The notes beneath the pieces were generated by a model. It was not told the DNA's origin. It saw nothing but the letters and a program-made list of their open reading frames with translations, and did not search any database. A program made the position numbers and the translations under genes. Positions 1-64,000 of a stretch of DNA of 64,000 nucleotides are shown one piece after another (positions within the stretch are counted from its first letter, which is position 1; the number at the start of each line of letters is the position of its first letter). The stretch is from IMG/VR virus record IMGVR_UViG_3300020473_000024, positions 1-64,000 of that record; one strand, 5' to 3'. This DNA comes from a virus.

Positions 1-89
1 CCTGACGCATGGCAAACAACCTCTTTGTCCATCTCTCAAAGTGAGTTTGCTTCCTTTGCTGAAGGGAGAGTGGTTGTCGAGGAGGTGTA

Positions 90-896
90 ATGATACCTAC
101 AAAAAGAGACTTTTCCACAGACGCTTTAGACAAGCTTTTGTGGCAATTCCAAGATAAAAACACTATAGAGACCTTCCTTGAAGCTCTTTGTGATCAATTA
201 GGGATAGTCCAAGAGGATCTATTCAATATAGTTGAAAACTTTAGTATAGAGGATGGTTATGATTACTTGCTAGATATGGTGGGTAAGATTGTAGGAGCTA
301 AGAGACTGGGAAGACCAGATGAAGAGTATAGGGATGCTATTAAACTAAAGATCCTTTTCAACACTTCTAATGGTACTCCTAATAAAATCTTAGAGGCTCT
401 GGCAACCGCTACAACAGCGACAGAAGTGGATATGTGGGAACACTACCCTTTGGCTTGCACTTACTATACAAACGGGGATTCTGTTCCCTCTAACTTAGTT
501 AAAGCTATCAAGTCAGCCTCCCCAGCCACTTGTAACGTTGTGATATATACAGATCCAGAAGAAAACTCTCTAATTCCTTCGGAGTTGGACGTAGATCTAT
601 TGCTCCTTATTGATCATGAAGGGAATGAGTTCGTTACAAATAACGATGACAATATTGAAGCGGCTAACTTAAATTCAACTCTTAATGAAAACCCTGAGAG
701 AAGTATTCTAAGTGAGTATACTTACGGAGAAGGGAGTGGGGTAGACAGATCAACCAAAGATGGTTTAGGAATACTTGTGGAAGTGGCAAGAGAAGGAAGC
801 CAGTATTCACAAGAGCAATTACAATTAATAGGTTCATCTAATAACTGGTGGATAACGATGAACTACACAGTTCCAAATATGTTAAGTGGAGTATAA
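90..896 (+). CDS. baseplate wedge protein (DUF2612-like)
   Basis: LDMVGKIVGAKR..DEEYRDAIKLKI..N.SNGT motif typical of myovirus baseplate proteins; upstream of tail fibre genes. Confidence 0.75.
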   Translation: MIPTKRDFSTDALDKLLWQFQDKNTIETFLEALCDQLGIVQEDLFNIVENFSIEDGYDYLLDMVGKIVGAKRLGRPDEEYRDAIKLKILFNTSNGTPNKILEALATATTATEVDMWEHYPLACTYYTNGDSVPSNLVKAIKSASPATCNVVIYTDPEENSLIPSELDVDLLLLIDHEGNEFVTNNDDNIEAANLNSTLNENPERSILSEYTYGEGSGVDRSTKDGLGILVEVAREGSQYSQEQLQLIGSSNNWWITMNYTVPNMLSGV

Positions 897-897
897 T

Positions 898-2811
898 ATG
901 ACAATAACAGATCAATTCCAACAAGCGGCAGATAAAGCCACTAATGCCAGTGAAATAGCTCACGATTGGGCGAACGGAGACGAGAACACAGAGATCCCTA
1001 CTGAGAGTGGCTCACTACCATCAATTAAGAAGTACATGAAAGACAATACTACAGATGTTTTCGCCCGTATGCCAATCACGGCTGATAGTCTTGTTGACTT
1101 GCTTAATATGCCATTTATCGACGGGCGCACTTATTCTAATAATGGTTTTTATCCAGACTCAGCAGTCGGTGGTGGAACATGGAAAGCTGTTTCGAATGCT
1201 GACTTAACTCAAAATAACGGTGGTACGTTTGTATCCGTTGCGGCATTGCAGGCGTGGTATGATGCCGCTGTTGCGGACGGGGGTGTTACTACTGCTAATT
1301 TGCAAGCTAATTTAAGTACGCTGTTCGCGGCTGGAACAGGTACGGGCGATGCTTTTGTTCGGGAAAAATCAGCAGAGGTAAAGGTTAGCCAGTACGGGGC
1401 TACTGGATCCAACCCTGAGTCGGACAAAATAGCTTGCATAGCCTGCGTAGCTTCAAAAAAAGATGTGCATTTCGATATAAAAGAAATAACCATTCCGACA
1501 TTATCAAATGGCGAGTCTCTTTTTCAGCTAGATAGCACTTATAAAAATATCAAGCACAGAGGTCCATGTAGATTTATAACTGATGGAGTTCTGGGTCGGT
1601 ATAACTTTTTGTACGAGCCAAAAGGCTGCGAAGATATAACTGTAGAAGATATACAAGGCGAGGATACGGTAAATAAATCGGAGGTAATGACTGCTCAGGG
1701 TGGGTTAGTGTTCTGCCGAGTTAATGATATTGCATCAGGAGACCGAGGATGTGTTCGTTTTCGCATGGTAAGACCAGCTATGTTTGGTGGAGGCGCTATT
1801 TTTCAGCCGATTGGCGCAACAAACGGAACAGACGCCCTAGAGTGCTCAATAATAGACGGGCACGCGGAAGATACGTATTACGCTATTAACTGCGCTGCAT
1901 CTGGCACTGGATTAAAAGCAAATATAAAATGCGTTAATGTTAAGAGGGCGTACTTTCCTTATGATGTTAGCAATCAAGATGTGATTATTGATTCCGAGAA
2001 TCCAGCATCATCTAACGCTCACTTTCTTTTTAAAACATACGACCCATTAAAGGGTCTTCGTGATATTACAGCTGTACTACGGATAAAAGGAGATACATCT
2101 GCTGGCTTAGGGCGGCTTGTTTTTGAGCATCAAGATGAGGCTACCGATAGTTCTATTATAGAAAACATAGATGTTACATTGTTTGATGAAAGGACGCTTG
2201 ATACAGAATCGGTATTTTTCCGCTCATACGCTAACCCAACCACGGTTAGGGCAGCAACTAATTGTGTATGGAGAAATATTACTATAAGGGGGTCTGCTAA
2301 TGGCTTGTACTTTTTCAGTAAGTCTACTAGACCTGTTGTCCTTGAATGGCTAGCAAGTGATCCAAAGGATGGCAGCTACGTAGGAGTTCAAGATCTTTTT
2401 TCATATAAAAAAATGTTTCTCAATAGCACATACTCAGAAGTGCTATTTAGGCAAGGCGTTGATTACTACACCAGCTTTGCAGAAGGTGTTAGTGGCACTG
2501 GATTAGATTACCTTTTCCCCTTGGGGAGAATGTTAAAAACAACCGCAGATACTAGCGTTACGGCTCGCTTTAAGTTAACCTTATTTCAGGGTTCTGAATC
2601 ATCAATGAGCAATCACACTTGTTATGAATTTGATGCGTTGTGTAGATATTCTGGCGGCACTGTTTCAATAACAAAAAGTGCTGACAGAAACCTTTTAAGT
2701 AATGCAACACCTATAACAGCAACAGTCACAGCATCTGGCGATGGGATAAGATTTCAGTCGCCTGTATTGGGTTCAAACCAGTTTCTTGTAATAACAGCGT
2801 TGCTTATGTAA
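898..2811 (+). CDS. tail spike / receptor-binding protein
   Basis: ATG at 898 after GGAG; N-terminal TESGSLPSIKK anchor, VSQYGA.G motif, then a beta-rich body. Confidence 0.7.
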   Translation: MTITDQFQQAADKATNASEIAHDWANGDENTEIPTESGSLPSIKKYMKDNTTDVFARMPITADSLVDLLNMPFIDGRTYSNNGFYPDSAVGGGTWKAVSNADLTQNNGGTFVSVAALQAWYDAAVADGGVTTANLQANLSTLFAAGTGTGDAFVREKSAEVKVSQYGATGSNPESDKIACIACVASKKDVHFDIKEITIPTLSNGESLFQLDSTYKNIKHRGPCRFITDGVLGRYNFLYEPKGCEDITVEDIQGEDTVNKSEVMTAQGGLVFCRVNDIASGDRGCVRFRMVRPAMFGGGAIFQPIGATNGTDALECSIIDGHAEDTYYAINCAASGTGLKANIKCVNVKRAYFPYDVSNQDVIIDSENPASSNAHFLFKTYDPLKGLRDITAVLRIKGDTSAGLGRLVFEHQDEATDSSIIENIDVTLFDERTLDTESVFFRSYANPTTVRAATNCVWRNITIRGSANGLYFFSKSTRPVVLEWLASDPKDGSYVGVQDLFSYKKMFLNSTYSEVLFRQGVDYYTSFAEGVSGTGLDYLFPLGRMLKTTADTSVTARFKLTLFQGSESSMSNHTCYEFDALCRYSGGTVSITKSADRNLLSNATPITATVTASGDGIRFQSPVLGSNQFLVITALLM

Positions 2812-2988
2812 CATAAATTATAAGATCTAAACAGAGGAAACATAGTGTCAAAAATCTTTGCACTTTAGCACAAGAGCATAAACAAATGCAAACACTCTAC
2901 TTAGAGCGCGAGAAAAGAAAAGGTCTTTAGCCTTTGAATAATCCAAACCAGTAAGATACACACGTAGTCTTTTACAAAAAGGTGAGAA

Positions 2989-3474
2989 ATGATTGTAACA
3001 AAATACCCAGAGTGGGCTACTGAAGATACAGTAGATCCTACTACAGGGGCAGAAAATAAACTAGAGCCAATAGTAGAATTTAAGCTAGATGGCTTACAAA
3101 AAGGAGAGCCTTTACCAAGGGCTTTCCTTAATTACCAATTTAATCTAATTGACCAGTGGATAAAACAGTTAGATTCTTCTTTAAACTATAGTGTGGTTGC
3201 TCCCGATGGAGATACAACACCAGATGTTGAAGCATATTCAACCCTAGTGTTATCCAACACTAGTGCCACTACGATTACAGATTTCGATACTACTGAAGTA
3301 GAAAGGGAGTTGGTCGTTATAGCTACAAATAGCAATTCAACTATTGAAAATAACACTAACATATCTCTAGAAGGATCTACTAATCTAACTTTAAACACCA
3401 ACGATGTTATCACTCTAAGAAAAATAGAGAGCATAGGAGATGTCTGGATTGAAGTAAGTAGGAGTATCAAGTAA
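2989..3474 (+). CDS. tail fibre-associated structural protein
   Basis: P.WA...G...GEPLPRAFLNYQF N-terminus typical of tail-fibre anchor domains. Confidence 0.6.
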   Translation: MIVTKYPEWATEDTVDPTTGAENKLEPIVEFKLDGLQKGEPLPRAFLNYQFNLIDQWIKQLDSSLNYSVVAPDGDTTPDVEAYSTLVLSNTSATTITDFDTTEVERELVVIATNSNSTIENNTNISLEGSTNLTLNTNDVITLRKIESIGDVWIEVSRSIK

Positions 3475-4388
3475 TGGCTAGAGTACAGGTACAAGATCTT
3501 AATGAAAAGTTGGAGTTAGCTGATATTGACTTCCTGCATATTAAGGACGGTGCTAGTGGTATTGACTATAAGTTTACTTTCAGTAATTTTGAATTACCCA
3601 CTACTAACCCTACTCGACAAACCGTGTCAAATTTAGGGAGTGTTGCTTTTGACAACTTAGTTCCTCTCGTCCGTGGGGGAACTGGATCTTCTACAGCGGC
3701 AGGAGCTAGGACAAACTTAGGGCTTGGCACTGCCGCTACAAAAGACTACGGAAGATCTCTTGGAAATCTAGTAGAGGTAGGCAGTTTTGGGTTAGGTTCA
3801 ACCTCAGACGGGGATAGTTTAAGTGGATCTATCGATTCTTCCTCTATCCCAGCAGGGGACTATAAGGTTTCCAGCAACTCTGGGGTATACCCAGTAGGAG
3901 TATCTACGTCTGGAGTGCTATCTGTTATTCGTTATAATGGAGATGTTATTGTACAAAAATATGCACCTAACAACAGTTTTAGACGATTTGAAAGAACTAT
4001 AGAGGGTGCGGTTGTAGGTGATTGGCGAGAGGTTGCTTTTGCAGGAGAAGATATCACGTTTAGAGATATCATTGGTAGGAATATTGATGCTACTGGATAT
4101 TTGCGTGGTTCAGACCCATCCCTGAAGTCCCGTAAACAAGTAGTGAGTGATATAACTCGTGAAGATTTAGACAGTATTGCTCTCTACTACTTCCGCTGGA
4201 AGGACATGCAAGAGGTTGATGAGTCTATCAGAGGCACTGAAGATATTGGTGTTATGGCTGATGAGGTACAGAGAATATTCCCAGAGTGTGTCACTGTGCG
4301 TAGTAATGGAACACTAGCTGTTGACTACGCTAAGTTCGCTACATGCTTCACTCTAGCAGATTACAAACTCAGGAGAGAGGGTAAATAA
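3474..4388 (+). CDS. tail fibre protein with C-terminal intramolecular chaperone (peptidase S74-like)
   Basis: GGTG..TAAGARTNLGLG repeat; C-terminal SD..LK...IGVMADEVQ..FPE.V...VDY. Confidence 0.8.
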   Translation: MARVQVQDLNEKLELADIDFLHIKDGASGIDYKFTFSNFELPTTNPTRQTVSNLGSVAFDNLVPLVRGGTGSSTAAGARTNLGLGTAATKDYGRSLGNLVEVGSFGLGSTSDGDSLSGSIDSSSIPAGDYKVSSNSGVYPVGVSTSGVLSVIRYNGDVIVQKYAPNNSFRRFERTIEGAVVGDWREVAFAGEDITFRDIIGRNIDATGYLRGSDPSLKSRKQVVSDITREDLDSIALYYFRWKDMQEVDESIRGTEDIGVMADEVQRIFPECVTVRSNGTLAVDYAKFATCFTLADYKLRREGK

Positions 4389-5068
4389 TGGCAATAGGTA
4401 TTCAAACGAGTGTAAGCCCTTATGAAGACTTTGATGATCTGTTTGAGCAAAGGATTTCAGGAGACCCCACAGTAGCAACTACTGGTGTCCAGACCTCTGG
4501 AGGTAGTGATATAAGTAATAGATATGTTCCTCTATCTTTCGGGGGAACAGCTATTGCTAACGACACTGGTGTTCAAAACAGCGCTGGAGATGATTGTCGT
4601 GATTTGTTTGCTGGAATAGGTACAGTTACTAGGGTACAAGCCCCTTGGGATGGATTAGATTACAGTGTAAGCTCCTTAGAGTCTGGATCGTCTACTGCGA
4701 GAGCTATACTAACTTTTTCACTAAATAACGACAAGAGCTTTTTGTTTGATGACTCTGGTAGCTCAACAAACACTATTAGTGGCATTCCAGTGGCTACTGG
4801 GGATTGGCTTGATAGTGGGTCTGTTTCTAGTTATGAGGCGAGAGTAAGCCTAGTATTCGACATAAATAACGGAGGTCAGATAAACAATGAAATGTCCTCT
4901 TTTGTCAGCCTTGGGACGTCTAGATCCTTGGTGATTGACTGTGCTAACAACCTTGGTGTAACACAAAAAGCTGGTACTGCCACTGTAGAAGTAAGACGTT
5001 CTTCTGATAATCAAATTGTTTCGACCAGTACATTTAGTTTTGATGTTAGAGCCGAAGGAACTAGTTAA
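4388..5068 (+). CDS. tail fibre tip/adhesin-like protein
   Basis: Coupled to the fibre gene; internal TGVQ.S.G.D repeats; S/T/G-rich. Confidence 0.55.
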   Translation: MAIGIQTSVSPYEDFDDLFEQRISGDPTVATTGVQTSGGSDISNRYVPLSFGGTAIANDTGVQNSAGDDCRDLFAGIGTVTRVQAPWDGLDYSVSSLESGSSTARAILTFSLNNDKSFLFDDSGSSTNTISGIPVATGDWLDSGSVSSYEARVSLVFDINNGGQINNEMSSFVSLGTSRSLVIDCANNLGVTQKAGTATVEVRRSSDNQIVSTSTFSFDVRAEGTS

Positions 5069-5089
5069 TATTAACATAAGAGGTGAATA

Positions 5090-5362
5090 ATGGTTAGTTG
5101 GTTATTATTTTTAATATTTGCTTTGCTTCAAGTGGCAGATGTACGCACCACTGATAAAGCGATCTTAGAGGGTGCTATCGAAGCTAACCCTGTTGTAAGA
5201 TGGGTCATGGACAAGCTAGGAGACAGGTGGTGGTTGGTTAAACTATTACCTCTGGCTGGTGGGGTGGTGTTATTAGCCCACCAAGCTTGGATGGCTCTCT
5301 TAGTTTTAAATGTAATTTTTGGTTTTGTTGTTTGGCACAACTACAAACTTGGGAGTAAGTAA
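5090..5362 (+). CDS. small membrane protein (DUF5658-like)
   Basis: D..TT...L..GA.EANP motif plus hydrophobic helices. Confidence 0.6.
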   Translation: MVSWLLFLIFALLQVADVRTTDKAILEGAIEANPVVRWVMDKLGDRWWLVKLLPLAGGVVLLAHQAWMALLVLNVIFGFVVWHNYKLGSK

Positions 5363-5679
5363 TGTCAGCAGAGACAGGCATCTTAGCAATTTTAGTTAAG
5401 TACCTGTGGTGGGGAATAACTGCCGTTTTTGGGTTTTTATTCGCTTGGGTATTTAAGCGTATAAATGATACCTACACCAAACAGGAGACAGACGAGAGGA
5501 TCGAGTTAAGTCTCAAAGAGGTGTTAATGACAGTTAAATGGCATGGACAACAAATAGAGAAGCTAAATATCTTACTTGAGAAGATTGTCGATAAAGACAC
5601 TCAGGATGGTAAGGATATGGCGAGTCTGTCCCAGAAAGTAGATAATATTATCGAAAGGATGGATAGAGAGAGTCGCTAA
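5362..5679 (+). CDS. putative holin/antiholin-like membrane protein
   Basis: One N-terminal TM helix, then a coiled coil; upstream of spanins. Confidence 0.45.
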   Translation: MSAETGILAILVKYLWWGITAVFGFLFAWVFKRINDTYTKQETDERIELSLKEVLMTVKWHGQQIEKLNILLEKIVDKDTQDGKDMASLSQKVDNIIERMDRESR

Positions 5680-6269
5680 TGTTCACTCCTCTCTATTATA
5701 TTGTTGTGGGGTGTATCACCACCCTGCTTCAATTAAATTGGAAGAGAAGGATATACTCAGCTATGTTCTTCTTACTTCTGATATTTGCACCTAAACTAAG
5801 GGAATTATATGAAATAGACTACGAAACATTCTACTTATTATTATCTCTCGCTTGGATCTCTGTTGTCTTTATTCTAGAGAAAAATAGAGTGAGGTTATTC
5901 TTTTTCACCGCAGGAGTGGTGGTAGCCTCTCATTTTAGTGTAGATTTAATATTAAGAATTGGCAGTGTTGAGTTAGTTGTTTTTGGACTAATGTGGCACA
6001 CTTATATTGATAGGTGGGTCAGTAGAAATAAGGAGGGGATAAAGAGTGGGTCTTCTAAAGTATTGGAAATGGGGAGTAATGTTATTTTTGCTAACCGTAG
6101 CAGGAACACTATATTACTTGAACCAAAACCTCACCACCTCGTTGAACGAGAAAGAAAAACAGATCGTCAGATTAGAAGAATCGAACAAAAGCTTGCAGAG
6201 TACGATGAAGACGATGCAGGAGAGGTACGAGAATCAATCTCTGAGGCTAGAAAAACTCTCAGGGGATAG
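5679..6269 (+). CDS. multi-pass membrane protein of lysis region
   Basis: TAATG coupling with the previous gene; about 4 hydrophobic segments; 3' part overlaps the i-spanin. Confidence 0.45.
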   Translation: MFTPLYYIVVGCITTLLQLNWKRRIYSAMFFLLLIFAPKLRELYEIDYETFYLLLSLAWISVVFILEKNRVRLFFFTAGVVVASHFSVDLILRIGSVELVVFGLMWHTYIDRWVSRNKEGIKSGSSKVLEMGSNVIFANRSRNTILLEPKPHHLVERERKTDRQIRRIEQKLAEYDEDDAGEVRESISEARKTLRG

Positions 6270-6492
6270 TAGGGTACTACAAGAGACAAATAATCGTCTC
6301 AGGAATGAATTAGGAGGGTATAAAGACCGTGAAAAAGTTGTTCTTGCAAAGCCTGAGCTTATTGAGCGCAGGACTAATGATGCTGTTCATAAGCTCGTGC
6401 GCGAGTATGAGTGCTCCACCTCAACCACAGGTTGTGAAGGAAGTAATAGTGAAACCAGAGAGACCAGCAAAGATAAATCCAATAGAGATTGA
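6046..6492 (+). CDS. inner-membrane spanin (Rz-like)
   Basis: AAGGAGG then GTG; N-terminal TM plus long coiled coil; overlaps a lipoprotein ORF. Confidence 0.8.
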   Translation: MGLLKYWKWGVMLFLLTVAGTLYYLNQNLTTSLNEKEKQIVRLEESNKSLQSTMKTMQERYENQSLRLEKLSGDSRVLQETNNRLRNELGGYKDREKVVLAKPELIERRTNDAVHKLVREYECSTSTTGCEGSNSETRETSKDKSNRD

Positions 6493-6703
6493 TTACCTCA
6501 CAGTTACACAGGGTAATATGGAGGATAAGATCCTCACAGGGTCAGCCTATCAGTGCCTCTCTTGGTCAGATTATTTAACATTAGCACAATGGGAACAAGA
6601 GAAACTACGTTGGATAAGACAGACTAATTTAATATTAGACTACTATGAAAACAGGTTGAAGGAAATAGACAATGGAAAAGAAGCCTCTCCACCAGAAGAT
6701 TAA
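6329..6703 (+). CDS. outer-membrane spanin lipoprotein (Rz1-like)
   Basis: Lipobox-like FISSC followed by a Pro-rich segment; overlaps the i-spanin in another frame. Confidence 0.8.
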   Translation: MKKLFLQSLSLLSAGLMMLFISSCASMSAPPQPQVVKEVIVKPERPAKINPIEIDYLTVTQGNMEDKILTGSAYQCLSWSDYLTLAQWEQEKLRWIRQTNLILDYYENRLKEIDNGKEASPPED

Positions 6704-6914
6704 GGACTACAGGGTAGTGAGTATACTTGCCCTTATCTTTATCTCTTACTTGCTGTATGAGGTTGTTCACTGGACTATGACATCAAATCCGACTGAGCTT
6801 GGTAGTGCGGTTGCAGTGTCAGGTATTATAGCTGGCTTGGTGGGCGCATGGAAGTTCACTCTGGAGTTTGCTAGATCCCGAAGTAATGATAATGGACAAT
6901 CAAGTAGCGAGTAA
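6672..6914 (+). CDS. putative holin (2 TM)
   Basis: 80 aa, two hydrophobic helices, charged termini, end of lysis cluster. Confidence 0.5.
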   Translation: MEKKPLHQKIKDYRVVSILALIFISYLLYEVVHWTMTSNPTELGSAVAVSGIIAGLVGAWKFTLEFARSRSNDNGQSSSE

Positions 6915-6916
6915 AT

Positions 6917-6954
6917 AAAAAGCCCCAATCCGTTAGGAAAGGGGCTTTATTTTT
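6917..6954. terminator. bidirectional intrinsic terminator
   Basis: AAAAAGCCCC...GGGGCTTTATTTT hairpin between convergent operons. Confidence 0.8.
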
Positions 6955-7114
6955 ATTCAATTTCTACGTTATCGGCAAATTCAACAATGAAAATGTAAGT
7001 AGACTCGCCAGTTTGTCTAACTGAGTCTAAACTCACTCTGCCCCCTTGCTCTTGATAAGTCAACAGCTTAGTTGCGAAGTCGTGCAAGGAATAACACTTA
7101 ATCAATTTTTCCAT
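6953..7114 (-). CDS. hypothetical protein (53 aa, not in ORF track)
   Basis: MEKLIKCYSL...VEIE; ATG overlaps the upstream TAA. Confidence 0.55.
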   Translation of the reverse strand: MEKLIKCYSLHDFATKLLTYQEQGGRVSLDSVRQTGESTYIFIVEFADNVEIE

Positions 7115-7473
7115 TAAGCTTCAATCTCTCCTAATTTCTCATAAGCAGACTTTTTCAAATCCCCTTTATTAAGTGACCCGTCTAGCTCCACACCAATCTC
7201 GCTGAAAGCTTCTATGATGGTTGCTTTAGTGCCTCCCTCGATAATATCAATGTATTCTTCTCTATCAAATACACTTTCATCTGGTTCAGTGGTATACTCC
7301 TCTTGCTGAGGTGGTGTCTCTACCTCTTCTACAACACCATTTGTCTTAAAGATAACCAACCCACCATTAATCATAACGGTTTTTTCTAGAATGGTTTCTC
7401 CATTCGCCCCAGCTTCAGCGGCAAGACGCAAAGCGTCTGCCACTCCTTTTCCTTCATATTTCTTCATAATCAC
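7114..7473 (-). CDS. hypothetical protein
   Basis: AAGGAG RBS; acidic linker and C-terminal helical domain. Confidence 0.6.
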   Translation of the reverse strand: MIMKKYEGKGVADALRLAAEAGANGETILEKTVMINGGLVIFKTNGVVEEVETPPQQEEYTTEPDESVFDREEYIDIIEGGTKATIIEAFSEIGVELDGSLNKGDLKKSAYEKLGEIEA

Positions 7474-7657
7474 TCCTTAAATATCTTGTGTACTTGTGTC
7501 ACACCCATTCTCTTGTGTGCCAAACCCCCAGTCTTCTTCATGCACCTGTAAAACCTCCTTTATCGTGCTCGACTACGGGGTGATCTTCTTTAGAGATACC
7601 ATCTCCCCATCCTATTAAAATACCAAAAGCATACTGGTCAGTTTTCATATTGTCTCC

Positions 7658-9346
7658 TTATGCGTGGCAAGCAACACACTCGCCTTTACTGGCTTTTACA
7701 CCAGCTTGACTTCTCTGGTAATACAGGGTAGGAAGATTAGGATCTTCAATAAATTCCTGCGTTACCTCGCTAATCCACTCTTCTTCTTCATCCGCACCGA
7801 AGAAAAGGTTAAGAGATTGTGTCTGGCATAAATTAGGCTGTCTCTGAGAAGCGGCAGTGATGATCGACTTCTGATTTATCTCAAAAGCTGTCTTAAACAC
7901 CTCTTTCTCTTCTTCAGATAACCAGTCTACATGCTGTACACTTCCAGCTTTTTCTTCAATGTCTTTAAGAGTGGTTTCATTGTAAACACCTCTCTCCTTC
8001 ATAACTGACAAGAGGCTAGGGTTTATTCGTCTTACAGTGCCACCAGCGGTGGTCTGGGAGTAGACGTTCATTACAATAGGCTCTATGCCTTGGCTAATAC
8101 TACCCACTAGTAAGGATGTGCTCATGGTGGGAGCTACAGCTGTTCGGTGTGTGTTACGAACACCATATCCTTTACACCACTCTGGTTCACCCCATTCCTT
8201 AGCCATCCATTGTGAAGCTTTTAATGATTCTTGTCGGAGGTGATTAAACACTCTACCATTCCACATCATAGCCTCAAAGCTCTCAAACGGGATTCTGTGC
8301 TCTTGTAAGTAAGTGGCATAGCCTAGCACACCCAAACCGAGTGCTCGACCCTTCTCTGTAAATTTGACAGCTTTCTCCAGCCCTTTAATCTCTCTTGCTT
8401 GACGGATGAAATGCTCTGCAACACAGTCTAAGAAGACAGTGGCTACAAAAACAGCATCCGTATCTTTCCACTCATCCCAATGGAGTAGATTCATAGATGA
8501 AAGAACACAAGTGAAAGAATACTCTTCACTAGAGTGTAGTAATATTTCGGTACATAAGTTGCTTGACTTAACATCTAGTCCAAGATCCTTATACATCTGA
8601 GGTCTAGACTCAGCAACAGTCCAGTCTTTATAAAGATAACCTTTCCCAATAGTAGACCTGATAAAGATAACACGCTGGTAGCGTTTTAAAGCTTCCTTAT
8701 CACCCTTGTTTAACTTATTGATAAAGTCTTTTGTCAATATCCAACCAATGTTACAGTCATCGGGATAGTGAAATAGGTGATCAGCAATTTCCCAGAAATC
8801 TTTATGGTCAATCTCAATGTAGTTGGCAATAGCACCTCTCCGAGAAGACCCTTGAGAGATATTCTGAGCCATTGTAATGTAGTCTTTCAAAACAGGACGT
8901 GTACCACTAGCCTTTCCATCTACACCGAATTTACTACCTCTAGGACGAATATCCCCAAGATAAGCAGAAGTTCCGAAGCCATTCTTAGAGAGGACAGCAT
9001 TCTCTTTCAGGACATCGTAGAACTCATATACACTGTCACCTACATACGTACCAGAGCAACTTACAGGGCATCCTTTGTTAGTACCCATGTTAGATAGTAC
9101 GGGAGTGGCTGGACTAAGCCAACCTTTCCACATAATATCAAAGAACCTTGCCGCCCACTCCTCAGGGTTGTCGGTATAGCTTGCCGCTGTAGTAGCTACT
9201 GTAGTGTATCTGTCTAAAGCTGTCTCACCCTCAGTGAGGTATTTAGCTTTTAATAGTTGGTAGCCAGCCGTTGAATACCACTCAGGGAGAAGACCCTGCT
9301 CTTGTAACATCTTTCGTTCTTTAGATAAATCTTCATACGAACTCAT
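7658..9346 (-). CDS. nrdA: ribonucleotide reductase class I alpha subunit
   Basis: SPATP, PVSC, SSNLCTEI, APTMS, TLYY and C-terminal CVAC motifs; no ATP cone. Confidence 0.95.
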   Translation of the reverse strand: MSSYEDLSKERKMLQEQGLLPEWYSTAGYQLLKAKYLTEGETALDRYTTVATTAASYTDNPEEWAARFFDIMWKGWLSPATPVLSNMGTNKGCPVSCSGTYVGDSVYEFYDVLKENAVLSKNGFGTSAYLGDIRPRGSKFGVDGKASGTRPVLKDYITMAQNISQGSSRRGAIANYIEIDHKDFWEIADHLFHYPDDCNIGWILTKDFINKLNKGDKEALKRYQRVIFIRSTIGKGYLYKDWTVAESRPQMYKDLGLDVKSSNLCTEILLHSSEEYSFTCVLSSMNLLHWDEWKDTDAVFVATVFLDCVAEHFIRQAREIKGLEKAVKFTEKGRALGLGVLGYATYLQEHRIPFESFEAMMWNGRVFNHLRQESLKASQWMAKEWGEPEWCKGYGVRNTHRTAVAPTMSTSLLVGSISQGIEPIVMNVYSQTTAGGTVRRINPSLLSVMKERGVYNETTLKDIEEKAGSVQHVDWLSEEEKEVFKTAFEINQKSIITAASQRQPNLCQTQSLNLFFGADEEEEWISEVTQEFIEDPNLPTLYYQRSQAGVKASKGECVACHA

Positions 9347-10344
9347 TACTCAGAAGTCCTCCAAACAAATTTATTTTCATTATAATTACGAACATACTCA
9401 AAATTACCTGAGTTGAAGAAATCATGGAACTTATAAGCATTAATGTCATCGTAAAACCAATCTGCAATAGGGTTATATTTAGGCTTGTAAATCGCTGGCA
9501 ACCCTAAATTACCTAAGCAAAGATCAATACGATGCTGAACAAAATTGTCCATCTGCTTTTCGGTGATCCCAGAAATCTCTCCTTTTGAAAAGATTTTCTT
9601 TATAATCTCTTGCTCGTGCTCATATATCTTCCTAGCGCATTCTATGATGTAGTCTTCTGTCTCTCTCACCTCTTCAACAGTCATCCAACCAGAGCGCAGG
9701 ATCTCATCTTTCATTAGACGATAAACATAAGCACCATACTCACTGTGTAAATTCTCGTCTTTAACTGAGGCTGTTATGCCAGCATTAACGTTCTTAAGCA
9801 AGTCCTTGCCATTCACTTGGAAATGTCTTAAGAAGGCGAAGTTGCTGTATAGGATTGCGCCCTCCGTCATAGAAAACACCCCTAAGCTTACTAAAGGGTT
9901 TTTATCAGTGACAGCTTTTTCGATGAAATCAATCCTAGCTTTAAGAGCTGGATCATGTTGGTAGCTTGCGTAGTGCTCGTCTGTATTTAGCATTAACGCT
10001 TCGTCTAGTTTACTGTAAAAAACCGCGTGTACACCTAATTCTACATAACTAAACAAACTAGCCACTCGGATTAGTTCAGGGCGAGGACAGATCTTTTGAA
10101 ACTTACCTCCCCAATACTCTCCTCCTACAATAATTTCATAAAGAGTGAAGAGTTTTAACACCTCTTTTACACCATGACTTTCTGCCTCTGTCATATTAAC
10201 TAGCAAGTCTTGGACATCTTTAGATACTTCTACCTCTGAGGCTGTCCATAATATTTTCTGTTGTGCTTCCTCAAATTGGAACACCTCAGGGTAATCAAAT
10301 GTATACGTATCTTTTTTAGTTAAGATACGGGGTTTCTTTGCCAT
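9346..10344 (-). CDS. nrdB: ribonucleotide reductase class I beta subunit
   Basis: E..H...Y, EG..LY..F and DENLH di-metal motifs; C-terminal DFF. Confidence 0.95.
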   Translation of the reverse strand: MAKKPRILTKKDTYTFDYPEVFQFEEAQQKILWTASEVEVSKDVQDLLVNMTEAESHGVKEVLKLFTLYEIIVGGEYWGGKFQKICPRPELIRVASLFSYVELGVHAVFYSKLDEALMLNTDEHYASYQHDPALKARIDFIEKAVTDKNPLVSLGVFSMTEGAILYSNFAFLRHFQVNGKDLLKNVNAGITASVKDENLHSEYGAYVYRLMKDEILRSGWMTVEEVRETEDYIIECARKIYEHEQEIIKKIFSKGEISGITEKQMDNFVQHRIDLCLGNLGLPAIYKPKYNPIADWFYDDINAYKFHDFFNSGNFEYVRNYNENKFVWRTSE

Positions 10345-10352
10345 ATTACTCC

Positions 10353-10706
10353 TTACAAACTATTCTGTGTTTTAAATAATTTCCACTCTCTGTCTTGTCT
10401 TTCCGACCCAAAAAAGCACAGAGCCTCTACAACTGGTTTGTTCTCTTTCTGTGTCGAGTAGGATAAACAGTTAGGGCGGTGGAGCACCACTTTTTCTTCT
10501 ACTTCTTTCTGTGTATTAACACCCATCTGCCAAAGCACTTTATAAATGAAGTCTTGAGGGAGGTTCTTAATAGCTTCCTCCGTGTCAGACTGACCATAGA
10601 AATTATATTCCTGTGCTTCTTCGCGTAAATTTTTGTTCTTTAAAATAAAGCCATACAAGTCTAAACAACTAATTGTACGAAATGATTCAAGCTCGTGAAA
10701 TGCCAT
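10353..10706 (-). CDS. hypothetical protein
   Basis: Coupled ORF in the operon. Confidence 0.6.
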   Translation of the reverse strand: MAFHELESFRTISCLDLYGFILKNKNLREEAQEYNFYGQSDTEEAIKNLPQDFIYKVLWQMGVNTQKEVEEKVVLHRPNCLSYSTQKENKPVVEALCFFGSERQDREWKLFKTQNSL

Positions 10707-11584
10707 TATTGCTCCCCCATAAATTGTTTTTCATTACCCAATTCTAATGCTTTTCGGTATTGCCAGAACGTCTCTGTTACAAAATTACCCCCTGCTGTGT
10801 AGTCATACCAGTCTTTGTCATTAACAACCTTAGCGACATGCTCTGTAGGACTAAAATGAGGTGGATCTTTTTGGTATATGCCACGTAAAGGAAGATTCAA
10901 CATACCGTAGATTTTTAATGCTTTCTCTAAACTATCATCTAGCACACGATAACTAACCTGAGCGCAACAACTGGTAGAAACTTTAATAGCTTCCTGTAAA
11001 GTATAGAAAGGATCGTCAAAATCTACATAAGGCAAGTGATACTCCCCATAACATAGCTTTCTCGGTGAGCTTTGATCAATAGCCTTCTTCATACGCTCTG
11101 CAAGCAACTTAATCTCTGGTTGTGCATCTTTATGACACCTGAGCTTGAAAAAGCTCTCAAACCCTTCTCTCGTTGCTGTAACCACCCCTTTAGTCCACAT
11201 GAATGGCTCTAATAGACGGTTAACAATTTGTTTGTGATATCCCTGTCTATGTAGGATTTCAGCTCGCAGTGCCGCATCACTAGCAGATCCTAACCATTGG
11301 TACTCCCCTTGCCCGAAATCCTTATAGTTAGGAACTTCCTCCTCTGCTTGCATCCCACGTTGGTTCTTACCCCAATGCACTGGCATAGCTGGGTTTGTCC
11401 TCACTTGCTCAATCATTTTTTCAACTGGAACAGCACGAGAACTTTGGAAATTCCTTGAAAATACCCTGTGAGTATTAAACTCTGGCAAGACAAATCGGTG
11501 TAACTCTATTTCTAAAGTAATCAGCTCCTCACCATTCGGAGCTTTACTATGACAAATAACCTTTGCACTTGGTTTATCCATCAC
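10706..11584 (-). CDS. thyX: FAD-dependent thymidylate synthase
   Basis: EFNTHRVFSRNFQSSRA motif; FF.LR....AQPEI. Confidence 0.9.
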   Translation of the reverse strand: MMDKPSAKVICHSKAPNGEELITLEIELHRFVLPEFNTHRVFSRNFQSSRAVPVEKMIEQVRTNPAMPVHWGKNQRGMQAEEEVPNYKDFGQGEYQWLGSASDAALRAEILHRQGYHKQIVNRLLEPFMWTKGVVTATREGFESFFKLRCHKDAQPEIKLLAERMKKAIDQSSPRKLCYGEYHLPYVDFDDPFYTLQEAIKVSTSCCAQVSYRVLDDSLEKALKIYGMLNLPLRGIYQKDPPHFSPTEHVAKVVNDKDWYDYTAGGNFVTETFWQYRKALELGNEKQFMGEQ

Positions 11585-11802
11585 ACCTCCCTTAGATAAT
11601 TCTTAATAGTTTCAAGCCCTGTGATGACCTTGTACTCTGTTGTTACCAAACAAGGCACACCTCTTACTCTAAACTCTTGCACTTGGTCTGGGTGCAAATC
11701 AACATCCACCAACTCAACTTCAATGTTGTGTGCTTCAATCCACTTCTTAAGTTGTTTGCATGGATTACACCAAGACGCACTAAACAGTTTAGATTTCTGC
11801 AA
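11581..11802 (-). CDS. glutaredoxin/thioredoxin-like protein
   Basis: WCNPC active site and cis-Pro GVP. Confidence 0.9.
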   Translation of the reverse strand: MQKSKLFSASWCNPCKQLKKWIEAHNIEVELVDVDLHPDQVQEFRVRGVPCLVTTEYKVITGLETIKNYLREV

Positions 11803-12388
11803 GTCTTTTCTCCTTATTTTTAATGTTTAAATGTGTTTCTAAGATTGGTTCGAGCTTAGGCTCTAGGTAAGTAAATGGCTTCTTGACTTTGTTATTCTCA
11901 TCAAGAAAAACAAGATAGTCTCCTAGCACAACACCTCTTACATCCATTCCACATTCTCGACCAATACGCTCTTCTTCTGTTGCAATCATCTGGTATAGAG
12001 AGCTTTCGTCATGCTTGTATGGAGCACGATTGATATTAACAAACTTAGTGTAGTTGCTCTCAATAACTTCCATAATAGCCTCAGTAATAACAGCGTGTCC
12101 CAGACTTCGGATACCGCTATTAACTAAAGATACTGCTTTTTGGCAAAGATTGTTGTCGGGATCAAGATGCTCTAGGTAAGCCGCAGTGAAAAAGATATCT
12201 GCAAAAGCGTCCAGCACCTCTAAGATATCTTCATCTTCAATAGCTTGGTGAAGCTCTTTAATTTCTTCTTTTACAATTTTTTCTTGGTCTTCGATAGAAG
12301 GGGGCGCACTTCGCGCAATTTGATTCCACTCCACTACTTGCCGAGAAGAATCGGGGAAAAGGATTTGGAAATTAATATTTCCTTGCAT
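11789..12388 (-). CDS. MazG-like NTP pyrophosphohydrolase
   Basis: EEIKEL...EVLDAFAD, SNYTK, KVKK. Confidence 0.8.
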   Translation of the reverse strand: MQGNINFQILFPDSSRQVVEWNQIARSAPPSIEDQEKIVKEEIKELHQAIEDEDILEVLDAFADIFFTAAYLEHLDPDNNLCQKAVSLVNSGIRSLGHAVITEAIMEVIESNYTKFVNINRAPYKHDESSLYQMIATEEERIGRECGMDVRGVVLGDYLVFLDENNKVKKPFTYLEPKLEPILETHLNIKNKEKRLAEI

Positions 12389-12400
12389 ACTACCTCCAGA

Positions 12401-12895
12401 TTATAATTTATACCAAACAAGGTTGAACTCATAAGATTCTACGATAGACTCTGTAATCATCCTCACCTCTTCCCAAACACCACCAGCTCTATCAGAGCCG
12501 ATTTTATATGGGAATCCTAGTGTGACATAAGAAGCACTTCCACGTTCTAGTAGGATGCGGTCTAAAGCCGCAGTTAAAGCTGAGACATAAGCTCCGTAGT
12601 GTAGTTGCCGACCATTCTGTTTAAACCACTCACCGTATATTCCATAGTATTCTTGCCCGTATAGGTTAAATACACCCGATCTTAGATATAGAGGTGCAAA
12701 ACTGAAAGTGCCAAGAGTATCTCCTTTTAAGGCTTTGTCCCACACTGTATCAGCTTCATAAGCTTCGGGAATACGTTCCCTCACTTCCTTTGCAATACCA
12801 CTACCAAAGTTGTTCTGGCAGTTGCAACAATGAAACATATAATCAACGTCACCATTCAAGAAAGCGTCTATTAAATTACCTTGAATTATTTTCAT
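12401..12895 (-). CDS. macrodomain protein (ADP-ribose processing)
   Basis: GNL...HCCNCQNNFGSGIA and PYKIGSDRAGG; start moved to ATG 12895 after GGAGG. Confidence 0.85.
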   Translation of the reverse strand: MKIIQGNLIDAFLNGDVDYMFHCCNCQNNFGSGIAKEVRERIPEAYEADTVWDKALKGDTLGTFSFAPLYLRSGVFNLYGQEYYGIYGEWFKQNGRQLHYGAYVSALTAALDRILLERGSASYVTLGFPYKIGSDRAGGVWEEVRMITESIVESYEFNLVWYKL

Positions 12896-12917
12896 ACTGC
12901 CTCCAAAGACGTATATA

Positions 12918-12946
12918 ATTATAGCATAAAGGGAGGGAGCTGTCAA
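12918..12946 (-). promoter_or_regulatory. sigma70-type promoter
   Basis: TTGACA-17-TATAAT with extended TG. Confidence 0.85.
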
Positions 12947-12969
12947 GCTCCTCTCCTATTTCTTTAAGA

Positions 12970-14172
12970 TTATTCGTAGACAGTGATTGTCTTCTGTTGA
13001 GGAATTACTTCACGTAGGGTGTCTAAGATATAATCATACTCATGTCCGTGATAGCTGTAATAGCTGTATTCAGCGCGATAGATTTTATCACCTAAACGGA
13101 ATACACCGTAACAATACTCAGATCCACCTTCACCGCCACCTTCTTGCTCTAAGTGTTCATAACCACCTAGTTGTTCAAAGATCTCTTCCTCCTTTTGTCG
13201 TTTAGCATCCCAATAAGTATTGACTTCTTTGAGATAGTTAGGATCATCATAAGGGCGTCCACCCCGATCAGGGTATTTTAAACCCACTGAGTCGTCACTA
13301 GCGTCTAAACTGTCTCCCTCACACAATGAGTAAACTAGATCCTTCAAACCATCTCCCATCTCACTTTGGAGACCTAGCTCTAGTGCTTTCTCAAAAGGTG
13401 CTAAATCAACTTTGTTTGACATATTAAATTCCTCCATAATATTTTTAAAATAACTATATTCGGGCTTAATAAAATGTTCTAAGTTAAGAACGATAAACGA
13501 AGTAGCCCATCCCTTCGTCAAACTGGTAATGGTTTTCCGTAGAGACCACTGCCAAGCCCTCCACCAACAAATCTTGCCTTTGCTTGGTATCACCCAGCGC
13601 TCCATAGCAATCACTGTCATCTCCTCTCGGAACATCCTCACTTGTTGCTCAAAAGGAAGAGAATTAAATTTCTCTTTATCAACAAGAACATCTTCACCAT
13701 CCTTGAGTATCTTAGAGTACACTGGATCGTTAGGATATGAAACCACACTATGAAGCCAATCGTGGTCGTAAACGTAGGTTACGTTATCTGTAAAGAAATC
13801 CTCTTTGTTCTGCGACAGAGATAGGAAGTCTTTGTTCCCCAACTCTCCTCTCCAGTGCTGTACCAGAGCATCATATAAAGCTGGTATCAGCTTACAGCCT
13901 TTGCTCTGCATGAGAAGAGCATCTTGCTTGTGTTTCTCCCAAGCATGGTTATCCCAACCCGAGTGAGATAGTTTGATCGTGTAGAGAACATCAGGAGGTG
14001 CGTACCCATCAATATCAGGGATAAGTCTCATAACCTCATTAGGCAGGATATGTACATCTTCTCCATCTCCTTTCATGTAAATAGAGTTTTCTCCATGCCA
14101 CAAATCGAGGTCATTAGGATCACGCCAATCATCCCACCAGTATTTAGCCGCTGTGCTCCCTACAATAATCAT
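12970..14172 (-). CDS. putative nucleotidyltransferase-fold protein fused to an acidic domain
   Basis: N-terminal IVGS...D.D.D; internal in-frame ATG with RBS at 13422. Confidence 0.55.
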   Translation of the reverse strand: MIIVGSTAAKYWWDDWRDPNDLDLWHGENSIYMKGDGEDVHILPNEVMRLIPDIDGYAPPDVLYTIKLSHSGWDNHAWEKHKQDALLMQSKGCKLIPALYDALVQHWRGELGNKDFLSLSQNKEDFFTDNVTYVYDHDWLHSVVSYPNDPVYSKILKDGEDVLVDKEKFNSLPFEQQVRMFREEMTVIAMERWVIPSKGKICWWRAWQWSLRKTITSLTKGWATSFIVLNLEHFIKPEYSYFKNIMEEFNMSNKVDLAPFEKALELGLQSEMGDGLKDLVYSLCEGDSLDASDDSVGLKYPDRGGRPYDDPNYLKEVNTYWDAKRQKEEEIFEQLGGYEHLEQEGGGEGGSEYCYGVFRLGDKIYRAEYSYYSYHGHEYDYILDTLREVIPQQKTITVYE

Positions 14173-14465
14173 ACTGGGTCGTACACCATAACTTTTTTAG
14201 TGGTAGGTCTAACTTCCTTAACAGATCTTAGGTTTTTAGAAATACTATAGCTGTCGTATTCCCACACAACTTTATATGTTTTACCATCTGCTTCAAAAAC
14301 ACCCCACTCTAACTCCGTCCCTTCAATATGCCCTTTATCGAGGTGGTGGTAGTTCTCGATTGAATCCAACCACCAAGGTGACTCGCCCTCAGCCATACTG
14401 ATTAAAGTGGTGTCTATACGCTTACCACTATTTAAAGTTTCAATTAAAATATCTACAGTACCCAT
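14169..14465 (-). CDS. hypothetical protein, paralog of the C-terminal domain of 12970-14172
   Basis: Shared GVF...K.Y....Y.SY....EV.P..K...VY pattern. Confidence 0.65.
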   Translation of the reverse strand: MGTVDILIETLNSGKRIDTTLISMAEGESPWWLDSIENYHHLDKGHIEGTELEWGVFEADGKTYKVVWEYDSYSISKNLRSVKEVRPTTKKVMVYDPV

Positions 14466-15103
14466 TCAACTACCTCCTTTCTGACTTTACTTAAGTATTC
14501 TTCTAATGTTACATCATCACCGTTCCAAATGTCAACTGTGTTTTGTAACAAACCATCTGGAAGGATCACCCGACTATCGATATCACCGTCACTACGCCCT
14601 AGTATCCGAATACCAAGTATATTTTCTTGCCCTAATTTATCAATAGCTGGGATAAGCTCTTCTACAAACCCAAAACTCCCGTCTAGGTACAATCCTCCTT
14701 CCTCTAGTTTGTGTGCTCTACGTAATCCAAAAACATCTTGTCCAAACATAGGTTTCATAACTAACTCTGAGGTGTAAATAATAGCCTCTCTTATAGTGAG
14801 AGGAAAGAAACCTTTCTGGACAGTAGCTCCTTGGTATTTTAAAACCCCAAGAAACTCTCTTAGTCGTGTCGCCTCTTGGTCTGTGATGTTAAATAAAGTG
14901 TTTGGAGTGCTCTTCCTAGATCTGTCTGAATAAATTTTCCAGTAAGTCTGTTCATCTACACCAAACAGAGCCATTGTAGCGGTGTGCAAGCTCTCCTTAC
15001 ATTCTGCTCTTTTGAAAGATAGCACAGTGAGTAGGTGGTCTATAGCTGTGTCTTTACCACAACCCTGTGCTCCTGAGAACACAATTAGCAGTGGATTAGT
15101 CAT
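14453..15103 (-). CDS. deoxynucleoside monophosphate kinase
   Basis: GAQGCGKDT P-loop; RE.....SE..MKP.FG.D.FG. Confidence 0.75.
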   Translation of the reverse strand: MTNPLLIVFSGAQGCGKDTAIDHLLTVLSFKRAECKESLHTATMALFGVDEQTYWKIYSDRSRKSTPNTLFNITDQEATRLREFLGVLKYQGATVQKGFFPLTIREAIIYTSELVMKPMFGQDVFGLRRAHKLEEGGLYLDGSFGFVEELIPAIDKLGQENILGIRILGRSDGDIDSRVILPDGLLQNTVDIWNGDDVTLEEYLSKVRKEVVEWVL

Positions 15104-15296
15104 CCTTCTCCTCCAGCTTCATTAGGATATCATTACCAATAAAACTTAACCAAGTAAGAGTAATAGCAACTGCCCTATATTCGTCTTCTGGGAACAACCA
15201 AAATAAAGTTAGGAAAAACAATCCCCACCAAAAGTATTTAGTTTGTTTAGCGACCCGCTCTCCAAATAACTTCAAAAATAGCTTAAACTTATCCAT
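15096..15296 (-). CDS. small membrane protein
   Basis: Two hydrophobic segments; RBS. Confidence 0.55.
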   Translation of the reverse strand: MDKFKLFLKLFGERVAKQTKYFWWGLFFLTLFWLFPEDEYRAVAITLTWLSFIGNDILMKLEEKDD

Positions 15297-15487
15297 AAAT
15301 ATTCTCCTTTAGTTTTTGTAATGCTGTCCCATCATACTCCCCATCATTCCAGTATTGGAGGAAATAATATTCAGCTTCCCGTCTCACTTGGTGTAACTTC
15401 CCAGCCATGTAGCAAAGACACGGTAGTAGGTATCCTCCTCATCAGAGATCTTTAACAACTCGTACATATCTGGTTTATATTCTGACA

Positions 15488-15763
15488 TTACTCCTCCAAC
15501 AATTTATTTCTTTCTATATCATTTAAAGATAGGTATTGATCTGGTGTAATACCATACCACTCACATACTCGGTTTGCAAGGCTATACCCAGCATACCTTT
15601 CTTTAATAAACACTCCTTCTTTAATCACCACATCAGATAATAACATAAGGGGATTAGATCTTACTTGACCTTCCTCTAGTGCTTTTTGTAGAAAAATCAG
15701 TTCACGATATAAATAGGTAGTAGTTCCTACAGTTAACTTTACGTGGTCTTGATAGTAGTTCAT
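15488..15763 (-). CDS. hypothetical protein
   Basis: ORF in the operon. Confidence 0.55.
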   Translation of the reverse strand: MNYYQDHVKLTVGTTTYLYRELIFLQKALEEGQVRSNPLMLLSDVVIKEGVFIKERYAGYSLANRVCEWYGITPDQYLSLNDIERNKLLEE

Positions 15764-15767
15764 TATA

Positions 15768-16277
15768 TCACTCTATAGTTAATTTAACTAGACCCTCAGA
15801 AAAAGCTAGGAAGAGGAGATCATATTGTTTCCGATATTTAGCAATCCTCCGACTATCTCCATTAACCATACTAAAACTTAAGTTTGAGATTGTGTCTGCT
15901 AGCTTAACTACAAGAGCTTTTTGGTCTGTTTTAATACGTTCAATGTACTCATTATAATCATACCCTTCTTCTTTTGTCACTAGTTGTACACTGGTTATAA
16001 CATCTTCTTCAAAACCTTTTGCTCGAAGAATATCCTCAGTGATATAAGTATCCTCAAGAATATCGTGAAGCCAAGCCACCTGTAGCATTTTAAATAGAGG
16101 TGTGGGGTCATAAGCAATAGAATCACTAAAGTGTTGATCAACCAATCGTTGAACAGTGCAGGCTACATCCGCTAGATGTTCCCCATACTCTAAGTTGCCA
16201 TACTCCTGACCTTGATGGGCTTCTAAAGCCAGCTCTTCAGCCATCTCTAAAGCTATGATTTCCTGTGCTAAATTCAT
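15768..16277 (-). CDS. HD-domain hydrolase, RelA/SpoT-hydrolase (Mesh1/SAH)-like
   Basis: AH.GQ.Y...Y..HL..V, AWLHDILEDT, VKLAD..SN. Confidence 0.8.
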   Translation of the reverse strand: MNLAQEIIALEMAEELALEAHQGQEYGNLEYGEHLADVACTVQRLVDQHFSDSIAYDPTPLFKMLQVAWLHDILEDTYITEDILRAKGFEEDVITSVQLVTKEEGYDYNEYIERIKTDQKALVVKLADTISNLSFSMVNGDSRRIAKYRKQYDLLFLAFSEGLVKLTIE

Positions 16278-16278
16278 A

Positions 16279-16599
16279 CTATCCCTCCATATCATTGTTA
16301 ATTAAACACCCATCGTACATATCTCCTAACTTTTTAGCACAAGGGATTGTCTCTGGGCTATCATCGATCCAAACATCAGCATCCCAGAAGTTCTCTTTTT
16401 GCTTACCACCTGTAAAAATGACATCAATCTTTAGGCTCTCTGCATCCAAAAGGATATCATCATTATACCCATCATTACGATCAGGGCGGTAAGTAACAAA
16501 CTTCACCGAATGCCCTCTATATTCACAGGCTGAGATAAACATCTTCCAAAGCTCTGGATCAGCTGTGAAGGTCTCATCGTAGTCTAGAGCTATCTTCAT
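16279..16599 (-). CDS. HAD-superfamily phosphatase-like protein
   Basis: IALDYDET, VTYR, K and WIDD motifs. Confidence 0.75.
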   Translation of the reverse strand: MKIALDYDETFTADPELWKMFISACEYRGHSVKFVTYRPDRNDGYNDDILLDAESLKIDVIFTGGKQKENFWDADVWIDDSPETIPCAKKLGDMYDGCLINNDMEG

Positions 16600-16601
16600 A
16601 A

Positions 16602-16871
16602 CTACTCCTTGTCCAAATATTTCTCAGGGATAGCCACCATAACACAATTCTGATCACGAGGCAACTCTTTCTGACACTCTTCAATCGTAGGTGCTGTCTT
16701 ATTAATAAGCTGATCCTTACCTAGGTCGTAGTTCCCTGCTCCAAAACCTAGCATACCCCCGAAAACAAGCATAAGACCTAATATGAAAGTAGTTCCATTA
16801 TCCTCTACAGCAGAGACAAATAGAAAGAATAGTCCAATAACAATAACTGCGATACCAAAAACAACTAGCAT
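16602..16871 (-). CDS. membrane protein
   Basis: Two TM helices. Confidence 0.6.
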   Translation of the reverse strand: MLVVFGIAVIVIGLFFLFVSAVEDNGTTFILGLMLVFGGMLGFGAGNYDLGKDQLINKTAPTIEECQKELPRDQNCVMVAIPEKYLDKE

Positions 16872-16882
16872 AGTAATCCTCC

Positions 16883-17113
16883 TTAACTAAAAGATTTTTC
16901 AATAATTCTAATCCGATCCTCTTCTTCCATAACATTAGAAAACGAGTCTGGTTTCTGTTTTGGAGTGGACATAAATTCTGTAATGCTACTGTATTTCATA
17001 CAATCTTCCCGTAGCTCTGTCAGGCAGTGGTTACAGATATAGCCGTGTTCACTTGAGTGGTGATCACACATAATATTTTCACAATCTTTTCTAAAGCATT
17101 CTTTAACAGCCAT
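16883..17113 (-). CDS. Cys/His-rich hypothetical protein
   Basis: C-x4-C-x4-C...C-x2-C. Confidence 0.55.
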   Translation of the reverse strand: MAVKECFRKDCENIMCDHHSSEHGYICNHCLTELREDCMKYSSITEFMSTPKQKPDSFSNVMEEEDRIRIIEKSFS

Positions 17114-17114
17114 A

Positions 17115-17372
17115 TCAACTCTCCTCTTTAACCACTTTTAATTTTCCACATTTAGCGCACTTATACACTATAACATGTTTTTGAACTAAATCAAAACCAT
17201 TCCATCCGTTAGGTCGGATACCTAGCTGTCTCATCTGCTCTAATCGGGATGGGACGACTACGTGTTTATCTAACTTCCATGCATGCCTACACTTCTCTAG
17301 GTAGTAGACGATGCCCCACCCAATAACTGCTACAAGAATGAAATATACAACCAACAATAAAATAAAATCCAT
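17115..17372 (-). CDS. membrane-anchored Zn-ribbon protein
   Basis: N-terminal TM, C.H.W...C.KCG; start after GGAGG. Confidence 0.55.
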   Translation of the reverse strand: MDFILLLVVYFILVAVIGWGIVYYLEKCRHAWKLDKHVVVPSRLEQMRQLGIRPNGWNGFDLVQKHVIVYKCAKCGKLKVVKEES

Positions 17373-17381
17373 ACCCCCTCC

Positions 17382-17448
17382 AGACAATAAAAAAGCTGTG
17401 TACCAAATCAATGATACACAGCTTAATAGCTTATCTTGCGTTTGTCAA
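17382..17448 (-). promoter_or_regulatory. composite promoter/terminator
   Basis: TTGACA-17-TAAGCT with the -10 at the 5' arm of hairpin AGCTGTGTATC...GGTACACAGCTTTTTT. Confidence 0.65.
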
Positions 17449-17470
17449 GAAAAATCCTAGGTGTTTCTTA

Positions 17471-18433
17471 CTACTGCACATTCATCAGTAAGCTCTCTCG
17501 CTTCTCCTTTGTGAACCTATTTTTACGTGCTCTGTTATGTTTCCCACAATCCTGACATTGATATACATCAAACTCACTGACAGAGGTGTATGCTTTCTTA
17601 TCTGTTTCAACAAGACGCGGAGATCCACAGCAAACACAGCGAACATCTTGGTCTTTGTAGTATAGAGCCGCATTAGGATGGCGTCTATCATAAGCGCGTA
17701 ACTTCAAATATACAGCCTCCAACACTTCCACATCAACCACATTGTAATCGATCATTAGTTGCCACGCTTCCATATCCCCATCATAACAATCACGCCACAT
17801 CTTAGCTCCTGTGTGCGGTAGTTTCTGACCCACTTCTAAATAACGAGCAATAGTCTCTAGGCGGTTAGTCGGGAAACGGAAGTTAGCCTTAGCAATATTT
17901 AATGTGTCAATAAGTTTGGTCGGGGAGATTGGATCTAATCCGTGATATACAAACCGAGTATTAGCTGTCTTCCAATCAAATTTAATGTTGTGAGCAATAG
18001 CCCAATCACACTCGGATAGTAGTTTGTGCAGGTCTAGGCACAGCTGATAGTCGTCATAAGGATCTTCCTTGTAGCTGTCATAATGAGGTAAGCCGACACT
18101 GCTAATAGCATCTCCATTCAACCATTTAGCTGAATAAGACATAATAAAACTATTACGATATACAAAATCTTCTTGTATATTCTGTTTATACCTCCCGAAA
18201 CCCATATATAGTTCTGGAGCTGTCTCTAGGTCAAACAAAAGGATCTTAGCTCCTTCTTGTTGTTCCTCTACAGATTGTATAATATCTTCAGATAAATTAC
18301 CATGCTCCCGATAATATTTTAATACATCGTTAACTTGTGTTTTACCCATATTTAAAATGTCTGCAATCTGACGTCCAGACATCCCTTGATCACTCAAGCT
18401 GAGTGCCTTACTGTGCCAATCTTTATATCTCAT
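17471..18433 (-). CDS. DnaQ/RNase H-like 3'-5' exonuclease with N-terminal HTH and C-terminal Zn ribbon
   Basis: DLETAP, HN..FD, YN..DV, CxxC...CxxC. Confidence 0.8.
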   Translation of the reverse strand: MRYKDWHSKALSLSDQGMSGRQIADILNMGKTQVNDVLKYYREHGNLSEDIIQSVEEQQEGAKILLFDLETAPELYMGFGRYKQNIQEDFVYRNSFIMSYSAKWLNGDAISSVGLPHYDSYKEDPYDDYQLCLDLHKLLSECDWAIAHNIKFDWKTANTRFVYHGLDPISPTKLIDTLNIAKANFRFPTNRLETIARYLEVGQKLPHTGAKMWRDCYDGDMEAWQLMIDYNVVDVEVLEAVYLKLRAYDRRHPNAALYYKDQDVRCVCCGSPRLVETDKKAYTSVSEFDVYQCQDCGKHNRARKNRFTKEKRESLLMNVQ

Positions 18434-18678
18434 TACTTCTCCATCTTAACTGTTTCACCACAGAACACAATAGTAGATCCAGCATTCTCAGGTACTTTTA
18501 TACGAAGCTGATTACCAGCTGTATTACCCATCTGATTCCAGTGTTTATTCAAAAAACCACACTTACTAAGGCGCTCTTCCCTTGTCCACTGATTAAGCTC
18601 CTCTGTGGATTTGCACTCCTTGTAGCCCATCCCCATCTGGTATTTTAGTGCTCCTGCGCTTAACTTATCTTTGTGCAT
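18433..18678 (-). CDS. hypothetical protein
   Basis: Coupled ORF. Confidence 0.5.
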   Translation of the reverse strand: MHKDKLSAGALKYQMGMGYKECKSTEELNQWTREERLSKCGFLNKHWNQMGNTAGNQLRIKVPENAGSTIVFCGETVKMEK

Positions 18679-18682
18679 ACTC

Positions 18683-19285
18683 TCAACTATCTCCTAGTAA
18701 CTTCTTATAACAATCCCTTCGCTTGTCTTTATTAGAGATTTCATCTTCTTTAAAGCCAGCTCCTAACAGTTCCTCTTTTTGTTTTTTCACAGGCTGGTTG
18801 GTTTTGGCAATAACCTCTTTATCCAACTTAGCTTCTTCGAAAGAGAGTCCTGTCCTCTGGCTGTGTGTAATTATTGTGTGGCATCCTTTACACACAAGCT
18901 GTAGGTCTTCTTTTTCACAGGCTAAGAGTCTGATTACAAAACCTTCGATATCCTCAAAGTCTCGGAGGCTACCAGCCTCTATCTTATGATCTACTTGGAT
19001 ATCTTTCATGGGGAATGTATTACCACACACTTCACAGTCAGCTCCCCATATTTCTCTTTTACCTTTTTTAGCAGGGTTTTTTATCTTTCTTCTATTCTCC
19101 TTTAAGAACTCGATCTTGACAGGAGATTTGTTCCAACCTCTTCTTAACAACCCCCTGAGCCAAGTAAACCAAGCTGTCTTATTCTTCCATATATCGGGAA
19201 AACTAAGCCAAGGGGTTGGATAATTATTATCACTCAATAGCATCTCCTTCTGTGGATAAATGGACAGTAAAATCAATGGATTCAA
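18683..19285 (-). CDS. HNH endonuclease
   Basis: CEVC...VDH...LQLVCKGCH. Confidence 0.8.
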   Translation of the reverse strand: MNPLILLSIYPQKEMLLSDNNYPTPWLSFPDIWKNKTAWFTWLRGLLRRGWNKSPVKIEFLKENRRKIKNPAKKGKREIWGADCEVCGNTFPMKDIQVDHKIEAGSLRDFEDIEGFVIRLLACEKEDLQLVCKGCHTIITHSQRTGLSFEEAKLDKEVIAKTNQPVKKQKEELLGAGFKEDEISNKDKRRDCYKKLLGDS

Positions 19286-19392
19286 TATCTCCTTCTAACT
19301 CTACTACTAAATGACCTTCTTGGTTTAGCCATAAATCAGAAGCTTTAAATCCCCTTGCTCTAAGATACTTCAACAGCCAAGGGACTCTAACC

Positions 19393-19836
19393 TTATCTTC
19401 CTTCATTCCTTATCTCCTCTCTGATCTGCATTATCAGTTTACCGAGATGGTTTTCTCCTTCACCTGTCCTAAGACAAACACCCCAGTAAATATCCCGCCA
19501 CCAATTACCCTCCTGTATATATTGGTCGCCCGTAGAAATAAGTTTATTCCTTAGAGAGGGGTTTAAAGGGGAGAACTTATAGCGTAACCCATACAACATA
19601 ACATCCTGTTTTATATCCTCCCAATCTTCCCTTAAAGTCAGACTTCTTCCATAAGACTTAAGACCTTTCAAGGGATGCAAACAAACCCCTACTCTTTCAG
19701 AATGATCTTTGGTTTTCATAGCCACATAGAAGTGCTCATTCGTAGGGAAAGAAAGACCTCCTGAAAATTTTAAAGGTCTTTCAAACAAAGCGAAGTTACT
19801 GAGCCAGTTATATTCGTCTCTAAACGTCTCTATCAT
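19393..19836 (-). CDS. NADAR (YbiA/DUF1768) family protein
   Basis: WLSNF, TNEHFY.A.K, DWE..K..VM...L..KF, D.YWG, G.N.LG..IM..R; start moved to 19836. Confidence 0.9.
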   Translation of the reverse strand: MIETFRDEYNWLSNFALFERPLKFSGGLSFPTNEHFYVAMKTKDHSERVGVCLHPLKGLKSYGRSLTLREDWEDIKQDVMLYGLRYKFSPLNPSLRNKLISTGDQYIQEGNWWRDIYWGVCLRTGEGENHLGKLIMQIREEIRNEGR

Positions 19837-20842
19837 ACTCCACTCCCAGATCTTTACACATACTCTCCAATGTGGTAGGATCGTTATAATCACGGTGCAT
19901 ATAAAGAAGTAGGAACATTTCAGAGGCAATATCGAAGTAGTCGGCTACGATCTCTTCTTCAGTATCCCAGTGATTATATGTTACAGGGCTTGGATACCAC
20001 TTCTTATGCATCTTTAAAACAAACTCTAGACAGTCTTTTTTAGTGGTGAGGGGGTCTAGGTCTTTCTTAGCTGTTTTCTCCCCATAACGAGCTTTACAGA
20101 GCTTCCTAGGCAGGATATTATCGGTTTTGTCTCCGATAAGCATTTGAAAGCATAGAGACTTAAAGCCCATAACCCTGATCTTACCTTCTCCATCCACCCA
20201 TATTTTCCCTACTCCTTGTGGGATTAAGTAAGGCTCATCTGCTTTATCCATGTCATAGATACCGCCCTCTGTCTGCCAAGCGTCCTTATCTATTGTAGAT
20301 TGAATAAATTCACCGCTAGAAGCTAAGATGGAAAGTAGGTCATCACCTTCAACTCCGTACTGAGATTCTGAGGGGTAGTATTTGTAGAGGTATTCTTTGA
20401 CTTCTTTGAGGTAGAGGGGGCGAATATCATCCTTTCTGTTACCCTTGTACTCAACTATTGTGGCAACTTTCTTTCTGAAGTTATCTTCACCATCAAACAC
20501 AAGGACAAACTCTTCTGCTTTACAGGCTTCCATTATCCCTTTTATTAATGATTTACATATCTGGTAGGCGTGTTCTACTGGCTCTACTTCACGATCATCT
20601 TCTATTTCAAATTCTTCTAGTCTAAAAGGCTCTTTACCCTGCTCCAGCCTTTCCTTGTTTGTGTCTGCTAACCATCCCCCAGCTTTCTTACTGTGATGTC
20701 CATAAAACTCGGTTCGATTATCAAACTCCTTTTGTCTTCCTGAGGGGATGTGGGTGACAACTATATATCGCCTTTCTATAGCTGAAGCCGCTTTGAATGA
20801 TATGATATCAGCGTCTATAGCTACTTTCTTCGGTAGGTTCAT
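19820..20842 (-). CDS. 5'-3' exonuclease (T7 gp6/FEN-like)
   Basis: IDAD, NFR....YKGNR, EGDD, DKD, GDKTDNI. Confidence 0.9.
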   Translation of the reverse strand: MNLPKKVAIDADIISFKAASAIERRYIVVTHIPSGRQKEFDNRTEFYGHHSKKAGGWLADTNKERLEQGKEPFRLEEFEIEDDREVEPVEHAYQICKSLIKGIMEACKAEEFVLVFDGEDNFRKKVATIVEYKGNRKDDIRPLYLKEVKEYLYKYYPSESQYGVEGDDLLSILASSGEFIQSTIDKDAWQTEGGIYDMDKADEPYLIPQGVGKIWVDGEGKIRVMGFKSLCFQMLIGDKTDNILPRKLCKARYGEKTAKKDLDPLTTKKDCLEFVLKMHKKWYPSPVTYNHWDTEEEIVADYFDIASEMFLLLYMHRDYNDPTTLESMCKDLGVEYDRDV

Positions 20843-20858
20843 TACTTCTCCTGTAACG

Positions 20859-20882
20859 AAAGAAGGGGCAAGAAGCCCCTTT
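20859..20882 (-). terminator. intrinsic terminator
   Basis: AAGGGGC-loop-GCCCCTT hairpin with T tail on the - strand. Confidence 0.65.
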
Positions 20883-20917
20883 AATTAATCAAATTGTAGG
20901 TACACACTGTAGTGTGA

Positions 20918-21193
20918 TTATTCTTGCTCTTGTTCTTTTTTATTTTCTAAGATTTCTCGTGCATGTACTAAGGTCTCCGCTTCCTCATACTTGCGTTTAG
21001 TACTCTGTTCATCATAACAAGCCTTAGCAATCTTATTAAAATCACCAGCTGTGATGTTAAACTTCTGTTTAGCTACATCAGCAATATTTGATTGTAGATC
21101 CTTTAAGGCATCAATCTGAGTTTGAGCGTCTTTCCACTCTTTGATGTTCCCACGGAAACCTTCATCGTTTAAAATATACCCTTGAATATTCAT
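20918..21193 (-). CDS. putative dsDNA-binding protein (T4 DsbA/GapR-like)
   Basis: Small helical protein, I...AK..F.I....FNKIAK..Y. Confidence 0.5.
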   Translation of the reverse strand: MNIQGYILNDEGFRGNIKEWKDAQTQIDALKDLQSNIADVAKQKFNITAGDFNKIAKACYDEQSTKRKYEEAETLVHAREILENKKEQEQE

Positions 21194-21201
21194 ATCTCTC
21201 C

Positions 21202-22605
21202 TTACTTCTGAATGCTAGCGTCAATTTGTAGGTCTTTAGCCGCTTTAGCTGTCATCAGTTGCATAAAGTTATCGACTGTACCTAGAGCATTACCAGCTGT
21301 GCTATCTCCACCTCCAGCAAACACAGTTTGTGGAACATTGATTTGAGAAGCCGCTGAAGCCCATTCTTTGTTAATAGCTACTAGAGCTTCAAGTTTCTGA
21401 GCCAAAGCACCATCAGCCTCTAAGATTACACGTTTCTCATAAGCTTGTGCGTCAGCCGCTACTTGTACTGCTTGTGCATCAATGCGAGCTTTATCTAGAT
21501 TAATCTCAGAGGTTTGTTTAGCAATCTGAGCTTCTTCACGCTGACGTTCTGCTTCGATAAGAGCCAGCTGTTTGCTTGTCTCAGCATTAGTGGTTTTTTC
21601 AATCTGCTCCACTTCTGCTTTAGCTTGACGTTTAGCAATTTCTGTTTTACCAGCTTGAATAGCTAACAGACGTTGTTCTTCTTGCTCTTTACGCTCTTCA
21701 CGAGCTACGATACGACGACTAGCGGCATCTTTACGAGCTTGGATTTGTTGCTCAAACTTATCATCTGGGTCTAAGTCTTCTAAGATTGCACTACCTACTT
21801 TGATACCAAACTGCATAAAATCATGCTGTTCACGAATAGGCATACCATTCTTACCTAACACCTTCTGCATAACAATAACTTCTTGGCTAGTGTCACCTAC
21901 ACTTGAAGTATTTTCAGCACCTTCCGAGTTATTTGCTGTAGCATCGGAAGACACAACACCAGTGTTAATACGCTTCTTAACTTGCTCTACAACAGCACGA
22001 CCTTGTGCGATAGTATCACGGAAATCGGTCTTAAAGTTATCTCGTTCACCACCAGCATAGTATTCTTCCATCGTGTACATGTTAGCAACGCTGTCCATTG
22101 AAGCCACTACAGCTGGTTTCAGTAGTGCAGATACAAGACGCTCAGGACTACGATACATACGAGCCATTTCTAAGAAAGCTTCTTCCTCCTGAGGGATCTC
22201 AAAACGAGTGACTTGCTTGATATGCCCTGTCCAGTTGTCTGCCATACGGACTTTGTGTGGCGCTGATACGCTACTACCATCTGCCTGTGGGTTGTTTGTA
22301 TTAGAAACTGTAATAGCCCAAGGGTATTGATTACTGTAACCAAAACCTTCAAAATACCAACCTGTAGTACAAACAGCTTTCTCACTTCCGAAAACAGTCC
22401 GAACGTGTTGACAGTTACCACCATCGTTGTACTGAAAAGCACCACCTAGTAGCATCACTGCGGATAGAATAGAGGCGATAGAAATACCAACACTCTTAAT
22501 CTTTCGTTCAATACTATTAGCTTCTGTTTTAACAAAGAAGCCTACTGCGACTGAAACTAGAAGTAACAGAACACCCAAAATACCTAAAAACATAATATCC
22601 TCCAT
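21202..22605 (-). CDS. SPFH/band-7 domain membrane protein
   Basis: 2 N-terminal TMs, SPFH-like core, long AE-rich coiled coil. Confidence 0.75.
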   Translation of the reverse strand: MEDIMFLGILGVLLLLVSVAVGFFVKTEANSIERKIKSVGISIASILSAVMLLGGAFQYNDGGNCQHVRTVFGSEKAVCTTGWYFEGFGYSNQYPWAITVSNTNNPQADGSSVSAPHKVRMADNWTGHIKQVTRFEIPQEEEAFLEMARMYRSPERLVSALLKPAVVASMDSVANMYTMEEYYAGGERDNFKTDFRDTIAQGRAVVEQVKKRINTGVVSSDATANNSEGAENTSSVGDTSQEVIVMQKVLGKNGMPIREQHDFMQFGIKVGSAILEDLDPDDKFEQQIQARKDAASRRIVAREERKEQEEQRLLAIQAGKTEIAKRQAKAEVEQIEKTTNAETSKQLALIEAERQREEAQIAKQTSEINLDKARIDAQAVQVAADAQAYEKRVILEADGALAQKLEALVAINKEWASAASQINVPQTVFAGGGDSTAGNALGTVDNFMQLMTAKAAKDLQIDASIQK

Positions 22606-22659
22606 TTTGTATAAGGGGGCTTAACAGCCCCAATAAATTCTTTTAAAATCAACTACTTA

Positions 22660-23265
22660 TCAGAAGGGAATGTCATCATCAAAGTCGCTATCTTGGTCTG
22701 GCTGATTGTTCTGACTAGCCTGAGGGCTACTACTCTGTTGCTGTTGTTGCTGTTGCTGTGGAGCTTGCTCCTGACTACTGAATAGCTCTGGAAGGGCTTC
22801 TTTACCACCAGAGGCATACTTAAATAACACTTCCTCAGCGATTTTCACAGTGTCCTTTGCCAGATCTTCTGGTTTAGCTGTTTTCTTAGCTACTGCCGCC
22901 ACTAACGTTGCCGCATAGCCCATACAGCTTTGGCGCATAATCTGATCCTGATTACCACCTGACTTGCCTTGGTAGCCACCGCCTTTGCCGCCTTTGTTAC
23001 CACCCCGACCTTGATAACCGCCACCGTTTCCACCAGCTTGTTTTTTCTGGACAAGCTCTGGATTGCCTACTAGGTTGCTCCAATCATCAGGGTTATAAGT
23101 GAGTTTGATTGTATCGCCATTGTCAAAGGTTTTTGGTTTTTGCTTAATACCTAAGCTGATATTATTGTGCCAGTTGCCACTATCATCTTTAATATTGAGT
23201 TTATAAAAACCTTGTGGGTTCGGCTCTAATTTAAATACCTGACCCGTTACTGTTACATTTGCCAT
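22660..23265 (-). CDS. ssb: single-stranded DNA-binding protein
   Basis: OB-like N-terminus, Gly/Gln-rich linker, C-terminal DFDDDIPF. Confidence 0.8.
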   Translation of the reverse strand: MANVTVTGQVFKLEPNPQGFYKLNIKDDSGNWHNNISLGIKQKPKTFDNGDTIKLTYNPDDWSNLVGNPELVQKKQAGGNGGGYQGRGGNKGGKGGGYQGKSGGNQDQIMRQSCMGYAATLVAAVAKKTAKPEDLAKDTVKIAEEVLFKYASGGKEALPELFSSQEQAPQQQQQQQQSSSPQASQNNQPDQDSDFDDDIPF

Positions 23266-23270
23266 ACTGA

Positions 23271-23429
23271 TTACTCTCCTTTCTCTTCTTCACGTTTCGT
23301 TTTGTTGTAAGGTCGTTTATAATTACCTCCCTTACCCTTGCCACTGTTGTTAGGATTGCCCCAACGATGAGATAAGAATACTTCTAGGAAGTCCTTTTCT
23401 CGCTGTTTCTTAGTGCTTGTATATGTCAT
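23271..23429 (-). CDS. small basic protein (52 aa, not in ORF track)
   Basis: AGGAGG RBS; MTYTSTKKQREK... Confidence 0.55.
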   Translation of the reverse strand: MTYTSTKKQREKDFLEVFLSHRWGNPNNSGKGKGGNYKRPYNKTKREEEKGE

Positions 23430-23461
23430 TATACCTCCTCTGCTTCAATAAAGTGACAGGT

Positions 23462-23489
23462 AGTATACCACACAATAAACTCCTGTCAA
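23462..23489 (-). promoter_or_regulatory. sigma70-type promoter
   Basis: TTGACA-16-TATACT with extended TG. Confidence 0.7.
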
Positions 23490-23503
23490 CCCCTATTTAT
23501 AAA

Positions 23504-24353
23504 TTAATGGCACTGCGCCCAGTTGCGCCCCAGCTGGTAGCCAGCGGTGAGGTCAACACGTAAGTTATAGAACTTACCTCCTTCTTCGATAGACTTAACT
23601 GCTAACTCTCCAGCTCTGCTGTAGCCACACCACCAAACTCCGTTGGCGTGTCCGATATCACTAAACACCTTCCCTGTAGATTCCTCCATCTGAGCCTTCC
23701 ACTCCTCAGCTTCTTCCTCAGACTTGAATGACTTAATCTTAACGTTACGGGTGTGCTCTTCCATCTGACTTTCATCATGGTAAAATATGATAGCCTCAGC
23801 TTCAAGGTTTTCATCTCTCACCCAACGATCCCAGTAGACAGCGGCACGTTTCATACAGATAACGCCAGCTGATTGGAATAAAGTATTTACTAGGCTGTGT
23901 CTAGAACGAGCCATAAGCTTTCTTCCATCAACACCCACTATAAACTTCTTATCGTTGTCTGTCCAGTGTTTTTCTAATGCTTTCTTTAAAAGAGCAAGAG
24001 GCTTAGAAGCTTCCCAAAATGCGTTGAATACACGTTGAGCATGATCCAAACTCCATCCCATTTGTTTAGCAATCTTAGGTGGTTGAGCACCATAAGAGGA
24101 GCTATACTTTAATACTTTAGCACTATCCCGATCCACCCCCATTTTTTCAGCATTAACAGAATGTATGTCGTGTGGCTTAGGAGATACCAGTGCTTTGGCA
24201 TACTCCTTCCCGTTGTAAGGAAGACAATAGTGAGCCTCTACACGAGCTTCCAAACCATCAGCATCACAACCTATCTGAACACTACCTTTTGGAACACAGA
24301 ACATGCTCCTCATAGGCTCTCCATACAAACTCGTAACACGGGGGATATTTGCA
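23504..24353 (-). CDS. polA: DNA polymerase family A, exon 2 (polymerase motifs A, B, C)
   Basis: DADGLEAR, R..AK...Y...YG, HDE; frame restored by splicing (V-V-A-N-I-P-R). Confidence 0.9.
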
Positions 24354-24361
24354 CTTTATAT

Positions 24362-25261
24362 TCACTCAAAGTCGCTAGCTTTGAGCCGTTCTCGTAAGCA
24401 AGAATGAAAGTATCTCCGAGTTGTTATCTCTTGTATCTTAAGTTCTTTAGAGATGTCTCCAAGAGATTTACCCTCTAGGAACATCCTTACTATAATACAA
24501 CCCAGTTCATCTTTTGTATAACCCAGATCAGTTGCTACTAGAAACCTTCTATTACCTTTGTCTAGATAACATCCTAACAACCTTCTAGCAGAGAAGTAGC
24601 CAATATTCATGGTCTTAGATATCTTCGTTAAAGTAGCACCTAAGGCATACATCTTTCTAACAACATAAGGATCTGTGTTATTGATCTCTTGATTGAATAG
24701 AGACATGTCTTGTTTGCTTATGTAGACTTTTGCAAAATGCCTGTGTCTACCAAGATCCCTAGATATTTTTGCGAAAGAGTACCCCTTTAGTGACTGCTTG
24801 TAAATAAACTCTGCAAGAAAAGAGGAATCTTTAAACCCTAGCGACTCTGCTGTCCTGTCCCTTTTTGAAGAGGAACTCTTACAGTTGGCGACATCTTTCA
24901 ATGTCTCTCCATACCTGTTAACAACCTTGTCTTGCGCCATTGTGTGCAAAGATTGATTACAGAGATTATAGTAGAGAGGGTTATTTGCGGCATCAACTTG
25001 CTCCAACAACTCCACTTCTTTTTTGGCAACAGCTTCTCTACTACCTTTAAAGAGGACTTCAACAGAGAATCTATCTCCTCTAGAGAAATCTTTAAAATAC
25101 TGGACACTGGCAGAGCTAGACCAATATTCTTTATCCTCTCTGTTACACCAAATAATCTCCTCTCCCTCGATAGAGACAATATCACATTCTTGTTTCATAC
25201 CTATGTAATATTTAGGTTTCGCGTCTTCTCTTTTATTAACTAATCTGTATACAATATTCAT
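24362..25261 (-). CDS. intron-encoded GIY-YIG (Seg-like) homing endonuclease
   Basis: IVY...N.......YYIG, YWSSS, E..L, YYN; C-terminal HTH-like repeats. Confidence 0.8.
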   Translation of the reverse strand: MNIVYRLVNKREDAKPKYYIGMKQECDIVSIEGEEIIWCNREDKEYWSSSASVQYFKDFSRGDRFSVEVLFKGSREAVAKKEVELLEQVDAANNPLYYNLCNQSLHTMAQDKVVNRYGETLKDVANCKSSSSKRDRTAESLGFKDSSFLAEFIYKQSLKGYSFAKISRDLGRHRHFAKVYISKQDMSLFNQEINNTDPYVVRKMYALGATLTKISKTMNIGYFSARRLLGCYLDKGNRRFLVATDLGYTKDELGCIIVRMFLEGKSLGDISKELKIQEITTRRYFHSCLRERLKASDFE

Positions 25262-25340
25262 TCTTGCTCCTAACTGCTTACAGTTTCCTGTAAGAATAGA
25301 CTATATCTTTGGTATATTAATAATAAACCGACTTACTATT

Positions 25341-25369
25341 ATTATACCACAGCCTGTTTCGATTGTCAA
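25341..25369 (-). promoter_or_regulatory. promoter inside the intron core for the homing endonuclease
   Basis: Perfect TTGACA-17-TATAAT with extended TG. Confidence 0.8.
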
Positions 25370-25574
25370 TGTTCTATAAGAACAGGAGCTTACAATCTAC
25401 GCCTTACGGCTAGTCGTTGAACCTTCTCCTATTCGGAGCTTGGCGGCTGATCACCCAATCTTCTACATTTTCAGACATTCACGCCTAGGCTTATTTCATC
25501 CTTACGTTGTAGTTGTAGAAGCTCTAAGGGCTTCCCAGCAATTAAAGCTGTTTTTTACGTGAGGCTAGCAATTA

Positions 25575-27199
25575 ACCACACGGTGTTGGAAACGCGATGT
25601 GTTGCACCCGCATGTATCCGCTGACGTAGGCAATCTACCATCATACTCCAGACGTGGATGGGCTAGGAAGCCTGTTCCATTAGGACTTAGTATGCTATTG
25701 CGTCTATGGCGGTAAGTCAACCAATGAACAATATCCTTGACATAAGCATATCTCTTACCCAACAACTCCAAGTTAGGGCAAAGCTTCTCCTTGTCGTCTC
25801 CATCAGTGTAAATAGGCTGTGTAATAACCTTAAGGGGTCGAGAGAGATCGTGGTTTATCAGCTTATCTCTCATCTCCGCAATAGAGTTGACTTTTAAATG
25901 TTCTAATCGGAAAGGCTCTAGAGGACTATCTTTTGTCTCATCTATGTACCTCTCACAACTCTCTAGGAACTTAACACGGTCTAGTTTACGTTTCTTGCTG
26001 TCAAGAGTCAGGTCTTTATCTTTAAACGCAATAGGATTCCACCCCTGCCCTACAAGGTAAGATTTAATATCCCCTTGGTTAGCCAAGCGCATAGGCTCAG
26101 TCATAGGAGGCATTTTCTTATCCTTAAGATCCTTTAAAGCCTGTTCCATCATCTCAGGGGGTAGAGGTTGCATTTCACCTTTCTCCCTGCTCTTCCTAAT
26201 AAAATCTGGCATGTCCTCTGGGTCAGTGATACCAGCTTGTTCACAGTATCTCTCCCCAGCCTTACTAATCGATCCATCTTGTTTAAAAGCTGTCTTAGGA
26301 GGAGCTTTAAACTTAAGTACCTCGTTGTCCACAGGATACCCCAACTTCTCCAACCACGACCAACCATGACTACTAATCTCCCCATTGTCGGTGAAAGGTT
26401 TAGCAGGATAACTAGGCTGTCTACTAGGAGGTAGTGGTCTAGGAGGTAATTTAGGCTCTACAACAGACTCTAATCGTTCCATTTCAGCATTAAGCCACTC
26501 CAAGTTTTCTTTGGCTAGCTGTTGGTCAAAAAAGAAGCCCTTTTCCTCACTACGTGATACTATCTCAGCAATAGCTTTTTCAACCCAATAGGCTTGATCC
26601 CAGTTCCAATTACCTTTCTCTTGGATGAGGTATTGGTAGACTTTCTCGTTTACTTCCACATCTCGAATACAATATTCGAGCATTTCAGGGTGGTATACAG
26701 CAAACTCAGCACCCTTGGGGTCACTGGGTGACACTAATCCCAACTCTTCGGCTTTAGCTCTCCAGTCAATCTTAGGCAATCCTAAAATCTTACCAAAGTC
26801 GTCTATTGAGTGACCCAACCTATCTGGGTTCAATGTTTTAGACAGCACAAGGGTGTCTTCAATAAAACAAGGCGATCCCTCTATTGTGTCCTCTAATGAC
26901 CAATTATTAGCCTCAGCCTCTTTAGGATCACAGGTATCGGCTACTGTGAAACTAATGCCTAGTAGCTTACTACAAGCTCTTAAGTCATAGTTAATTATGT
27001 TGTGACCTATTAGGACAGAACACTTCTTCAAAAACTTGCTGAACATATTCAAAGGGAACTCACACTCAGGGTGATCCCCGAATGTGAAGATCTCCTTCGT
27101 ATCAATATCTTTAGCAACAATACAGTGTATTTCTGTAATAGGATCTTCAACGTTAAGTAAGCCATTACCTTCTATATCAAATACGGCTCTTCTTCCCAT
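25575..27199 (-). CDS. polA: DNA polymerase family A, exon 1 (3'-5' exonuclease and thumb)
   Basis: FDIE, HNIINYD, YCIRDV, NTSRFQHR; ATG 27199 after AAGGAG; spliced product 824 aa. Confidence 0.9.
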
Positions 27200-27209
27200 C
27201 TCAATCTCC

Positions 27210-28847
27210 TTAAAAATCTGCTTCTGCATTCTCAAGCAAACCTGTTGTATCATTCATCTGGAATATATCAGCTATTCCTAGATAACCCCAAGGTCTGTTT
27301 TTAAGAACACTCCATCTCACTCTACCACGGCTCTTGTCTGGCATGATCTCAGGCTCTAGACCTAGTACAATCCACGATAATTGCTCCAGACCTGAAGCTC
27401 CTTTAAGATCTTCTTTTCTAACATTAACCCAGAAAGGCTCATTCTCCTTACCCTTTGGTGGTCTGAAGTCTTGAACAATATTTCGGTTAAGGTGGCTTAC
27501 AGCTATAATCCCTAGGTCATGTGATGCCACATAAGCCGCAAGCTCTACCATCGTTTTCTCTAGAGCGCTACGCTCATCGTTAGTGCCAAGTCCTGTCACT
27601 AGCATAGAGAGGTGGTCTAGGATTATGAAGTCAACATTATAAAGGTAGTGGAAGTTATTAATCTTCTTCATCAAATCTTCTAGAGGAATGCTTCCAAAAT
27701 GATCCAAGAATACAAACTTATCTTCGTCTCTACACCAATCATAAGCCTCTTTAAGCCGTTCATCATCAGCAAAGCTTTTAGGATCTTTCTTAAAGTGGTT
27801 GTAATTGACTTCTAGGTAACGAGCACCCATCCTCTGTAGTGTTTCGTCAGTCTCTTCCTCTAAGAAAATCATCCCCACCTTATGACCTTGCTCCGCTAAA
27901 TGGTAGGCTATCTCAGCTGTAGTGGTTGACTTGCCAGCACCAGAAGGAGCTGTAATAACTGTCAACTCTCTTACACGGAAGCCGTGGATCTTCTCCATAA
28001 GCCGAGGAAATGTAGGAACATAAACACCCTCTTCTCTTTTCCGTGTAAATGCCTCAAAACCAATATCTGAGGCTGTTACTACCTTATCGGCTTGGTACTT
28101 AACCCAACCAAAAGAAAGCATCTTTGTGAGCTTTTCACTGCCTTCTTCGAGGTAAACATCGTTAGGATCTTTCTGGTTAGATTTAGTCCAATCTAAAACA
28201 ACAACATCACTAGATAGGAGACTTGAGGCAACATTATCAGTACACTCCTTACCTCGGACAATGTGCTTTTTCTTCTCTCGCTCTGTTGCGGAGTCATTAT
28301 CAAAAGCTAGACGAATTTCTCCAAATTTAGATATGAAGTCCCCGTTAGCATGGATAGAATCAACTGCATTAGCCGCCCCACAATTTAATCCAACAACGTA
28401 AGGTCTCATCCCTACATATTTAGAAGTTGAATCAGCCCACTCAGCTAAAGCTTGGTAGGAGATAAGGGTGTCTTCCTCTCCTTCTACAATAATCACATTC
28501 TTCATAGGTCTGTCGTTTGTTTCAGCTAGTTGCTGACCAAACAGCTTACAGTTTACACCCACCTTACCTATAGCTGTGATATAATATCTATCCGATTTCT
28601 CTAGTGTAAGATCTTTTTTCTTCCAACCAGACAGCTTATTCTTCTGATCGTAGTAGGGGAAGTATATTGCCTGTGGTGTCTCTCCATCCTCGGAGGATAC
28701 AGACATTCTTACATTAAATTTGGTCGTTGTTTCTTTTGAAATACCTCGGTGGGTGAGGTCTGCGATAGGTAGTTTAGATACACTTTCTACGGTTTCTTTA
28801 GTTCTTGTCACTTTTACACTGCTTCCTTTATTCTTGAAGTACCCCAT
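27210..28847 (-). CDS. DNA primase-helicase (T7 gp4-like)
   Basis: TOPRIM EGEED, AFDND; SF4 APSGAGKST, ILDHL, LKGA..LEQ, LKNR. Confidence 0.92.
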   Translation of the reverse strand: MGYFKNKGSSVKVTRTKETVESVSKLPIADLTHRGISKETTTKFNVRMSVSSEDGETPQAIYFPYYDQKNKLSGWKKKDLTLEKSDRYYITAIGKVGVNCKLFGQQLAETNDRPMKNVIIVEGEEDTLISYQALAEWADSTSKYVGMRPYVVGLNCGAANAVDSIHANGDFISKFGEIRLAFDNDSATEREKKKHIVRGKECTDNVASSLLSSDVVVLDWTKSNQKDPNDVYLEEGSEKLTKMLSFGWVKYQADKVVTASDIGFEAFTRKREEGVYVPTFPRLMEKIHGFRVRELTVITAPSGAGKSTTTAEIAYHLAEQGHKVGMIFLEEETDETLQRMGARYLEVNYNHFKKDPKSFADDERLKEAYDWCRDEDKFVFLDHFGSIPLEDLMKKINNFHYLYNVDFIILDHLSMLVTGLGTNDERSALEKTMVELAAYVASHDLGIIAVSHLNRNIVQDFRPPKGKENEPFWVNVRKEDLKGASGLEQLSWIVLGLEPEIMPDKSRGRVRWSVLKNRPWGYLGIADIFQMNDTTGLLENAEADF

Positions 28848-28976
28848 GTTTCTCTTTAAGCTCCTTATTGATCTCAGCCAACTCTTCTAGCGTCCTCATC
28901 TTTTCTTTTTCAATAATACGGAGATAGTCAGAGAGAACATCCTTTCTGTATTGCAACTCTTTCTTTTTGTTGTGCA

Positions 28977-29285
28977 TTAGCCATCCTCACAAAAGTAGCT
29001 TGAGTAGTCCATCTCTTCAGCGATAAGTCGCTCTATTTCCTGTTGGTCTTCAACACAAAGTAGTGAGTAAAATGTATCCTCTTCCCATTCGGAGAAGTCC
29101 AGTTGTGTGTCATCCTCTCGCTCGACCATAGCACTGATAAAGTCGAAGGTGATAGAACTCTCTGTCTTTAACGTTAATGTTGACTCATCAACAATAGCTG
29201 GATCAAACGAGGTTACAACAACCTCTATTTCAATACTAGAAAAGCCCTCAGTTGAAGGGCTTCCTAATTCTAAATCTAACTTCAT
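28977..29285 (-). CDS. acidic hypothetical protein
   Basis: AAGGAG RBS; D/E-rich. Confidence 0.6.
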   Translation of the reverse strand: MKLDLELGSPSTEGFSSIEIEVVVTSFDPAIVDESTLTLKTESSITFDFISAMVEREDDTQLDFSEWEEDTFYSLLCVEDQQEIERLIAEEMDYSSYFCEDG

Positions 29286-29293
29286 AAAACTCC

Positions 29294-29716
29294 TTACTTT
29301 TCAAAACTGTGAATTAGTTCAGCTTTCTCTTTAAAGTCTTCATTAACTTCCCTTACATCTGCTCTAATGTAGACATAGAGTTTACAAAACCGTTCTGCTA
29401 ATTCTTTCTCCATATCTTCACTGTAGGAAATAGGAGTAAGGGCGTACTTACCTTTACTAACATTAACCAAGACAGCCTTACCCTTATAAAAGTAGAGATC
29501 ATATCTATCCTTACTCTCCTCTTTTTGCTTAGGAGTTATCTCCGCTATCTCTTCATCGCTTAGATTCAGGTTTACAATCTCCCCTGAACTATCACGAGCC
29601 TCCACCTTGTAGTAGGTGAGTCCATCTTTTTCGTAAAGTGTCTTTATAATCTTTACAAACGTATATTCACTTTCTTTCATCGTCTTCTCCCGAACATTGA
29701 TCAATAGAATAAACAC
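29294..29716 (-). CDS. hypothetical protein
   Basis: ORF in the operon (start probably 29680). Confidence 0.55.
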   Translation of the reverse strand: MFILLINVREKTMKESEYTFVKIIKTLYEKDGLTYYKVEARDSSGEIVNLNLSDEEIAEITPKQKEESKDRYDLYFYKGKAVLVNVSKGKYALTPISYSEDMEKELAERFCKLYVYIRADVREVNEDFKEKAELIHSFEK

Positions 29717-29969
29717 TTTCTTTTAGCTTTGTCCTTATGGTGGGAATGGCGTCTAGCTTGATCATCTCCCATTCGCTAGAATAGCCATCGATATCTCGCT
29801 CGATAACCACCTCTGCTCCTTCAAAATCAGTAATGTTAACATAGACGGATGCCTCTGTCAACCAGATCTTTTCAATATACACAAAAGCGCCTAACACACC
29901 TAACGAGAATACGCCTAGTGTGTATAACACCCAGCTAAATAACTTTTCCACGGCACTTCTCCTTATCAA
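29667..29969 (-). CDS. membrane-anchored hypothetical protein
   Basis: N-terminal TM. Confidence 0.55.
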   Translation of the reverse strand: MIRRSAVEKLFSWVLYTLGVFSLGVLGAFVYIEKIWLTEASVYVNITDFEGAEVVIERDIDGYSSEWEMIKLDAIPTIRTKLKESVYSIDQCSGEDDERK

Positions 29970-30144
29970 GAGCGTCTGATAAAAGGTCTACTTGCTCCTG
30001 AAGGATTTCTTTCTCGTGCTCAGACCAAGCCAGCTCTTCTTGTAAGCGAGAAATAGTCTCATCTTTGTTCTGAAGAATATCAACATACAGTTGTGTTAGA
30101 TCAAAATATCTAGACATAACTCCTCCTATTTGTTTATAGCCCAC
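29935..30144 (-). CDS. coiled-coil hypothetical protein
   Basis: AGGAGG before the internal ATG MSRYF. Confidence 0.55.
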   Translation of the reverse strand: MGYKQIGGVMSRYFDLTQLYVDILQNKDETISRLQEELAWSEHEKEILQEQVDLLSDALDKEKCRGKVI

Positions 30145-30187
30145 CCTACATCGAGCCTAGGGTAGGTGAATGTCGTCAACAAACCAT

Positions 30188-30216
30188 AGTGTACAGAAAT
30201 GCTATAATAAATGCAA
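30188..30216 (-). promoter_or_regulatory. sigma70-type promoter
   Basis: TTGCAT-17-TACACT. Confidence 0.55.
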
Positions 30217-30253
30217 CATAATAAAAGAATCTTTTTAATAATCACTCACCATC

Positions 30254-30679
30254 CTAATCGTTGCGGATTTTGTTGGCGTAATCGATTAAGTCCTCGTAGT
30301 CAACAAGCTCCTTGTATTTGTATACATTACTATGACTCTCAAGGTCTTGCTCGTACTTTAATTCTTCTGCCGCTTTTTCAATCACCTTGGCATCATGCTC
30401 GGCTAGGCTGGTTTTTGGTAGGGACACTAAGTACTCACATACGAATGTACTAAATTTAGTAGCTGAACTATCCCCGTACCACATTTCATTACGTATTTTG
30501 TTAAAAACTACCGCCAACTCATCACGCTCGCGTTCTAACTCAGTGAGTTTACTCACTACCTCTGCATTTTTTCGCTCAAGGTCTGCGGTGCGTTGTTGGA
30601 GTTCGACTAGACGATTGGCTACATCGTGCTCGCAGTTAATACGCAACTCATTTATCAATTCTTCCATTGTGTTAGTCAT
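30254..30679 (-). CDS. coiled-coil hypothetical protein
   Basis: GGAG RBS; ERERDELA coiled coil. Confidence 0.6.
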   Translation of the reverse strand: MTNTMEELINELRINCEHDVANRLVELQQRTADLERKNAEVVSKLTELERERDELAVVFNKIRNEMWYGDSSATKFSTFVCEYLVSLPKTSLAEHDAKVIEKAAEELKYEQDLESHSNVYKYKELVDYEDLIDYANKIRND

Positions 30680-30848
30680 TGGTGTTCTCCTGATTTTTTA
30701 TCTTGCATATCTCTAAAGCTGTCTGGTAGTCGTTTAGAGTCATATATGTAGCGCCTAACTTGTTGTCGTAGATAACCAAATCGTCACAAACACAAGTTTC
30801 AGGATGGCAGGAGCAATTATTACCCTTAACTTCGTACCTTTCACTCAT
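30672..30848 (-). CDS. small Cys-rich protein (58 aa, not in ORF track)
   Basis: CSCHPETCVC motif; overlaps both neighbours. Confidence 0.6.
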   Translation of the reverse strand: MSERYEVKGNNCSCHPETCVCDDLVIYDNKLGATYMTLNDYQTALEICKIKNQENTND

Positions 30849-31110
30849 CATCTTGCTCCTTTAGGGTATTCTTGCCCAAAATTTCATCTTTCTCAAGTTG
30901 TCTTATCGCGGTGTCAATAACACTCAACACTTGAGGTCTATAATGTATTTTTGTTAAGTATTTTACTTTTTGTCTTAACTCCTGCACAGCATCAATACGC
31001 GCTTGCTTGATTGCGGCTAGGTGGTCTTTTAGTTCTACCATTTCTTTAACCCAATCGGCATCAACATCATGCGTCATAATAGCTACTGTATGCGTCTTAA
31101 TCTTGCTCAT
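30841..31110 (-). CDS. hypothetical protein
   Basis: GGAG RBS before MSKIKT. Confidence 0.55.
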   Translation of the reverse strand: MSKIKTHTVAIMTHDVDADWVKEMVELKDHLAAIKQARIDAVQELRQKVKYLTKIHYRPQVLSVIDTAIRQLEKDEILGKNTLKEQDDE

Positions 31111-31294
31111 TGGTGTTCTCCATAATCCTGATACAATCATCTAACGCTTTGTTGTATAATTTATCCCCATGCCAAACAGGATTTTTAATGCGTAGCTTGT
31201 TTATCTTCCGTTTGTAGACAAACTTGTAAACTTGTAGCAAAGTCCAGTTAATCATCAGTGTTCTCCTTTGGTTCGCTCGGATCACTATCTCCAC
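31097..31294 (-). CDS. hypothetical protein
   Basis: Coupled ORF (start probably about 31255). Confidence 0.45.
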   Translation of the reverse strand: MEIVIRANQRRTLMINWTLLQVYKFVYKRKINKLRIKNPVWHGDKLYNKALDDCIRIMENTNEQD

Positions 31295-31586
31295 AGTTTA
31301 TACAACAATAACCTCTATTATATAAATGTCCACACTTCCTACATTGATTCGGGTCTGTGTATGCACAGCCTAATTGCGCGAGTTGATCCAATTCCGCAAC
31401 AAGCTCACGCAAGGCGAGGATTTCTTTTAGGTCGTCAACGTTGTGCATATCACGAACCAAATCATAGTCATGTACCATAGGCTTTTGTCTTCCATCACCA
31501 CAATAGTTTAAATTGGGTGATTCGTTGCACCATTCATAAGCACCATCAATAATCTGGCGTAGTTGTTCATCACTAAATTTACCCAT
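31248..31586 (-). CDS. hypothetical protein with C-terminal Zn ribbon
   Basis: CRKCG...CINCG. Confidence 0.6.
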   Translation of the reverse strand: MGKFSDEQLRQIIDGAYEWCNESPNLNYCGDGRQKPMVHDYDLVRDMHNVDDLKEILALRELVAELDQLAQLGCAYTDPNQCRKCGHLYNRGYCCINCGDSDPSEPKENTDD

Positions 31587-31779
31587 CTTCTACTTCCTCC
31601 AGTTCAACACAGCTATGCTTAAAGAAAATGTCCCAATACCCATCTCTATCTTTACAGACAACACAACTTTCGTCAACCCCATCCACTTCCATATAACCAG
31701 AAGCTAAGTAGAAGGATTTACGATCCTCTATCACTTCAGTTGGAGTGAAGACGTGATTTTTAATGACAAGCTGTTGCAC
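31579..31779 (-). CDS. hypothetical protein
   Basis: Coupled ORF. Confidence 0.5.
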   Translation of the reverse strand: MQQLVIKNHVFTPTEVIEDRKSFYLASGYMEVDGVDESCVVCKDRDGYWDIFFKHSCVELEEVEDG

Positions 31780-32063
31780 TACAGTGTTCCTTGCATACTA
31801 ATCTCGGTAGAGTTTACGATACGTGCAAATGTAGCTTCATTCACCCACGTATTAAGTCGAGTGCCAGAGGGTGTTGTAAACACAATACTGTATTTCTTGC
31901 GATTCAAACCCATAATAAGTAGTATAATACACGCTGGGTAGAACAGGATTACCCACAACCCCCAGTACACCCAATGAGGGTAGTGGTTGGAACTTTCAAT
32001 CATGGCTACCTGTTGAGATAGATCCACTTCGTATGAATTATCATCTAAATCTTTAATTTGCAT
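31779..32063 (-). CDS. membrane protein
   Basis: AGGAGG RBS; central TM. Confidence 0.6.
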   Translation of the reverse strand: MQIKDLDDNSYEVDLSQQVAMIESSNHYPHWVYWGLWVILFYPACIILLIMGLNRKKYSIVFTTPSGTRLNTWVNEATFARIVNSTEISMQGTL

Positions 32064-32071
32064 AAGTCCTC

Positions 32072-32323
32072 CTAAAATTCTTCATCTTTTTCAGTGTACT
32101 TGCTCTCAACGTGTTTGTCAAGATACTCTGTAATTATTTTTGCTGACTCGCTATCCCCAAGCATAGCTCGAAGGAGGTGCTTGGATAAGTAGTCACTTTC
32201 CATAATCCGTTGCAGAAGAGGGATGCAAATATCCACCTCATCCATAACACCTTGGGAGGTGTTAGCCTCTCCATAGTTTAAAATATCAGATTTTATCTCC
32301 TTTAGCCGACTCATTGTTATCAC
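32072..32323 (-). CDS. hypothetical protein
   Basis: ORF in the operon. Confidence 0.5.
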   Translation of the reverse strand: MITMSRLKEIKSDILNYGEANTSQGVMDEVDICIPLLQRIMESDYLSKHLLRAMLGDSESAKIITEYLDKHVESKYTEKDEEF

Positions 32324-32549
32324 CTCGCTTCATAAATTCCTCCAATGTCTTAAAAGCTTTCTTCCTACTCGTATCCCTCGGCTGTCTCTTCCAAGCATTG
32401 TATTGTTCTAATGTTACACCATTTTCTGAGGCATATTCCACAATATCATGCCACTGCTTTTGGGCTTCAACAGCGCCCCCATTATCAATGTGGAGGGAAT
32501 ATGTAGCCATCATCCTCTGGATCTGTCTCATAACATGTGTGCTGTGCAT
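32286..32549 (-). CDS. hypothetical protein
   Basis: AAGGAGG RBS. Confidence 0.55.
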   Translation of the reverse strand: MHSTHVMRQIQRMMATYSLHIDNGGAVEAQKQWHDIVEYASENGVTLEQYNAWKRQPRDTSRKKAFKTLEEFMKRGDNNESAKGDKI

Positions 32550-33277
32550 TCATCCTCCTTCATCACCAAGCCATCTTTTAGTAACTGCTTCGCCAATGTT
32601 TTGTAAGTGTATTTGTCAAGAACCTGAGTATTTGCATTTCGTAGAGAGTTTTCAATCTTCTCAAGCAACTCATCTTCTTCGGTGCGGAGTGGACGAAATG
32701 ATTCAGCAAGCCCACTATCGTACTCCAGTTCTGAATAATCCTTATCTCGATATATAGCTCGACAAAGAGCCTCATCATGTCCGACAATAACAACAGGGGC
32801 ACCTGTATTCTTGCACTCAACCGTCGCCCCAACAGGCGGCAACTCACCGCGATTAAACCAATCTCCGTCTGGTTCTTTCGGCTTGTATCGATGGTCGGTA
32901 ATGCGGAAGATTTTGACATCATCCCAACACCAATATCCTACTTCACGAGAACCACAAATTGCCCACCTATCAGTCGAGTAGCAAAACACCGCGACCACCA
33001 AGTAATCAGGCAAATCAGGCTCTTCGCCATTAACCTGATAGTCAACACCCCACTTATAGCCGTTGCACCACCCTAGCTCTTTGGCTACTTGTTCAAATTC
33101 GGTGCGGGTGCAAAAGGTATCACCGCGATTATAAGCTGAACTGGCTTTTTGCGTCCAGTTATATTTACCGCTGTCACTTTTCCATAGGAAATCAAACCCA
33201 CGAATATCAAGATCCGCGTTGCTAGCCAACCCCTTCAAATCCTCAACCGCCTTCTCAATCTTTTCTCGTTCAGTCAT
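32528..33277 (-). CDS. modular hypothetical protein (LPPVG family)
   Basis: W...GELPPVG..VEC module. Confidence 0.65.
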   Translation of the reverse strand: MTEREKIEKAVEDLKGLASNADLDIRGFDFLWKSDSGKYNWTQKASSAYNRGDTFCTRTEFEQVAKELGWCNGYKWGVDYQVNGEEPDLPDYLVVAVFCYSTDRWAICGSREVGYWCWDDVKIFRITDHRYKPKEPDGDWFNRGELPPVGATVECKNTGAPVVIVGHDEALCRAIYRDKDYSELEYDSGLAESFRPLRTEEDELLEKIENSLRNANTQVLDKYTYKTLAKQLLKDGLVMKEDECTAHML

Positions 33278-33287
33278 TGTGTTCTCC

Positions 33288-33668
33288 TTATAACACCAAT
33301 TTACTCATTTCTGAGACAATAAACCACTTAGGTGCTACTAAGATCTGTAACCACTCAATATTAGTGATAACAATAGTAAGTCCTAAACCTATCGCCACTG
33401 CCGAAGCAAGGTTAGCCCCTAGCATATCGTCTGAGCAGTATTCTTCATGCCAACCACCTTTCTTCCAACATTTCCGTAAAATAACTCCACCCACTATAAA
33501 GAAAGGGAGAGATAAAAGGGATAGTAGCAAACTCTCTAGCATAAACCAAGTCATAGCTTGTTGCACAACGTCTGGGATCTGTTCAACAGCCATATCTCCT
33601 GCTTTTCCCAGTCCTTCGATGATCTTTGTTAAGAATTGGTTTAAAGCTTCTTGTAATTTTTCGTTCAT
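33288..33668 (-). CDS. membrane protein
   Basis: EQIPDVV..; two TMs; C-terminal APK. Confidence 0.65.
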   Translation of the reverse strand: MNEKLQEALNQFLTKIIEGLGKAGDMAVEQIPDVVQQAMTWFMLESLLLSLLSLPFFIVGGVILRKCWKKGGWHEEYCSDDMLGANLASAVAIGLGLTIVITNIEWLQILVAPKWFIVSEMSKLVL

Positions 33669-33677
33669 AAGTCCTCC

Positions 33678-34124
33678 TTAAAAATGGTATTCAAACTCAT
33701 CTTGTAGATCTTGGTTATAAAAATTAGTTAGATCGGATCTAACTTCATTAGGATCGTAGATAGGGAGAGGGTAATCTCCCTCTCCTGTCTGGAACTGTTT
33801 TAAGTAGTTTACCATATTACAATATTGATCTTCGTTGGTTACAAACATCCTGCTGAAATCATCTCCCTCTCTTCCAGCATTTTGAATAGCCATAACGGGG
33901 ATACCTTCGAACCACACTGTAGCTAATATCCAAACCCGTCTACCATCGTAACAATGGTTTTTAATATAGCGAATCTCTACCTTTTTGTTAGGGTCTTCGT
34001 AAACTTCCCACTCGTAAGGGTCAAAACTATCGGGAAGGTAGCTGTAGCCATGCCCCGTGAGTACGGTGAAGTGGTGATCAATCTCTTTAGGTGGCATCTC
34101 GTACAATTCGTTAAGTGTATTCAT
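33678..34124 (-). CDS. hypothetical protein
   Basis: YDGRR.W and QNAGREGDD motifs; start after AGGAG. Confidence 0.65.
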   Translation of the reverse strand: MNTLNELYEMPPKEIDHHFTVLTGHGYSYLPDSFDPYEWEVYEDPNKKVEIRYIKNHCYDGRRVWILATVWFEGIPVMAIQNAGREGDDFSRMFVTNEDQYCNMVNYLKQFQTGEGDYPLPIYDPNEVRSDLTNFYNQDLQDEFEYHF

Positions 34125-34171
34125 AACACAATCTCCTGTATAATAAATAATCAATATGTCAATTTGCAACA

Positions 34172-34250
34172 ATAATACCACACCCTCTCAGCCTGTCAAG
34201 TAAAATTTTATAATAAATATTGTTGACAATGTTCTCCTAGTGAGTATTAT
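34172..34250. promoter_or_regulatory. divergent sigma70-type promoter pair
   Basis: Minus TTGACA-16-TATTAT (34172-34199) and plus TTGACA-16-TATTAT (34223-34250) at the strand switch. Confidence 0.75.
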
Positions 34251-34280
34251 ATACCTCTCGATTGTGAGACAACTTAGGAG

Positions 34281-34532
34281 ATGTACATGACTGAACAAAA
34301 ACTACAAACAATTCTATTAGCTATCCAGTGTGTTGGAGAAGGGAAAGACTTACAAGAACATATCGAACAAGTATTGGACAAACACACTGATCCAGAAGAT
34401 GTAGCTGAACTGATTAATTATGTAAAACCTAAACTAGAACAAAACTTACCATTTATGATCCATCATTACTGGTCTGTTGTTTACAACACAGCTGTTGTTT
34501 GGAGAATCGAAAACTCCTCAAACCAATTCTAA
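34281..34532 (+). CDS. hypothetical protein
   Basis: AGGAG RBS. Confidence 0.6.
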   Translation: MYMTEQKLQTILLAIQCVGEGKDLQEHIEQVLDKHTDPEDVAELINYVKPKLEQNLPFMIHHYWSVVYNTAVVWRIENSSNQF

Positions 34533-34721
34533 GACGTTTTCTCCCCTCACCCTAAGCCAACACACAGGGTGGGGGTGGATATCCTCACCACAAGCTTGTT
34601 TAACACCTTAAAATTAACTTAATGGTGTTCTGTTTGGGTAGAAAAACAAAACTAGATCCAGACAGAAAAATTATTAGAAAAAGATCTTGACATAAGGATC
34701 ATTTTCTGATACCCTATTAAT

Positions 34722-34818
34722 TATATATTATATATATATATATATATTAGATCTTTCTTTTTCTTTTATTTATTTTCTTTTTGGTACTTTTTCTTTGTTT
34801 GTTTTTCTTTTTCTTTCT
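34722..34818. repeat. (TA)n run followed by a T-rich tract
   Basis: TATATATA... about 34729-34747, then TTTCTTTT-type repeats. Confidence 0.8.
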
Positions 34819-34828
34819 AGGAGGATTT

Positions 34829-35176
34829 ATGAGTAATATTTTAAAGGCTATCTACCCACCTTTGTTGATAGCTACATTTTTCTTAGTGATGTCTTGTTTT
34901 CACTTAATATTCCTGTTTGGTTATTTTGTGATGGTGCTTGACATCTCTGCTAGATCTAAAGAATACACCTACTTGACAAGGACAGGTGATGTACGCTATG
35001 CTAAAAGAAAGATGAGAGCCAGCTGGTGTGGTAGAACAGCGGCAGTAGCGGCTATTCCAGAGATGCGTGAGTGGTATTATCAGAAGGGTTATCGGTGGTG
35101 GCACATCCTCCCTGAAGGATTCCCTTTGGTGTTCCTAAAACCAGCTTTCTGGAAAACTGTGATTGGGATTAAGTAG
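34829..35176 (+). CDS. hypothetical membrane protein
   Basis: AGGAGG RBS; SWCGR and GYRWWHILP. Confidence 0.65.
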   Translation: MSNILKAIYPPLLIATFFLVMSCFHLIFLFGYFVMVLDISARSKEYTYLTRTGDVRYAKRKMRASWCGRTAAVAAIPEMREWYYQKGYRWWHILPEGFPLVFLKPAFWKTVIGIK

Positions 35177-35187
35177 GAGATATAATT

Positions 35188-35958
35188 ATGCAATATAGTG
35201 GTATAAAAATTCATGTACCAACACCAGAAATCAGCGAGTTGGTGCAACAGAAGTTGTTTGAGGAAGGGTGTCGGTGGTACACTGGAGGCGGTGTGAAACA
35301 TACTTGCTCACATTATCTAATTGTTGATAGTTCTTACACCATCTTTCATTGTGGTGATGACAGGGAGTTTTTTCTTAATAAATCAGAAGAAAAGCAAGTA
35401 CACTACCTTCAAGTGTTGACAGGAGATGACGCTGGAGAATTGTTTACCTATGTAGGTGAGGGTAGGGTTTACTATTATCTAGGCGACTATGCTTATTGGG
35501 TAGGTGGAGGAGAACTTAGAAACACTCACTGGGGCGGCATCCATCGTTTCAGTCAGGTAGAGGCATATCTAATAGATGTTAACGAAAACAGAATAACTGA
35601 GGAGGATAGTTGTATGGGAAGTGAGGTTAATGAAATGCCTGAATTAGAGGCTGGTAAACATGTTGTTAAAATTAGATATAGTTACGAAGATGACGGTAGA
35701 TTTTACTTGGTATTAGAGAACAAAATGGGACAACTTTATGGTAAAGTAATTAATTCTCAGGAGGACTGGACAAGTAATCTTTTTGGTAATGGTTTAATTC
35801 TAGAAGTTCATTCACTGCCCTTATCAGGCTATAATTCTTTCAAGCCAAACAGTTATAACGAATCCACCCTAATCTGGCAACGAAATCCTAATGCAAAGCG
35901 TAAGGCTGAGATTGAGAAACAGATCGAGGAATTACAGAAAGAATTGGAGAGTTTATGA
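35188..35958 (+). CDS. modular hypothetical protein
   Basis: VQ.KLF..G..W N-terminal module; internal RBS+ATG at 35614. Confidence 0.65.
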   Translation: MQYSGIKIHVPTPEISELVQQKLFEEGCRWYTGGGVKHTCSHYLIVDSSYTIFHCGDDREFFLNKSEEKQVHYLQVLTGDDAGELFTYVGEGRVYYYLGDYAYWVGGGELRNTHWGGIHRFSQVEAYLIDVNENRITEEDSCMGSEVNEMPELEAGKHVVKIRYSYEDDGRFYLVLENKMGQLYGKVINSQEDWTSNLFGNGLILEVHSLPLSGYNSFKPNSYNESTLIWQRNPNAKRKAEIEKQIEELQKELESL

Positions 35959-37622
35959 GTGAGTTGATTAATCCTTTCGAGTACCCACCTACAGCACAAC
36001 AAATCGATTGTGTTAATAAGGTGCTGGGTAATCGAGTGGTAAAAATAGACGCGATCGCTGGTTCTGGAAAAACTAGCTCCCTTGAGTTGGTTGCTCATAA
36101 CTTAAAACAAAAGAGTCTCTACCTTACATTCTCCAAAGTTTTGGTTGAAGAGGCTAAAGATAGATTCCCACCTTGGGTGGAGTGCCGTACTATTCACTCT
36201 TTAGCTTTTCGGGCTGAGGGGAGGTTCTATTCTCATAAGCTTAATCGTCCTGACGGGAAGTATAAAAATGTTGCCGCTACAGGCAAGGAGATTGCTGATT
36301 TCTTTAAAATGCGCCCTGTCATGGTGGAAGAAGGGATCATTCTGAGCACAGCGTGGTTAGGTCTTATGGTGAAAAAGACTCTTGCTAAATATGAAGCGAG
36401 TGCTGATGAGTACATCTTAGATAAACACCTCCCTAAAAAGGATATTCAGGATAAGCTCAATACAGTGAAAGCGAAGGTTAAAAATAAAGAGAGTTTGGAT
36501 ATCTTTACAAAGATACATGACGGTATTTTGAAGTATGCTGGACAGTTATGGGAGGAGCGTATAAATCCTGATAGTGACGTGCTTATCACGCATGACACTT
36601 ACGTTAAGATGTTTGCTCTAACACAACCTTATCTAGATTATGATGTTATTTACATTGATGAGGCTCAGGATGTGTCTGAGGTTATGCTGTCTATCGTCAA
36701 GAATCAAGATCATGCTAAACTGGTCTTTGTAGGAGATAGAGACCAGAACATCTACTCTTGGAGGCATAGTATTAATGCTATGGCTGAAGTGGATTGTGTT
36801 CATGGGGAACTCACACAGTCATTCCGATATGGCAAAGAACTTGCTGATATTGCCAGTAAAATTCTCGGTGGTAGAGAAGTGAAAGGGTTTGATAAGGTAG
36901 ACACTAAAGTTGATTTTAGTGGCTTGATTAAGAACGATAAGTACACCAAAATCTTTAGAACCAATGGTGCTCTTCTATCTTCGGCTCTAAAGCTAATCCA
37001 AGAAGGAAAGCGTTTGAACATAGAAACAGACCTCGGTGAGTTTATCGTTATGTTGAAGTCGGCTAAGGCTTTATTCAAAGGAAAGCTCAATCAAGTTAAA
37101 CATGAGGAGATCCTGCCTTATTTGAGCTGGGCTGAGTTTGTAGAAGAGGCTGAAAATGATCCCTCGCTAGAGCGTATTGCGTCTATTGTTGAAGCCAACA
37201 AAGCAGACCACTACTTAGCTGTCCTCCGTAAACATAAGAATGTCACAAATCCTGACATTATTTTTGTAACAGCGCACAAAGCAAAAGGGCGAGAGTTTTC
37301 CAACGTCATACTAGCAGAAGATTTTAACGATGGGTATGAGGATGGTGTTTATAAGGGCTTATCTGAGGAAGAGAAACGTCTACTCTACGTAGCGGCAACA
37401 CGCGCCATTGATAATCTTGAGTACAATGAAGCTGTGGCTAACATCATAGCTGGTATTGAGACAGAGGCTAGTAAAATGTCTCATAATACGCTTCCCGTAG
37501 GTATTACAGTAACGCCAGTGAGTAATTATGACTGGAATCCTTTTAAACTACCTCATCCTAAGGGTGAGATGGCTCAGGATGCTATGGAGAGAGCTTTTTC
37601 GGAAGAAGAATCATTTTTATAA
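35955..37622 (+). CDS. UvrD/Rep-like SF1 helicase
   Basis: AIAGSGKT, IDEAQD, VGD.DQ.IY.WR, LTQSFR, TAHKAKGREF, YVAATRA. Confidence 0.92.
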   Translation: MSELINPFEYPPTAQQIDCVNKVLGNRVVKIDAIAGSGKTSSLELVAHNLKQKSLYLTFSKVLVEEAKDRFPPWVECRTIHSLAFRAEGRFYSHKLNRPDGKYKNVAATGKEIADFFKMRPVMVEEGIILSTAWLGLMVKKTLAKYEASADEYILDKHLPKKDIQDKLNTVKAKVKNKESLDIFTKIHDGILKYAGQLWEERINPDSDVLITHDTYVKMFALTQPYLDYDVIYIDEAQDVSEVMLSIVKNQDHAKLVFVGDRDQNIYSWRHSINAMAEVDCVHGELTQSFRYGKELADIASKILGGREVKGFDKVDTKVDFSGLIKNDKYTKIFRTNGALLSSALKLIQEGKRLNIETDLGEFIVMLKSAKALFKGKLNQVKHEEILPYLSWAEFVEEAENDPSLERIASIVEANKADHYLAVLRKHKNVTNPDIIFVTAHKAKGREFSNVILAEDFNDGYEDGVYKGLSEEEKRLLYVAATRAIDNLEYNEAVANIIAGIETEASKMSHNTLPVGITVTPVSNYDWNPFKLPHPKGEMAQDAMERAFSEEESFL

Positions 37623-37651
37623 CCCTGCACATAATCTTAGGTAGGTGTTTT

Positions 37652-37852
37652 ATGAAAATTATAGATGTTCTTTTAGCTGTGTTCTTTGGTCTTGATGGTG
37701 CAGAAGATGTGGTAACTGCATTGGAATCAGATCCAACCACTGCTTTCATTGATAATAATGTTAATTTATGTGAAAATATTCAAATAGATCTTGACACCGA
37801 GTGTTTGTTTGAATATGATAACTACTCTATTAACTGTGAGGAGGAATTATGA
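37652..37852 (+). CDS. small acidic protein
   Basis: RBS; coupled to the next gene. Confidence 0.45.
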   Translation: MKIIDVLLAVFFGLDGAEDVVTALESDPTTAFIDNNVNLCENIQIDLDTECLFEYDNYSINCEEEL

Positions 37853-38298
37853 GCGATAATACAATTATGTTAATTTTTATAGGGATTTGGGCTGTTAACT
37901 TCCTAATCCCTACTCTAGTGTTTTTAGGAGAAGCTTGGATCAGTTACACTTTCCGAAAAGAAAAAGGAGATCTGTTTACTAAGATCCAGAAATTAAAATA
38001 TAACTTTGTGAGACCGAGGTTTTTTGATAAAGGGGATGCAGGGTTTAGCTGGTTTTTGTTTGACGGAGTTCTAGGCGTTATCTTAATGGCGTTTGCAGGG
38101 GGTATTACAGCAAAAGCTGGTTTCGGATGGATTCTTGTGATAGTTATGCTTGTTGGTATTATCTATATCCCACGCTTTTTGGTTGACATCACTAAATCTC
38201 TTGCCTATAATCGTAAGACAGGCGAGGCTGAACGCCTAGACAAGTTACAGAAAGAGATTGAAGAAATTAAGGCTCGACAAAATGAACGGAGTTATTAA
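37849..38298 (+). CDS. membrane protein
   Basis: Three hydrophobic segments. Confidence 0.65.
   Translation: MSDNTIMLIFIGIWAVNFLIPTLVFLGEAWISYTFRKEKGDLFTKIQKLKYNFVRPRFFDKGDAGFSWFLFDGVLGVILMAFAGGITAKAGFGWILVIVMLVGIIYIPRFLVDITKSLAYNRKTGEAERLDKLQKEIEEIKARQNERSY
38183..38211 (+). promoter_or_regulatory. intragenic sigma70-type promoter
   Basis: Perfect TTGACA-17-TATAAT inside the CDS. Confidence 0.6.
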
Positions 38299-38438
38299 AA
38301 CTAGTTTAGCATTTCTTGGAGGAGCTGTTGTGATATACAGCTTCTATTTATTCTTTAAAATTGTATTGCCTTTCTTACTAATCACTGGTACAGTGGGGTT
38401 GATTGGCTACACGTATTTCAAATACTGGAGGAAATAAT

Positions 38439-39749
38439 ATGGAACTTAAGATGGGAGATTTTATTCGTACATACAAGAAGAGTTACGAAGAAGTGGAGAG
38501 CTTCTGGAAAGCTATTCAAGAAGCTGGTTGTGAGCGAGGTGAAGGGATGGAAGAACTTGAATACTTCGATGATTATGGAGACATCCTCGTATGGGATGAC
38601 GATAATACAACCTATTTTATTGATCAAGACTGTAGAACAGGTCATCGTTATCGTGATGTAACAGATGAGTTCTTTTCAGAAGAAAATACCACCAACTCTG
38701 ACCATGAGGACATGCGTGTAGTGGTTTACTACACAGATGGGTCTAGCTACACTAACAAGCAAGTGGAAGAGGTAGACGTAGACCAGAGTAAGATGTTTAT
38801 TAAAATCGCTCCTCAGGGATCTCTTCTAAGCACTGAGAAACTAGAGGCTGGTGTACAGCTACACAAAAGCATTCAAGAGCTGAGTAAGACTGTTGAGATT
38901 GACTTAGAACATGTTGCTGGTTACTGCGTTATGCGTAAGAAGAGTAAAAATGACATGTGGGCTAAATCCTTCTTTCCATTAAAACCTACTTTCAGTGTAG
39001 AGGCTAGTGTATCTGGTTTGAAAGAGAATAAAGACAAACCTTATATGTTCACTGGGCTTAACAGTGTTTTAGGATTTCCTAAACACGAGCTTCAAGTAAT
39101 TGGTTCTGGTGGAGAAGGGAAGAGTCTTATTGATGAAGCCCTTCTATTAGAAGGTGTGGCTTTCCAAACTTTGATGGATTTAATCAGCAACCCTTCCAAT
39201 TCTACGGGAGCTGGATCTGGATTTAGCCCTAACCTTACGTTAGATAACTATGTTCCAAAGGAAGAGGACATTGTTATTAACGATAAGCTAACTATGGTTG
39301 AATATAAAAAGTGGTGGAAGGTTTGCTTGGATAACGGGTTCACACCAATGTTTAATGAAATCCCTTCTACTAAGAAAAAGTTTGAGGTTACTTGCCTGAG
39401 AGGAGGTAAGATCATGAGTTCAGAGATGAGATATCATACCACCCATCGTGATGTAACACATCTGTTTACAGGGGATTCTGGAGAGGTAGGCACAGATGAA
39501 GGTGTAAAAGCAACAGCTGGTTACACTTTGGCTGATGGCTCAGATAGTGGTGAGTATTATATCGGTGATAAGTTTATTGTCATTGATTCCAGCACCTTCA
39601 GCCTACAAAGTGTTGTCTCTTTATATGGAGATGATAGATCTAGTTGTCCTTTATTCAAACTAGAGGAAGGTCATACAGACCACGACTGTTGTAATGGAGA
39701 TTTAGGGGCTTATGAAGCATGGGAAAACCTAATCCCTCTCACAAAGTAA
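38439..39749 (+). CDS. multi-module hypothetical protein
   Basis: GGAGG RBS; repeated RDVT..F module ends. Confidence 0.65.
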   Translation: MELKMGDFIRTYKKSYEEVESFWKAIQEAGCERGEGMEELEYFDDYGDILVWDDDNTTYFIDQDCRTGHRYRDVTDEFFSEENTTNSDHEDMRVVVYYTDGSSYTNKQVEEVDVDQSKMFIKIAPQGSLLSTEKLEAGVQLHKSIQELSKTVEIDLEHVAGYCVMRKKSKNDMWAKSFFPLKPTFSVEASVSGLKENKDKPYMFTGLNSVLGFPKHELQVIGSGGEGKSLIDEALLLEGVAFQTLMDLISNPSNSTGAGSGFSPNLTLDNYVPKEEDIVINDKLTMVEYKKWWKVCLDNGFTPMFNEIPSTKKKFEVTCLRGGKIMSSEMRYHTTHRDVTHLFTGDSGEVGTDEGVKATAGYTLADGSDSGEYYIGDKFIVIDSSTFSLQSVVSLYGDDRSSCPLFKLEEGHTDHDCCNGDLGAYEAWENLIPLTK

Positions 39750-39765
39750 ATAAGATCTAAATAAT

Positions 39766-39807
39766 AAGCTCATGTCTCTTGACATGGGCTTTTTCTTTAT
39801 GTATGCT
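39766..39807 (+). promoter_or_regulatory. composite terminator/promoter
   Basis: Hairpin AAGCTCATGTC-TCTT-GACATGGGCTTTT containing TTGACA-17-TATGCT. Confidence 0.65.
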
Positions 39808-39924
39808 TTGTGTATATTAATCATCTAGGAGAATACAATGATACAATTTAGTAAAAGATTTTTACCATCTGAAGATATGTTTGTCAAACAGAGTGTTGGG
39901 ATTAAATAATCAGAGGAATAAACT

Positions 39925-40398
39925 ATGAAAGAATATAGTTATGAGATGAGTAAGTATTTACCTGACGATTGTATTATTCGAGCATATTATTCGTCACAGA
40001 TTAATACGAATAAAAAGATAGGAAAGGCTAAAGACTTAGTACGTTGCGGATTAACTTCGTTCAAGATAGTAGATGACAGATTCTCCAACTATAGCAGAGA
40101 TACAGGTGAATCTTGGTATGACAACTTTGAAAAACCTCCTGTCGGGGAAATCTGTGAAGCGTATGTTGATGATGAATGGCAACAGGTTAAAATCATCCAG
40201 CACGATGGTGAGAATGTTGTATTCTCAGTTGACGGTAGAGATGGTGTTGAGTACAGAACATTGGGTTCATTGTTGTTATATCGTCCTGAATCTAAGGATC
40301 TATTTACAAGTTTGCACGATATGTTGGGACAAGAAGGTGTTGAAAATGTGGACATATTGGCTAACAAGATCAACAAGTTGGTCAAGCGGTATTATTAA
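39925..40398 (+). CDS. hypothetical protein (PPVG family)
   Basis: W....EKPPVGEICE module. Confidence 0.6.
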   Translation: MKEYSYEMSKYLPDDCIIRAYYSSQINTNKKIGKAKDLVRCGLTSFKIVDDRFSNYSRDTGESWYDNFEKPPVGEICEAYVDDEWQQVKIIQHDGENVVFSVDGRDGVEYRTLGSLLLYRPESKDLFTSLHDMLGQEGVENVDILANKINKLVKRYY

Positions 40399-40430
40399 GG
40401 AAAAATTACTCTAACTGTGGGAGGTAGTAT

Positions 40431-40652
40431 ATGACTAAAGTGATCAAAGTAGACTTTTTAAACAAATGTAGAGAAGGAGAATATGAGTATTCCCGTTATC
40501 TCTGCCACGTATGTGACAATCGCTATGAATATGACAGTCGTACCGACAAACCAGAGGATAAGATGCCCTACGTTAAGGTGCAACTACCTAAGCTGGGTAA
40601 GACAGTTAATATTTGTAAGTGCTGTGCTAACACACTCCACAGTTTATTCTAA
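40431..40652 (+). CDS. small Zn-finger protein
   Basis: CxxC...CxxC. Confidence 0.6.
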   Translation: MTKVIKVDFLNKCREGEYEYSRYLCHVCDNRYEYDSRTDKPEDKMPYVKVQLPKLGKTVNICKCCANTLHSLF

Positions 40653-40663
40653 CATCCTTTTAC

Positions 40664-40695
40664 AAAGCCCTCTGAATTATCCAAGAGGGCTTTTT
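40664..40695 (+). terminator. intrinsic terminator
   Basis: AAAGCCCTCT...AGAGGGCTTTTT. Confidence 0.8.
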
Positions 40696-41146
40696 AGATC
40701 CAATTCGATTTCTCATTTCAAATAACCTCAAAAATATATAGAAATTTTAGATCTAAACGGTTTTTTCATTTCAAAAAATTTCAAATTTTTATAGAATTTT
40801 CGCATCATTTGGTAAAAATGATCGAGGGGGGAGAGGGTGTAATGTTATAATGTAACGATCTAGAAATTACAGGCAGGGGTGGTGTTTATCTTCTACGGGA
40901 TTCAGTAGCCTTAACCTTCTATAAACAATTATAGAAAACATGGAACACAAAAGCAAGCCCTTTTTAAAATAAATTTTAAATTATTTTTGGTACAATAATT
41001 GCTACGCATACGCGCGTTAAACAAAGGGTATATATATTCCTAAAAGGAATATGTTTATAACAAATAAAATTAAAATTATTGCTTGATCTTTTCTGTGGGG
41101 TTGCTATTCTTTCGGACGTGTTCAACAAAACGTGAATAGGTGACTT

Positions 41147-41455
41147 ATGAAAACACACAAGAATAAGCAAGGCTTCACAGTTGTATCAGACGGACGTAGC
41201 AAGAGAGCAGGACGACCCCCTACAAAGTCTGAAGCGGCTTTACGCCACGTTAAGAAAATGTACGCTAACAAAGAATTTACAAGTGAAGATTTTATAAAGT
41301 CTTACCGCTTGCAACTACAGCAAGGGAAGACGCCTATTAATGTTCAAGCAGGAATGCTACTACGTAGCCTTGCCAAACGTGGGGATCTTGTCTGTCTAGG
41401 TATTAAAGAAACAACTAAACGCGGTAACAATCCAAAAATCTATAAATTAACTTAA
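41147..41455 (+). CDS. basic winged-helix-like early protein
   Basis: GRPP motif, wHTH-like C-terminus; promoter TTGATC-16-TATTCT upstream. Confidence 0.55.
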   Translation: MKTHKNKQGFTVVSDGRSKRAGRPPTKSEAALRHVKKMYANKEFTSEDFIKSYRLQLQQGKTPINVQAGMLLRSLAKRGDLVCLGIKETTKRGNNPKIYKLT

Positions 41456-41522
41456 TTGTAGGTTGACAGCATAACGTTGTATCGCTACGCTCTCACAATA
41501 ATTTTAATTGAATAGGTGATTT

Positions 41523-41843
41523 ATGAATAACTTAAACATCAGTACGGGTGAAGTTAGTTTCTACGGTTTCATGTGCGGCTATCTCGACCGCACCGAAAAC
41601 AGCGACACAGATCAAAGTGTAGAAATATATCACGATGGTTTATTTCATGTGCGTATGTTTGATAATAAAGCGCCCAATGCTGGACGTGGCAAGGGTTTTA
41701 ACGCTGGGTTGGACTGTGGCGCGTTTTGGCTATCATTCGAGCGTCTAACCGATGCGCGAAAACTATATCGAAAACTACGTACTTGCGTTAAACGTAACAA
41801 TGATTATACTAGTATTTTAGCGTTTGATAACGGGGAGGTATAA
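41523..41843 (+). CDS. early hypothetical protein
   Basis: Promoter TTGACA-17-TACGCT and AGGTGA RBS. Confidence 0.65.
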   Translation: MNNLNISTGEVSFYGFMCGYLDRTENSDTDQSVEIYHDGLFHVRMFDNKAPNAGRGKGFNAGLDCGAFWLSFERLTDARKLYRKLRTCVKRNNDYTSILAFDNGEV

Positions 41844-41847
41844 GACA

Positions 41848-42219
41848 ATGATGACGTTACAAGAGGCTTACACAAAACAATCTGAGCTAGAAGATCAGAT
41901 CAAAGAGTTACAATCAGATCTATCTGATATGAAAAACAACCCTCAACTGTGGTGGGATCTAGATGGTCAATATAATGATATGCTAGATGATTGTCATGAT
42001 CCTGTAGAAATAGCAGGTATTGAATTTTCACCAAGCCAGATTTTAGCAGAGTGTGATCCGACTGCTTACCGTTGTTGTTTTTCAGACTATTGTTCCGACT
42101 ATGACGTATATTCAATGCCTGAGTATCAAGATCGTGAAAGTGAACTAGAAGATCTAGAATCCGAGCTAGAAGAGCTAGAAGAAGAGATCGACGAACTAGA
42201 ATCTGAAGAAGAGGCATAA
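41848..42219 (+). CDS. highly acidic early protein (candidate DNA mimic)
   Basis: About 39 D/E versus 5 K/R in 123 aa; GGAGG RBS. Confidence 0.65.
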   Translation: MMTLQEAYTKQSELEDQIKELQSDLSDMKNNPQLWWDLDGQYNDMLDDCHDPVEIAGIEFSPSQILAECDPTAYRCCFSDYCSDYDVYSMPEYQDRESELEDLESELEELEEEIDELESEEEA

Positions 42220-42224
42220 CAACT

Positions 42225-42386
42225 ATGATGTACACTAAAAACCAGATCATCTCTATTGGTGGGATAGAGTTTAAAATAATTGGTTTTGTAAATAGCCATA
42301 CACTAGAGGTGGTTAGCACTGATCCAGTACCTAAGGGATTTAAACCTAAGCCTCAAACTATAGATATAAGTCAGATCGATAAGTAG
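42225..42386 (+). CDS. small hypothetical protein (53 aa, not in ORF track)
   Basis: MMYTKNQIIS...; fills the gap before the terminator. Confidence 0.5.
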   Translation: MMYTKNQIISIGGIEFKIIGFVNSHTLEVVSTDPVPKGFKPKPQTIDISQIDK

Positions 42387-42393
42387 TTTTAAT

Positions 42394-42430
42394 AAAAGGG
42401 TTTGACAGGCTCAAGCCCTTTGTTTAAGAT
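42394..42430 (+). promoter_or_regulatory. composite terminator/promoter
   Basis: AAAAGGGTTTGA...TCAAGCCCTTT hairpin containing TTGACA-17-TAAGAT. Confidence 0.6.
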
Positions 42431-42470
42431 TATTTTAGTATTAAGGTAAACAACCAATAAAGGTGACATT

Positions 42471-42884
42471 ATGAACAAGCAAGATCAGCAAGTGCAGGAT
42501 TATTTGGATAAAATAGGGGTAAAATTCACTTGTGTTTATCAAGGACAGATTATAAAACACGACTGGAACGATCAAAAAGTCAACAGTTATAGGGTGACAT
42601 TCGGTGAATATTTTTATTCATTCTATCAAGGGTTAGGGATAAAAGAAGAGCCAACAGCGGCTAGTGTCCTGTATTGTCTACTATTTGATATTCTTATCGC
42701 TGATTACTCAGTACAGGAATACTTAGATGAGTTTGAAGGCGTAGACGAATACGATCTAACAGTAGCAAGGCAAGAAGAGATAAAAGCATTGATTGAACAA
42801 TGCGGGGACTACCGACTATGTTTAACTGACACTTTCACAACTGATCAGATCGATTATCTACGTGAATTATTAGAGGACTATTAA
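42471..42884 (+). CDS. early hypothetical protein
   Basis: FYQG.G....PT..SVL.CL..D motif. Confidence 0.65.
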   Translation: MNKQDQQVQDYLDKIGVKFTCVYQGQIIKHDWNDQKVNSYRVTFGEYFYSFYQGLGIKEEPTAASVLYCLLFDILIADYSVQEYLDEFEGVDEYDLTVARQEEIKALIEQCGDYRLCLTDTFTTDQIDYLRELLEDY

Positions 42885-42885
42885 G

Positions 42886-43164
42886 ATGCAAATAACACAG
42901 ATGATTAACAGCAACGGCAATCCAGCGGCTAACCAATTTGTAATAAATACGGATAAAGGGCAATACTTTCAAAGCTATGACACGTTAATAGCTTTTAAGC
43001 CTCGCACAGGTGACACGCCTATTATTACAAGCAGTTGGGATCATTCAGCTTCAACACTGAAGCATTTAAAGCTATTTCTAGGAACTAGCTTAAGTAAGAA
43101 GGAATTACAAAAGCGGATTAAATCAGGCGCTTTAATTCTCGACAATGATCTTAAGGTGGAATAA
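42886..43164 (+). CDS. early hypothetical protein
   Basis: ANQFVI...FQSY...IA. Confidence 0.65.
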   Translation: MQITQMINSNGNPAANQFVINTDKGQYFQSYDTLIAFKPRTGDTPIITSSWDHSASTLKHLKLFLGTSLSKKELQKRIKSGALILDNDLKVE

Positions 43165-43421
43165 TGTTTAATTTATTCAAAAGTAAGCCAAATACTAGCC
43201 AAGTAGAACGCAAGTTACAGAGTCAAGAACTCATGCGTAGTAAGCTAGCTATAACACTAATTGAGCTTGAAGCGGTTGCCAGTAATGATCTAATTGATGA
43301 TCTGATGAAGTGTTTAGACATTGTTGGTAATAGCAAGCTGAAACACGGATCTTTTATTTGTGGCGGTTATAATATCGTTGTAAATGAAAATTCAATCAAT
43401 ATCGTTAAAATGACAAATTAG
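43164..43421 (+). CDS. early hypothetical protein
   Basis: TAATG coupling. Confidence 0.55.
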   Translation: MFNLFKSKPNTSQVERKLQSQELMRSKLAITLIELEAVASNDLIDDLMKCLDIVGNSKLKHGSFICGGYNIVVNENSINIVKMTN

Positions 43422-43430
43422 GGTGATACA

Positions 43431-43550
43431 ATGAAAAGAGAAATTTTACACGGTAAAAACTCACGCTTAAGCAAAGCAGAGCGCAAGCGCATCAAACAAC
43501 TACGCCAGCAACGCCAAGCCCCACGGGGTAAACAATGGCAAACTCAATAA
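43431..43550 (+). CDS. small basic early peptide (39 aa, not in ORF track)
   Basis: GGGTGA RBS; MKREILHGKNSRLSKAERKRIKQLR... Confidence 0.6.
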   Translation: MKREILHGKNSRLSKAERKRIKQLRQQRQAPRGKQWQTQ

Positions 43551-43565
43551 TATATGTATATATAT

Positions 43566-43588
43566 AAGCCCCTTAATTGGGGCTTTTT
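43566..43588 (+). terminator. intrinsic terminator
   Basis: AAGCCCC-TTAATT-GGGGCTTTTT. Confidence 0.85.
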
Positions 43589-43890
43589 AGTGCCTACCAG
43601 CTTATATTCCTTTTTAATATAAATACCCCAAAATATAAACTAAAATAGTCTTATACAGGGGTTGACAAATTCAGCATTGAGAGATCTCCCCCTACCCTAT
43701 ACAATGCCCCCACTAAAGATTAAAACCGCTTAGAATGCGTTTGAGAGCGTTTTAGAGCTATATTAGTAAAAGTTATAAAAATAACCGGTTTATTCTTTTT
43801 AATTTTAAAATAATTGCATTATCCCCTTGCATTATTCGATCACCCTACCTATACTTAGCCTACATTCATTAAATAAGTAAGGTAAACATC

Positions 43891-44181
43891 ATGGCTAAAG
43901 CAATACAGGCTCATTTCGGGACAGTTTCTAACGGACTAGGCGTTGAATGGGCTCTACGTGCGGATGGACAATGGTTTTCACGTTATCAAAACAACACACC
44001 GTATGGTGTACAATGGAGCAAATGGGCAAAGGATGATCCAACGTGGGAAACTGGCGGAACTAACGCTTATTCAGGTGAACGGTTTGAATATGACGAGCCT
44101 CGGATTGCTTGCGGCTTTTCTTCACCGTGCGAGCGTATAGACGATGATTTAATCCCGCGTTGGAGATTGCCTAACGATTGA
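43891..44181 (+). CDS. early hypothetical protein
   Basis: Own promoter TTGCAT-17-TATACT; Trp-rich. Confidence 0.65.
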   Translation: MAKAIQAHFGTVSNGLGVEWALRADGQWFSRYQNNTPYGVQWSKWAKDDPTWETGGTNAYSGERFEYDEPRIACGFSSPCERIDDDLIPRWRLPND

Positions 44182-44217
44182 TAACAATCCAACCGATTAG
44201 ACATAACATCAAATCAC

Positions 44218-44240
44218 AGGGGCGCATTAAGCGCCCTTTG
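44218..44240 (+). terminator. intrinsic terminator
   Basis: GGGCGC-ATTAA-GCGCCCTTT. Confidence 0.7.
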
Positions 44241-44533
44241 TCGTTGGTGAAGCGAAAGAAAAACAAAAAGAATAAGCGCAACCAATATCACTCCATGTCT
44301 TTATAGCCTCTCATAGCCCTTCTAAGGGCTTTATTTTTGTGTCCTAGTGCAATCATATAGCCTACTCATTTTACGCCTAGATAATGCGATTCTGTTGATT
44401 AAATAGGCGTAAAATATATATATATACATATGTTATAGGCTTTATGTGAGAGATACTGAGGACTACGGGCGAATGTATGTCGAACAATTCTTTAATATTA
44501 AAATAATTCTAGTAAGTTTAAGATTAAAGAAAG

Positions 44534-44549
44534 TGTTCCACATGGAACA
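44534..44549. other. parS-like palindrome
   Basis: TGTTCCACATGGAACA, 15/16 to the parS variant TGTTCCACGTGGAACA. Confidence 0.6.
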
Positions 44550-44697
44550 TTCTTTTAATATTAAATCAATCAATATATTTAATATTAATCGATAAAATAA
44601 GTTAGCCGATATGACCACCACAAGTGGGAATTTGTGCTAACAGTTGGTTAAATTGACTAATTTAATCAGAGCAAAACAAGCGAATAATTGAGCCTTG

Positions 44698-44725
44698 ATT
44701 GCGTATAATAAGCATTATGTTAAAT
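44698..44725 (+). other. dif-like XerC/XerD recombination site
   Basis: ATTGCGTATAA-TAAGCA-TTATGTTAAAT; 11-6-11 layout with an exact XerD arm. Confidence 0.75.
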
Positions 44726-44814
44726 TTAATATTAAAGCCTTGATATTTTGGAATTATTGAGGTTTGACGCAGGACAGAAGGGGACTGTGTTAAACACCTC
44801 CCACGCCCCTACCT

Positions 44815-44888
44815 AGATATTTATTTCTCAAGGAGGAGATATTTATTTCTCAAGGAGGAGATATTTATTTCTCAAGGAGGAGATATTT
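44815..44888 (+). repeat. 3.4 x 22-bp perfect tandem repeat
   Basis: AGATATTTATTTCTCAAGGAGG at 44815, 44837 and 44859, plus a partial copy at 44881. Confidence 0.95.
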
Positions 44889-45559
44889 TTACAAAGAGAG
44901 GATAAGCTCTAGGAGAGCCTATAACAGCTCGGATATTTTAGGATAGGTGGTAGGAGGATATTTTAATATTAAGCTCTTAGGGAGCTGTACAGAGCATCTG
45001 AGGTGAATATCTTAGGGTATGTGTTGGTTTGTTTGTAGAAGAGGGGAATAAAACAGGAAAAACAGGGATATTCTGTAAACAGAATGAGGGATATTTTGGT
45101 ATGTGATATTTTAGTGGAGCGCCATGTATCATGGCTACTCCAGAGAATATAGAGTCCCTGATATTTCAGTGTTTGTTTTTACTTCTGTTTTCACTGTTAA
45201 GAACAGTGGTTTGTATTGGTATTTCCGATTATAACATTTTATTAACAATTAAAGAAAACACGACACTTACAATTTTTACATGTCTTCATAGATTTACTAT
45301 CTTCTTTTGTTAAAGATTTTATCTTCCCAGAGGGTTTTAACTCCTCTTTTGTTTGTGGTGTAAGACAGCGGTAGCAGATTAACATATCAACTCTCCTCTA
45401 TCAACTCATATACTCTGTCTAGCACTTCCTGATTATCCTCTTGCTCATCCAAAGAAACACCTTCTATCCAGCTCCACTCAATCCCACCTCCCCCAATTTT
45501 AAGGAAGTGGTGTTGTAGGATGTGTTTTAATATATCTGTGTCTGTCATGTTTATTCTCC

Positions 45560-45850
45560 TTAAAACAGTTTAATACTATCAGCCAATCGTTTAAGTTGGT
45601 CTTCCCCTTGTGTATAGAATCTCTGTTTAATCAGATAGCACAACTCAATCTCATCTTCTGGAGATAACCCCTCAAACACCTTCTTTGGATATAAATGTTC
45701 TCCTTTGTTGTCAATGAGGGCAACAATACCGTCAGGGAGGCAAGGATTCTCCAATGAATATCGTTCATAAGTATTATCACGATCTATCGAAGTTAGCTTC
45801 TCTACAATTGTGTCAGGATGATTTATCAGACGTATTAAATGTTCTCTCAT
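45560..45850 (-). CDS. hypothetical protein
   Basis: ORF with RBS. Confidence 0.55.
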   Translation of the reverse strand: MREHLIRLINHPDTIVEKLTSIDRDNTYERYSLENPCLPDGIVALIDNKGEHLYPKKVFEGLSPEDEIELCYLIKQRFYTQGEDQLKRLADSIKLF

Positions 45851-45920
45851 AATTATTTATATCCTTTTATAATGTTAATTCACATTGTTGTGTTGATATA
45901 TTGACAATATAGTGTTTATT

Positions 45921-46214
45921 TCACCAGTTATATTTAACCCAGTTTTTACACCAACCATCAGAATCGGTTATTACAGACAGGGTTAGACAGCTCCTCGCTA
46001 CATTCCCATACCCTGCTTCACCAACATCTCCTACTCTTCTATTCAGGTAAGCATAACCTTCGTACAAGTCAGAGTTTTCCACTTCTTTCATTTTCATAGA
46101 TGACTCAGTTAATTTAACACAAGCAACAACATCTTGTCTAGACTTATCTCCAATCTGCCTCGCATGATGACATGTCAGGCATCTTTGATTAACAGGGTTA
46201 TGCTTCATAATCAT
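45921..46214 (-). CDS. Cys-rich hypothetical protein
   Basis: CLTCHH...C...WC..W. Confidence 0.55.
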   Translation of the reverse strand: MIMKHNPVNQRCLTCHHARQIGDKSRQDVVACVKLTESSMKMKEVENSDLYEGYAYLNRRVGDVGEAGYGNVARSCLTLSVITDSDGWCKNWVKYNW

Positions 46215-46396
46215 TGTCCCCGACCAATTTTAGCTTCAAACTCTTGTTGAGTATCTTTTACATAAACCCAATCCCCGTTTGAAAAGTGAATCTTACTACT
46301 ATCCTCGTTAATTAAGATCAAAGTTACCCCTTTGGTGTTAACCAAAGCTTTTGTCCCACTATCTCGCATAGTTAATTCTATAAACACTATTACCTC

Positions 46397-46630
46397 CTAA
46401 TAAAATGTATTTCTCTGGTTATCCCACATAGGGTTAGAATAAGGATAGACCTGTGGATTGATCATAGGACTAGCTTCTCTTGTTCGCTTTAAATCATCAA
46501 CACCCTTCTTATCTTTTCCTGCTCCATTAAAAGAAGAGAGGAGTGCTACGGCTTCATCCAAACTCTCACACTCCACTGTCATTTCTTTTGATACATCTCC
46601 TGCATATTCGCTAATAGTTAACTTAATCAT
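46397..46630 (-). CDS. hypothetical protein
   Basis: Coupled; N-terminus resembles 46874-47230. Confidence 0.55.
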   Translation of the reverse strand: MIKLTISEYAGDVSKEMTVECESLDEAVALLSSFNGAGKDKKGVDDLKRTREASPMINPQVYPYSNPMWDNQRNTFY

Positions 46631-46842
46631 AACGTAAATTCCTCCATTCGTCTAAGTGCTTTCTCTACACGTTCTTTCTGTTCCTCATAAGTTAGTTCGC
46701 CATTCCCTTCTCTATGTGCTCTACTCCAGTTACAGATAAGATTAACAGCTTCCTGCATCTTAGGATTGTTGCATGTAATAGAATACATTTGTATTGTGTG
46801 GAAGAAACCATGTATGATATTTAATTGCTCTCTTTCAGTCAT
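46627..46842 (-). CDS. hypothetical protein
   Basis: WS.AHR.GNGE motif; GAGGAG RBS. Confidence 0.6.
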   Translation of the reverse strand: MTEREQLNIIHGFFHTIQMYSITCNNPKMQEAVNLICNWSRAHREGNGELTYEEQKERVEKALRRMEEFTL

Positions 46843-46873
46843 TATAACTCCTCTGGTTGTTTGAATAAAGGTG

Positions 46874-47230
46874 TTAAGATCCTCTCGATGCTATTTCTGT
46901 GAATTGTGAAGGAGAGTTGTACGTGTAGCCTTCTTCGAAATAGCGCATCGCACAGTCACTCCCGTAACTATATTTTTCGTCATCATACCAAACTTTAGAT
47001 CCGTAGTGAGTCTCGCCATAGTATTTAGCCCAGTCGGGTGCTCCACTCCAATCAACCAGAGAATGTGACTGAGCTTTTTGATTAGGTATATTGATTAGCT
47101 CTTCCTTATTGCGTTTTTCGTTATTAAAGAACGCATCTGTCAAAGCCAACACTTCTGCTAGCGTAGCATCTTGAATTTCGATGCTGTCAACATACCCATC
47201 ACCTAAATCACTTGTTAATGTAATTTTCAT
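46874..47230 (-). CDS. hypothetical protein
   Basis: DWS.APDWA module. Confidence 0.6.
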   Translation of the reverse strand: MKITLTSDLGDGYVDSIEIQDATLAEVLALTDAFFNNEKRNKEELINIPNQKAQSHSLVDWSGAPDWAKYYGETHYGSKVWYDDEKYSYGSDCAMRYFEEGYTYNSPSQFTEIASRGS

Positions 47231-47234
47231 AATG

Positions 47235-47774
47235 TTATTCTCCCAGTTGCTTCTTAATTTGTTCAGCCTGTTCTGGCGTTACTTCTAGTGTTAGCGTCAC
47301 TTTCTCAGGCTTACGTTCAAATAATACAGTTCCATCACGATCGATAACTTTCATTATATCCCACTCTGATTGATTGAAGTGGGTTAAGTCATCTTCGATT
47401 TCGCACAGCTTGAAGCGAGTAAACAAGCTGAAATCTCTTGAGCCTAGTACATCACCCATGAGTTTACGACTAATCCGAGAATTACGGTGATGCAATCTTA
47501 CGCCATCCCATTTGCGCTTCTTCAAATCACTCTTACTAAATTGCTTTTGTGCCATTCCAATCTTCTCCTTAAATTGTTGCTTGGTGAGCTTAACCGAATT
47601 AGTATTCTCACAATAACAAGTCCAGAAATAACCAAGCGCTGGGCTATATTTTAAGTATGTATCACTACTAGCCCACTCATACTGGATGTCACTTACAGAA
47701 TAATTCTCCCAGATATAGTCCAGCATTTCTTGATCAAAATCATCTGTGTAAAAACTTTCATTAAAGTGATTCAT
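47235..47774 (-). CDS. two-module hypothetical protein
   Basis: Internal RBS+ATG at 47555; WDIMKV...LFER. Confidence 0.6.
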   Translation of the reverse strand: MNHFNESFYTDDFDQEMLDYIWENYSVSDIQYEWASSDTYLKYSPALGYFWTCYCENTNSVKLTKQQFKEKIGMAQKQFSKSDLKKRKWDGVRLHHRNSRISRKLMGDVLGSRDFSLFTRFKLCEIEDDLTHFNQSEWDIMKVIDRDGTVLFERKPEKVTLTLEVTPEQAEQIKKQLGE

Positions 47775-47911
47775 AATTTCTCCTTATTCATTAGACATAA
47801 CCCACTGTTGCCACAGCAAGACTAACAGAATCACACCACAAAGTAAAGACATTTTGATAAGTGGTATGAGAAAAATCTGGATAGCTAAATATAATACATA
47901 TTCTGTCATAC

Positions 47912-48163
47912 TTACCTCTTAGTTCCACATGTATCCGCTAATTTCCTATAGTGTGTTAATAACTCCTCTTCCAACCTTTTCATAGCAACAGCTTTATTTC
48001 TGTGCTGACTACGACTACTATCTTCTTTTACCTCTATCCCTGTCGGTATGTGGATGATATGAACTCCTTTTGCCATGTGAAAACCAAAAGAGCCAGAATA
48101 GAGTGCCCTCCTGTCATAGGAGAATATTCTAATATCATCTATGTTTATGACTGACTCAGACAT
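47912..48163 (-). CDS. peptide chain release factor (RF-1) domain-like protein lacking GGQ
   Basis: V.I.HIPTGI.V.....RSQH.NK..AM..L matches class I RF domain 3. Confidence 0.75.
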   Translation of the reverse strand: MSESVINIDDIRIFSYDRRALYSGSFGFHMAKGVHIIHIPTGIEVKEDSSRSQHRNKAVAMKRLEEELLTHYRKLADTCGTKR

Positions 48164-48483
48164 AATAACCTCTTCTGTTCTTTAATAGCCTCTTCTTCTC
48201 GAACATCTGTTTTGTCTGTATACTGGATATATGCCAACCTACTATCTCCATGTCCACAACAAGCATTCATTATCTCTTTATCTCCATCATTAACAAGAGT
48301 GCCTAAACAGCCATCATGCCCTTCTGGTGTTGGAAACTTTAGACATTCTCTACAGCGTAACCGTTGACCACCGCTGGCTAATAAAGGAGTCCATAACTTC
48401 TCACCTGTCTCTGTTAGTATCCAATACCCATCTTCATAGTGGATAGGATGCCCTAATGTGAACGCTCTCACTGTCATAATCAC
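48145..48483 (-). CDS. Cys/His-rich hypothetical protein
   Basis: C..C...GHDGCLG.L...NACCGHG. Confidence 0.65.
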   Translation of the reverse strand: MIMTVRAFTLGHPIHYEDGYWILTETGEKLWTPLLASGGQRLRCRECLKFPTPEGHDGCLGTLVNDGDKEIMNACCGHGDSRLAYIQYTDKTDVREEEAIKEQKRLLCLSQS

Positions 48484-48692
48484 TCCTTACTAAAATTGCT
48501 TTTTAGAACCCATTCTCCATTGTTCATATTAAACTTCATACCTGTGCTTGGGTCAATAGCAGACCATGAGAGATTGCCTCCTAGAGTTTCTAAATATTGT
48601 AGCAGTCCTTCGGCTTCTTCTGCTGTAACTCTCTCTGCTGTCAACCTCATTGGCTTATACACGAATAGCGTTATATTCATACTACTCACCAT
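48480..48692 (-). CDS. hypothetical protein
   Basis: Coupled ORF. Confidence 0.45.
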   Translation of the reverse strand: MVSSMNITLFVYKPMRLTAERVTAEEAEGLLQYLETLGGNLSWSAIDPSTGMKFNMNNGEWVLKSNFSKE

Positions 48693-48693
48693 C

Positions 48694-49443
48694 CTACTGT
48701 CTATAGTCGGTTAGTGTAAACAGCTTTTCAGTCGCTTTCTTAGCACCTGTATTTTTGGTTAGGCTGGAGTTAACATCTTTCTCCCACACACATACAAAAT
48801 CATCGGGTGCATTATATTCACTGACAAATATTGTGTGACCTTCTGCGTGTTTTTCTCGACACCACTGCCAGAACTCATCATGGTTGAATTTGGTTCTAGC
48901 TTCTCTATACTCTTTCGTTCCGTAGTACGGAATATCACAATACACTAAACTATTTGGTGGTAACTCTAAGTCTAAATAATTACTATGGCAGAATTTAACC
49001 CCCTGTAAATTGACAGATTGTTTAACTACATTTTTATAAGCTTCGTTAGGATAATCTCTAACTTTACCTTGCTTAGTTGTAACAACACCAGCGTAACCAC
49101 CGTCAAAAAATCTACCATTGTAGCTACCATTCACACCAATATAGCCAGTCAGGTACGGTTCTGATATATCACCTTTATAGTACATCTGTCTATGTTTATC
49201 ATAAGTCGGTTTATCTATATGTTCTGGTGGAATCCACCCCTTAGATAACGCATCAAGCATAGCGATAACATAGTAATTGATATCAGCCCCAATCCGCTTA
49301 CCTTCAACCTTGTCAATGACGTTCGCACCACCAACAAACGGCTCAACGTACCACTGGTCAGGCTTCCGATCTTTTAAAATAATCGGCAAAATGTGTTTTG
49401 CGTGTCTAGATTTACTCCCCATGTATTTCATATTATTCACCAT
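48694..49443 (-). CDS. DNA adenine methyltransferase (D12/Dam-like)
   Basis: Y.GSK, EPFVGG, YCDIPY (DPPY variant), SEY. Confidence 0.88.
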   Translation of the reverse strand: MVNNMKYMGSKSRHAKHILPIILKDRKPDQWYVEPFVGGANVIDKVEGKRIGADINYYVIAMLDALSKGWIPPEHIDKPTYDKHRQMYYKGDISEPYLTGYIGVNGSYNGRFFDGGYAGVVTTKQGKVRDYPNEAYKNVVKQSVNLQGVKFCHSNYLDLELPPNSLVYCDIPYYGTKEYREARTKFNHDEFWQWCREKHAEGHTIFVSEYNAPDDFVCVWEKDVNSSLTKNTGAKKATEKLFTLTDYRQ

Positions 49444-49855
49444 ACTTCTGTTTTAGTCGTTCGTATTGTTCGCGTTCGTATTGTTCACGCTTTTGTTTAT
49501 ATTCTTCCTCACGCTTTAGCATAAGTTGTTCTTTTGACTTGCGTTCTTCTTCGTGTTCCCGTTTCTTTTCTTGGTAATACGATTCCATAGCTTCTTCTGA
49601 AACTAGGTGTTCAATAGGGATCATAATCGTTTGACTCTCGCCCTCATACCAAGGCTCTGAAAAATATGCACCAAATTCATAATCACCACACTCTGGATCA
49701 ATATCGGAATCTGGGTACATAAATTCGTAATTATTCAATTTGGGGTATATATCTTTAATACGTTTAGCTAAACGCTCCCCACGTTCACTGATTACGGTTA
49801 ATTGCTGTTTAAGTAATTCTGTATCAATATTCATTTTATTCCTCCATATCAACAA
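49433..49855 (-). CDS. hypothetical protein with C-terminal coiled coil
   Basis: GGAGG RBS; similar to 50134-50661. Confidence 0.6.
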   Translation of the reverse strand: MLIWRNKMNIDTELLKQQLTVISERGERLAKRIKDIYPKLNNYEFMYPDSDIDPECGDYEFGAYFSEPWYEGESQTIMIPIEHLVSEEAMESYYQEKKREHEEERKSKEQLMLKREEEYKQKREQYEREQYERLKQKYGE

Positions 49856-49913
49856 TAACTCTGTCTGGAACTCCCTTCAAAGTCTCCCTAATATCCTCAT
49901 AAATCCCACCCTC

Positions 49914-50150
49914 TCACATCTCTAACCTGCATTGAAAGTCTCCGTGACGTTTTAACTGCTCAACAGTTCTATATCCGCTTTGAACCCAAGAGCACCCGCC
50001 CCATACAGGATCTTTTTGCCAGATAAATAAACTTTCATTAAAATACTTACCATCAGCATAGTAGACTACTTTATCGGGTACATTGTCCCAACGTCTCGAT
50101 TCTTCGTACTCTTTAGACGCTTGGAATAATTCTCTAAGCCCCATTATCAA
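49914..50150 (-). CDS. hypothetical protein
   Basis: AAGGAG RBS. Confidence 0.5.
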   Translation of the reverse strand: MIMGLRELFQASKEYEESRRWDNVPDKVVYYADGKYFNESLFIWQKDPVWGGCSWVQSGYRTVEQLKRHGDFQCRLEM

Positions 50151-50661
50151 TCTCCTTGATTAATTTTTCAATAAACCTTTTCCTCTCTTCGTATAGGTGT
50201 AGGTTGTTTTCTTCCTCTACAGCCTTTACCAACAAACCTAAATCTATGTTGTTATATCTCAAAGCGGATAATGCCGCTATTGCTTCATTGGCTGTTGAGG
50301 CTAGCCAGTTCTTTTCTTCTTCTTGGAGCAAATCTTTGAAGTAGCTATAAACCTCCTCCTCTTCACTCTCTAAAATATGGACAGGTATTTTCAGACTAGC
50401 CTCTTCAGTAAAGTCCTCCCACGGCATGGTGTAAACCCAATCAGCTACAATAATACCACCATCTTCTTGATCTGGATAAAACTCAAAACTAAGTGATCCG
50501 TTAATGAAAGCGTAACAGTCAAACCCAGATAAATATAAGTCAGTGTCTTGTTGTACCTGTCTTAGTATATCCCCGACTTCATTAATTTTGTATACAATAT
50601 CTTCTTTACACTTTGCATAAGATTTTAATGTTTCTCTGATATTCATATTAACCTCACTCAA
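50134..50661 (-). CDS. acidic hypothetical protein
   Basis: ORF in the operon. Confidence 0.6.
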   Translation of the reverse strand: MSEVNMNIRETLKSYAKCKEDIVYKINEVGDILRQVQQDTDLYLSGFDCYAFINGSLSFEFYPDQEDGGIIVADWVYTMPWEDFTEEASLKIPVHILESEEEEVYSYFKDLLQEEEKNWLASTANEAIAALSALRYNNIDLGLLVKAVEEENNLHLYEERKRFIEKLIKEIDNGA

Positions 50662-50929
50662 TATTGATTAGGTCTTTTTTAAGAAACTTACCAACCCTAC
50701 TACTTTTAAGTTTAGCTCCTCCTTCCTCCCACACCCAAAATAGGCAATACATTATACCGAACCACACTAGAGCCAAAAGAGGTGTAACAAAACATATAGT
50801 TAGGTATACTACCTCCAATACATTGATAGATAATTTATCATGGTTATTCCAGAAAGATAATTTCCAACCAATATAAAAAACACAGGTTATATTTAATAAA
50901 ATCCACAACACCAAGAAAAACTTTAACAT
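50654..50929 (-). CDS. membrane protein
   Basis: Two TMs; GGAGG RBS. Confidence 0.55.
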   Translation of the reverse strand: MLKFFLVLWILLNITCVFYIGWKLSFWNNHDKLSINVLEVVYLTICFVTPLLALVWFGIMYCLFWVWEEGGAKLKSSRVGKFLKKDLINIE

Positions 50930-52302
50930 ATCTCCTCCATCTTATCAGCTGATTCCTTGTCGAATCTAAAGTATTTAAAGATAGGGAAATGCAAACTATA
51001 CTTAGGCTCACCTTCTTTAGCATTTTTATTAGAAGATACGCCATTACATTCCCCTGCTACAATCATTCCTTCTAGCTCGCCCTTTTCAGCCATAACCATT
51101 AACAACTCTCTATCATGTTCATGTCTTTCATCTAAAGGGATTCTTAGCTTTGTTTTAGCATCAGTATCCTTATCTTTAAATCCAGAGCCACAGTCAGTTC
51201 GTAGCATACCACACTCGCTCTCTAGAATCAACCCTCCTAACTTATTAGGATTTTTCTTATGAGGATAGTAGCCTACAACACGTAGTGCGAAATCAATCAC
51301 AGCTTTAAATTTAACTTGGTGTTTACTCCGTGTGTCCTCCCAAGGAGCATTTGAGTTTTTAAGAACAATACCTTCAAACCCTTCATCAATGTAAGAGATA
51401 GATAACTCTTTTGCTTCTTCAATACTGCTTACTTCGTGGGTCTCAATACTAGAGATAGAATCACTGCCTATAGAACTCACAATACTTTGTGACAAAGCAA
51501 ATCGCTCGTGATAAGGAACTCCCGAAAAACCTCTGAAGTAGTCTTCATAGTCGATAGCATCCCATACAACAAACTGGATGTTCTTTTCCTCTTCTTCTGA
51601 TAGAGTGCCTTTTAAAGCCTTACCTACAATACCATTACCTGTCTGACGGATCTCTTCTCTATCTCCATCTACATAAATAAGCTCTCCATCAATTACAGTA
51701 TCTGTCCCTATCATACTTAGTTGTTTGCATAAGCTAGGCAGTTCAAACACATTGGCATTCCTACTATAAATGGTCACTTCTCCATCTTTAATCACAGCAA
51801 TACCTCTTACACCGTCAGCTTTCTTCTGTGCAATAGCTGGAAATTTAATATTCTTGATATTAGCTGGTTTACTAGGTCTGGCTAACATTTTAGGAATAGT
51901 CGAAATACAGCCCTCCCAAACACTGTTTGCTGTGCTTTCACTACAACCCACCTCTAAGTCTCTTAGGAGCACACGTCTGTACACTTCCTTATCTTCTAAG
52001 GAGAGTTGGCTAAATACCACTTCTACAAAGTCCGAGGCGGCATGACCTCGTAACTTTTGTTCACACAATACCTTGTTGGTTTCCTTAAGGGCTTCCTCTA
52101 GAGAAATACTACCACTTTGCGGTGTCGGGGAAAGCCAGTCTTGGTTTATTTTTCTAATGTTAAAAGTGTAGCTCACCTTGTCATAAGCCATCTGGAAAAC
52201 AAGCTTAAGAGTATAGTTATGTTTATTGCTATTCAAAATAGCTTCTTTTTCAGTCTTTTTAGTGGTAGCGCTAAGTTTATTTAATACATCTAATGTGTTC
52301 AT
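50923..52302 (-). CDS. lig: ATP-dependent DNA ligase
   Basis: KADGVR, DGEL, EGIVLK, K.K, GSG, FP.F...R.DK. Confidence 0.93.
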   Translation of the reverse strand: MNTLDVLNKLSATTKKTEKEAILNSNKHNYTLKLVFQMAYDKVSYTFNIRKINQDWLSPTPQSGSISLEEALKETNKVLCEQKLRGHAASDFVEVVFSQLSLEDKEVYRRVLLRDLEVGCSESTANSVWEGCISTIPKMLARPSKPANIKNIKFPAIAQKKADGVRGIAVIKDGEVTIYSRNANVFELPSLCKQLSMIGTDTVIDGELIYVDGDREEIRQTGNGIVGKALKGTLSEEEEKNIQFVVWDAIDYEDYFRGFSGVPYHERFALSQSIVSSIGSDSISSIETHEVSSIEEAKELSISYIDEGFEGIVLKNSNAPWEDTRSKHQVKFKAVIDFALRVVGYYPHKKNPNKLGGLILESECGMLRTDCGSGFKDKDTDAKTKLRIPLDERHEHDRELLMVMAEKGELEGMIVAGECNGVSSNKNAKEGEPKYSLHFPIFKYFRFDKESADKMEEIC

Positions 52303-52598
52303 TTACTCTCCTTCCAATTAAGGTATAGCTCTTCAAATTCATCGAAAGATACTAAGCTCTTCCTGTCTCTAGAATCCATATATTCTGTCTGACAGTAAAA
52401 GTATGTTTTCCCAGCTTTACCACTCAGGTTAATGTTTGTAACGTAATAAGGTCTCCATCCTCGAATAGGCTTAGGGCTGAAAGCCTCTAAACCCATATCA
52501 TCAAACATCTCCCTTACTTGGGTAATTTGTTTTTGCTCTAAAGGCGCTAAATCTATAGCTACTTTGTGGTTAAATGTTGCCATACTGCTCCTTAGCAT
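52299..52598 (-). CDS. hypothetical protein
   Basis: AAGGAG RBS before MATFN. Confidence 0.55.
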   Translation of the reverse strand: MLRSSMATFNHKVAIDLAPLEQKQITQVREMFDDMGLEAFSPKPIRGWRPYYVTNINLSGKAGKTYFYCQTEYMDSRDRKSLVSFDEFEELYLNWKESK

Positions 52599-53118
52599 TA
52601 TAAAATCTTGGAAAAGCTATACCAGTGCCGTAGGTGTAAAGGATTCCCGATGGTGTTTCTCTAAACCCATAGCTCCCTAGCTCAATACCGCAAGGGGTTT
52701 CTAAATCAATCCCTTCTAGTGTATCTACTAGTCTAGTACCTCTCACACCTAACTGAGACATAACTCTCTGGGCTATAAGAGCCATCTGCTCTGGATTTTT
52801 TTCACTTAAAACGCTGATAATCTCTAGTTTTAGAAATACCAAGCAAGAATCTTTATTGAGCAAAGGCTCAGGGCGGTAGCAAGGAGCTAAGGACTGGTAG
52901 TTACCAAAACCAAGCTGGTCTTCTTCTAACATCTGGATAAAGCTCTGCTCTGAGCTGGCACAATAGACTAATTCAGGGGAGTGGTGTAGATCAGGAATAC
53001 CTTCTGGCTTGGTATGTTCAGAATATTTTTTCTTTATCACATGGGGAACGTCCACAGGGACAAAACCCTCTAATTGGTAAAGCTCTTTAGCTCTACATAA
53101 GTCTTCTAAGCCTATCAT
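52570..53118 (-). CDS. minimal class II aminoacyl-tRNA synthetase-like (SerRS-like) catalytic domain
   Basis: Motif 1 GFVPVDVP, ASSEQ, motif 2 APCYRPE..FLKLE, IDLE..IELGS, motif 3 GTGIAFPR. Confidence 0.7.
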   Translation of the reverse strand: MIGLEDLCRAKELYQLEGFVPVDVPHVIKKKYSEHTKPEGIPDLHHSPELVYCASSEQSFIQMLEEDQLGFGNYQSLAPCYRPEPLLNKDSCLVFLKLEIISVLSEKNPEQMALIAQRVMSQLGVRGTRLVDTLEGIDLETPCGIELGSYGFRETPSGILYTYGTGIAFPRFYNAKEQYGNI

Positions 53119-53363
53119 TGTCTCACTCCACTTTTAAAAGCTCTTTTGGTGATATCGCTCATAAGCTGTAAGTCCTCTAGCTCCATATTAAAATTATTTT
53201 GGACATAGCTCTCTACAGCACCTAACAGATCAGATAGCTCAACTAGTTCCATGACTTTACTACCTTGGGAATGAGCATCTAACCACTCTTTATACTCTTC
53301 TATGATTTTACTAGGCTCTCCTAACTCACCTTTCGGTATGTTTGTTAAATGATACCCAGCCAT
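53115..53363 (-). CDS. small MazG-like (NTP-PPase fold) protein
   Basis: SKIIEE..E..DA.......ELSDL.GA. Confidence 0.65.
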   Translation of the reverse strand: MAGYHLTNIPKGELGEPSKIIEEYKEWLDAHSQGSKVMELVELSDLLGAVESYVQNNFNMELEDLQLMSDITKRAFKSGVRQ

Positions 53364-53364
53364 A

Positions 53365-53613
53365 TTACCTCCTATCGATTTTATCTTTCATAAAGGTATC
53401 TGTTAATCGGATAATTAGATATACCACAGCTAACCATACCATGTGGAATGGGAATAAAATAAATAGAGGTATTTGCCTAATCTCAGGGAAATCAGAATAC
53501 TTTAGTTCCCAGACAATAACGAAAAACCCTGCGATTAAATAAGCTAACAAAAGTATGTACTCAATCATCCTTCCTCCTTGGTGAAAACACCAGCTGACAA
53601 TCTTTTTCTTCAA
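53365..53613 (-). CDS. membrane protein
   Basis: Two TMs. Confidence 0.5.
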   Translation of the reverse strand: MKKKIVSWCFHQGGRMIEYILLLAYLIAGFFVIVWELKYSDFPEIRQIPLFILFPFHMVWLAVVYLIIRLTDTFMKDKIDRR

Positions 53614-53755
53614 CGACTAAAGACTGGCACTCATTGTCTAACAATGGTTGGCAAACAAGCTTATCTTTAGCACTTTGTGTTACAACAGCATAACGGAGGG
53701 GCGAATCAAGCCCCTCCTTGTTAATGTACACTAATGAGTTCTTAGGATATGCCAT
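53561..53755 (-). CDS. small hypothetical protein
   Basis: MAYPKNSLV...; follows the NAMPT stop. Confidence 0.5.
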   Translation of the reverse strand: MAYPKNSLVYINKEGLDSPLRYAVVTQSAKDKLVCQPLLDNECQSLVVEEKDCQLVFSPRRKDD

Positions 53756-53756
53756 A

Positions 53757-55388
53757 TTACCCCCAAAGACGTTCTCGAATCTCTTGGAAAGATTGTGTGT
53801 TAAAAAGCTCCCCATCTTTAAAGACTGTCTTCAGAAGCCCTTGTTGCTCTTGCTCTCGTGTTTGTTGATCGAAAAGGGCAATATTCCCATTCTCGTCATA
53901 ATCTACACGGAGTAAACCTTTAGCAGACTTTTTAGTACCATCGTCTGTAGCAGGATCTTTAAACAGCTCGTGGGATTGTCCATTCACCTCTGCGTAGGTT
54001 GCCTTTACTGCCATACCAAGAGTATCACGGGTCATGTACTGCATCGTAAAACTACCCACACCAAACACTACATTTGTAGAGGCAAAGCCTTTATCGGCTA
54101 ATCGCTCACAAATCTGCTGGATACGTTCATAGTTCATACTATCCCCGTAGATAAGACCTACACGCTCGTGCAGTACACGATAGCCTTGCTCAGTCTCAGT
54201 ACCACCGAAGATGTCCCACAACACTTCGATTGCACCTTTCACTTCGTGCTCTGCTAACTCTTTTCCAAGAACAGCCTTACCTCTGAAGTTGTTAAGTTCA
54301 AACCACTGTCCGTCTATCTTCACAGCCTCAGGCATCTTAAGAACGTTATTATTGTAGTGATACAAAGCCAAGTCTGCTTCAGTAAATTCCTTGTCACTTG
54401 TTGTGTAGCCAGTAACAATCTTAACAGGATCACCACTATCGGGACGAAATACTGTCTTAGCAATACCCAACTCATTTGGAATACGGTTAAGGATATCCTG
54501 TTTCAATTCAACTACATACTCAGTTAATACCTTCCAAAAATCAAAAGTGTCTGAGATAACTGATACAATACCCGTAGGGTAGTCTTCTGTAATCCACTTA
54601 CGCAACATTTCCAGTTCGCCTCGTACAGCAATACCTGTTGAAGCTAGACTGTGTTCACTCGCTGGAACAGAGGTTGAAATAAATTCATTACTCCAGTGTG
54701 ATTTATAGTAGTTAGCAATAAACTGATTAGCTGGAACTGTGTCACTACCATTACTAGATAGTAAGAATGCACTACTACTCTTAGCGGAATCTTGACGGTT
54801 AGACATCCCACGGAAGCTAAAGTCGTGTAGCTGAAACTCTGTACCGTCAGTAGAGCCTGTTGTGTGAACAGCACACTTATTAACAAGCTTACGGTAGTAC
54901 CAGATTAAGGTTGCTACCGTCTGTGCTTTCCAAGTCTCACAGCTCATAATAGTTTCGACAAAGTTGGTCAACCAAGCGAACTGTGGGATAGTGTTCTGAA
55001 TTGTGTAAGTAGGCACTTTAATAGGTACTACCATACCTTCTGGTAAAGCCTTAACTTCCAAAGGTAGATAACCTAGGCGGTGTAGCTCTCGGAAGTGTTC
55101 TGTCTTCTCGTAAGGCATACCATAAACGTCTTTGTAAAAACCTTGCAAGTATCCTACAGCACTATCTTCAGGCATATTGAAGAAAGTGACTGACATTTCT
55201 GTTAGGAAAAAATCAATAAGCGTGTGTTGCAAGCCGTACACAACGTAGACACCTTCTTTCTCTATCTCTGGGATAGGTAGCCACTTCTCACTACGAGGGG
55301 TCATGTTAGAATAGATCAAGGTTGTTCCATTCTCCATAAAACCTTTATGAGATAGTTTGTAGCTGTCGGTTTGAATCATACCGTTCAT
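53757..55388 (-). CDS. nadV: nicotinamide phosphoribosyltransferase-like (NAMPT/Namat)
   Basis: TDSYKLSH, LHDFSFRG, SVPASEHS, FRPDSGDP, IYGD, GVGS, KKSAKG. Confidence 0.92.
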   Translation of the reverse strand: MNGMIQTDSYKLSHKGFMENGTTLIYSNMTPRSEKWLPIPEIEKEGVYVVYGLQHTLIDFFLTEMSVTFFNMPEDSAVGYLQGFYKDVYGMPYEKTEHFRELHRLGYLPLEVKALPEGMVVPIKVPTYTIQNTIPQFAWLTNFVETIMSCETWKAQTVATLIWYYRKLVNKCAVHTTGSTDGTEFQLHDFSFRGMSNRQDSAKSSSAFLLSSNGSDTVPANQFIANYYKSHWSNEFISTSVPASEHSLASTGIAVRGELEMLRKWITEDYPTGIVSVISDTFDFWKVLTEYVVELKQDILNRIPNELGIAKTVFRPDSGDPVKIVTGYTTSDKEFTEADLALYHYNNNVLKMPEAVKIDGQWFELNNFRGKAVLGKELAEHEVKGAIEVLWDIFGGTETEQGYRVLHERVGLIYGDSMNYERIQQICERLADKGFASTNVVFGVGSFTMQYMTRDTLGMAVKATYAEVNGQSHELFKDPATDDGTKKSAKGLLRVDYDENGNIALFDQQTREQEQQGLLKTVFKDGELFNTQSFQEIRERLWG

Positions 55389-55389
55389 G

Positions 55390-56259
55390 TTATTCTCCTC
55401 CATTAAAATCATCGATATCTTTTAGGCTAATATAATTAGCCACTGTTTGTTCACAATATATATTGTCTACCAAACCTTTGAAGATGTCAAGACCTTTTGA
55501 AAAGATTCCGTGTGTTACGTATAAAGAAACAGAGTTAGCTCCAGCCTCTTTAAGGGCTTCAGCACATTTCAAAAAGGTCATACCTCCATCACAGATATCA
55601 TCGGTAATCAAAATATCTTTCCCCAATACAATCTCAGGACTCTCAAGCTTGAATCCAGTGATCCAGCCCGTAGAAACATCCCGTTCTTTCTCACAAAAAG
55701 TAACAGGCACTTGGAACACAAAACCGTTCTGAAGTGTTTTATCTACAGCTCCTTTATCTGGTGCTACAAACAAACAACTTTCTTTTTTAATCAAGTCAGA
55801 AAGACTTTCATTTCTACGGCAAGTATTAAGTAGACAGTCATATTGGCTAATCTCCTCAATCATATTCCTGACCATCACATCTTCTTTAACCACATCGCTA
55901 TGAAGATCTTTGCACAGTATTTTATCAAAACTCGTTGTCCAAAGACACTGAATAAACACTTGTAAAGGGGCTACCATCCCTTCTTCAAAAGGTCGATCTG
56001 CCCTAGCATGAGGAAAGTAAGGTAGGTTAAGCTTTCGCTCCACAGTGGAAGATATATTAGCCTTTACAAGAATTTCATCTACCACTTCGATTATATTGGA
56101 GTAGCTTGCTACTGGTGTATCTGGGGAGATGGTGAGGCAAACATAATTCTCCAGATTTTCTAAAGCTTCCTTATCGATCTGGATATTAAAACCACCGTCA
56201 CTGAACTCTATAAATTTAGTGGAGATTTCTTTATTATCCCCTATAACCTGAATAGTCAT
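55390..56259 (-). CDS. prs: ribose-phosphate pyrophosphokinase-like (Prs/Adps)
   Basis: FSDG, PYFPHARADR, DLHS, APDKGA, DDICDGGMTF, VTHGIFS. Confidence 0.9.
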   Translation of the reverse strand: MTIQVIGDNKEISTKFIEFSDGGFNIQIDKEALENLENYVCLTISPDTPVASYSNIIEVVDEILVKANISSTVERKLNLPYFPHARADRPFEEGMVAPLQVFIQCLWTTSFDKILCKDLHSDVVKEDVMVRNMIEEISQYDCLLNTCRRNESLSDLIKKESCLFVAPDKGAVDKTLQNGFVFQVPVTFCEKERDVSTGWITGFKLESPEIVLGKDILITDDICDGGMTFLKCAEALKEAGANSVSLYVTHGIFSKGLDIFKGLVDNIYCEQTVANYISLKDIDDFNGGE

Positions 56260-56792
56260 ACATCCTCCAATTTGAGTTTCTTAATAACCTCTTCTCTTTG
56301 CCAAGGCAGATACAAATTATACCAAGGCACTGAATATTGTTTAGCTAGTTGAACAGCTGTATTAGTTCCACCCTCTACTCCATCTTTAGTGGGAGGAGAC
56401 CAGCATATTAACACACGAGAAGGTGTTTGTAAATCATCTCCTAGCACTTGGTAGACATTACGAGCGTGAAACTTTAAAAAAGTTCCCTTTAAATTATCCC
56501 CTAAAGGGTGTACGCTCCTAGCAATATAGATAGCTTCTTCGTAGTTATCGAAAGTAGAAGGATCTACATGGAATCTATCTACACTGAAGCCATTAAAACC
56601 TACCCAAGGGAGGTAAGACCTAAAACTTTGCTCAGATATACCACCTTCTTCGAAAGCTAAGTCGCTCCCATCAGCGCTACCGCTTCTACCCTTATAGCCC
56701 CATCGAGCAAGCTGTACAGCTATCTTTGTTTGTAATTCCATGATCTCTGGTGGAGTTTTTCTACTGCCTACTCCAGTGTAAAATAAATCCAT
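56256..56792 (-). CDS. SLOG/DprA-like nucleotide-binding protein
   Basis: YTGVGSRKTP, RSG.ADG.D.AFE, ARN..QV, GGT.TA. Confidence 0.8.
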   Translation of the reverse strand: MDLFYTGVGSRKTPPEIMELQTKIAVQLARWGYKGRSGSADGSDLAFEEGGISEQSFRSYLPWVGFNGFSVDRFHVDPSTFDNYEEAIYIARSVHPLGDNLKGTFLKFHARNVYQVLGDDLQTPSRVLICWSPPTKDGVEGGTNTAVQLAKQYSVPWYNLYLPWQREEVIKKLKLEDV

Positions 56793-56800
56793 ACCACCTC

Positions 56801-57391
56801 CTAAACTATCCACATCAACCTAGAGGTAAGCCCCATGTTATTCTGGTCAAATTCAAACCAGCTGTAGGCAACACTGTTTGCTGTCGGCTCTAAACTTATA
56901 TCACCACTTTCGTCAATAACCCCTTTAGGGCAACTGACTCTGAACCCGAACTGATACATGGACTTAAGATCCCACTCTTTAGAGTCAAATTTACTAGCCC
57001 TTCCATTACTCTCTATTGTGGTCATCCTATTAAACATAAGTAGATTTGAGCACAAGCTAAGGGCTTTGTCCACAAACTCTTTCGTTAGCTTAAAAGGTGG
57101 GTTAAAGATAATGCACTCAACATCCTCTGGTATATCTTCCAATTCCAGAAAATTCGTCACCTTATCCAGCTTACCTGTATAATCTACCAAATCATACCTG
57201 TACACTTTCTTCCCTTTACTCTCTAAGAAATCGGAGATAGCTCCCAGACCATCACAAGGGTCTAGAAAGACATCAAACTGGTCTATAACTGATCGGTATT
57301 GTTCGTAGAAGGATTCTAAAGCAACAGGAGGGGTGATATAAAGATCGTCCCCTCCTTTGCTCACATCCCTCTTTGTGTTAGGGCTTGCCAT
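56801..57391 (-). CDS. amino-DNA methyltransferase
   Basis: D.Y.TP, LDPCDG.GAI, NPPF. Confidence 0.8.
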   Translation of the reverse strand: MASPNTKRDVSKGGDDLYITPPVALESFYEQYRSVIDQFDVFLDPCDGLGAISDFLESKGKKVYRYDLVDYTGKLDKVTNFLELEDIPEDVECIIFNPPFKLTKEFVDKALSLCSNLLMFNRMTTIESNGRASKFDSKEWDLKSMYQFGFRVSCPKGVIDESGDISLEPTANSVAYSWFEFDQNNMGLTSRLMWIV

Positions 57392-57804
57392 TAGTGGAGC
57401 TGACCTCCTCCATTACCGTTAGGCGTGATGGCTTGCTCCAACTCTGCCAGAAGGTCATCAATAGGCGACTTAATAGCCTCCACTTGAGCGTTAGCTTCAG
57501 ATGTTAAATCAATAGCGTAGTCAAGCTTCTTCGCAGGATCAGTAAGATCTAGCGCGAGTGTGCAGTTAATTACAACAACACCCTCCTCCACATCTTCTTC
57601 AATAACATCGAAAATGAAGTGAATACCCCGAAAGTAAGGCAAGCTCTCACTTTGTTGAAGAGTGTCTTTAGCTACGCTTTCAACCACCTCGGTGAGTTCA
57701 GAGAAGCTCACAGGGCGCTGTGACTCAGTGCGGTTGGAGTTGATTACTTCAACAGCCTTCTGGACTGAACGGCGATCATATACTACTAAAAATTTCTTAA
57801 ACAT
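57391..57804 (-). CDS. hypothetical protein
   Basis: AAGGAG RBS. Confidence 0.6.
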   Translation of the reverse strand: MFKKFLVVYDRRSVQKAVEVINSNRTESQRPVSFSELTEVVESVAKDTLQQSESLPYFRGIHFIFDVIEEDVEEGVVVINCTLALDLTDPAKKLDYAIDLTSEANAQVEAIKSPIDDLLAELEQAITPNGNGGGQLH

Positions 57805-57813
57805 AATATCTCC

Positions 57814-58758
57814 TTAAAATTCTACGTTATATTTACCTACTTGGATAATATTCGGGATATCCAATAAATCCCACATGCGAACAACCTGAGGTCGATCATC
57901 AAACAAAGCAATAACATTATACTTGCCACGAACTTGGTTGTCAAATAATTCATACTTAATAATGTCATCTTTTCGACTGTCTTTGGGAGATCGTTGGTAA
58001 AGATCCCATTTAATACCCAGCCGAGCTAAATCGTCTGTGATAATGTTGTCCTCAATCCACTGTGCAGAGGAATCGTAGCAGACTCCATCCCTGCCAGAAA
58101 AGAATGTAATATGTCCCGTCTTAAGTGCTAGAGCACTCACCATATCGATGACCTCTTGGCGGGGCTTATCTAAATGAACTTTATCCCAATCAAAAGGTTT
58201 CCGAACACCAGTCATATCCGCAACAGTGCCATCTAAGTCCACGATGATAGTATCCTCTAGGAATAGACAATCTTCGTAGGGCTTGATTTTATTTCCACCA
58301 ATAGTACCAAATTGTTGCATAAAACGCTTGTATTGACTCCAAAGAAGACTTTCTGGTAAACCGCCCTCACGCTGTGCATTCCGTTTGACAAGTGTTTCCC
58401 AGCTTTCTTGGAAATATTTATACTCCACTTCATAGCCGTTCTCTTCAGCCCAACTCTCCCATTTACCTCGGATGGCTGGGCTGAGGTTCGTGTCAGAAAT
58501 AATAATGTTATGCTGTAGTACAGAGGCATCAAAAGCCTTTTGATCGACCACTTTTGTAACACGTTTTTCATTACTATTGTTGAACTTGTACTTTGTCCAA
58601 TCCCGAACACCATTGTTAAACAAAGCAAAGCGAATATCATCACGGTTGAGATTGACCCACTTAGGGTCTCCTTGCAGGGCTTGTTCTAAGATATACTCTT
58701 CAGCCCATTTTGTCTTACCAGAGCTGGACGCTCCTACAGTCATAATTAATTTAAGCAT
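57814..58758 (-). CDS. pseT: polynucleotide 5'-kinase / 3'-phosphatase
   Basis: GASSSGKT, NRDDIR, SDTNL; DLDGT, SGR, FDDR. Confidence 0.92.
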   Translation of the reverse strand: MLKLIMTVGASSSGKTKWAEEYILEQALQGDPKWVNLNRDDIRFALFNNGVRDWTKYKFNNSNEKRVTKVVDQKAFDASVLQHNIIISDTNLSPAIRGKWESWAEENGYEVEYKYFQESWETLVKRNAQREGGLPESLLWSQYKRFMQQFGTIGGNKIKPYEDCLFLEDTIIVDLDGTVADMTGVRKPFDWDKVHLDKPRQEVIDMVSALALKTGHITFFSGRDGVCYDSSAQWIEDNIITDDLARLGIKWDLYQRSPKDSRKDDIIKYELFDNQVRGKYNVIALFDDRPQVVRMWDLLDIPNIIQVGKYNVEF

Positions 58759-60053
58759 TAACTAGAATCCTCCATATCAACGTTGTTTTCTCTATAAATG
58801 CCCTCCAAAATTTTAAAAGGGATAGACTTATTCTTATAGAACTTCGGCACTAACGTCTCTCCATCTACACGAATCACAACACCCTCGCTAATGTGGGATG
58901 GGTCTCGATAGTCCTCACAAAGGTTATCTTCACGCTCTGTTAATACGTCTACCACATTCATTAAACTGTCAGAGTCTCCTCGGTAAACAAAAGGCTCTAC
59001 TAGATCAAGAGTAGATTCAATACCACGGTCTTCACACCAACGTTTGAATTGACTTTGTGTTAAATCAATTTCTGTGCCATCGATGGACGTGATTGTCACA
59101 CGATAAGCATAAAACTTATACTCATCTGGGAGGCAGTTATAAGTGTAAGTAATCTCTTTACCATACTTCTTAGTGAACTGCTTATCCTTTAGTTTAGTTA
59201 CGTCATGCGTACCCATAATAGGTTTACCATTAGCAAAGCCTACAATCTCTCCATACACAGTAACACCTCGGTTAAGGAAGGGTTTTAGTTGCTCTAAAAT
59301 CTCAAAGCGGAAGCCTTCATTACCGTGAAATCCTTCTTTATCTTTTTGAGAATTTTTAAGAACAACCCTGCGTGTCCCTGCTACATAATCCCACTCCTGA
59401 GTCTCGAAAATAGGAACAACCTTATTTACAAGACGTTTCCACCAAGGTAATTCTTTCTCAACTAAGGTGTGGCTATAACGAGCCGATGTTCCATGACCTT
59501 TTGCTTGAATACTAATAATAGAGCCAGCTGGAATGCGATCAACATGATACTTGAATTGATCAGTATCAACGTGTTGATGAAATAAAGGTGTTTCTTGCTT
59601 CTTACGCGCTTTTGTCCTTTGATTTGCTTGGGCTTTTTTAGTGCGAGGGTTGATATACTTCTGAGCAATAGGCACTCCATTTAGTTCTTCAAACATCATG
59701 CCTAACTCTAACTTACTGATATCATACCCTGTAAAATGGAAGGACTCTAACCCAGCAAAGTAACCACACGACTTAACACCTAAGAAAGGTTGTGCGCGTA
59801 CCCTGCGGTTATCTTCAAAGAATCCCTTAGCCTTTGGGTTTTTGTTGTTTTCACTGTTACGATACAGCCCATTATCACTAACATAATCGTGAGATAGTTG
59901 AGTCTCAGCTGGGAAGTACACACCTAAGTCTCCCTCTTTAGCTGTCTTGGATACGATAACAGGCTCACCAAGTACATAAGCTACTTGGATGTTATCTGCT
60001 TTTTCAATCTGTTCTGTTTTTGCAATCTTAGCAATAATACCACAGTAGTTCAT
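58758..60053 (-). CDS. RNA ligase (Rnl2/DRB0094-like) with N-terminal OB domain
   Basis: I.KAD.I.V, K.HGTS, YGEIVG, EGVVIR, K.KS..F. Confidence 0.85.
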   Translation of the reverse strand: MNYCGIIAKIAKTEQIEKADNIQVAYVLGEPVIVSKTAKEGDLGVYFPAETQLSHDYVSDNGLYRNSENNKNPKAKGFFEDNRRVRAQPFLGVKSCGYFAGLESFHFTGYDISKLELGMMFEELNGVPIAQKYINPRTKKAQANQRTKARKKQETPLFHQHVDTDQFKYHVDRIPAGSIISIQAKGHGTSARYSHTLVEKELPWWKRLVNKVVPIFETQEWDYVAGTRRVVLKNSQKDKEGFHGNEGFRFEILEQLKPFLNRGVTVYGEIVGFANGKPIMGTHDVTKLKDKQFTKKYGKEITYTYNCLPDEYKFYAYRVTITSIDGTEIDLTQSQFKRWCEDRGIESTLDLVEPFVYRGDSDSLMNVVDVLTEREDNLCEDYRDPSHISEGVVIRVDGETLVPKFYKNKSIPFKILEGIYRENNVDMEDSS

Positions 60054-60072
60054 TAAAATACCTCCTAAATTT

Positions 60073-60127
60073 AGACAATAAAAAGCCATGTACCCAAAAG
60101 GATACACGGCTTAACTAGGATTGTCAA
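60073..60127 (-). promoter_or_regulatory. composite promoter/terminator
   Basis: TTGACA-17-TATCCT inside hairpin AGCCGTGTATCC-TTTT-GGGTACATGGCTTTTT. Confidence 0.65.
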
Positions 60128-60729
60128 CTATTATTTTCTTTTAATTCCTCAGAATCAGATTCTTCTAAGGAGTTCAGCTTATTACGCTTCTCAAGCCTTT
60201 CAACGATTTCCTCAGCGTCCATCCACATATCATGTCCATCTAACACTTTGTCAATCTCTTCTAGTGTTAAAAAGTTATGGTAGTAGTCAAGGTAGCATTT
60301 ACGTAAGTGTTTACGAGAGAAGTCTACTTGTTTATTTAGTTTAGCGCTACTATCTAAGACTCCATAAGTGCTCTCATGTATCATAAGAGAGCTATTAGGG
60401 GCTATAACATGCTGATCTGCCTGTAAGAATAAAGCCCCTGCCGCAGAATAAGCATTACCTTCTAAATATCCTACTGTGGTTGCCTCTGTACCCCGTATGT
60501 TATTAATTAATTGGATAAGAGTATCTAAACGACCTCCTCCAGAGTTGATGTGCATCTTAATAACATCGTTAGGGGTGGCATTTCGATAAATAGTGAAGTC
60601 TTCTCTGTATTCAGAAGGACTTCCTATATCCCCGTCATACTCAACACTGTAAAGGAAAGCATAAGGCGTTTTATTGATTCTTTTAGCCTCTTGTACGCCT
60701 AAGGATAAAATATCCTCCAATTCTTCCAT
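60124..60729 (-). CDS. clpP: ClpP-like protease
   Basis: INSGGG, AYSAA, LMIH, D.W..AEE. Confidence 0.85.
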   Translation of the reverse strand: MEELEDILSLGVQEAKRINKTPYAFLYSVEYDGDIGSPSEYREDFTIYRNATPNDVIKMHINSGGGRLDTLIQLINNIRGTEATTVGYLEGNAYSAAGALFLQADQHVIAPNSSLMIHESTYGVLDSSAKLNKQVDFSRKHLRKCYLDYYHNFLTLEEIDKVLDGHDMWMDAEEIVERLEKRNKLNSLEESDSEELKENNS

Positions 60730-61487
60730 CAGTCCTCCATATAAATATCTGTTATAAACTTAGATAAATCACTACGCATGTTATGACTACTATCCATTTC
60801 AATATAACCCACTGTGTCTCTATATTTACTGAACCTCACACCGTGGTCTTCGTAAGTCACCCTATGCACTAAGTCAGCAAGACCATCTTTTCTGTGTGAT
60901 ACTGAGTACCTTTGTCGAGAATCACCAACAACAACAACCTTACTACCAACACCAGCCCTTTCCATACATAGCTTGAGAGTTTGAGGAGACATTGTTTGTG
61001 CCTCTTCGATTATAATAAGTGTGTCATCTATCGTGCTACCTAAGAGGTAGTTCGGGACGTCTATTACTATGTTAAAGTTAGACATATCATTTTCCAACTT
61101 GTTTGCTGGCATAAACTGAAGGAACAGTTTTTTCATACTTTCAATATGAGCTGTAAGTTTATCTTTTTTATCCCCTGACAAGAACCCAATCTTATCGTCC
61201 CCAGCTTCGGTAGGGTTCTTAATAAGCATCACCTTTCTATAAACCCCTTCCTTATAATCACACAGGGCTTTATAGATAACCGTACTACTTTTACCACAAC
61301 CACTAGGGGCATTAACTATAACAAGCTCTTTATCATTGATAGCTTCCACAATATCTTGTTGCCGACCTTCAGGGCAATACCAAGATAAATCCCAACCTGT
61401 GTTCTTACTTAAGTCTCTCAACTGACCCTCTGCCTCTTTTCTCTTTTGAGTTCTTTTCCTATTTCTACCACCGCTAGGTTTACCCAT
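60729..61487 (-). CDS. phoH: PhoH-like ATPase
   Basis: APSGCGKS, IGFL.G, EEAQ, GD..Q, RS. Confidence 0.88.
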   Translation of the reverse strand: MGKPSGGRNRKRTQKRKEAEGQLRDLSKNTGWDLSWYCPEGRQQDIVEAINDKELVIVNAPSGCGKSSTVIYKALCDYKEGVYRKVMLIKNPTEAGDDKIGFLSGDKKDKLTAHIESMKKLFLQFMPANKLENDMSNFNIVIDVPNYLLGSTIDDTLIIIEEAQTMSPQTLKLCMERAGVGSKVVVVGDSRQRYSVSHRKDGLADLVHRVTYEDHGVRFSKYRDTVGYIEMDSSHNMRSDLSKFITDIYMED

Positions 61488-61494
61488 AAGTCTC

Positions 61495-62070
61495 CTAAAT
61501 ATCTAAGAAAGTAGTGCGTTTACGCAACCAACCATATAAGAAGTGTTCATTTTTCTGATTATCTTCTACCAGACTTAAATAATACTCACCCTGTACAGAG
61601 TTTAACAGGTTAAATAAGATCTTCTCTCCTTCTTGGCTACCTCTTGATTCCAAGAAGTAAGTAAGGGATGCTTTTGTTCGACTCCCCATAACACCATCTA
61701 CAACAATATCGGGATAGTCTCTCTCCTGTCTGTTAAGACCATTTAAACACCTTTGGAGCATCTTAACAGCTGTAGGTGTCCCACAGTTAACCCCAGTATC
61801 AAATACTTCTTTAGTAATAAGTCGAGAGTGAGGGAGGAGTAGGTCGAGATTAGGTTTATAAAAATAAACAGATACATAAATATCTCTAGCTGTAGATAAA
61901 GGCAAATCTTTCATACGCCCTGTGTAACCATACTGCCTTGCGGTTCTTTCGGTTATACCATACTTCGTAGCCCCTCCTGAATCTAAGGGGTCATTAGAAT
62001 ACAAGCCCTCTTTGTCGATAGTTTCATTTACGAAAAGTTGGACAAACTTAGGGGAACTTTTATAAGACAT
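61495..62070 (-). CDS. endolysin, glycoside hydrolase family 108 with PG-binding domain
   Basis: EG.YSNDP.DSGGATKYGIT, FDTGVN.G, DG.MG..T, F.YGW; ATG 62070 after AGGAG. Confidence 0.9.
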   Translation of the reverse strand: MSYKSSPKFVQLFVNETIDKEGLYSNDPLDSGGATKYGITERTARQYGYTGRMKDLPLSTARDIYVSVYFYKPNLDLLLPHSRLITKEVFDTGVNCGTPTAVKMLQRCLNGLNRQERDYPDIVVDGVMGSRTKASLTYFLESRGSQEGEKILFNLLNSVQGEYYLSLVEDNQKNEHFLYGWLRKRTTFLDI

Positions 62071-62116
62071 ATCTTCTCCTGTGAGGTGGATTATACCAGT
62101 ATAAGTATAAGAAGAG

Positions 62117-62193
62117 TGGTGGGTCGAGAGGGATTTGAACCCCCGATCCACTCGTTAAAAGCGAGTTGCCTTACCAGACTTGGCTATCGACCC
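62117..62193 (-). tRNA. tRNA-Lys(TTT)
   Basis: Cloverleaf, ACTCG-CTTTTAA-CGAGT, GTTCAAATC, CCA. Confidence 0.92.
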
Positions 62194-62198
62194 TGATT

Positions 62199-62273
62199 TG
62201 GAGCTTGCTGGGGGTTACGATCCCCCGACCTCTGCTTGGAAGGCAGATATTTTACCAATTAAACTAAGCAAGC
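62199..62273 (-). tRNA. tRNA-Gly(TCC)
   Basis: TCTGC-CTTCCAA-GCAGA, U73, CCA; atypical T loop ATCGTAA. Confidence 0.85.
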
Positions 62274-62278
62274 CAATG

Positions 62279-62355
62279 TGGTGCGCCAAGGCGGTTATGA
62301 TCCGCTCCTACTCCTAGTTATGAGCTAGTTGCTTTCCCGATTAAGCTATTGGCGC
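62279..62355 (-). tRNA. tRNA-Met/Ile2(CAT)
   Basis: CTAG-CTCATAA-CTAG, CCA; atypical T loop ATCATAA. Confidence 0.8.
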
Positions 62356-62360
62356 GAAAA

Positions 62361-62436
62361 TGGTAGTGGTGGCAGGAATCGAACCTGCGACACGTAGATT
62401 ATCGGTCTACTGTTCTACCAGCTGAACTACACCACT
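62361..62436 (-). tRNA. tRNA-Ile(GAT)
   Basis: GTAGA-CCGATAA-TCTAC, GTTCGATTC, CCA; C at position 33. Confidence 0.88.
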
Positions 62437-62440
62437 GGAT

Positions 62441-62517
62441 TGGCTGAGGTGGAGGGATTCGAACCCCCGACCATCTGCTTAGAAGGCAGATGCTCTATCC
62501 AACTGAGCTACACCCCA
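62441..62517 (-). tRNA. tRNA-Arg(TCT)
   Basis: TCTGC-CTTCTAA-GCAGA, GTTCGAATC, GCCA. Confidence 0.92.
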
Positions 62518-63927
62518 TTAAACTAAAAATACTGGATCATACCGAGAATCTAGAACAGTTTCGTACATGATATCCAAAGGACTCACCACCTTAGAAGATA
62601 ACACTGATCTCATAATAGATGGGCTAAATCCACTTACTAAAGCTGTACCATTATCTTGCTTCTGGACAGGGTAGTTCTCTTGTCGAGAGCAGACATTCCA
62701 GAAAATTAAGTCAGGTCTTTTATAACCAGCTTTCTCAAACATCTTATCAATAGTGGCGAAGTTAGTCATCCCACCACAAGCACAATCAAATTCCATGTCA
62801 CTGATGATCATAATCTTATTAGGAAGTTCACTTTGGTCTAAACCATGCTTTACAGCCGATTCCAGTACAAGTTGAAATACAGCGATCAAGTTTGTATTGA
62901 AACCCCAATCCGAGTTGTATAGAGATCGAAGTTTACTATATAGCTTATCTCCTTTAACATTCTGTAAAGAAGGTCTTTCAGAGAAAGTAATAAACTTATT
63001 GTTAAACTTACCTTCGATACGTTCTGATAGATAAAGACCTAAGCTAACAGCAACATCCATAGCCGTTGTACTACCACTAACTTTGATGTGCATACTCCCA
63101 GAGGTGTCAACCACAGGAAGAATGCTAAAACTCTCTCCTTCAAAGTAATCTGGAAGGGCTTCCCACTGTTCGTTCGCGGCTGTTGTATTACCACCTTCTC
63201 GCATACTTTTAATAATATCGTAAGGATATACCGCCCCAGCGTTAATCTTAGCCTCACCTTTACTAAGCTTATCTAAGTAGCTTCTGTAACGATTCTCATC
63301 ATTACGTAAGAAAGATTTTTGATATCGAGCCGAAGCTACTGAAGGTACATGCTCATAGTTGATCTTGTCAAACTCTTTAGCACACATTTTTTGTTCCACA
63401 GTATCGCTCAAGCTAGACAGCATCTTACGGTACTCTTTTGAGCGAAGCCCCATGTGTTTACGTAGCAGTACAGCATAATCTCGTTTAGCTGACTTCTCAC
63501 GAGGACACCATTTAGCGGCTAGCGCACTACCTTCTTTAAGCTTTGAGGCATAAAAAGAAAGCATAGCCTCTTCTAAATCCGTACCAACAAACGTAAACAG
63601 ATTATCATAGCGAGTCAACTCAACAACCTTGTCAAAAAGTTCTGTAGTGTTAAGGTCTTCTGTCAACTCTGGTAGAAGTTTAACAAGGTCTTTAAAAATT
63701 TGTCTTTCACCAGCTCCTTGGCGCACATCACCAGCCCATAAAAGAATACGGGTGGCTAATCCTTTATCCTCATTCCAAGCTCGTACAAACTTGTGATCGA
63801 TATTCTTACCGCGAGAAGCCCCGATAGTAGCGAATAGATCTAAATTAGCGTCTAAGCTCGAAGAATTAGTGATAGCCCCGTTTTCAGTACGAGACATACC
63901 TGTTTGCATAGCATCAAATAATTCCAT
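62518..63927 (-). CDS. DUF2828 / TROVE-vWA (Ro60-like) protein
   Basis: TENGA, D.R.G.GER, AAKW.PR, VPS.A, MIDAS DTSGSM, SDMEFD, FWN, SGFS; start after AGGAGG. Confidence 0.85.
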   Translation of the reverse strand: MELFDAMQTGMSRTENGAITNSSSLDANLDLFATIGASRGKNIDHKFVRAWNEDKGLATRILLWAGDVRQGAGERQIFKDLVKLLPELTEDLNTTELFDKVVELTRYDNLFTFVGTDLEEAMLSFYASKLKEGSALAAKWCPREKSAKRDYAVLLRKHMGLRSKEYRKMLSSLSDTVEQKMCAKEFDKINYEHVPSVASARYQKSFLRNDENRYRSYLDKLSKGEAKINAGAVYPYDIIKSMREGGNTTAANEQWEALPDYFEGESFSILPVVDTSGSMHIKVSGSTTAMDVAVSLGLYLSERIEGKFNNKFITFSERPSLQNVKGDKLYSKLRSLYNSDWGFNTNLIAVFQLVLESAVKHGLDQSELPNKIMIISDMEFDCACGGMTNFATIDKMFEKAGYKRPDLIFWNVCSRQENYPVQKQDNGTALVSGFSPSIMRSVLSSKVVSPLDIMYETVLDSRYDPVFLV

Positions 63928-64000
63928 AAATCCTCCTAAATTCTGAATGTGTTTTGCTTCCATATCGCGGATTTGTTTTGCTGTATACATTCATCCAATT

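What the first reader, a model, noticed from the sequence alone, without database searches (positions are those of the whole stretch)
52570..53363. Mini SerRS-like enzyme coupled to a MazG-like protein
Seen: a 182-aa protein with class II aaRS motifs in SerRS order (APCYRPE~TPCFRSE, FLKLE~FDKVE, IDLE~YDLE, GTGIAFPR~GSGLAVGR) and no tRNA-binding arm, overlapping an 82-aa EExxE...ELSD protein by ATGA. Established: truncated class II paralogs ligate amino acids to proteins or carriers (EpmA, aa:CP ligases), and aaRSs can make ApnN dinucleotides. Inference: a two-gene adenylation system making or destroying a nucleotide signal, modifying a nucleotide or protein, or acting with the PPase-fold partner; it lies between DNA ligase and the NAD+ genes.
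Basis: partly seen in the sequence, partly recalled or inferred. Interest (0 to 1): 0.75.

Follow-up and report, generated by a model that had tools for sequence, protein, structure and literature searches.

The report
Mini seryl-synthetase core with Atd1-like partner
Two overlapping phage genes encode a stripped-down seryl-tRNA-synthetase catalytic core and a small MazG-type pyrophosphatase of the family called Atd1, reported to destroy the starvation alarmone ppGpp; the two almost always travel together or fused, and what the synthetase half does is unknown.

Summary
ORFs 52570-53118(-) (182 aa) and 53115-53363(-) (82 aa) overlap by ATGA.

The 182-aa protein is a confident class II synthetase core. 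It is closest to the SerRS catalytic domain and has no tRNA arm.

The 82-aa protein is a three-helix MazG/HisE-like protein with invariant EExxE...ExxD acidic residues.

The pair is one unit:
- 78 of 80 viral loci with the core hold the partner on the same strand.
- 21 of 22 cellular loci found from the partner hold the core.
- Natural fusions exist.
- No third gene is conserved.

New here: the partner belongs, by inference, to the family of Atd1. Atd1 is a phage MazG-like enzyme reported to hydrolyse ppGpp and blunt TIR-effector toxicity. That preprint never mentions the synthetase-like gene, and none of my 10 paper searches found a study of the pair.

Best reading (0.42): a two-part counter-defence device aimed at the stringent-response alarmone. 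The role of the SerRS-like half is open.

This scan noted the same module before, on other DNA in at least 53 genomes. The reading that the core loads an amino acid onto a free nucleotide was priced at 6-7 in 100 in the two follow-ups that carry a later check.

Novelty: new variant of a known kind. Interest: 0.6.

The parts
53115..53363 (-). 82-aa MazG/HisE-like (Atd1-family) protein: conserved extended N-terminal segment (GYHxxxIxKGxLGExSKI) followed by three helices carrying EExxE..D (E22 E23 E26 D29) and ExxD (E42 D45)
   Evidence: ORF. phrog_6408 2.7e-35. 72-sequence alignment with invariant Y4 H5 I9 G15 K19 E22 E23 E26 D29 Q33 E42 D45 G48 L65 T72 A75 F76 R81. AF2 pLDDT 91.5, helices 17-32, 36-58, 62-78. 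Top Foldseek rows are MazG 3cra and PRA-PH 1yvw/2a7w, but at E 0.6-1.1. Atlas models of MazG-domain proteins align at TM 0.67-0.69 over residues 13-82. 51% identical (8e-27) to the PcCB7V protein inferred to be Atd1.
52570..53118 (-). 182-aa minimal class II aminoacyl-tRNA-synthetase core of SerRS type: motif 1 (P25), S-x-E (S55, E57), motif 2 (CYRPE, R82 E84) with a shortened loop, F95-x-K97-x-E99, D138, E146-x-x-S149, motif 3 (G164 T165 G166 ... P170 R171)
   Evidence: ORF. phrog_4806 2.9e-36. Profile against PDB: SerRS 1.5e-7. AF2 pLDDT 96.9, pTM 0.91. Foldseek: PylRS catalytic domain 7e-10, TMq 0.75-0.79. VIA-align: mt-SerRS 7u2a Z 18.6, rmsd 2.6, 181 aligned. Colinear alignment with two SerRS catalytic domains.
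53115..53118 (-). ATGA stop/start overlap joining the two genes (translational coupling inferred)
   Evidence: By my ORF calls, the same 4-base overlap occurs in 25 of the 78 viral loci that hold both genes.

Best explanation
The two genes encode one conserved two-protein (sometimes one-protein) enzyme module that the phage uses as a counter-defence or host-takeover device aimed at the host's stringent-response alarmone. SHOWN: both are real, conserved genes. One is a SerRS-derived class II catalytic core without a tRNA arm. The other is a small MazG/HisE-like protein with intact metal-binding acidic residues. They are linked or fused almost without exception, and no third gene travels with them. 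INFERRED, step 1 (about 0.85): the 82-aa protein belongs to the family of Atd1, a phage MazG-like enzyme reported to release pyrophosphate from ppGpp (Km about 50 uM) but not from rNTPs, and to protect cells from TIR-STING and retron-TIR toxicity. INFERRED, step 2 (about 0.6): the 182-aa core still binds ATP and serine (or a close analogue) and forms an aminoacyl-adenylate. INFERRED, step 3 (my commitment, about 0.25 on its own): lacking an RNA-binding arm and having a shortened motif 2 loop, the core passes the adenylate on to a small nucleotide acceptor. That is, it uses the known ApnN/ApppGpp side reaction of class II synthetases on (p)ppGpp or an NTP, so the alarmone is both adenylylated and cleaved by the pair. 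The second variant inside this explanation (about 0.15) is that the core keeps tRNA-Ser charged, so that RelA is not triggered while the partner removes the ppGpp already made.
For: Linkage:
- 275 against 270 phage records with the same host spectrum.
- 78 of 80 IMG/VR loci with the core have the partner on the same strand, 61 of those 78 overlapping or within 18 nt. The gene order is reversed in 12, yet the genes stay adjacent.
- 21 of 22 cellular loci found from the partner hold the core. The 22nd is a 275-bp contig.
- Fused proteins: L089 and L097; P0096, P0122 and P0158; Microcystis phage MaMV-DC gp129.
- No other family recurs nearby. The next real same-strand families reach 9 of 80 loci; families seen in 23 and 14 loci are opposite-strand shadow ORFs over the pair. 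The top Pfam family among 149 neighbours occurs 3 times.

Atd1 link:
[quoted passage not shown] Its hit was a MazG-like catalytic domain from Pectobacterium phage PcCB7V.
- In PcCB7V the NTase QQG33502 carries the paper's GS-x-AY[GAN]T-x4-SDxD motif.
- The 86-aa family member QQG33500 lies 2 genes downstream of it.
- The only other MazG-like gene lies about 30 kb away with no annotated NTase within 4 kb, and it does not fit the family profile.
- AntiDefenseFinder's authors report Atd1 in Phapecoctavirus, Justusliebigvirus and Lazarusvirus (passage). Members of the 82-aa family are seen here in all three genera.

Active site:
- Invariant R82, R171, F95, S55, E57, S149 and T165, and near-invariant E99 and E146.
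- These align colinearly with the SerRS motifs.

Context:
- The window places the pair in a run of repair and counter-defence genes: tRNAs, RNA ligase, PNKP, Prs-like and NAMPT-like genes.
- The chemistry of ApppGpp formation by synthetases is recalled from the literature, not from a call.
Against: - No experiment on the synthetase-like half was found.
- In the preprint Atd1 worked alone, both purified and in cells, so the partner is not needed for ppGpp hydrolysis there.
- That QQG33500 is Atd1 is inferred from the screening rule and the taxonomic spread. The text gives no accession, and supplements were closed.
- Which bond of ppGpp is cut is not stated.
- MazG-fold support is below significance: Pfam 13.5 bits against a cut-off of 21.3, Foldseek E 0.6 or worse, VIA Z 6.5 or less.
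- The pair is also chromosomal and syntenic in Saccharibacteria next to housekeeping genes. That argues for a general metabolic role, not a purely anti-defence one.
- Conserved serine-site residues are expected for any amino-acid-activating enzyme and do not point to a nucleotide acceptor.
Confidence: 0.42

Rival explanations
1. tRNA 3'-end rescue. The class II core docks the CCA end of tRNAs. The Atd1-like half removes a 3'-pyrophosphate put there by toxic small alarmone synthetases (CapRel/FaRel2 type). The core then re-esterifies the end. In a milder form, the pair simply belongs to the phage's tRNA repair kit.
For: tRNA genes lie within 4 kb of the pair in 13 of 80 viral loci, several of them inside tRNA arrays (also CcrC3). 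PcCB7V has a CCA-adding enzyme and a peptidyl-tRNA hydrolase 3-4 kb upstream. The window has PNKP, RNA ligase and a tRNA cluster 5-9 kb away on the same strand. Atd1 is reported to act on ppGpp but not on NTPs. This would fit removal of a 3'-pyrophosphate, but that is my inference. That hydrolases of 3'-pyrophosphates can restore such tRNAs is recalled, not from a call.
Against: There is no RNA-binding appendage. 98% of 123 cores and all 72 partners are acidic, with median pI 5.2 and 5.3. The motif 2 loop that holds the acceptor stem in SerRS is shortened. I ran no control for the 13 of 80 figure. 67 of 80 loci have no tRNA nearby.
Confidence: 0.15
2. A biosynthetic pair making an amino-acid-nucleotide conjugate. 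The MazG-like half turns an NTP into the NMP (as MazZ feeds PurZ in Z-genome phages; recalled). The core then ligates serine or a similar acid to that nucleotide or to another small metabolite.
For: Tight coupling and fusion of a nucleotide pyrophosphohydrolase with an adenylate-forming ligase. Neighbours are often nucleotide-metabolism genes such as RNR, thymidylate synthase and RpiB. The pair is chromosomal in genome-reduced Saccharibacteria beside a wHTH-NUDIX protein and a P-loop kinase.
Against: The carrier phages share no known DNA or RNA modification (recalled). No studied truncated synthetase paralogue loads a free nucleotide (earlier check quoted). Atd1 was reported not to hydrolyse rNTPs.
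Confidence: 0.13
3. Regulatory subunit. Like HisZ for HisG, the core no longer catalyses a reaction. It senses serine, ATP, seryl-AMP or an uncharged CCA end and switches the pyrophosphatase on or off.
For: HisZ is among the best structural matches: 3od1 Z 18.0 and 5m8h Z 15.8. The partner resembles HisE/PRA-PH. Fusion and 1:1 co-occurrence fit a holoenzyme.
Against: The catalytic arginines of motifs 2 and 3, and the residues that align with the SerRS Mg/ATP site, are invariant across 123 diverse sequences. A mere sensor would not need that. Atd1 was active alone.
Confidence: 0.1
4. Protein or carrier aminoacylation, as by EpmA/GenX on EF-P or by the amino acid:carrier-protein ligases, perhaps with the 82-aa protein itself as acceptor.
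For: The fold matches these paralogues: 3mey Z 15.7, 3a5y Z 13.9. The partner has a strongly conserved N-terminal loop with K11 and K19.
Against: No carrier protein or other third gene is conserved. K11 is replaced by R in a natural variant and in the fusion P0122. The partner keeps a full set of catalytic-type acidic residues, which fits an enzyme better than a substrate.
Confidence: 0.05

Closest known systems
Bacterial/eukaryal-type seryl-tRNA synthetase (SerRS, class IIa), catalytic domain
   Same: Same fold over all 181 residues (7u2a Z 18.6; 6ote, 2dq0, 6blj, 1ser Z 16.6-17.4). Significant profile match (2dq3, 1.5e-7). Colinear S/T-A-E, (T/S)PC(F/Y)RxE, FxKxE, ExxS and G-T-(G/A)...R motifs.
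   Different: About 180 aa instead of about 430. No N-terminal coiled-coil tRNA arm. The motif 2 loop is about 6 residues shorter, and the hairpin after ExxS is deleted. It is always paired with a MazG-like protein. The cells that carry it also have a normal SerRS (2 of 2 genomes tested).
Atd1, phage MazG-like (p)ppGpp pyrophosphatase (Ho et al., bioRxiv 10.1101/2022.06.09.495361)
   Same: The window's 82-aa protein is 51% identical (8e-27) to the PcCB7V protein that fits the paper's description and screening rule. Same genera as reported for Atd1.
   Different: Atd1 is described as a single-gene anti-defence factor. The paper's text has no occurrence of 'tRNA synthetase'. Here the family proves to be one half of an almost obligate pair. 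The identity of Atd1 with this family is inferred, not read from an accession.
Truncated class II paralogues: HisZ, amino acid:carrier-protein ligase (Bll0957), EpmA/GenX, AsnA, PylSc
   Same: Stand-alone class II cores without anticodon-binding domains that do something other than charge tRNA. All are structural matches: 3od1 Z 18.0, 3mey 15.7, 3a5y 13.9, 11as 13.5, 2zni 17.8.
   Different: All are 270-390 aa; this one is about 180 aa. Their partners (HisG, carrier proteins, EF-P) are absent here. Sequence affinity is to SerRS, not HisRS or LysRS. The PHROG label 'histidyl tRNA synthetase' is therefore misleading.
MazG / HisE (PRA-PH) all-alpha NTP pyrophosphohydrolases
   Same: EExxE...ExxD acidic motif on two helices, preceded by a lysine. 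The best, though weak, structural and Pfam matches are MazG, PRA-PH, iMazG and DCTPP1.
   Different: Only three helices in 82 aa. The first helix of the canonical bundle is replaced by an invariant extended segment. Scores stay below family cut-offs.

Membership tests
Class II aminoacyl-tRNA synthetase catalytic fold | Antiparallel beta-sheet core with motifs 1, 2 and 3, including the motif 2 and motif 3 arginines | tested here: met
   AF2 pLDDT 96.9. Foldseek E 7e-10 to PylRS cores. Z 18.6 to SerRS with 181 aligned. P25, R82 and R171 conserved in 123 sequences.
Seryl-tRNA synthetase (EC 6.1.1.11) | N-terminal coiled-coil arm that binds the long variable arm of tRNA-Ser | tested here: not met
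   The protein is 182 aa and aligns only to the catalytic domain. No Seryl_tRNA_N in Pfam. The family is 170-200 aa throughout the 150 listed members.
Seryl-tRNA synthetase (EC 6.1.1.11) | Serine and ATP site residues (T/S-A-E, RxE, FxKxE, ExxS, G-T, motif 3 R) | tested here: met
   Columns aligned with two SerRS catalytic domains and invariant or nearly so. Which residue touches serine is recalled from SerRS structures, not tested.
Seryl-tRNA synthetase (EC 6.1.1.11) | Charges tRNA-Ser with serine | not testable with these tools
   Needs an aminoacylation assay.
MazG/HisE all-alpha NTP pyrophosphohydrolase | EExxE(12-28)ExxD metal-binding motif | tested here: met
   E22 E23 E26 and E42 D45 are invariant in 72 sequences. 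The motif definition is recalled.
MazG/HisE all-alpha NTP pyrophosphohydrolase | Family-level sequence or fold match | tested here: inconclusive
   Pfam PRA-PH 13.5 bits against a cut-off of 21.3. Relatives reach 19.1 bits. Foldseek's best rows are MazG and PRA-PH at E 0.6-1.1. VIA Z 6.5 or less. Atlas TM 0.67-0.69 to MazG domains.
Atd1 (anti-TIR defence 1) | Homology to the PcCB7V MazG-like protein found next to a phage NTase | tested here: met
   51% identity, 8e-27. The family HMM scores that protein at 6.8e-41. The NTase carrying the paper's motif lies 2 genes upstream.
Atd1 (anti-TIR defence 1) | That this PcCB7V protein is the Atd1 of the paper | tested here: inconclusive
   It follows from the 4-gene, under-200-aa rule, from the other MazG-like gene lying about 30 kb away, and from the matching genera. 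There is no accession in the text, and supplements were closed.
Atd1 (anti-TIR defence 1) | Hydrolyses (p)ppGpp and protects against TIR effectors | not testable with these tools
   Reported for Atd1 only.
Amino acid:carrier-protein ligase / EpmA / HisZ systems | Conserved partner gene (carrier protein, EF-P/EpmB, HisG) | tested here: not met
   No such family among neighbours in 80 viral loci or among 149 flanking proteins.

The most novel reading that the evidence does not exclude
The Atd1-like half and the mini-SerRS half form one enzyme that works on nucleic-acid or nucleotide 3'-pyrophosphates. The class II core docks the tRNA CCA end (or ppGpp). The MazG-like half strips a 3'-pyrophosphate added by toxic alarmone-synthetase defences. 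The core then re-acylates or adenylylates the freed end. This would be a repair cycle with no known precedent, run by the smallest natural class II synthetase core.
Probability: 0.08. Interest if true: 0.85.

Novelty: new variant of a known kind. Interest (0 to 1): 0.6.

Why it matters
Three reasons.

1. Atd1 is already listed in anti-defence catalogues as a single gene. This work shows that it is nearly always encoded with, or fused to, a synthetase-like enzyme. The published mechanism is therefore probably incomplete, and screens that express Atd1 alone may miss its real activity.

2. At about 180 residues this is a natural, widespread class II synthetase core (1164 clusters at 50% identity). 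It is much smaller than the characterised paralogues and close in size to the engineered 'urzymes' used to argue how synthetases arose. It is a ready test object for the minimal requirements of amino-acid activation.

3. The pair is shared by large phages and by tiny-genome bacteria. Its product is therefore likely a small molecule or RNA-end chemistry of general use. Homologues in E. coli phages (phi92 gp196/gp197 and Vequintavirus relatives) make it directly testable.

Tried and rejected
- Complex prediction of the two proteins gave no verdict (score 0.00). It counts neither for nor against binding.
- Sequence searches of the PDB gave nothing significant for the 182-aa protein alone, for the 82-aa protein alone, or for the 82-aa family profile.
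- NCBIfam gave no hit for either protein or for the 99-aa neighbour.
- A megablast of 50000-56500 against phage records found nothing.
- I looked for a third conserved gene by all-against-all clustering and by Pfam tallies of 149 flanking proteins. Of 179 candidate flanks I dropped 30 from near-duplicate loci: L016, L034, L043, L047, L052, L057, L060-L063 and L072. None emerged.
- YqeY next to the pair in phi92 is local to that group.
- Longer relatives gave one 443-aa protein whose extra 260 residues match no Pfam family.
- Promoter-like sites are at chance level (19 against 17.5, sd 3.5). Terminator-like sites (10 against 4.2, sd 2.5) do not separate the two genes.
- Expression: two metatranscriptome runs hold contigs only at 53507-53700, upstream of the pair. 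This says nothing about the pair's transcription.
- No MNT-type NTase motif occurs in the window.
- RelA_SpoT domains are present in 5 of 5 CPR genomes that carry the pair. This is compatible with a ppGpp role but does not discriminate.
- Literature: searches found no study of the pair or of the core. Genome papers only name it: RXM (passages); the CB7 paper does not mention it; the jumbo-phage review does not mention it (passages).
- The Cell Reports DOI that I recalled for the Atd1 paper is not held.
- The supplementary tables of the Atd1 preprint, which may give the accession, could not be seen.
- I considered and dropped HisRS/HisZ membership, because sequence affinity is to SerRS. I also dropped a DNA-hypermodification role, because the carrier phages share no known modification (recalled).
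Full report
**What is there.** The window is part of an 85-kb virus record rated 99% complete, seen in marine metagenomes. On the minus strand, ORF 53115..53363 (82 aa) ends in the start codon of ORF 52570..53118 (182 aa) through an ATGA overlap. Both genes are conserved:
- PHROGs gives phrog_4806 (2.9e-36, labelled 'histidyl tRNA synthetase') and phrog_6408 (2.7e-35, unknown function).
- Close relatives of both proteins sit on the same 86-kb and 87-kb contigs.
- A natural variant in a DNA run differs mostly by synonymous changes: 12 synonymous against 5 non-synonymous in the core, and 6 against 5 in the partner, among the differences the tool listed.

**The 182-aa protein.**
- Pfam alone gives only a sub-threshold tRNA-synt_2 match (E 0.0043).
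- An exhaustive phmmer search finds 1164 cluster representatives, almost all 170-200 aa among the 150 listed.
- A profile of 123 of them hits SerRS in the PDB (2dq3 1.5e-7, 6blj 2.2e-6), and more weakly the PylRS catalytic domain.
- AlphaFold2 with that alignment gives pLDDT 96.9 and pTM 0.91.
- Foldseek puts the model on PylRS catalytic domains (E 7e-10, TMq 0.75-0.79).
- The exhaustive aligner puts it on human mt-SerRS (Z 18.6, rmsd 2.6, 181 residues), HisZ (18.0), PylRS (17.8) and many SerRS (16.6-17.4).
- All 181 aligned residues fall inside the catalytic domain. There is no arm.
- Aligned with two SerRS catalytic domains, taken from genomes that also carry the mini form, the motifs are colinear: S/T-A-E, PC(Y/F)RxE, FxKxE, D138, ExxS and G-T...R. 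The mini form lacks about six residues of the motif 2 loop and the hairpin after ExxS.
- S55, E57, R82, F95, D138, S149, T165, P170 and R171 are invariant in 123 sequences. K97, E99, E146, G148 and G164 are nearly so.
- I recall from SerRS structures, and did not test, that these columns are the ATP, Mg and serine contacts.
- I therefore read it as a still-active serine-type adenylate-forming core. It is a member of the class II fold and of SerRS descent, but it is not a SerRS in the functional sense, because the defining tRNA arm is absent.

**The 82-aa protein.**
- It is far more conserved than the core: 55-75% identity across very different phages.
- Invariant residues are Y4 H5 I9 G15 K19 E22 E23 E26 D29 Q33 E42 D45 G48 L65 T72 A75 F76 R81.
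- The model (pLDDT 91.5) has an ordered non-helical N-terminal segment and three helices.
- The EExxE...ExxD pattern matches the MazG metal site.
- The best Foldseek rows are E. coli MazG, two PRA-PH (HisE) structures, iMazG and DCTPP1, with 22-29% identity for the three top rows (MazG and the two PRA-PH) and 12-22% for the others. Their E-values are 0.6 or worse, and Z is 6.5 or less.
- Pfam stays under its cut-offs.
- Atlas models of MazG-domain proteins align over residues 13-82 at TM 0.67-0.69.
- 'MazG/HisE-like' is thus well motivated but not formally significant.

**The pair is one unit.**
- tblastn finds the core in 275 phage records and the partner in 270. The host spectrum is the same: Escherichia 112/113, Acinetobacter 61/59, Caulobacter 13/13, Pectobacterium 10/10.
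- Of 80 IMG/VR loci fetched with the core, 78 have the partner on the same strand. 61 of the 78 overlap or lie within 18 nt, and 25 have the same 4-base overlap. In 12 the order is reversed, yet the genes stay adjacent. 17 are separated by 143-1962 nt.
- Starting from the partner instead, 21 of 22 loci in bacterial genome assemblies have the core. The 22nd is a 275-bp contig.
- Fusions (core then partner) occur in two candidate-phyla-radiation (CPR) loci, in three of the 18 longest proteins, and in Microcystis phage MaMV-DC gp129.
- No third family recurs. After the pair, the next real same-strand families are seen in 9 of 80 loci. The commonest Pfam family among 149 flanking proteins occurs three times.
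- In Saccharibacteria the pair is chromosomal and syntenic in five or six genomes. It lies beside a wHTH-NUDIX protein, a P-loop kinase, Mur ligases and TrmB.
- The two Saccharibacteria genomes tested also have a normal SerRS. All five CPR genomes tested have a RelA/SpoT-type enzyme.

**The link to Atd1.**
- The preprint of Ho et al. (10.1101/2022.06.09.495361; abstract, passages and section 13 read) screened uncharacterised ORFs under 200 aa lying within four genes of phage MNT-like nucleotidyltransferases.
- The purified protein released pyrophosphate from ppGpp (Km about 50 uM) but not from rNTPs or c-di-GMP. It lowered a ppGpp reporter. It protected against TIR-STING and retron-TIR.
- In PcCB7V (MW367417.1) the nucleotidyltransferase QQG33502 carries the paper's catalytic motif.
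- The 86-aa member of our family, QQG33500, lies two genes downstream of it.
- The mini-SerRS QQG33497 is the fifth gene, just outside the screen's window, and a 1-kb insertion separates the pair.
- The only other MazG-like gene of that phage lies about 30 kb away. It has no annotated nucleotidyltransferase within 4 kb and does not fit our family profile.
- The AntiDefenseFinder preprint states that Atd1 occurs in Phapecoctavirus, Justusliebigvirus and Lazarusvirus (passage). I see our family in phAPEC8, phi92 and Kimel, which belong to exactly those genera.
- The window's protein is 51% identical to QQG33500 (8e-27).
- I put the family assignment at about 0.85. The accession itself was not visible because supplements were closed.
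- The preprint's text never mentions a tRNA synthetase. No paper in the library links Atd1 with one in substance.

**How it most likely works.** Shown: two enzymes-by-sequence that are inherited as one. Inferred: the partner removes the stringent-response alarmone, as reported for Atd1, and the core activates serine.

Why would these two be welded together? The stringent response is triggered by uncharged tRNA and is classically induced by blocking SerRS with serine hydroxamate (textbook knowledge). So a serine-activating enzyme and a ppGpp hydrolase bear on the same pathway.

I commit to the reading that the pair is an anti-alarmone device (0.42). Within it, I commit to the variant that the arm-less, acidic core with its shortened loop hands its adenylate to a nucleotide polyphosphate. 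This is the known ApnN/ApppGpp chemistry of class II synthetases (recalled), and it would let the alarmone be capped as well as cut (about 0.25). The alternative variant is that the core sustains seryl-tRNA charging (about 0.15).

Against this reading:
- Atd1 worked without the core.
- The pair is a chromosomal gene of CPR bacteria among housekeeping genes.
- Nothing here shows what the acceptor is.

**Rivals.** Details are in the Rival explanations section.
- tRNA 3'-end rescue (0.15). It is supported by tRNA genes within 4 kb in 13 of 80 loci (no control run), by CCA-adding enzyme and Pth near the pair in PcCB7V, and by PNKP, RNA ligase and tRNAs upstream in this window.
- A biosynthetic amino-acid-nucleotide ligase (0.13).
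- A HisZ-like regulatory subunit (0.10).
- Protein aminoacylation (0.05).

**Comparison with the known, and novelty.** The core works like, and descends from, SerRS, but it fails the arm criterion. It resembles the truncated paralogues (HisZ, aa:carrier-protein ligases, EpmA, AsnA, PylSc) in being a stand-alone core. It differs in being much smaller, lacking their partners and having its own. The partner is, by inference, the known Atd1.

What is new is the near-obligate pairing and the synthetase-like half, for which I found no study. The database labels ('histidyl tRNA synthetase', 'putative seryl-tRNA synthetase', 'phosphoribosyl-ATP pyrophosphatase') are guesses.

The scan has already noted this module in at least 53 genomes. 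Where later checks are recorded, they kept the observation (87-90 in 100) and priced the free-nucleotide-loading reading at 6-7 in 100.

I rate it a new variant of a known kind, with interest 0.6.

Noticed in passing
window 53757-56259 (-): A 551-aa NAMPT/NAPRTase-family protein (PF04095 4.7e-35, NAMPT_N) directly follows a 289-aa Prs-like phosphoribosyl-pyrophosphokinase-type protein. This looks like the two-gene NAD+ reconstitution pathway NARP1 (Adps + Namat; name recalled), a counter to NAD+-depleting defences. It fits the reported anti-TIR role of Atd1 next door.
   Followed up: partly
window 57814-60107 (-) and 62117-62517 (-): Polynucleotide kinase-phosphatase (AAA_33 + HAD_PNKP, 2.8e-37) and an RNA ligase (449 aa) lie side by side, a T4-type tRNA repair pair. 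Upstream on the same strand are five tRNA genes: Lys, Gly, Met, Ile and Arg.
   Followed up: partly
window 62518-63990 (-): A 490-aa protein with DUF7788 (4.4e-49) and DUF2828 (6.3e-30) lies directly beside the tRNA cluster. Its function is unknown to me.
   Followed up: no
window 52299-52598 (-): A 99-aa ORF overlaps the 3' end of the core gene by 29 nt and the DNA ligase start by 4 nt. It has no Pfam, PHROG or NCBIfam match and is not part of the conserved module.
   Followed up: partly
window 53365-53815 (-): Two small ORFs lie between the NAMPT-like gene and the pair: an 82-aa hydrophobic one and an 84-aa one. Contigs of two metatranscriptome runs cover 53507-53700 only.
   Followed up: no
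L112 (PcCB7V) 4262-5265: In PcCB7V a roughly 1-kb insertion with two hypothetical genes (73 aa on the opposite strand, 208 aa) splits the otherwise adjacent pair. A CCA-adding enzyme, a peptidyl-tRNA hydrolase and the MNT-like nucleotidyltransferase lie just upstream.
   Followed up: partly
L096 4064-5974 and L099 3992-5858: In Saccharibacteria the pair sits beside a wHTH-NUDIX protein (DUF7347 + NUDIX), seen in 6 loci by clustering, and a roughly 390-aa P-loop kinase (AAA_28 / PRK family), checked in 2 loci. In L096 the kinase gene overlaps the partner's start.
   Followed up: partly
L002 (phi92) 4334-4768: phi92 gp195, just downstream of the pair, is a YqeY/GatB-C-like protein (PF09424, 5.3e-07). 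Such domains are thought to bind tRNA (recalled). It is not conserved with the pair elsewhere.
   Followed up: partly
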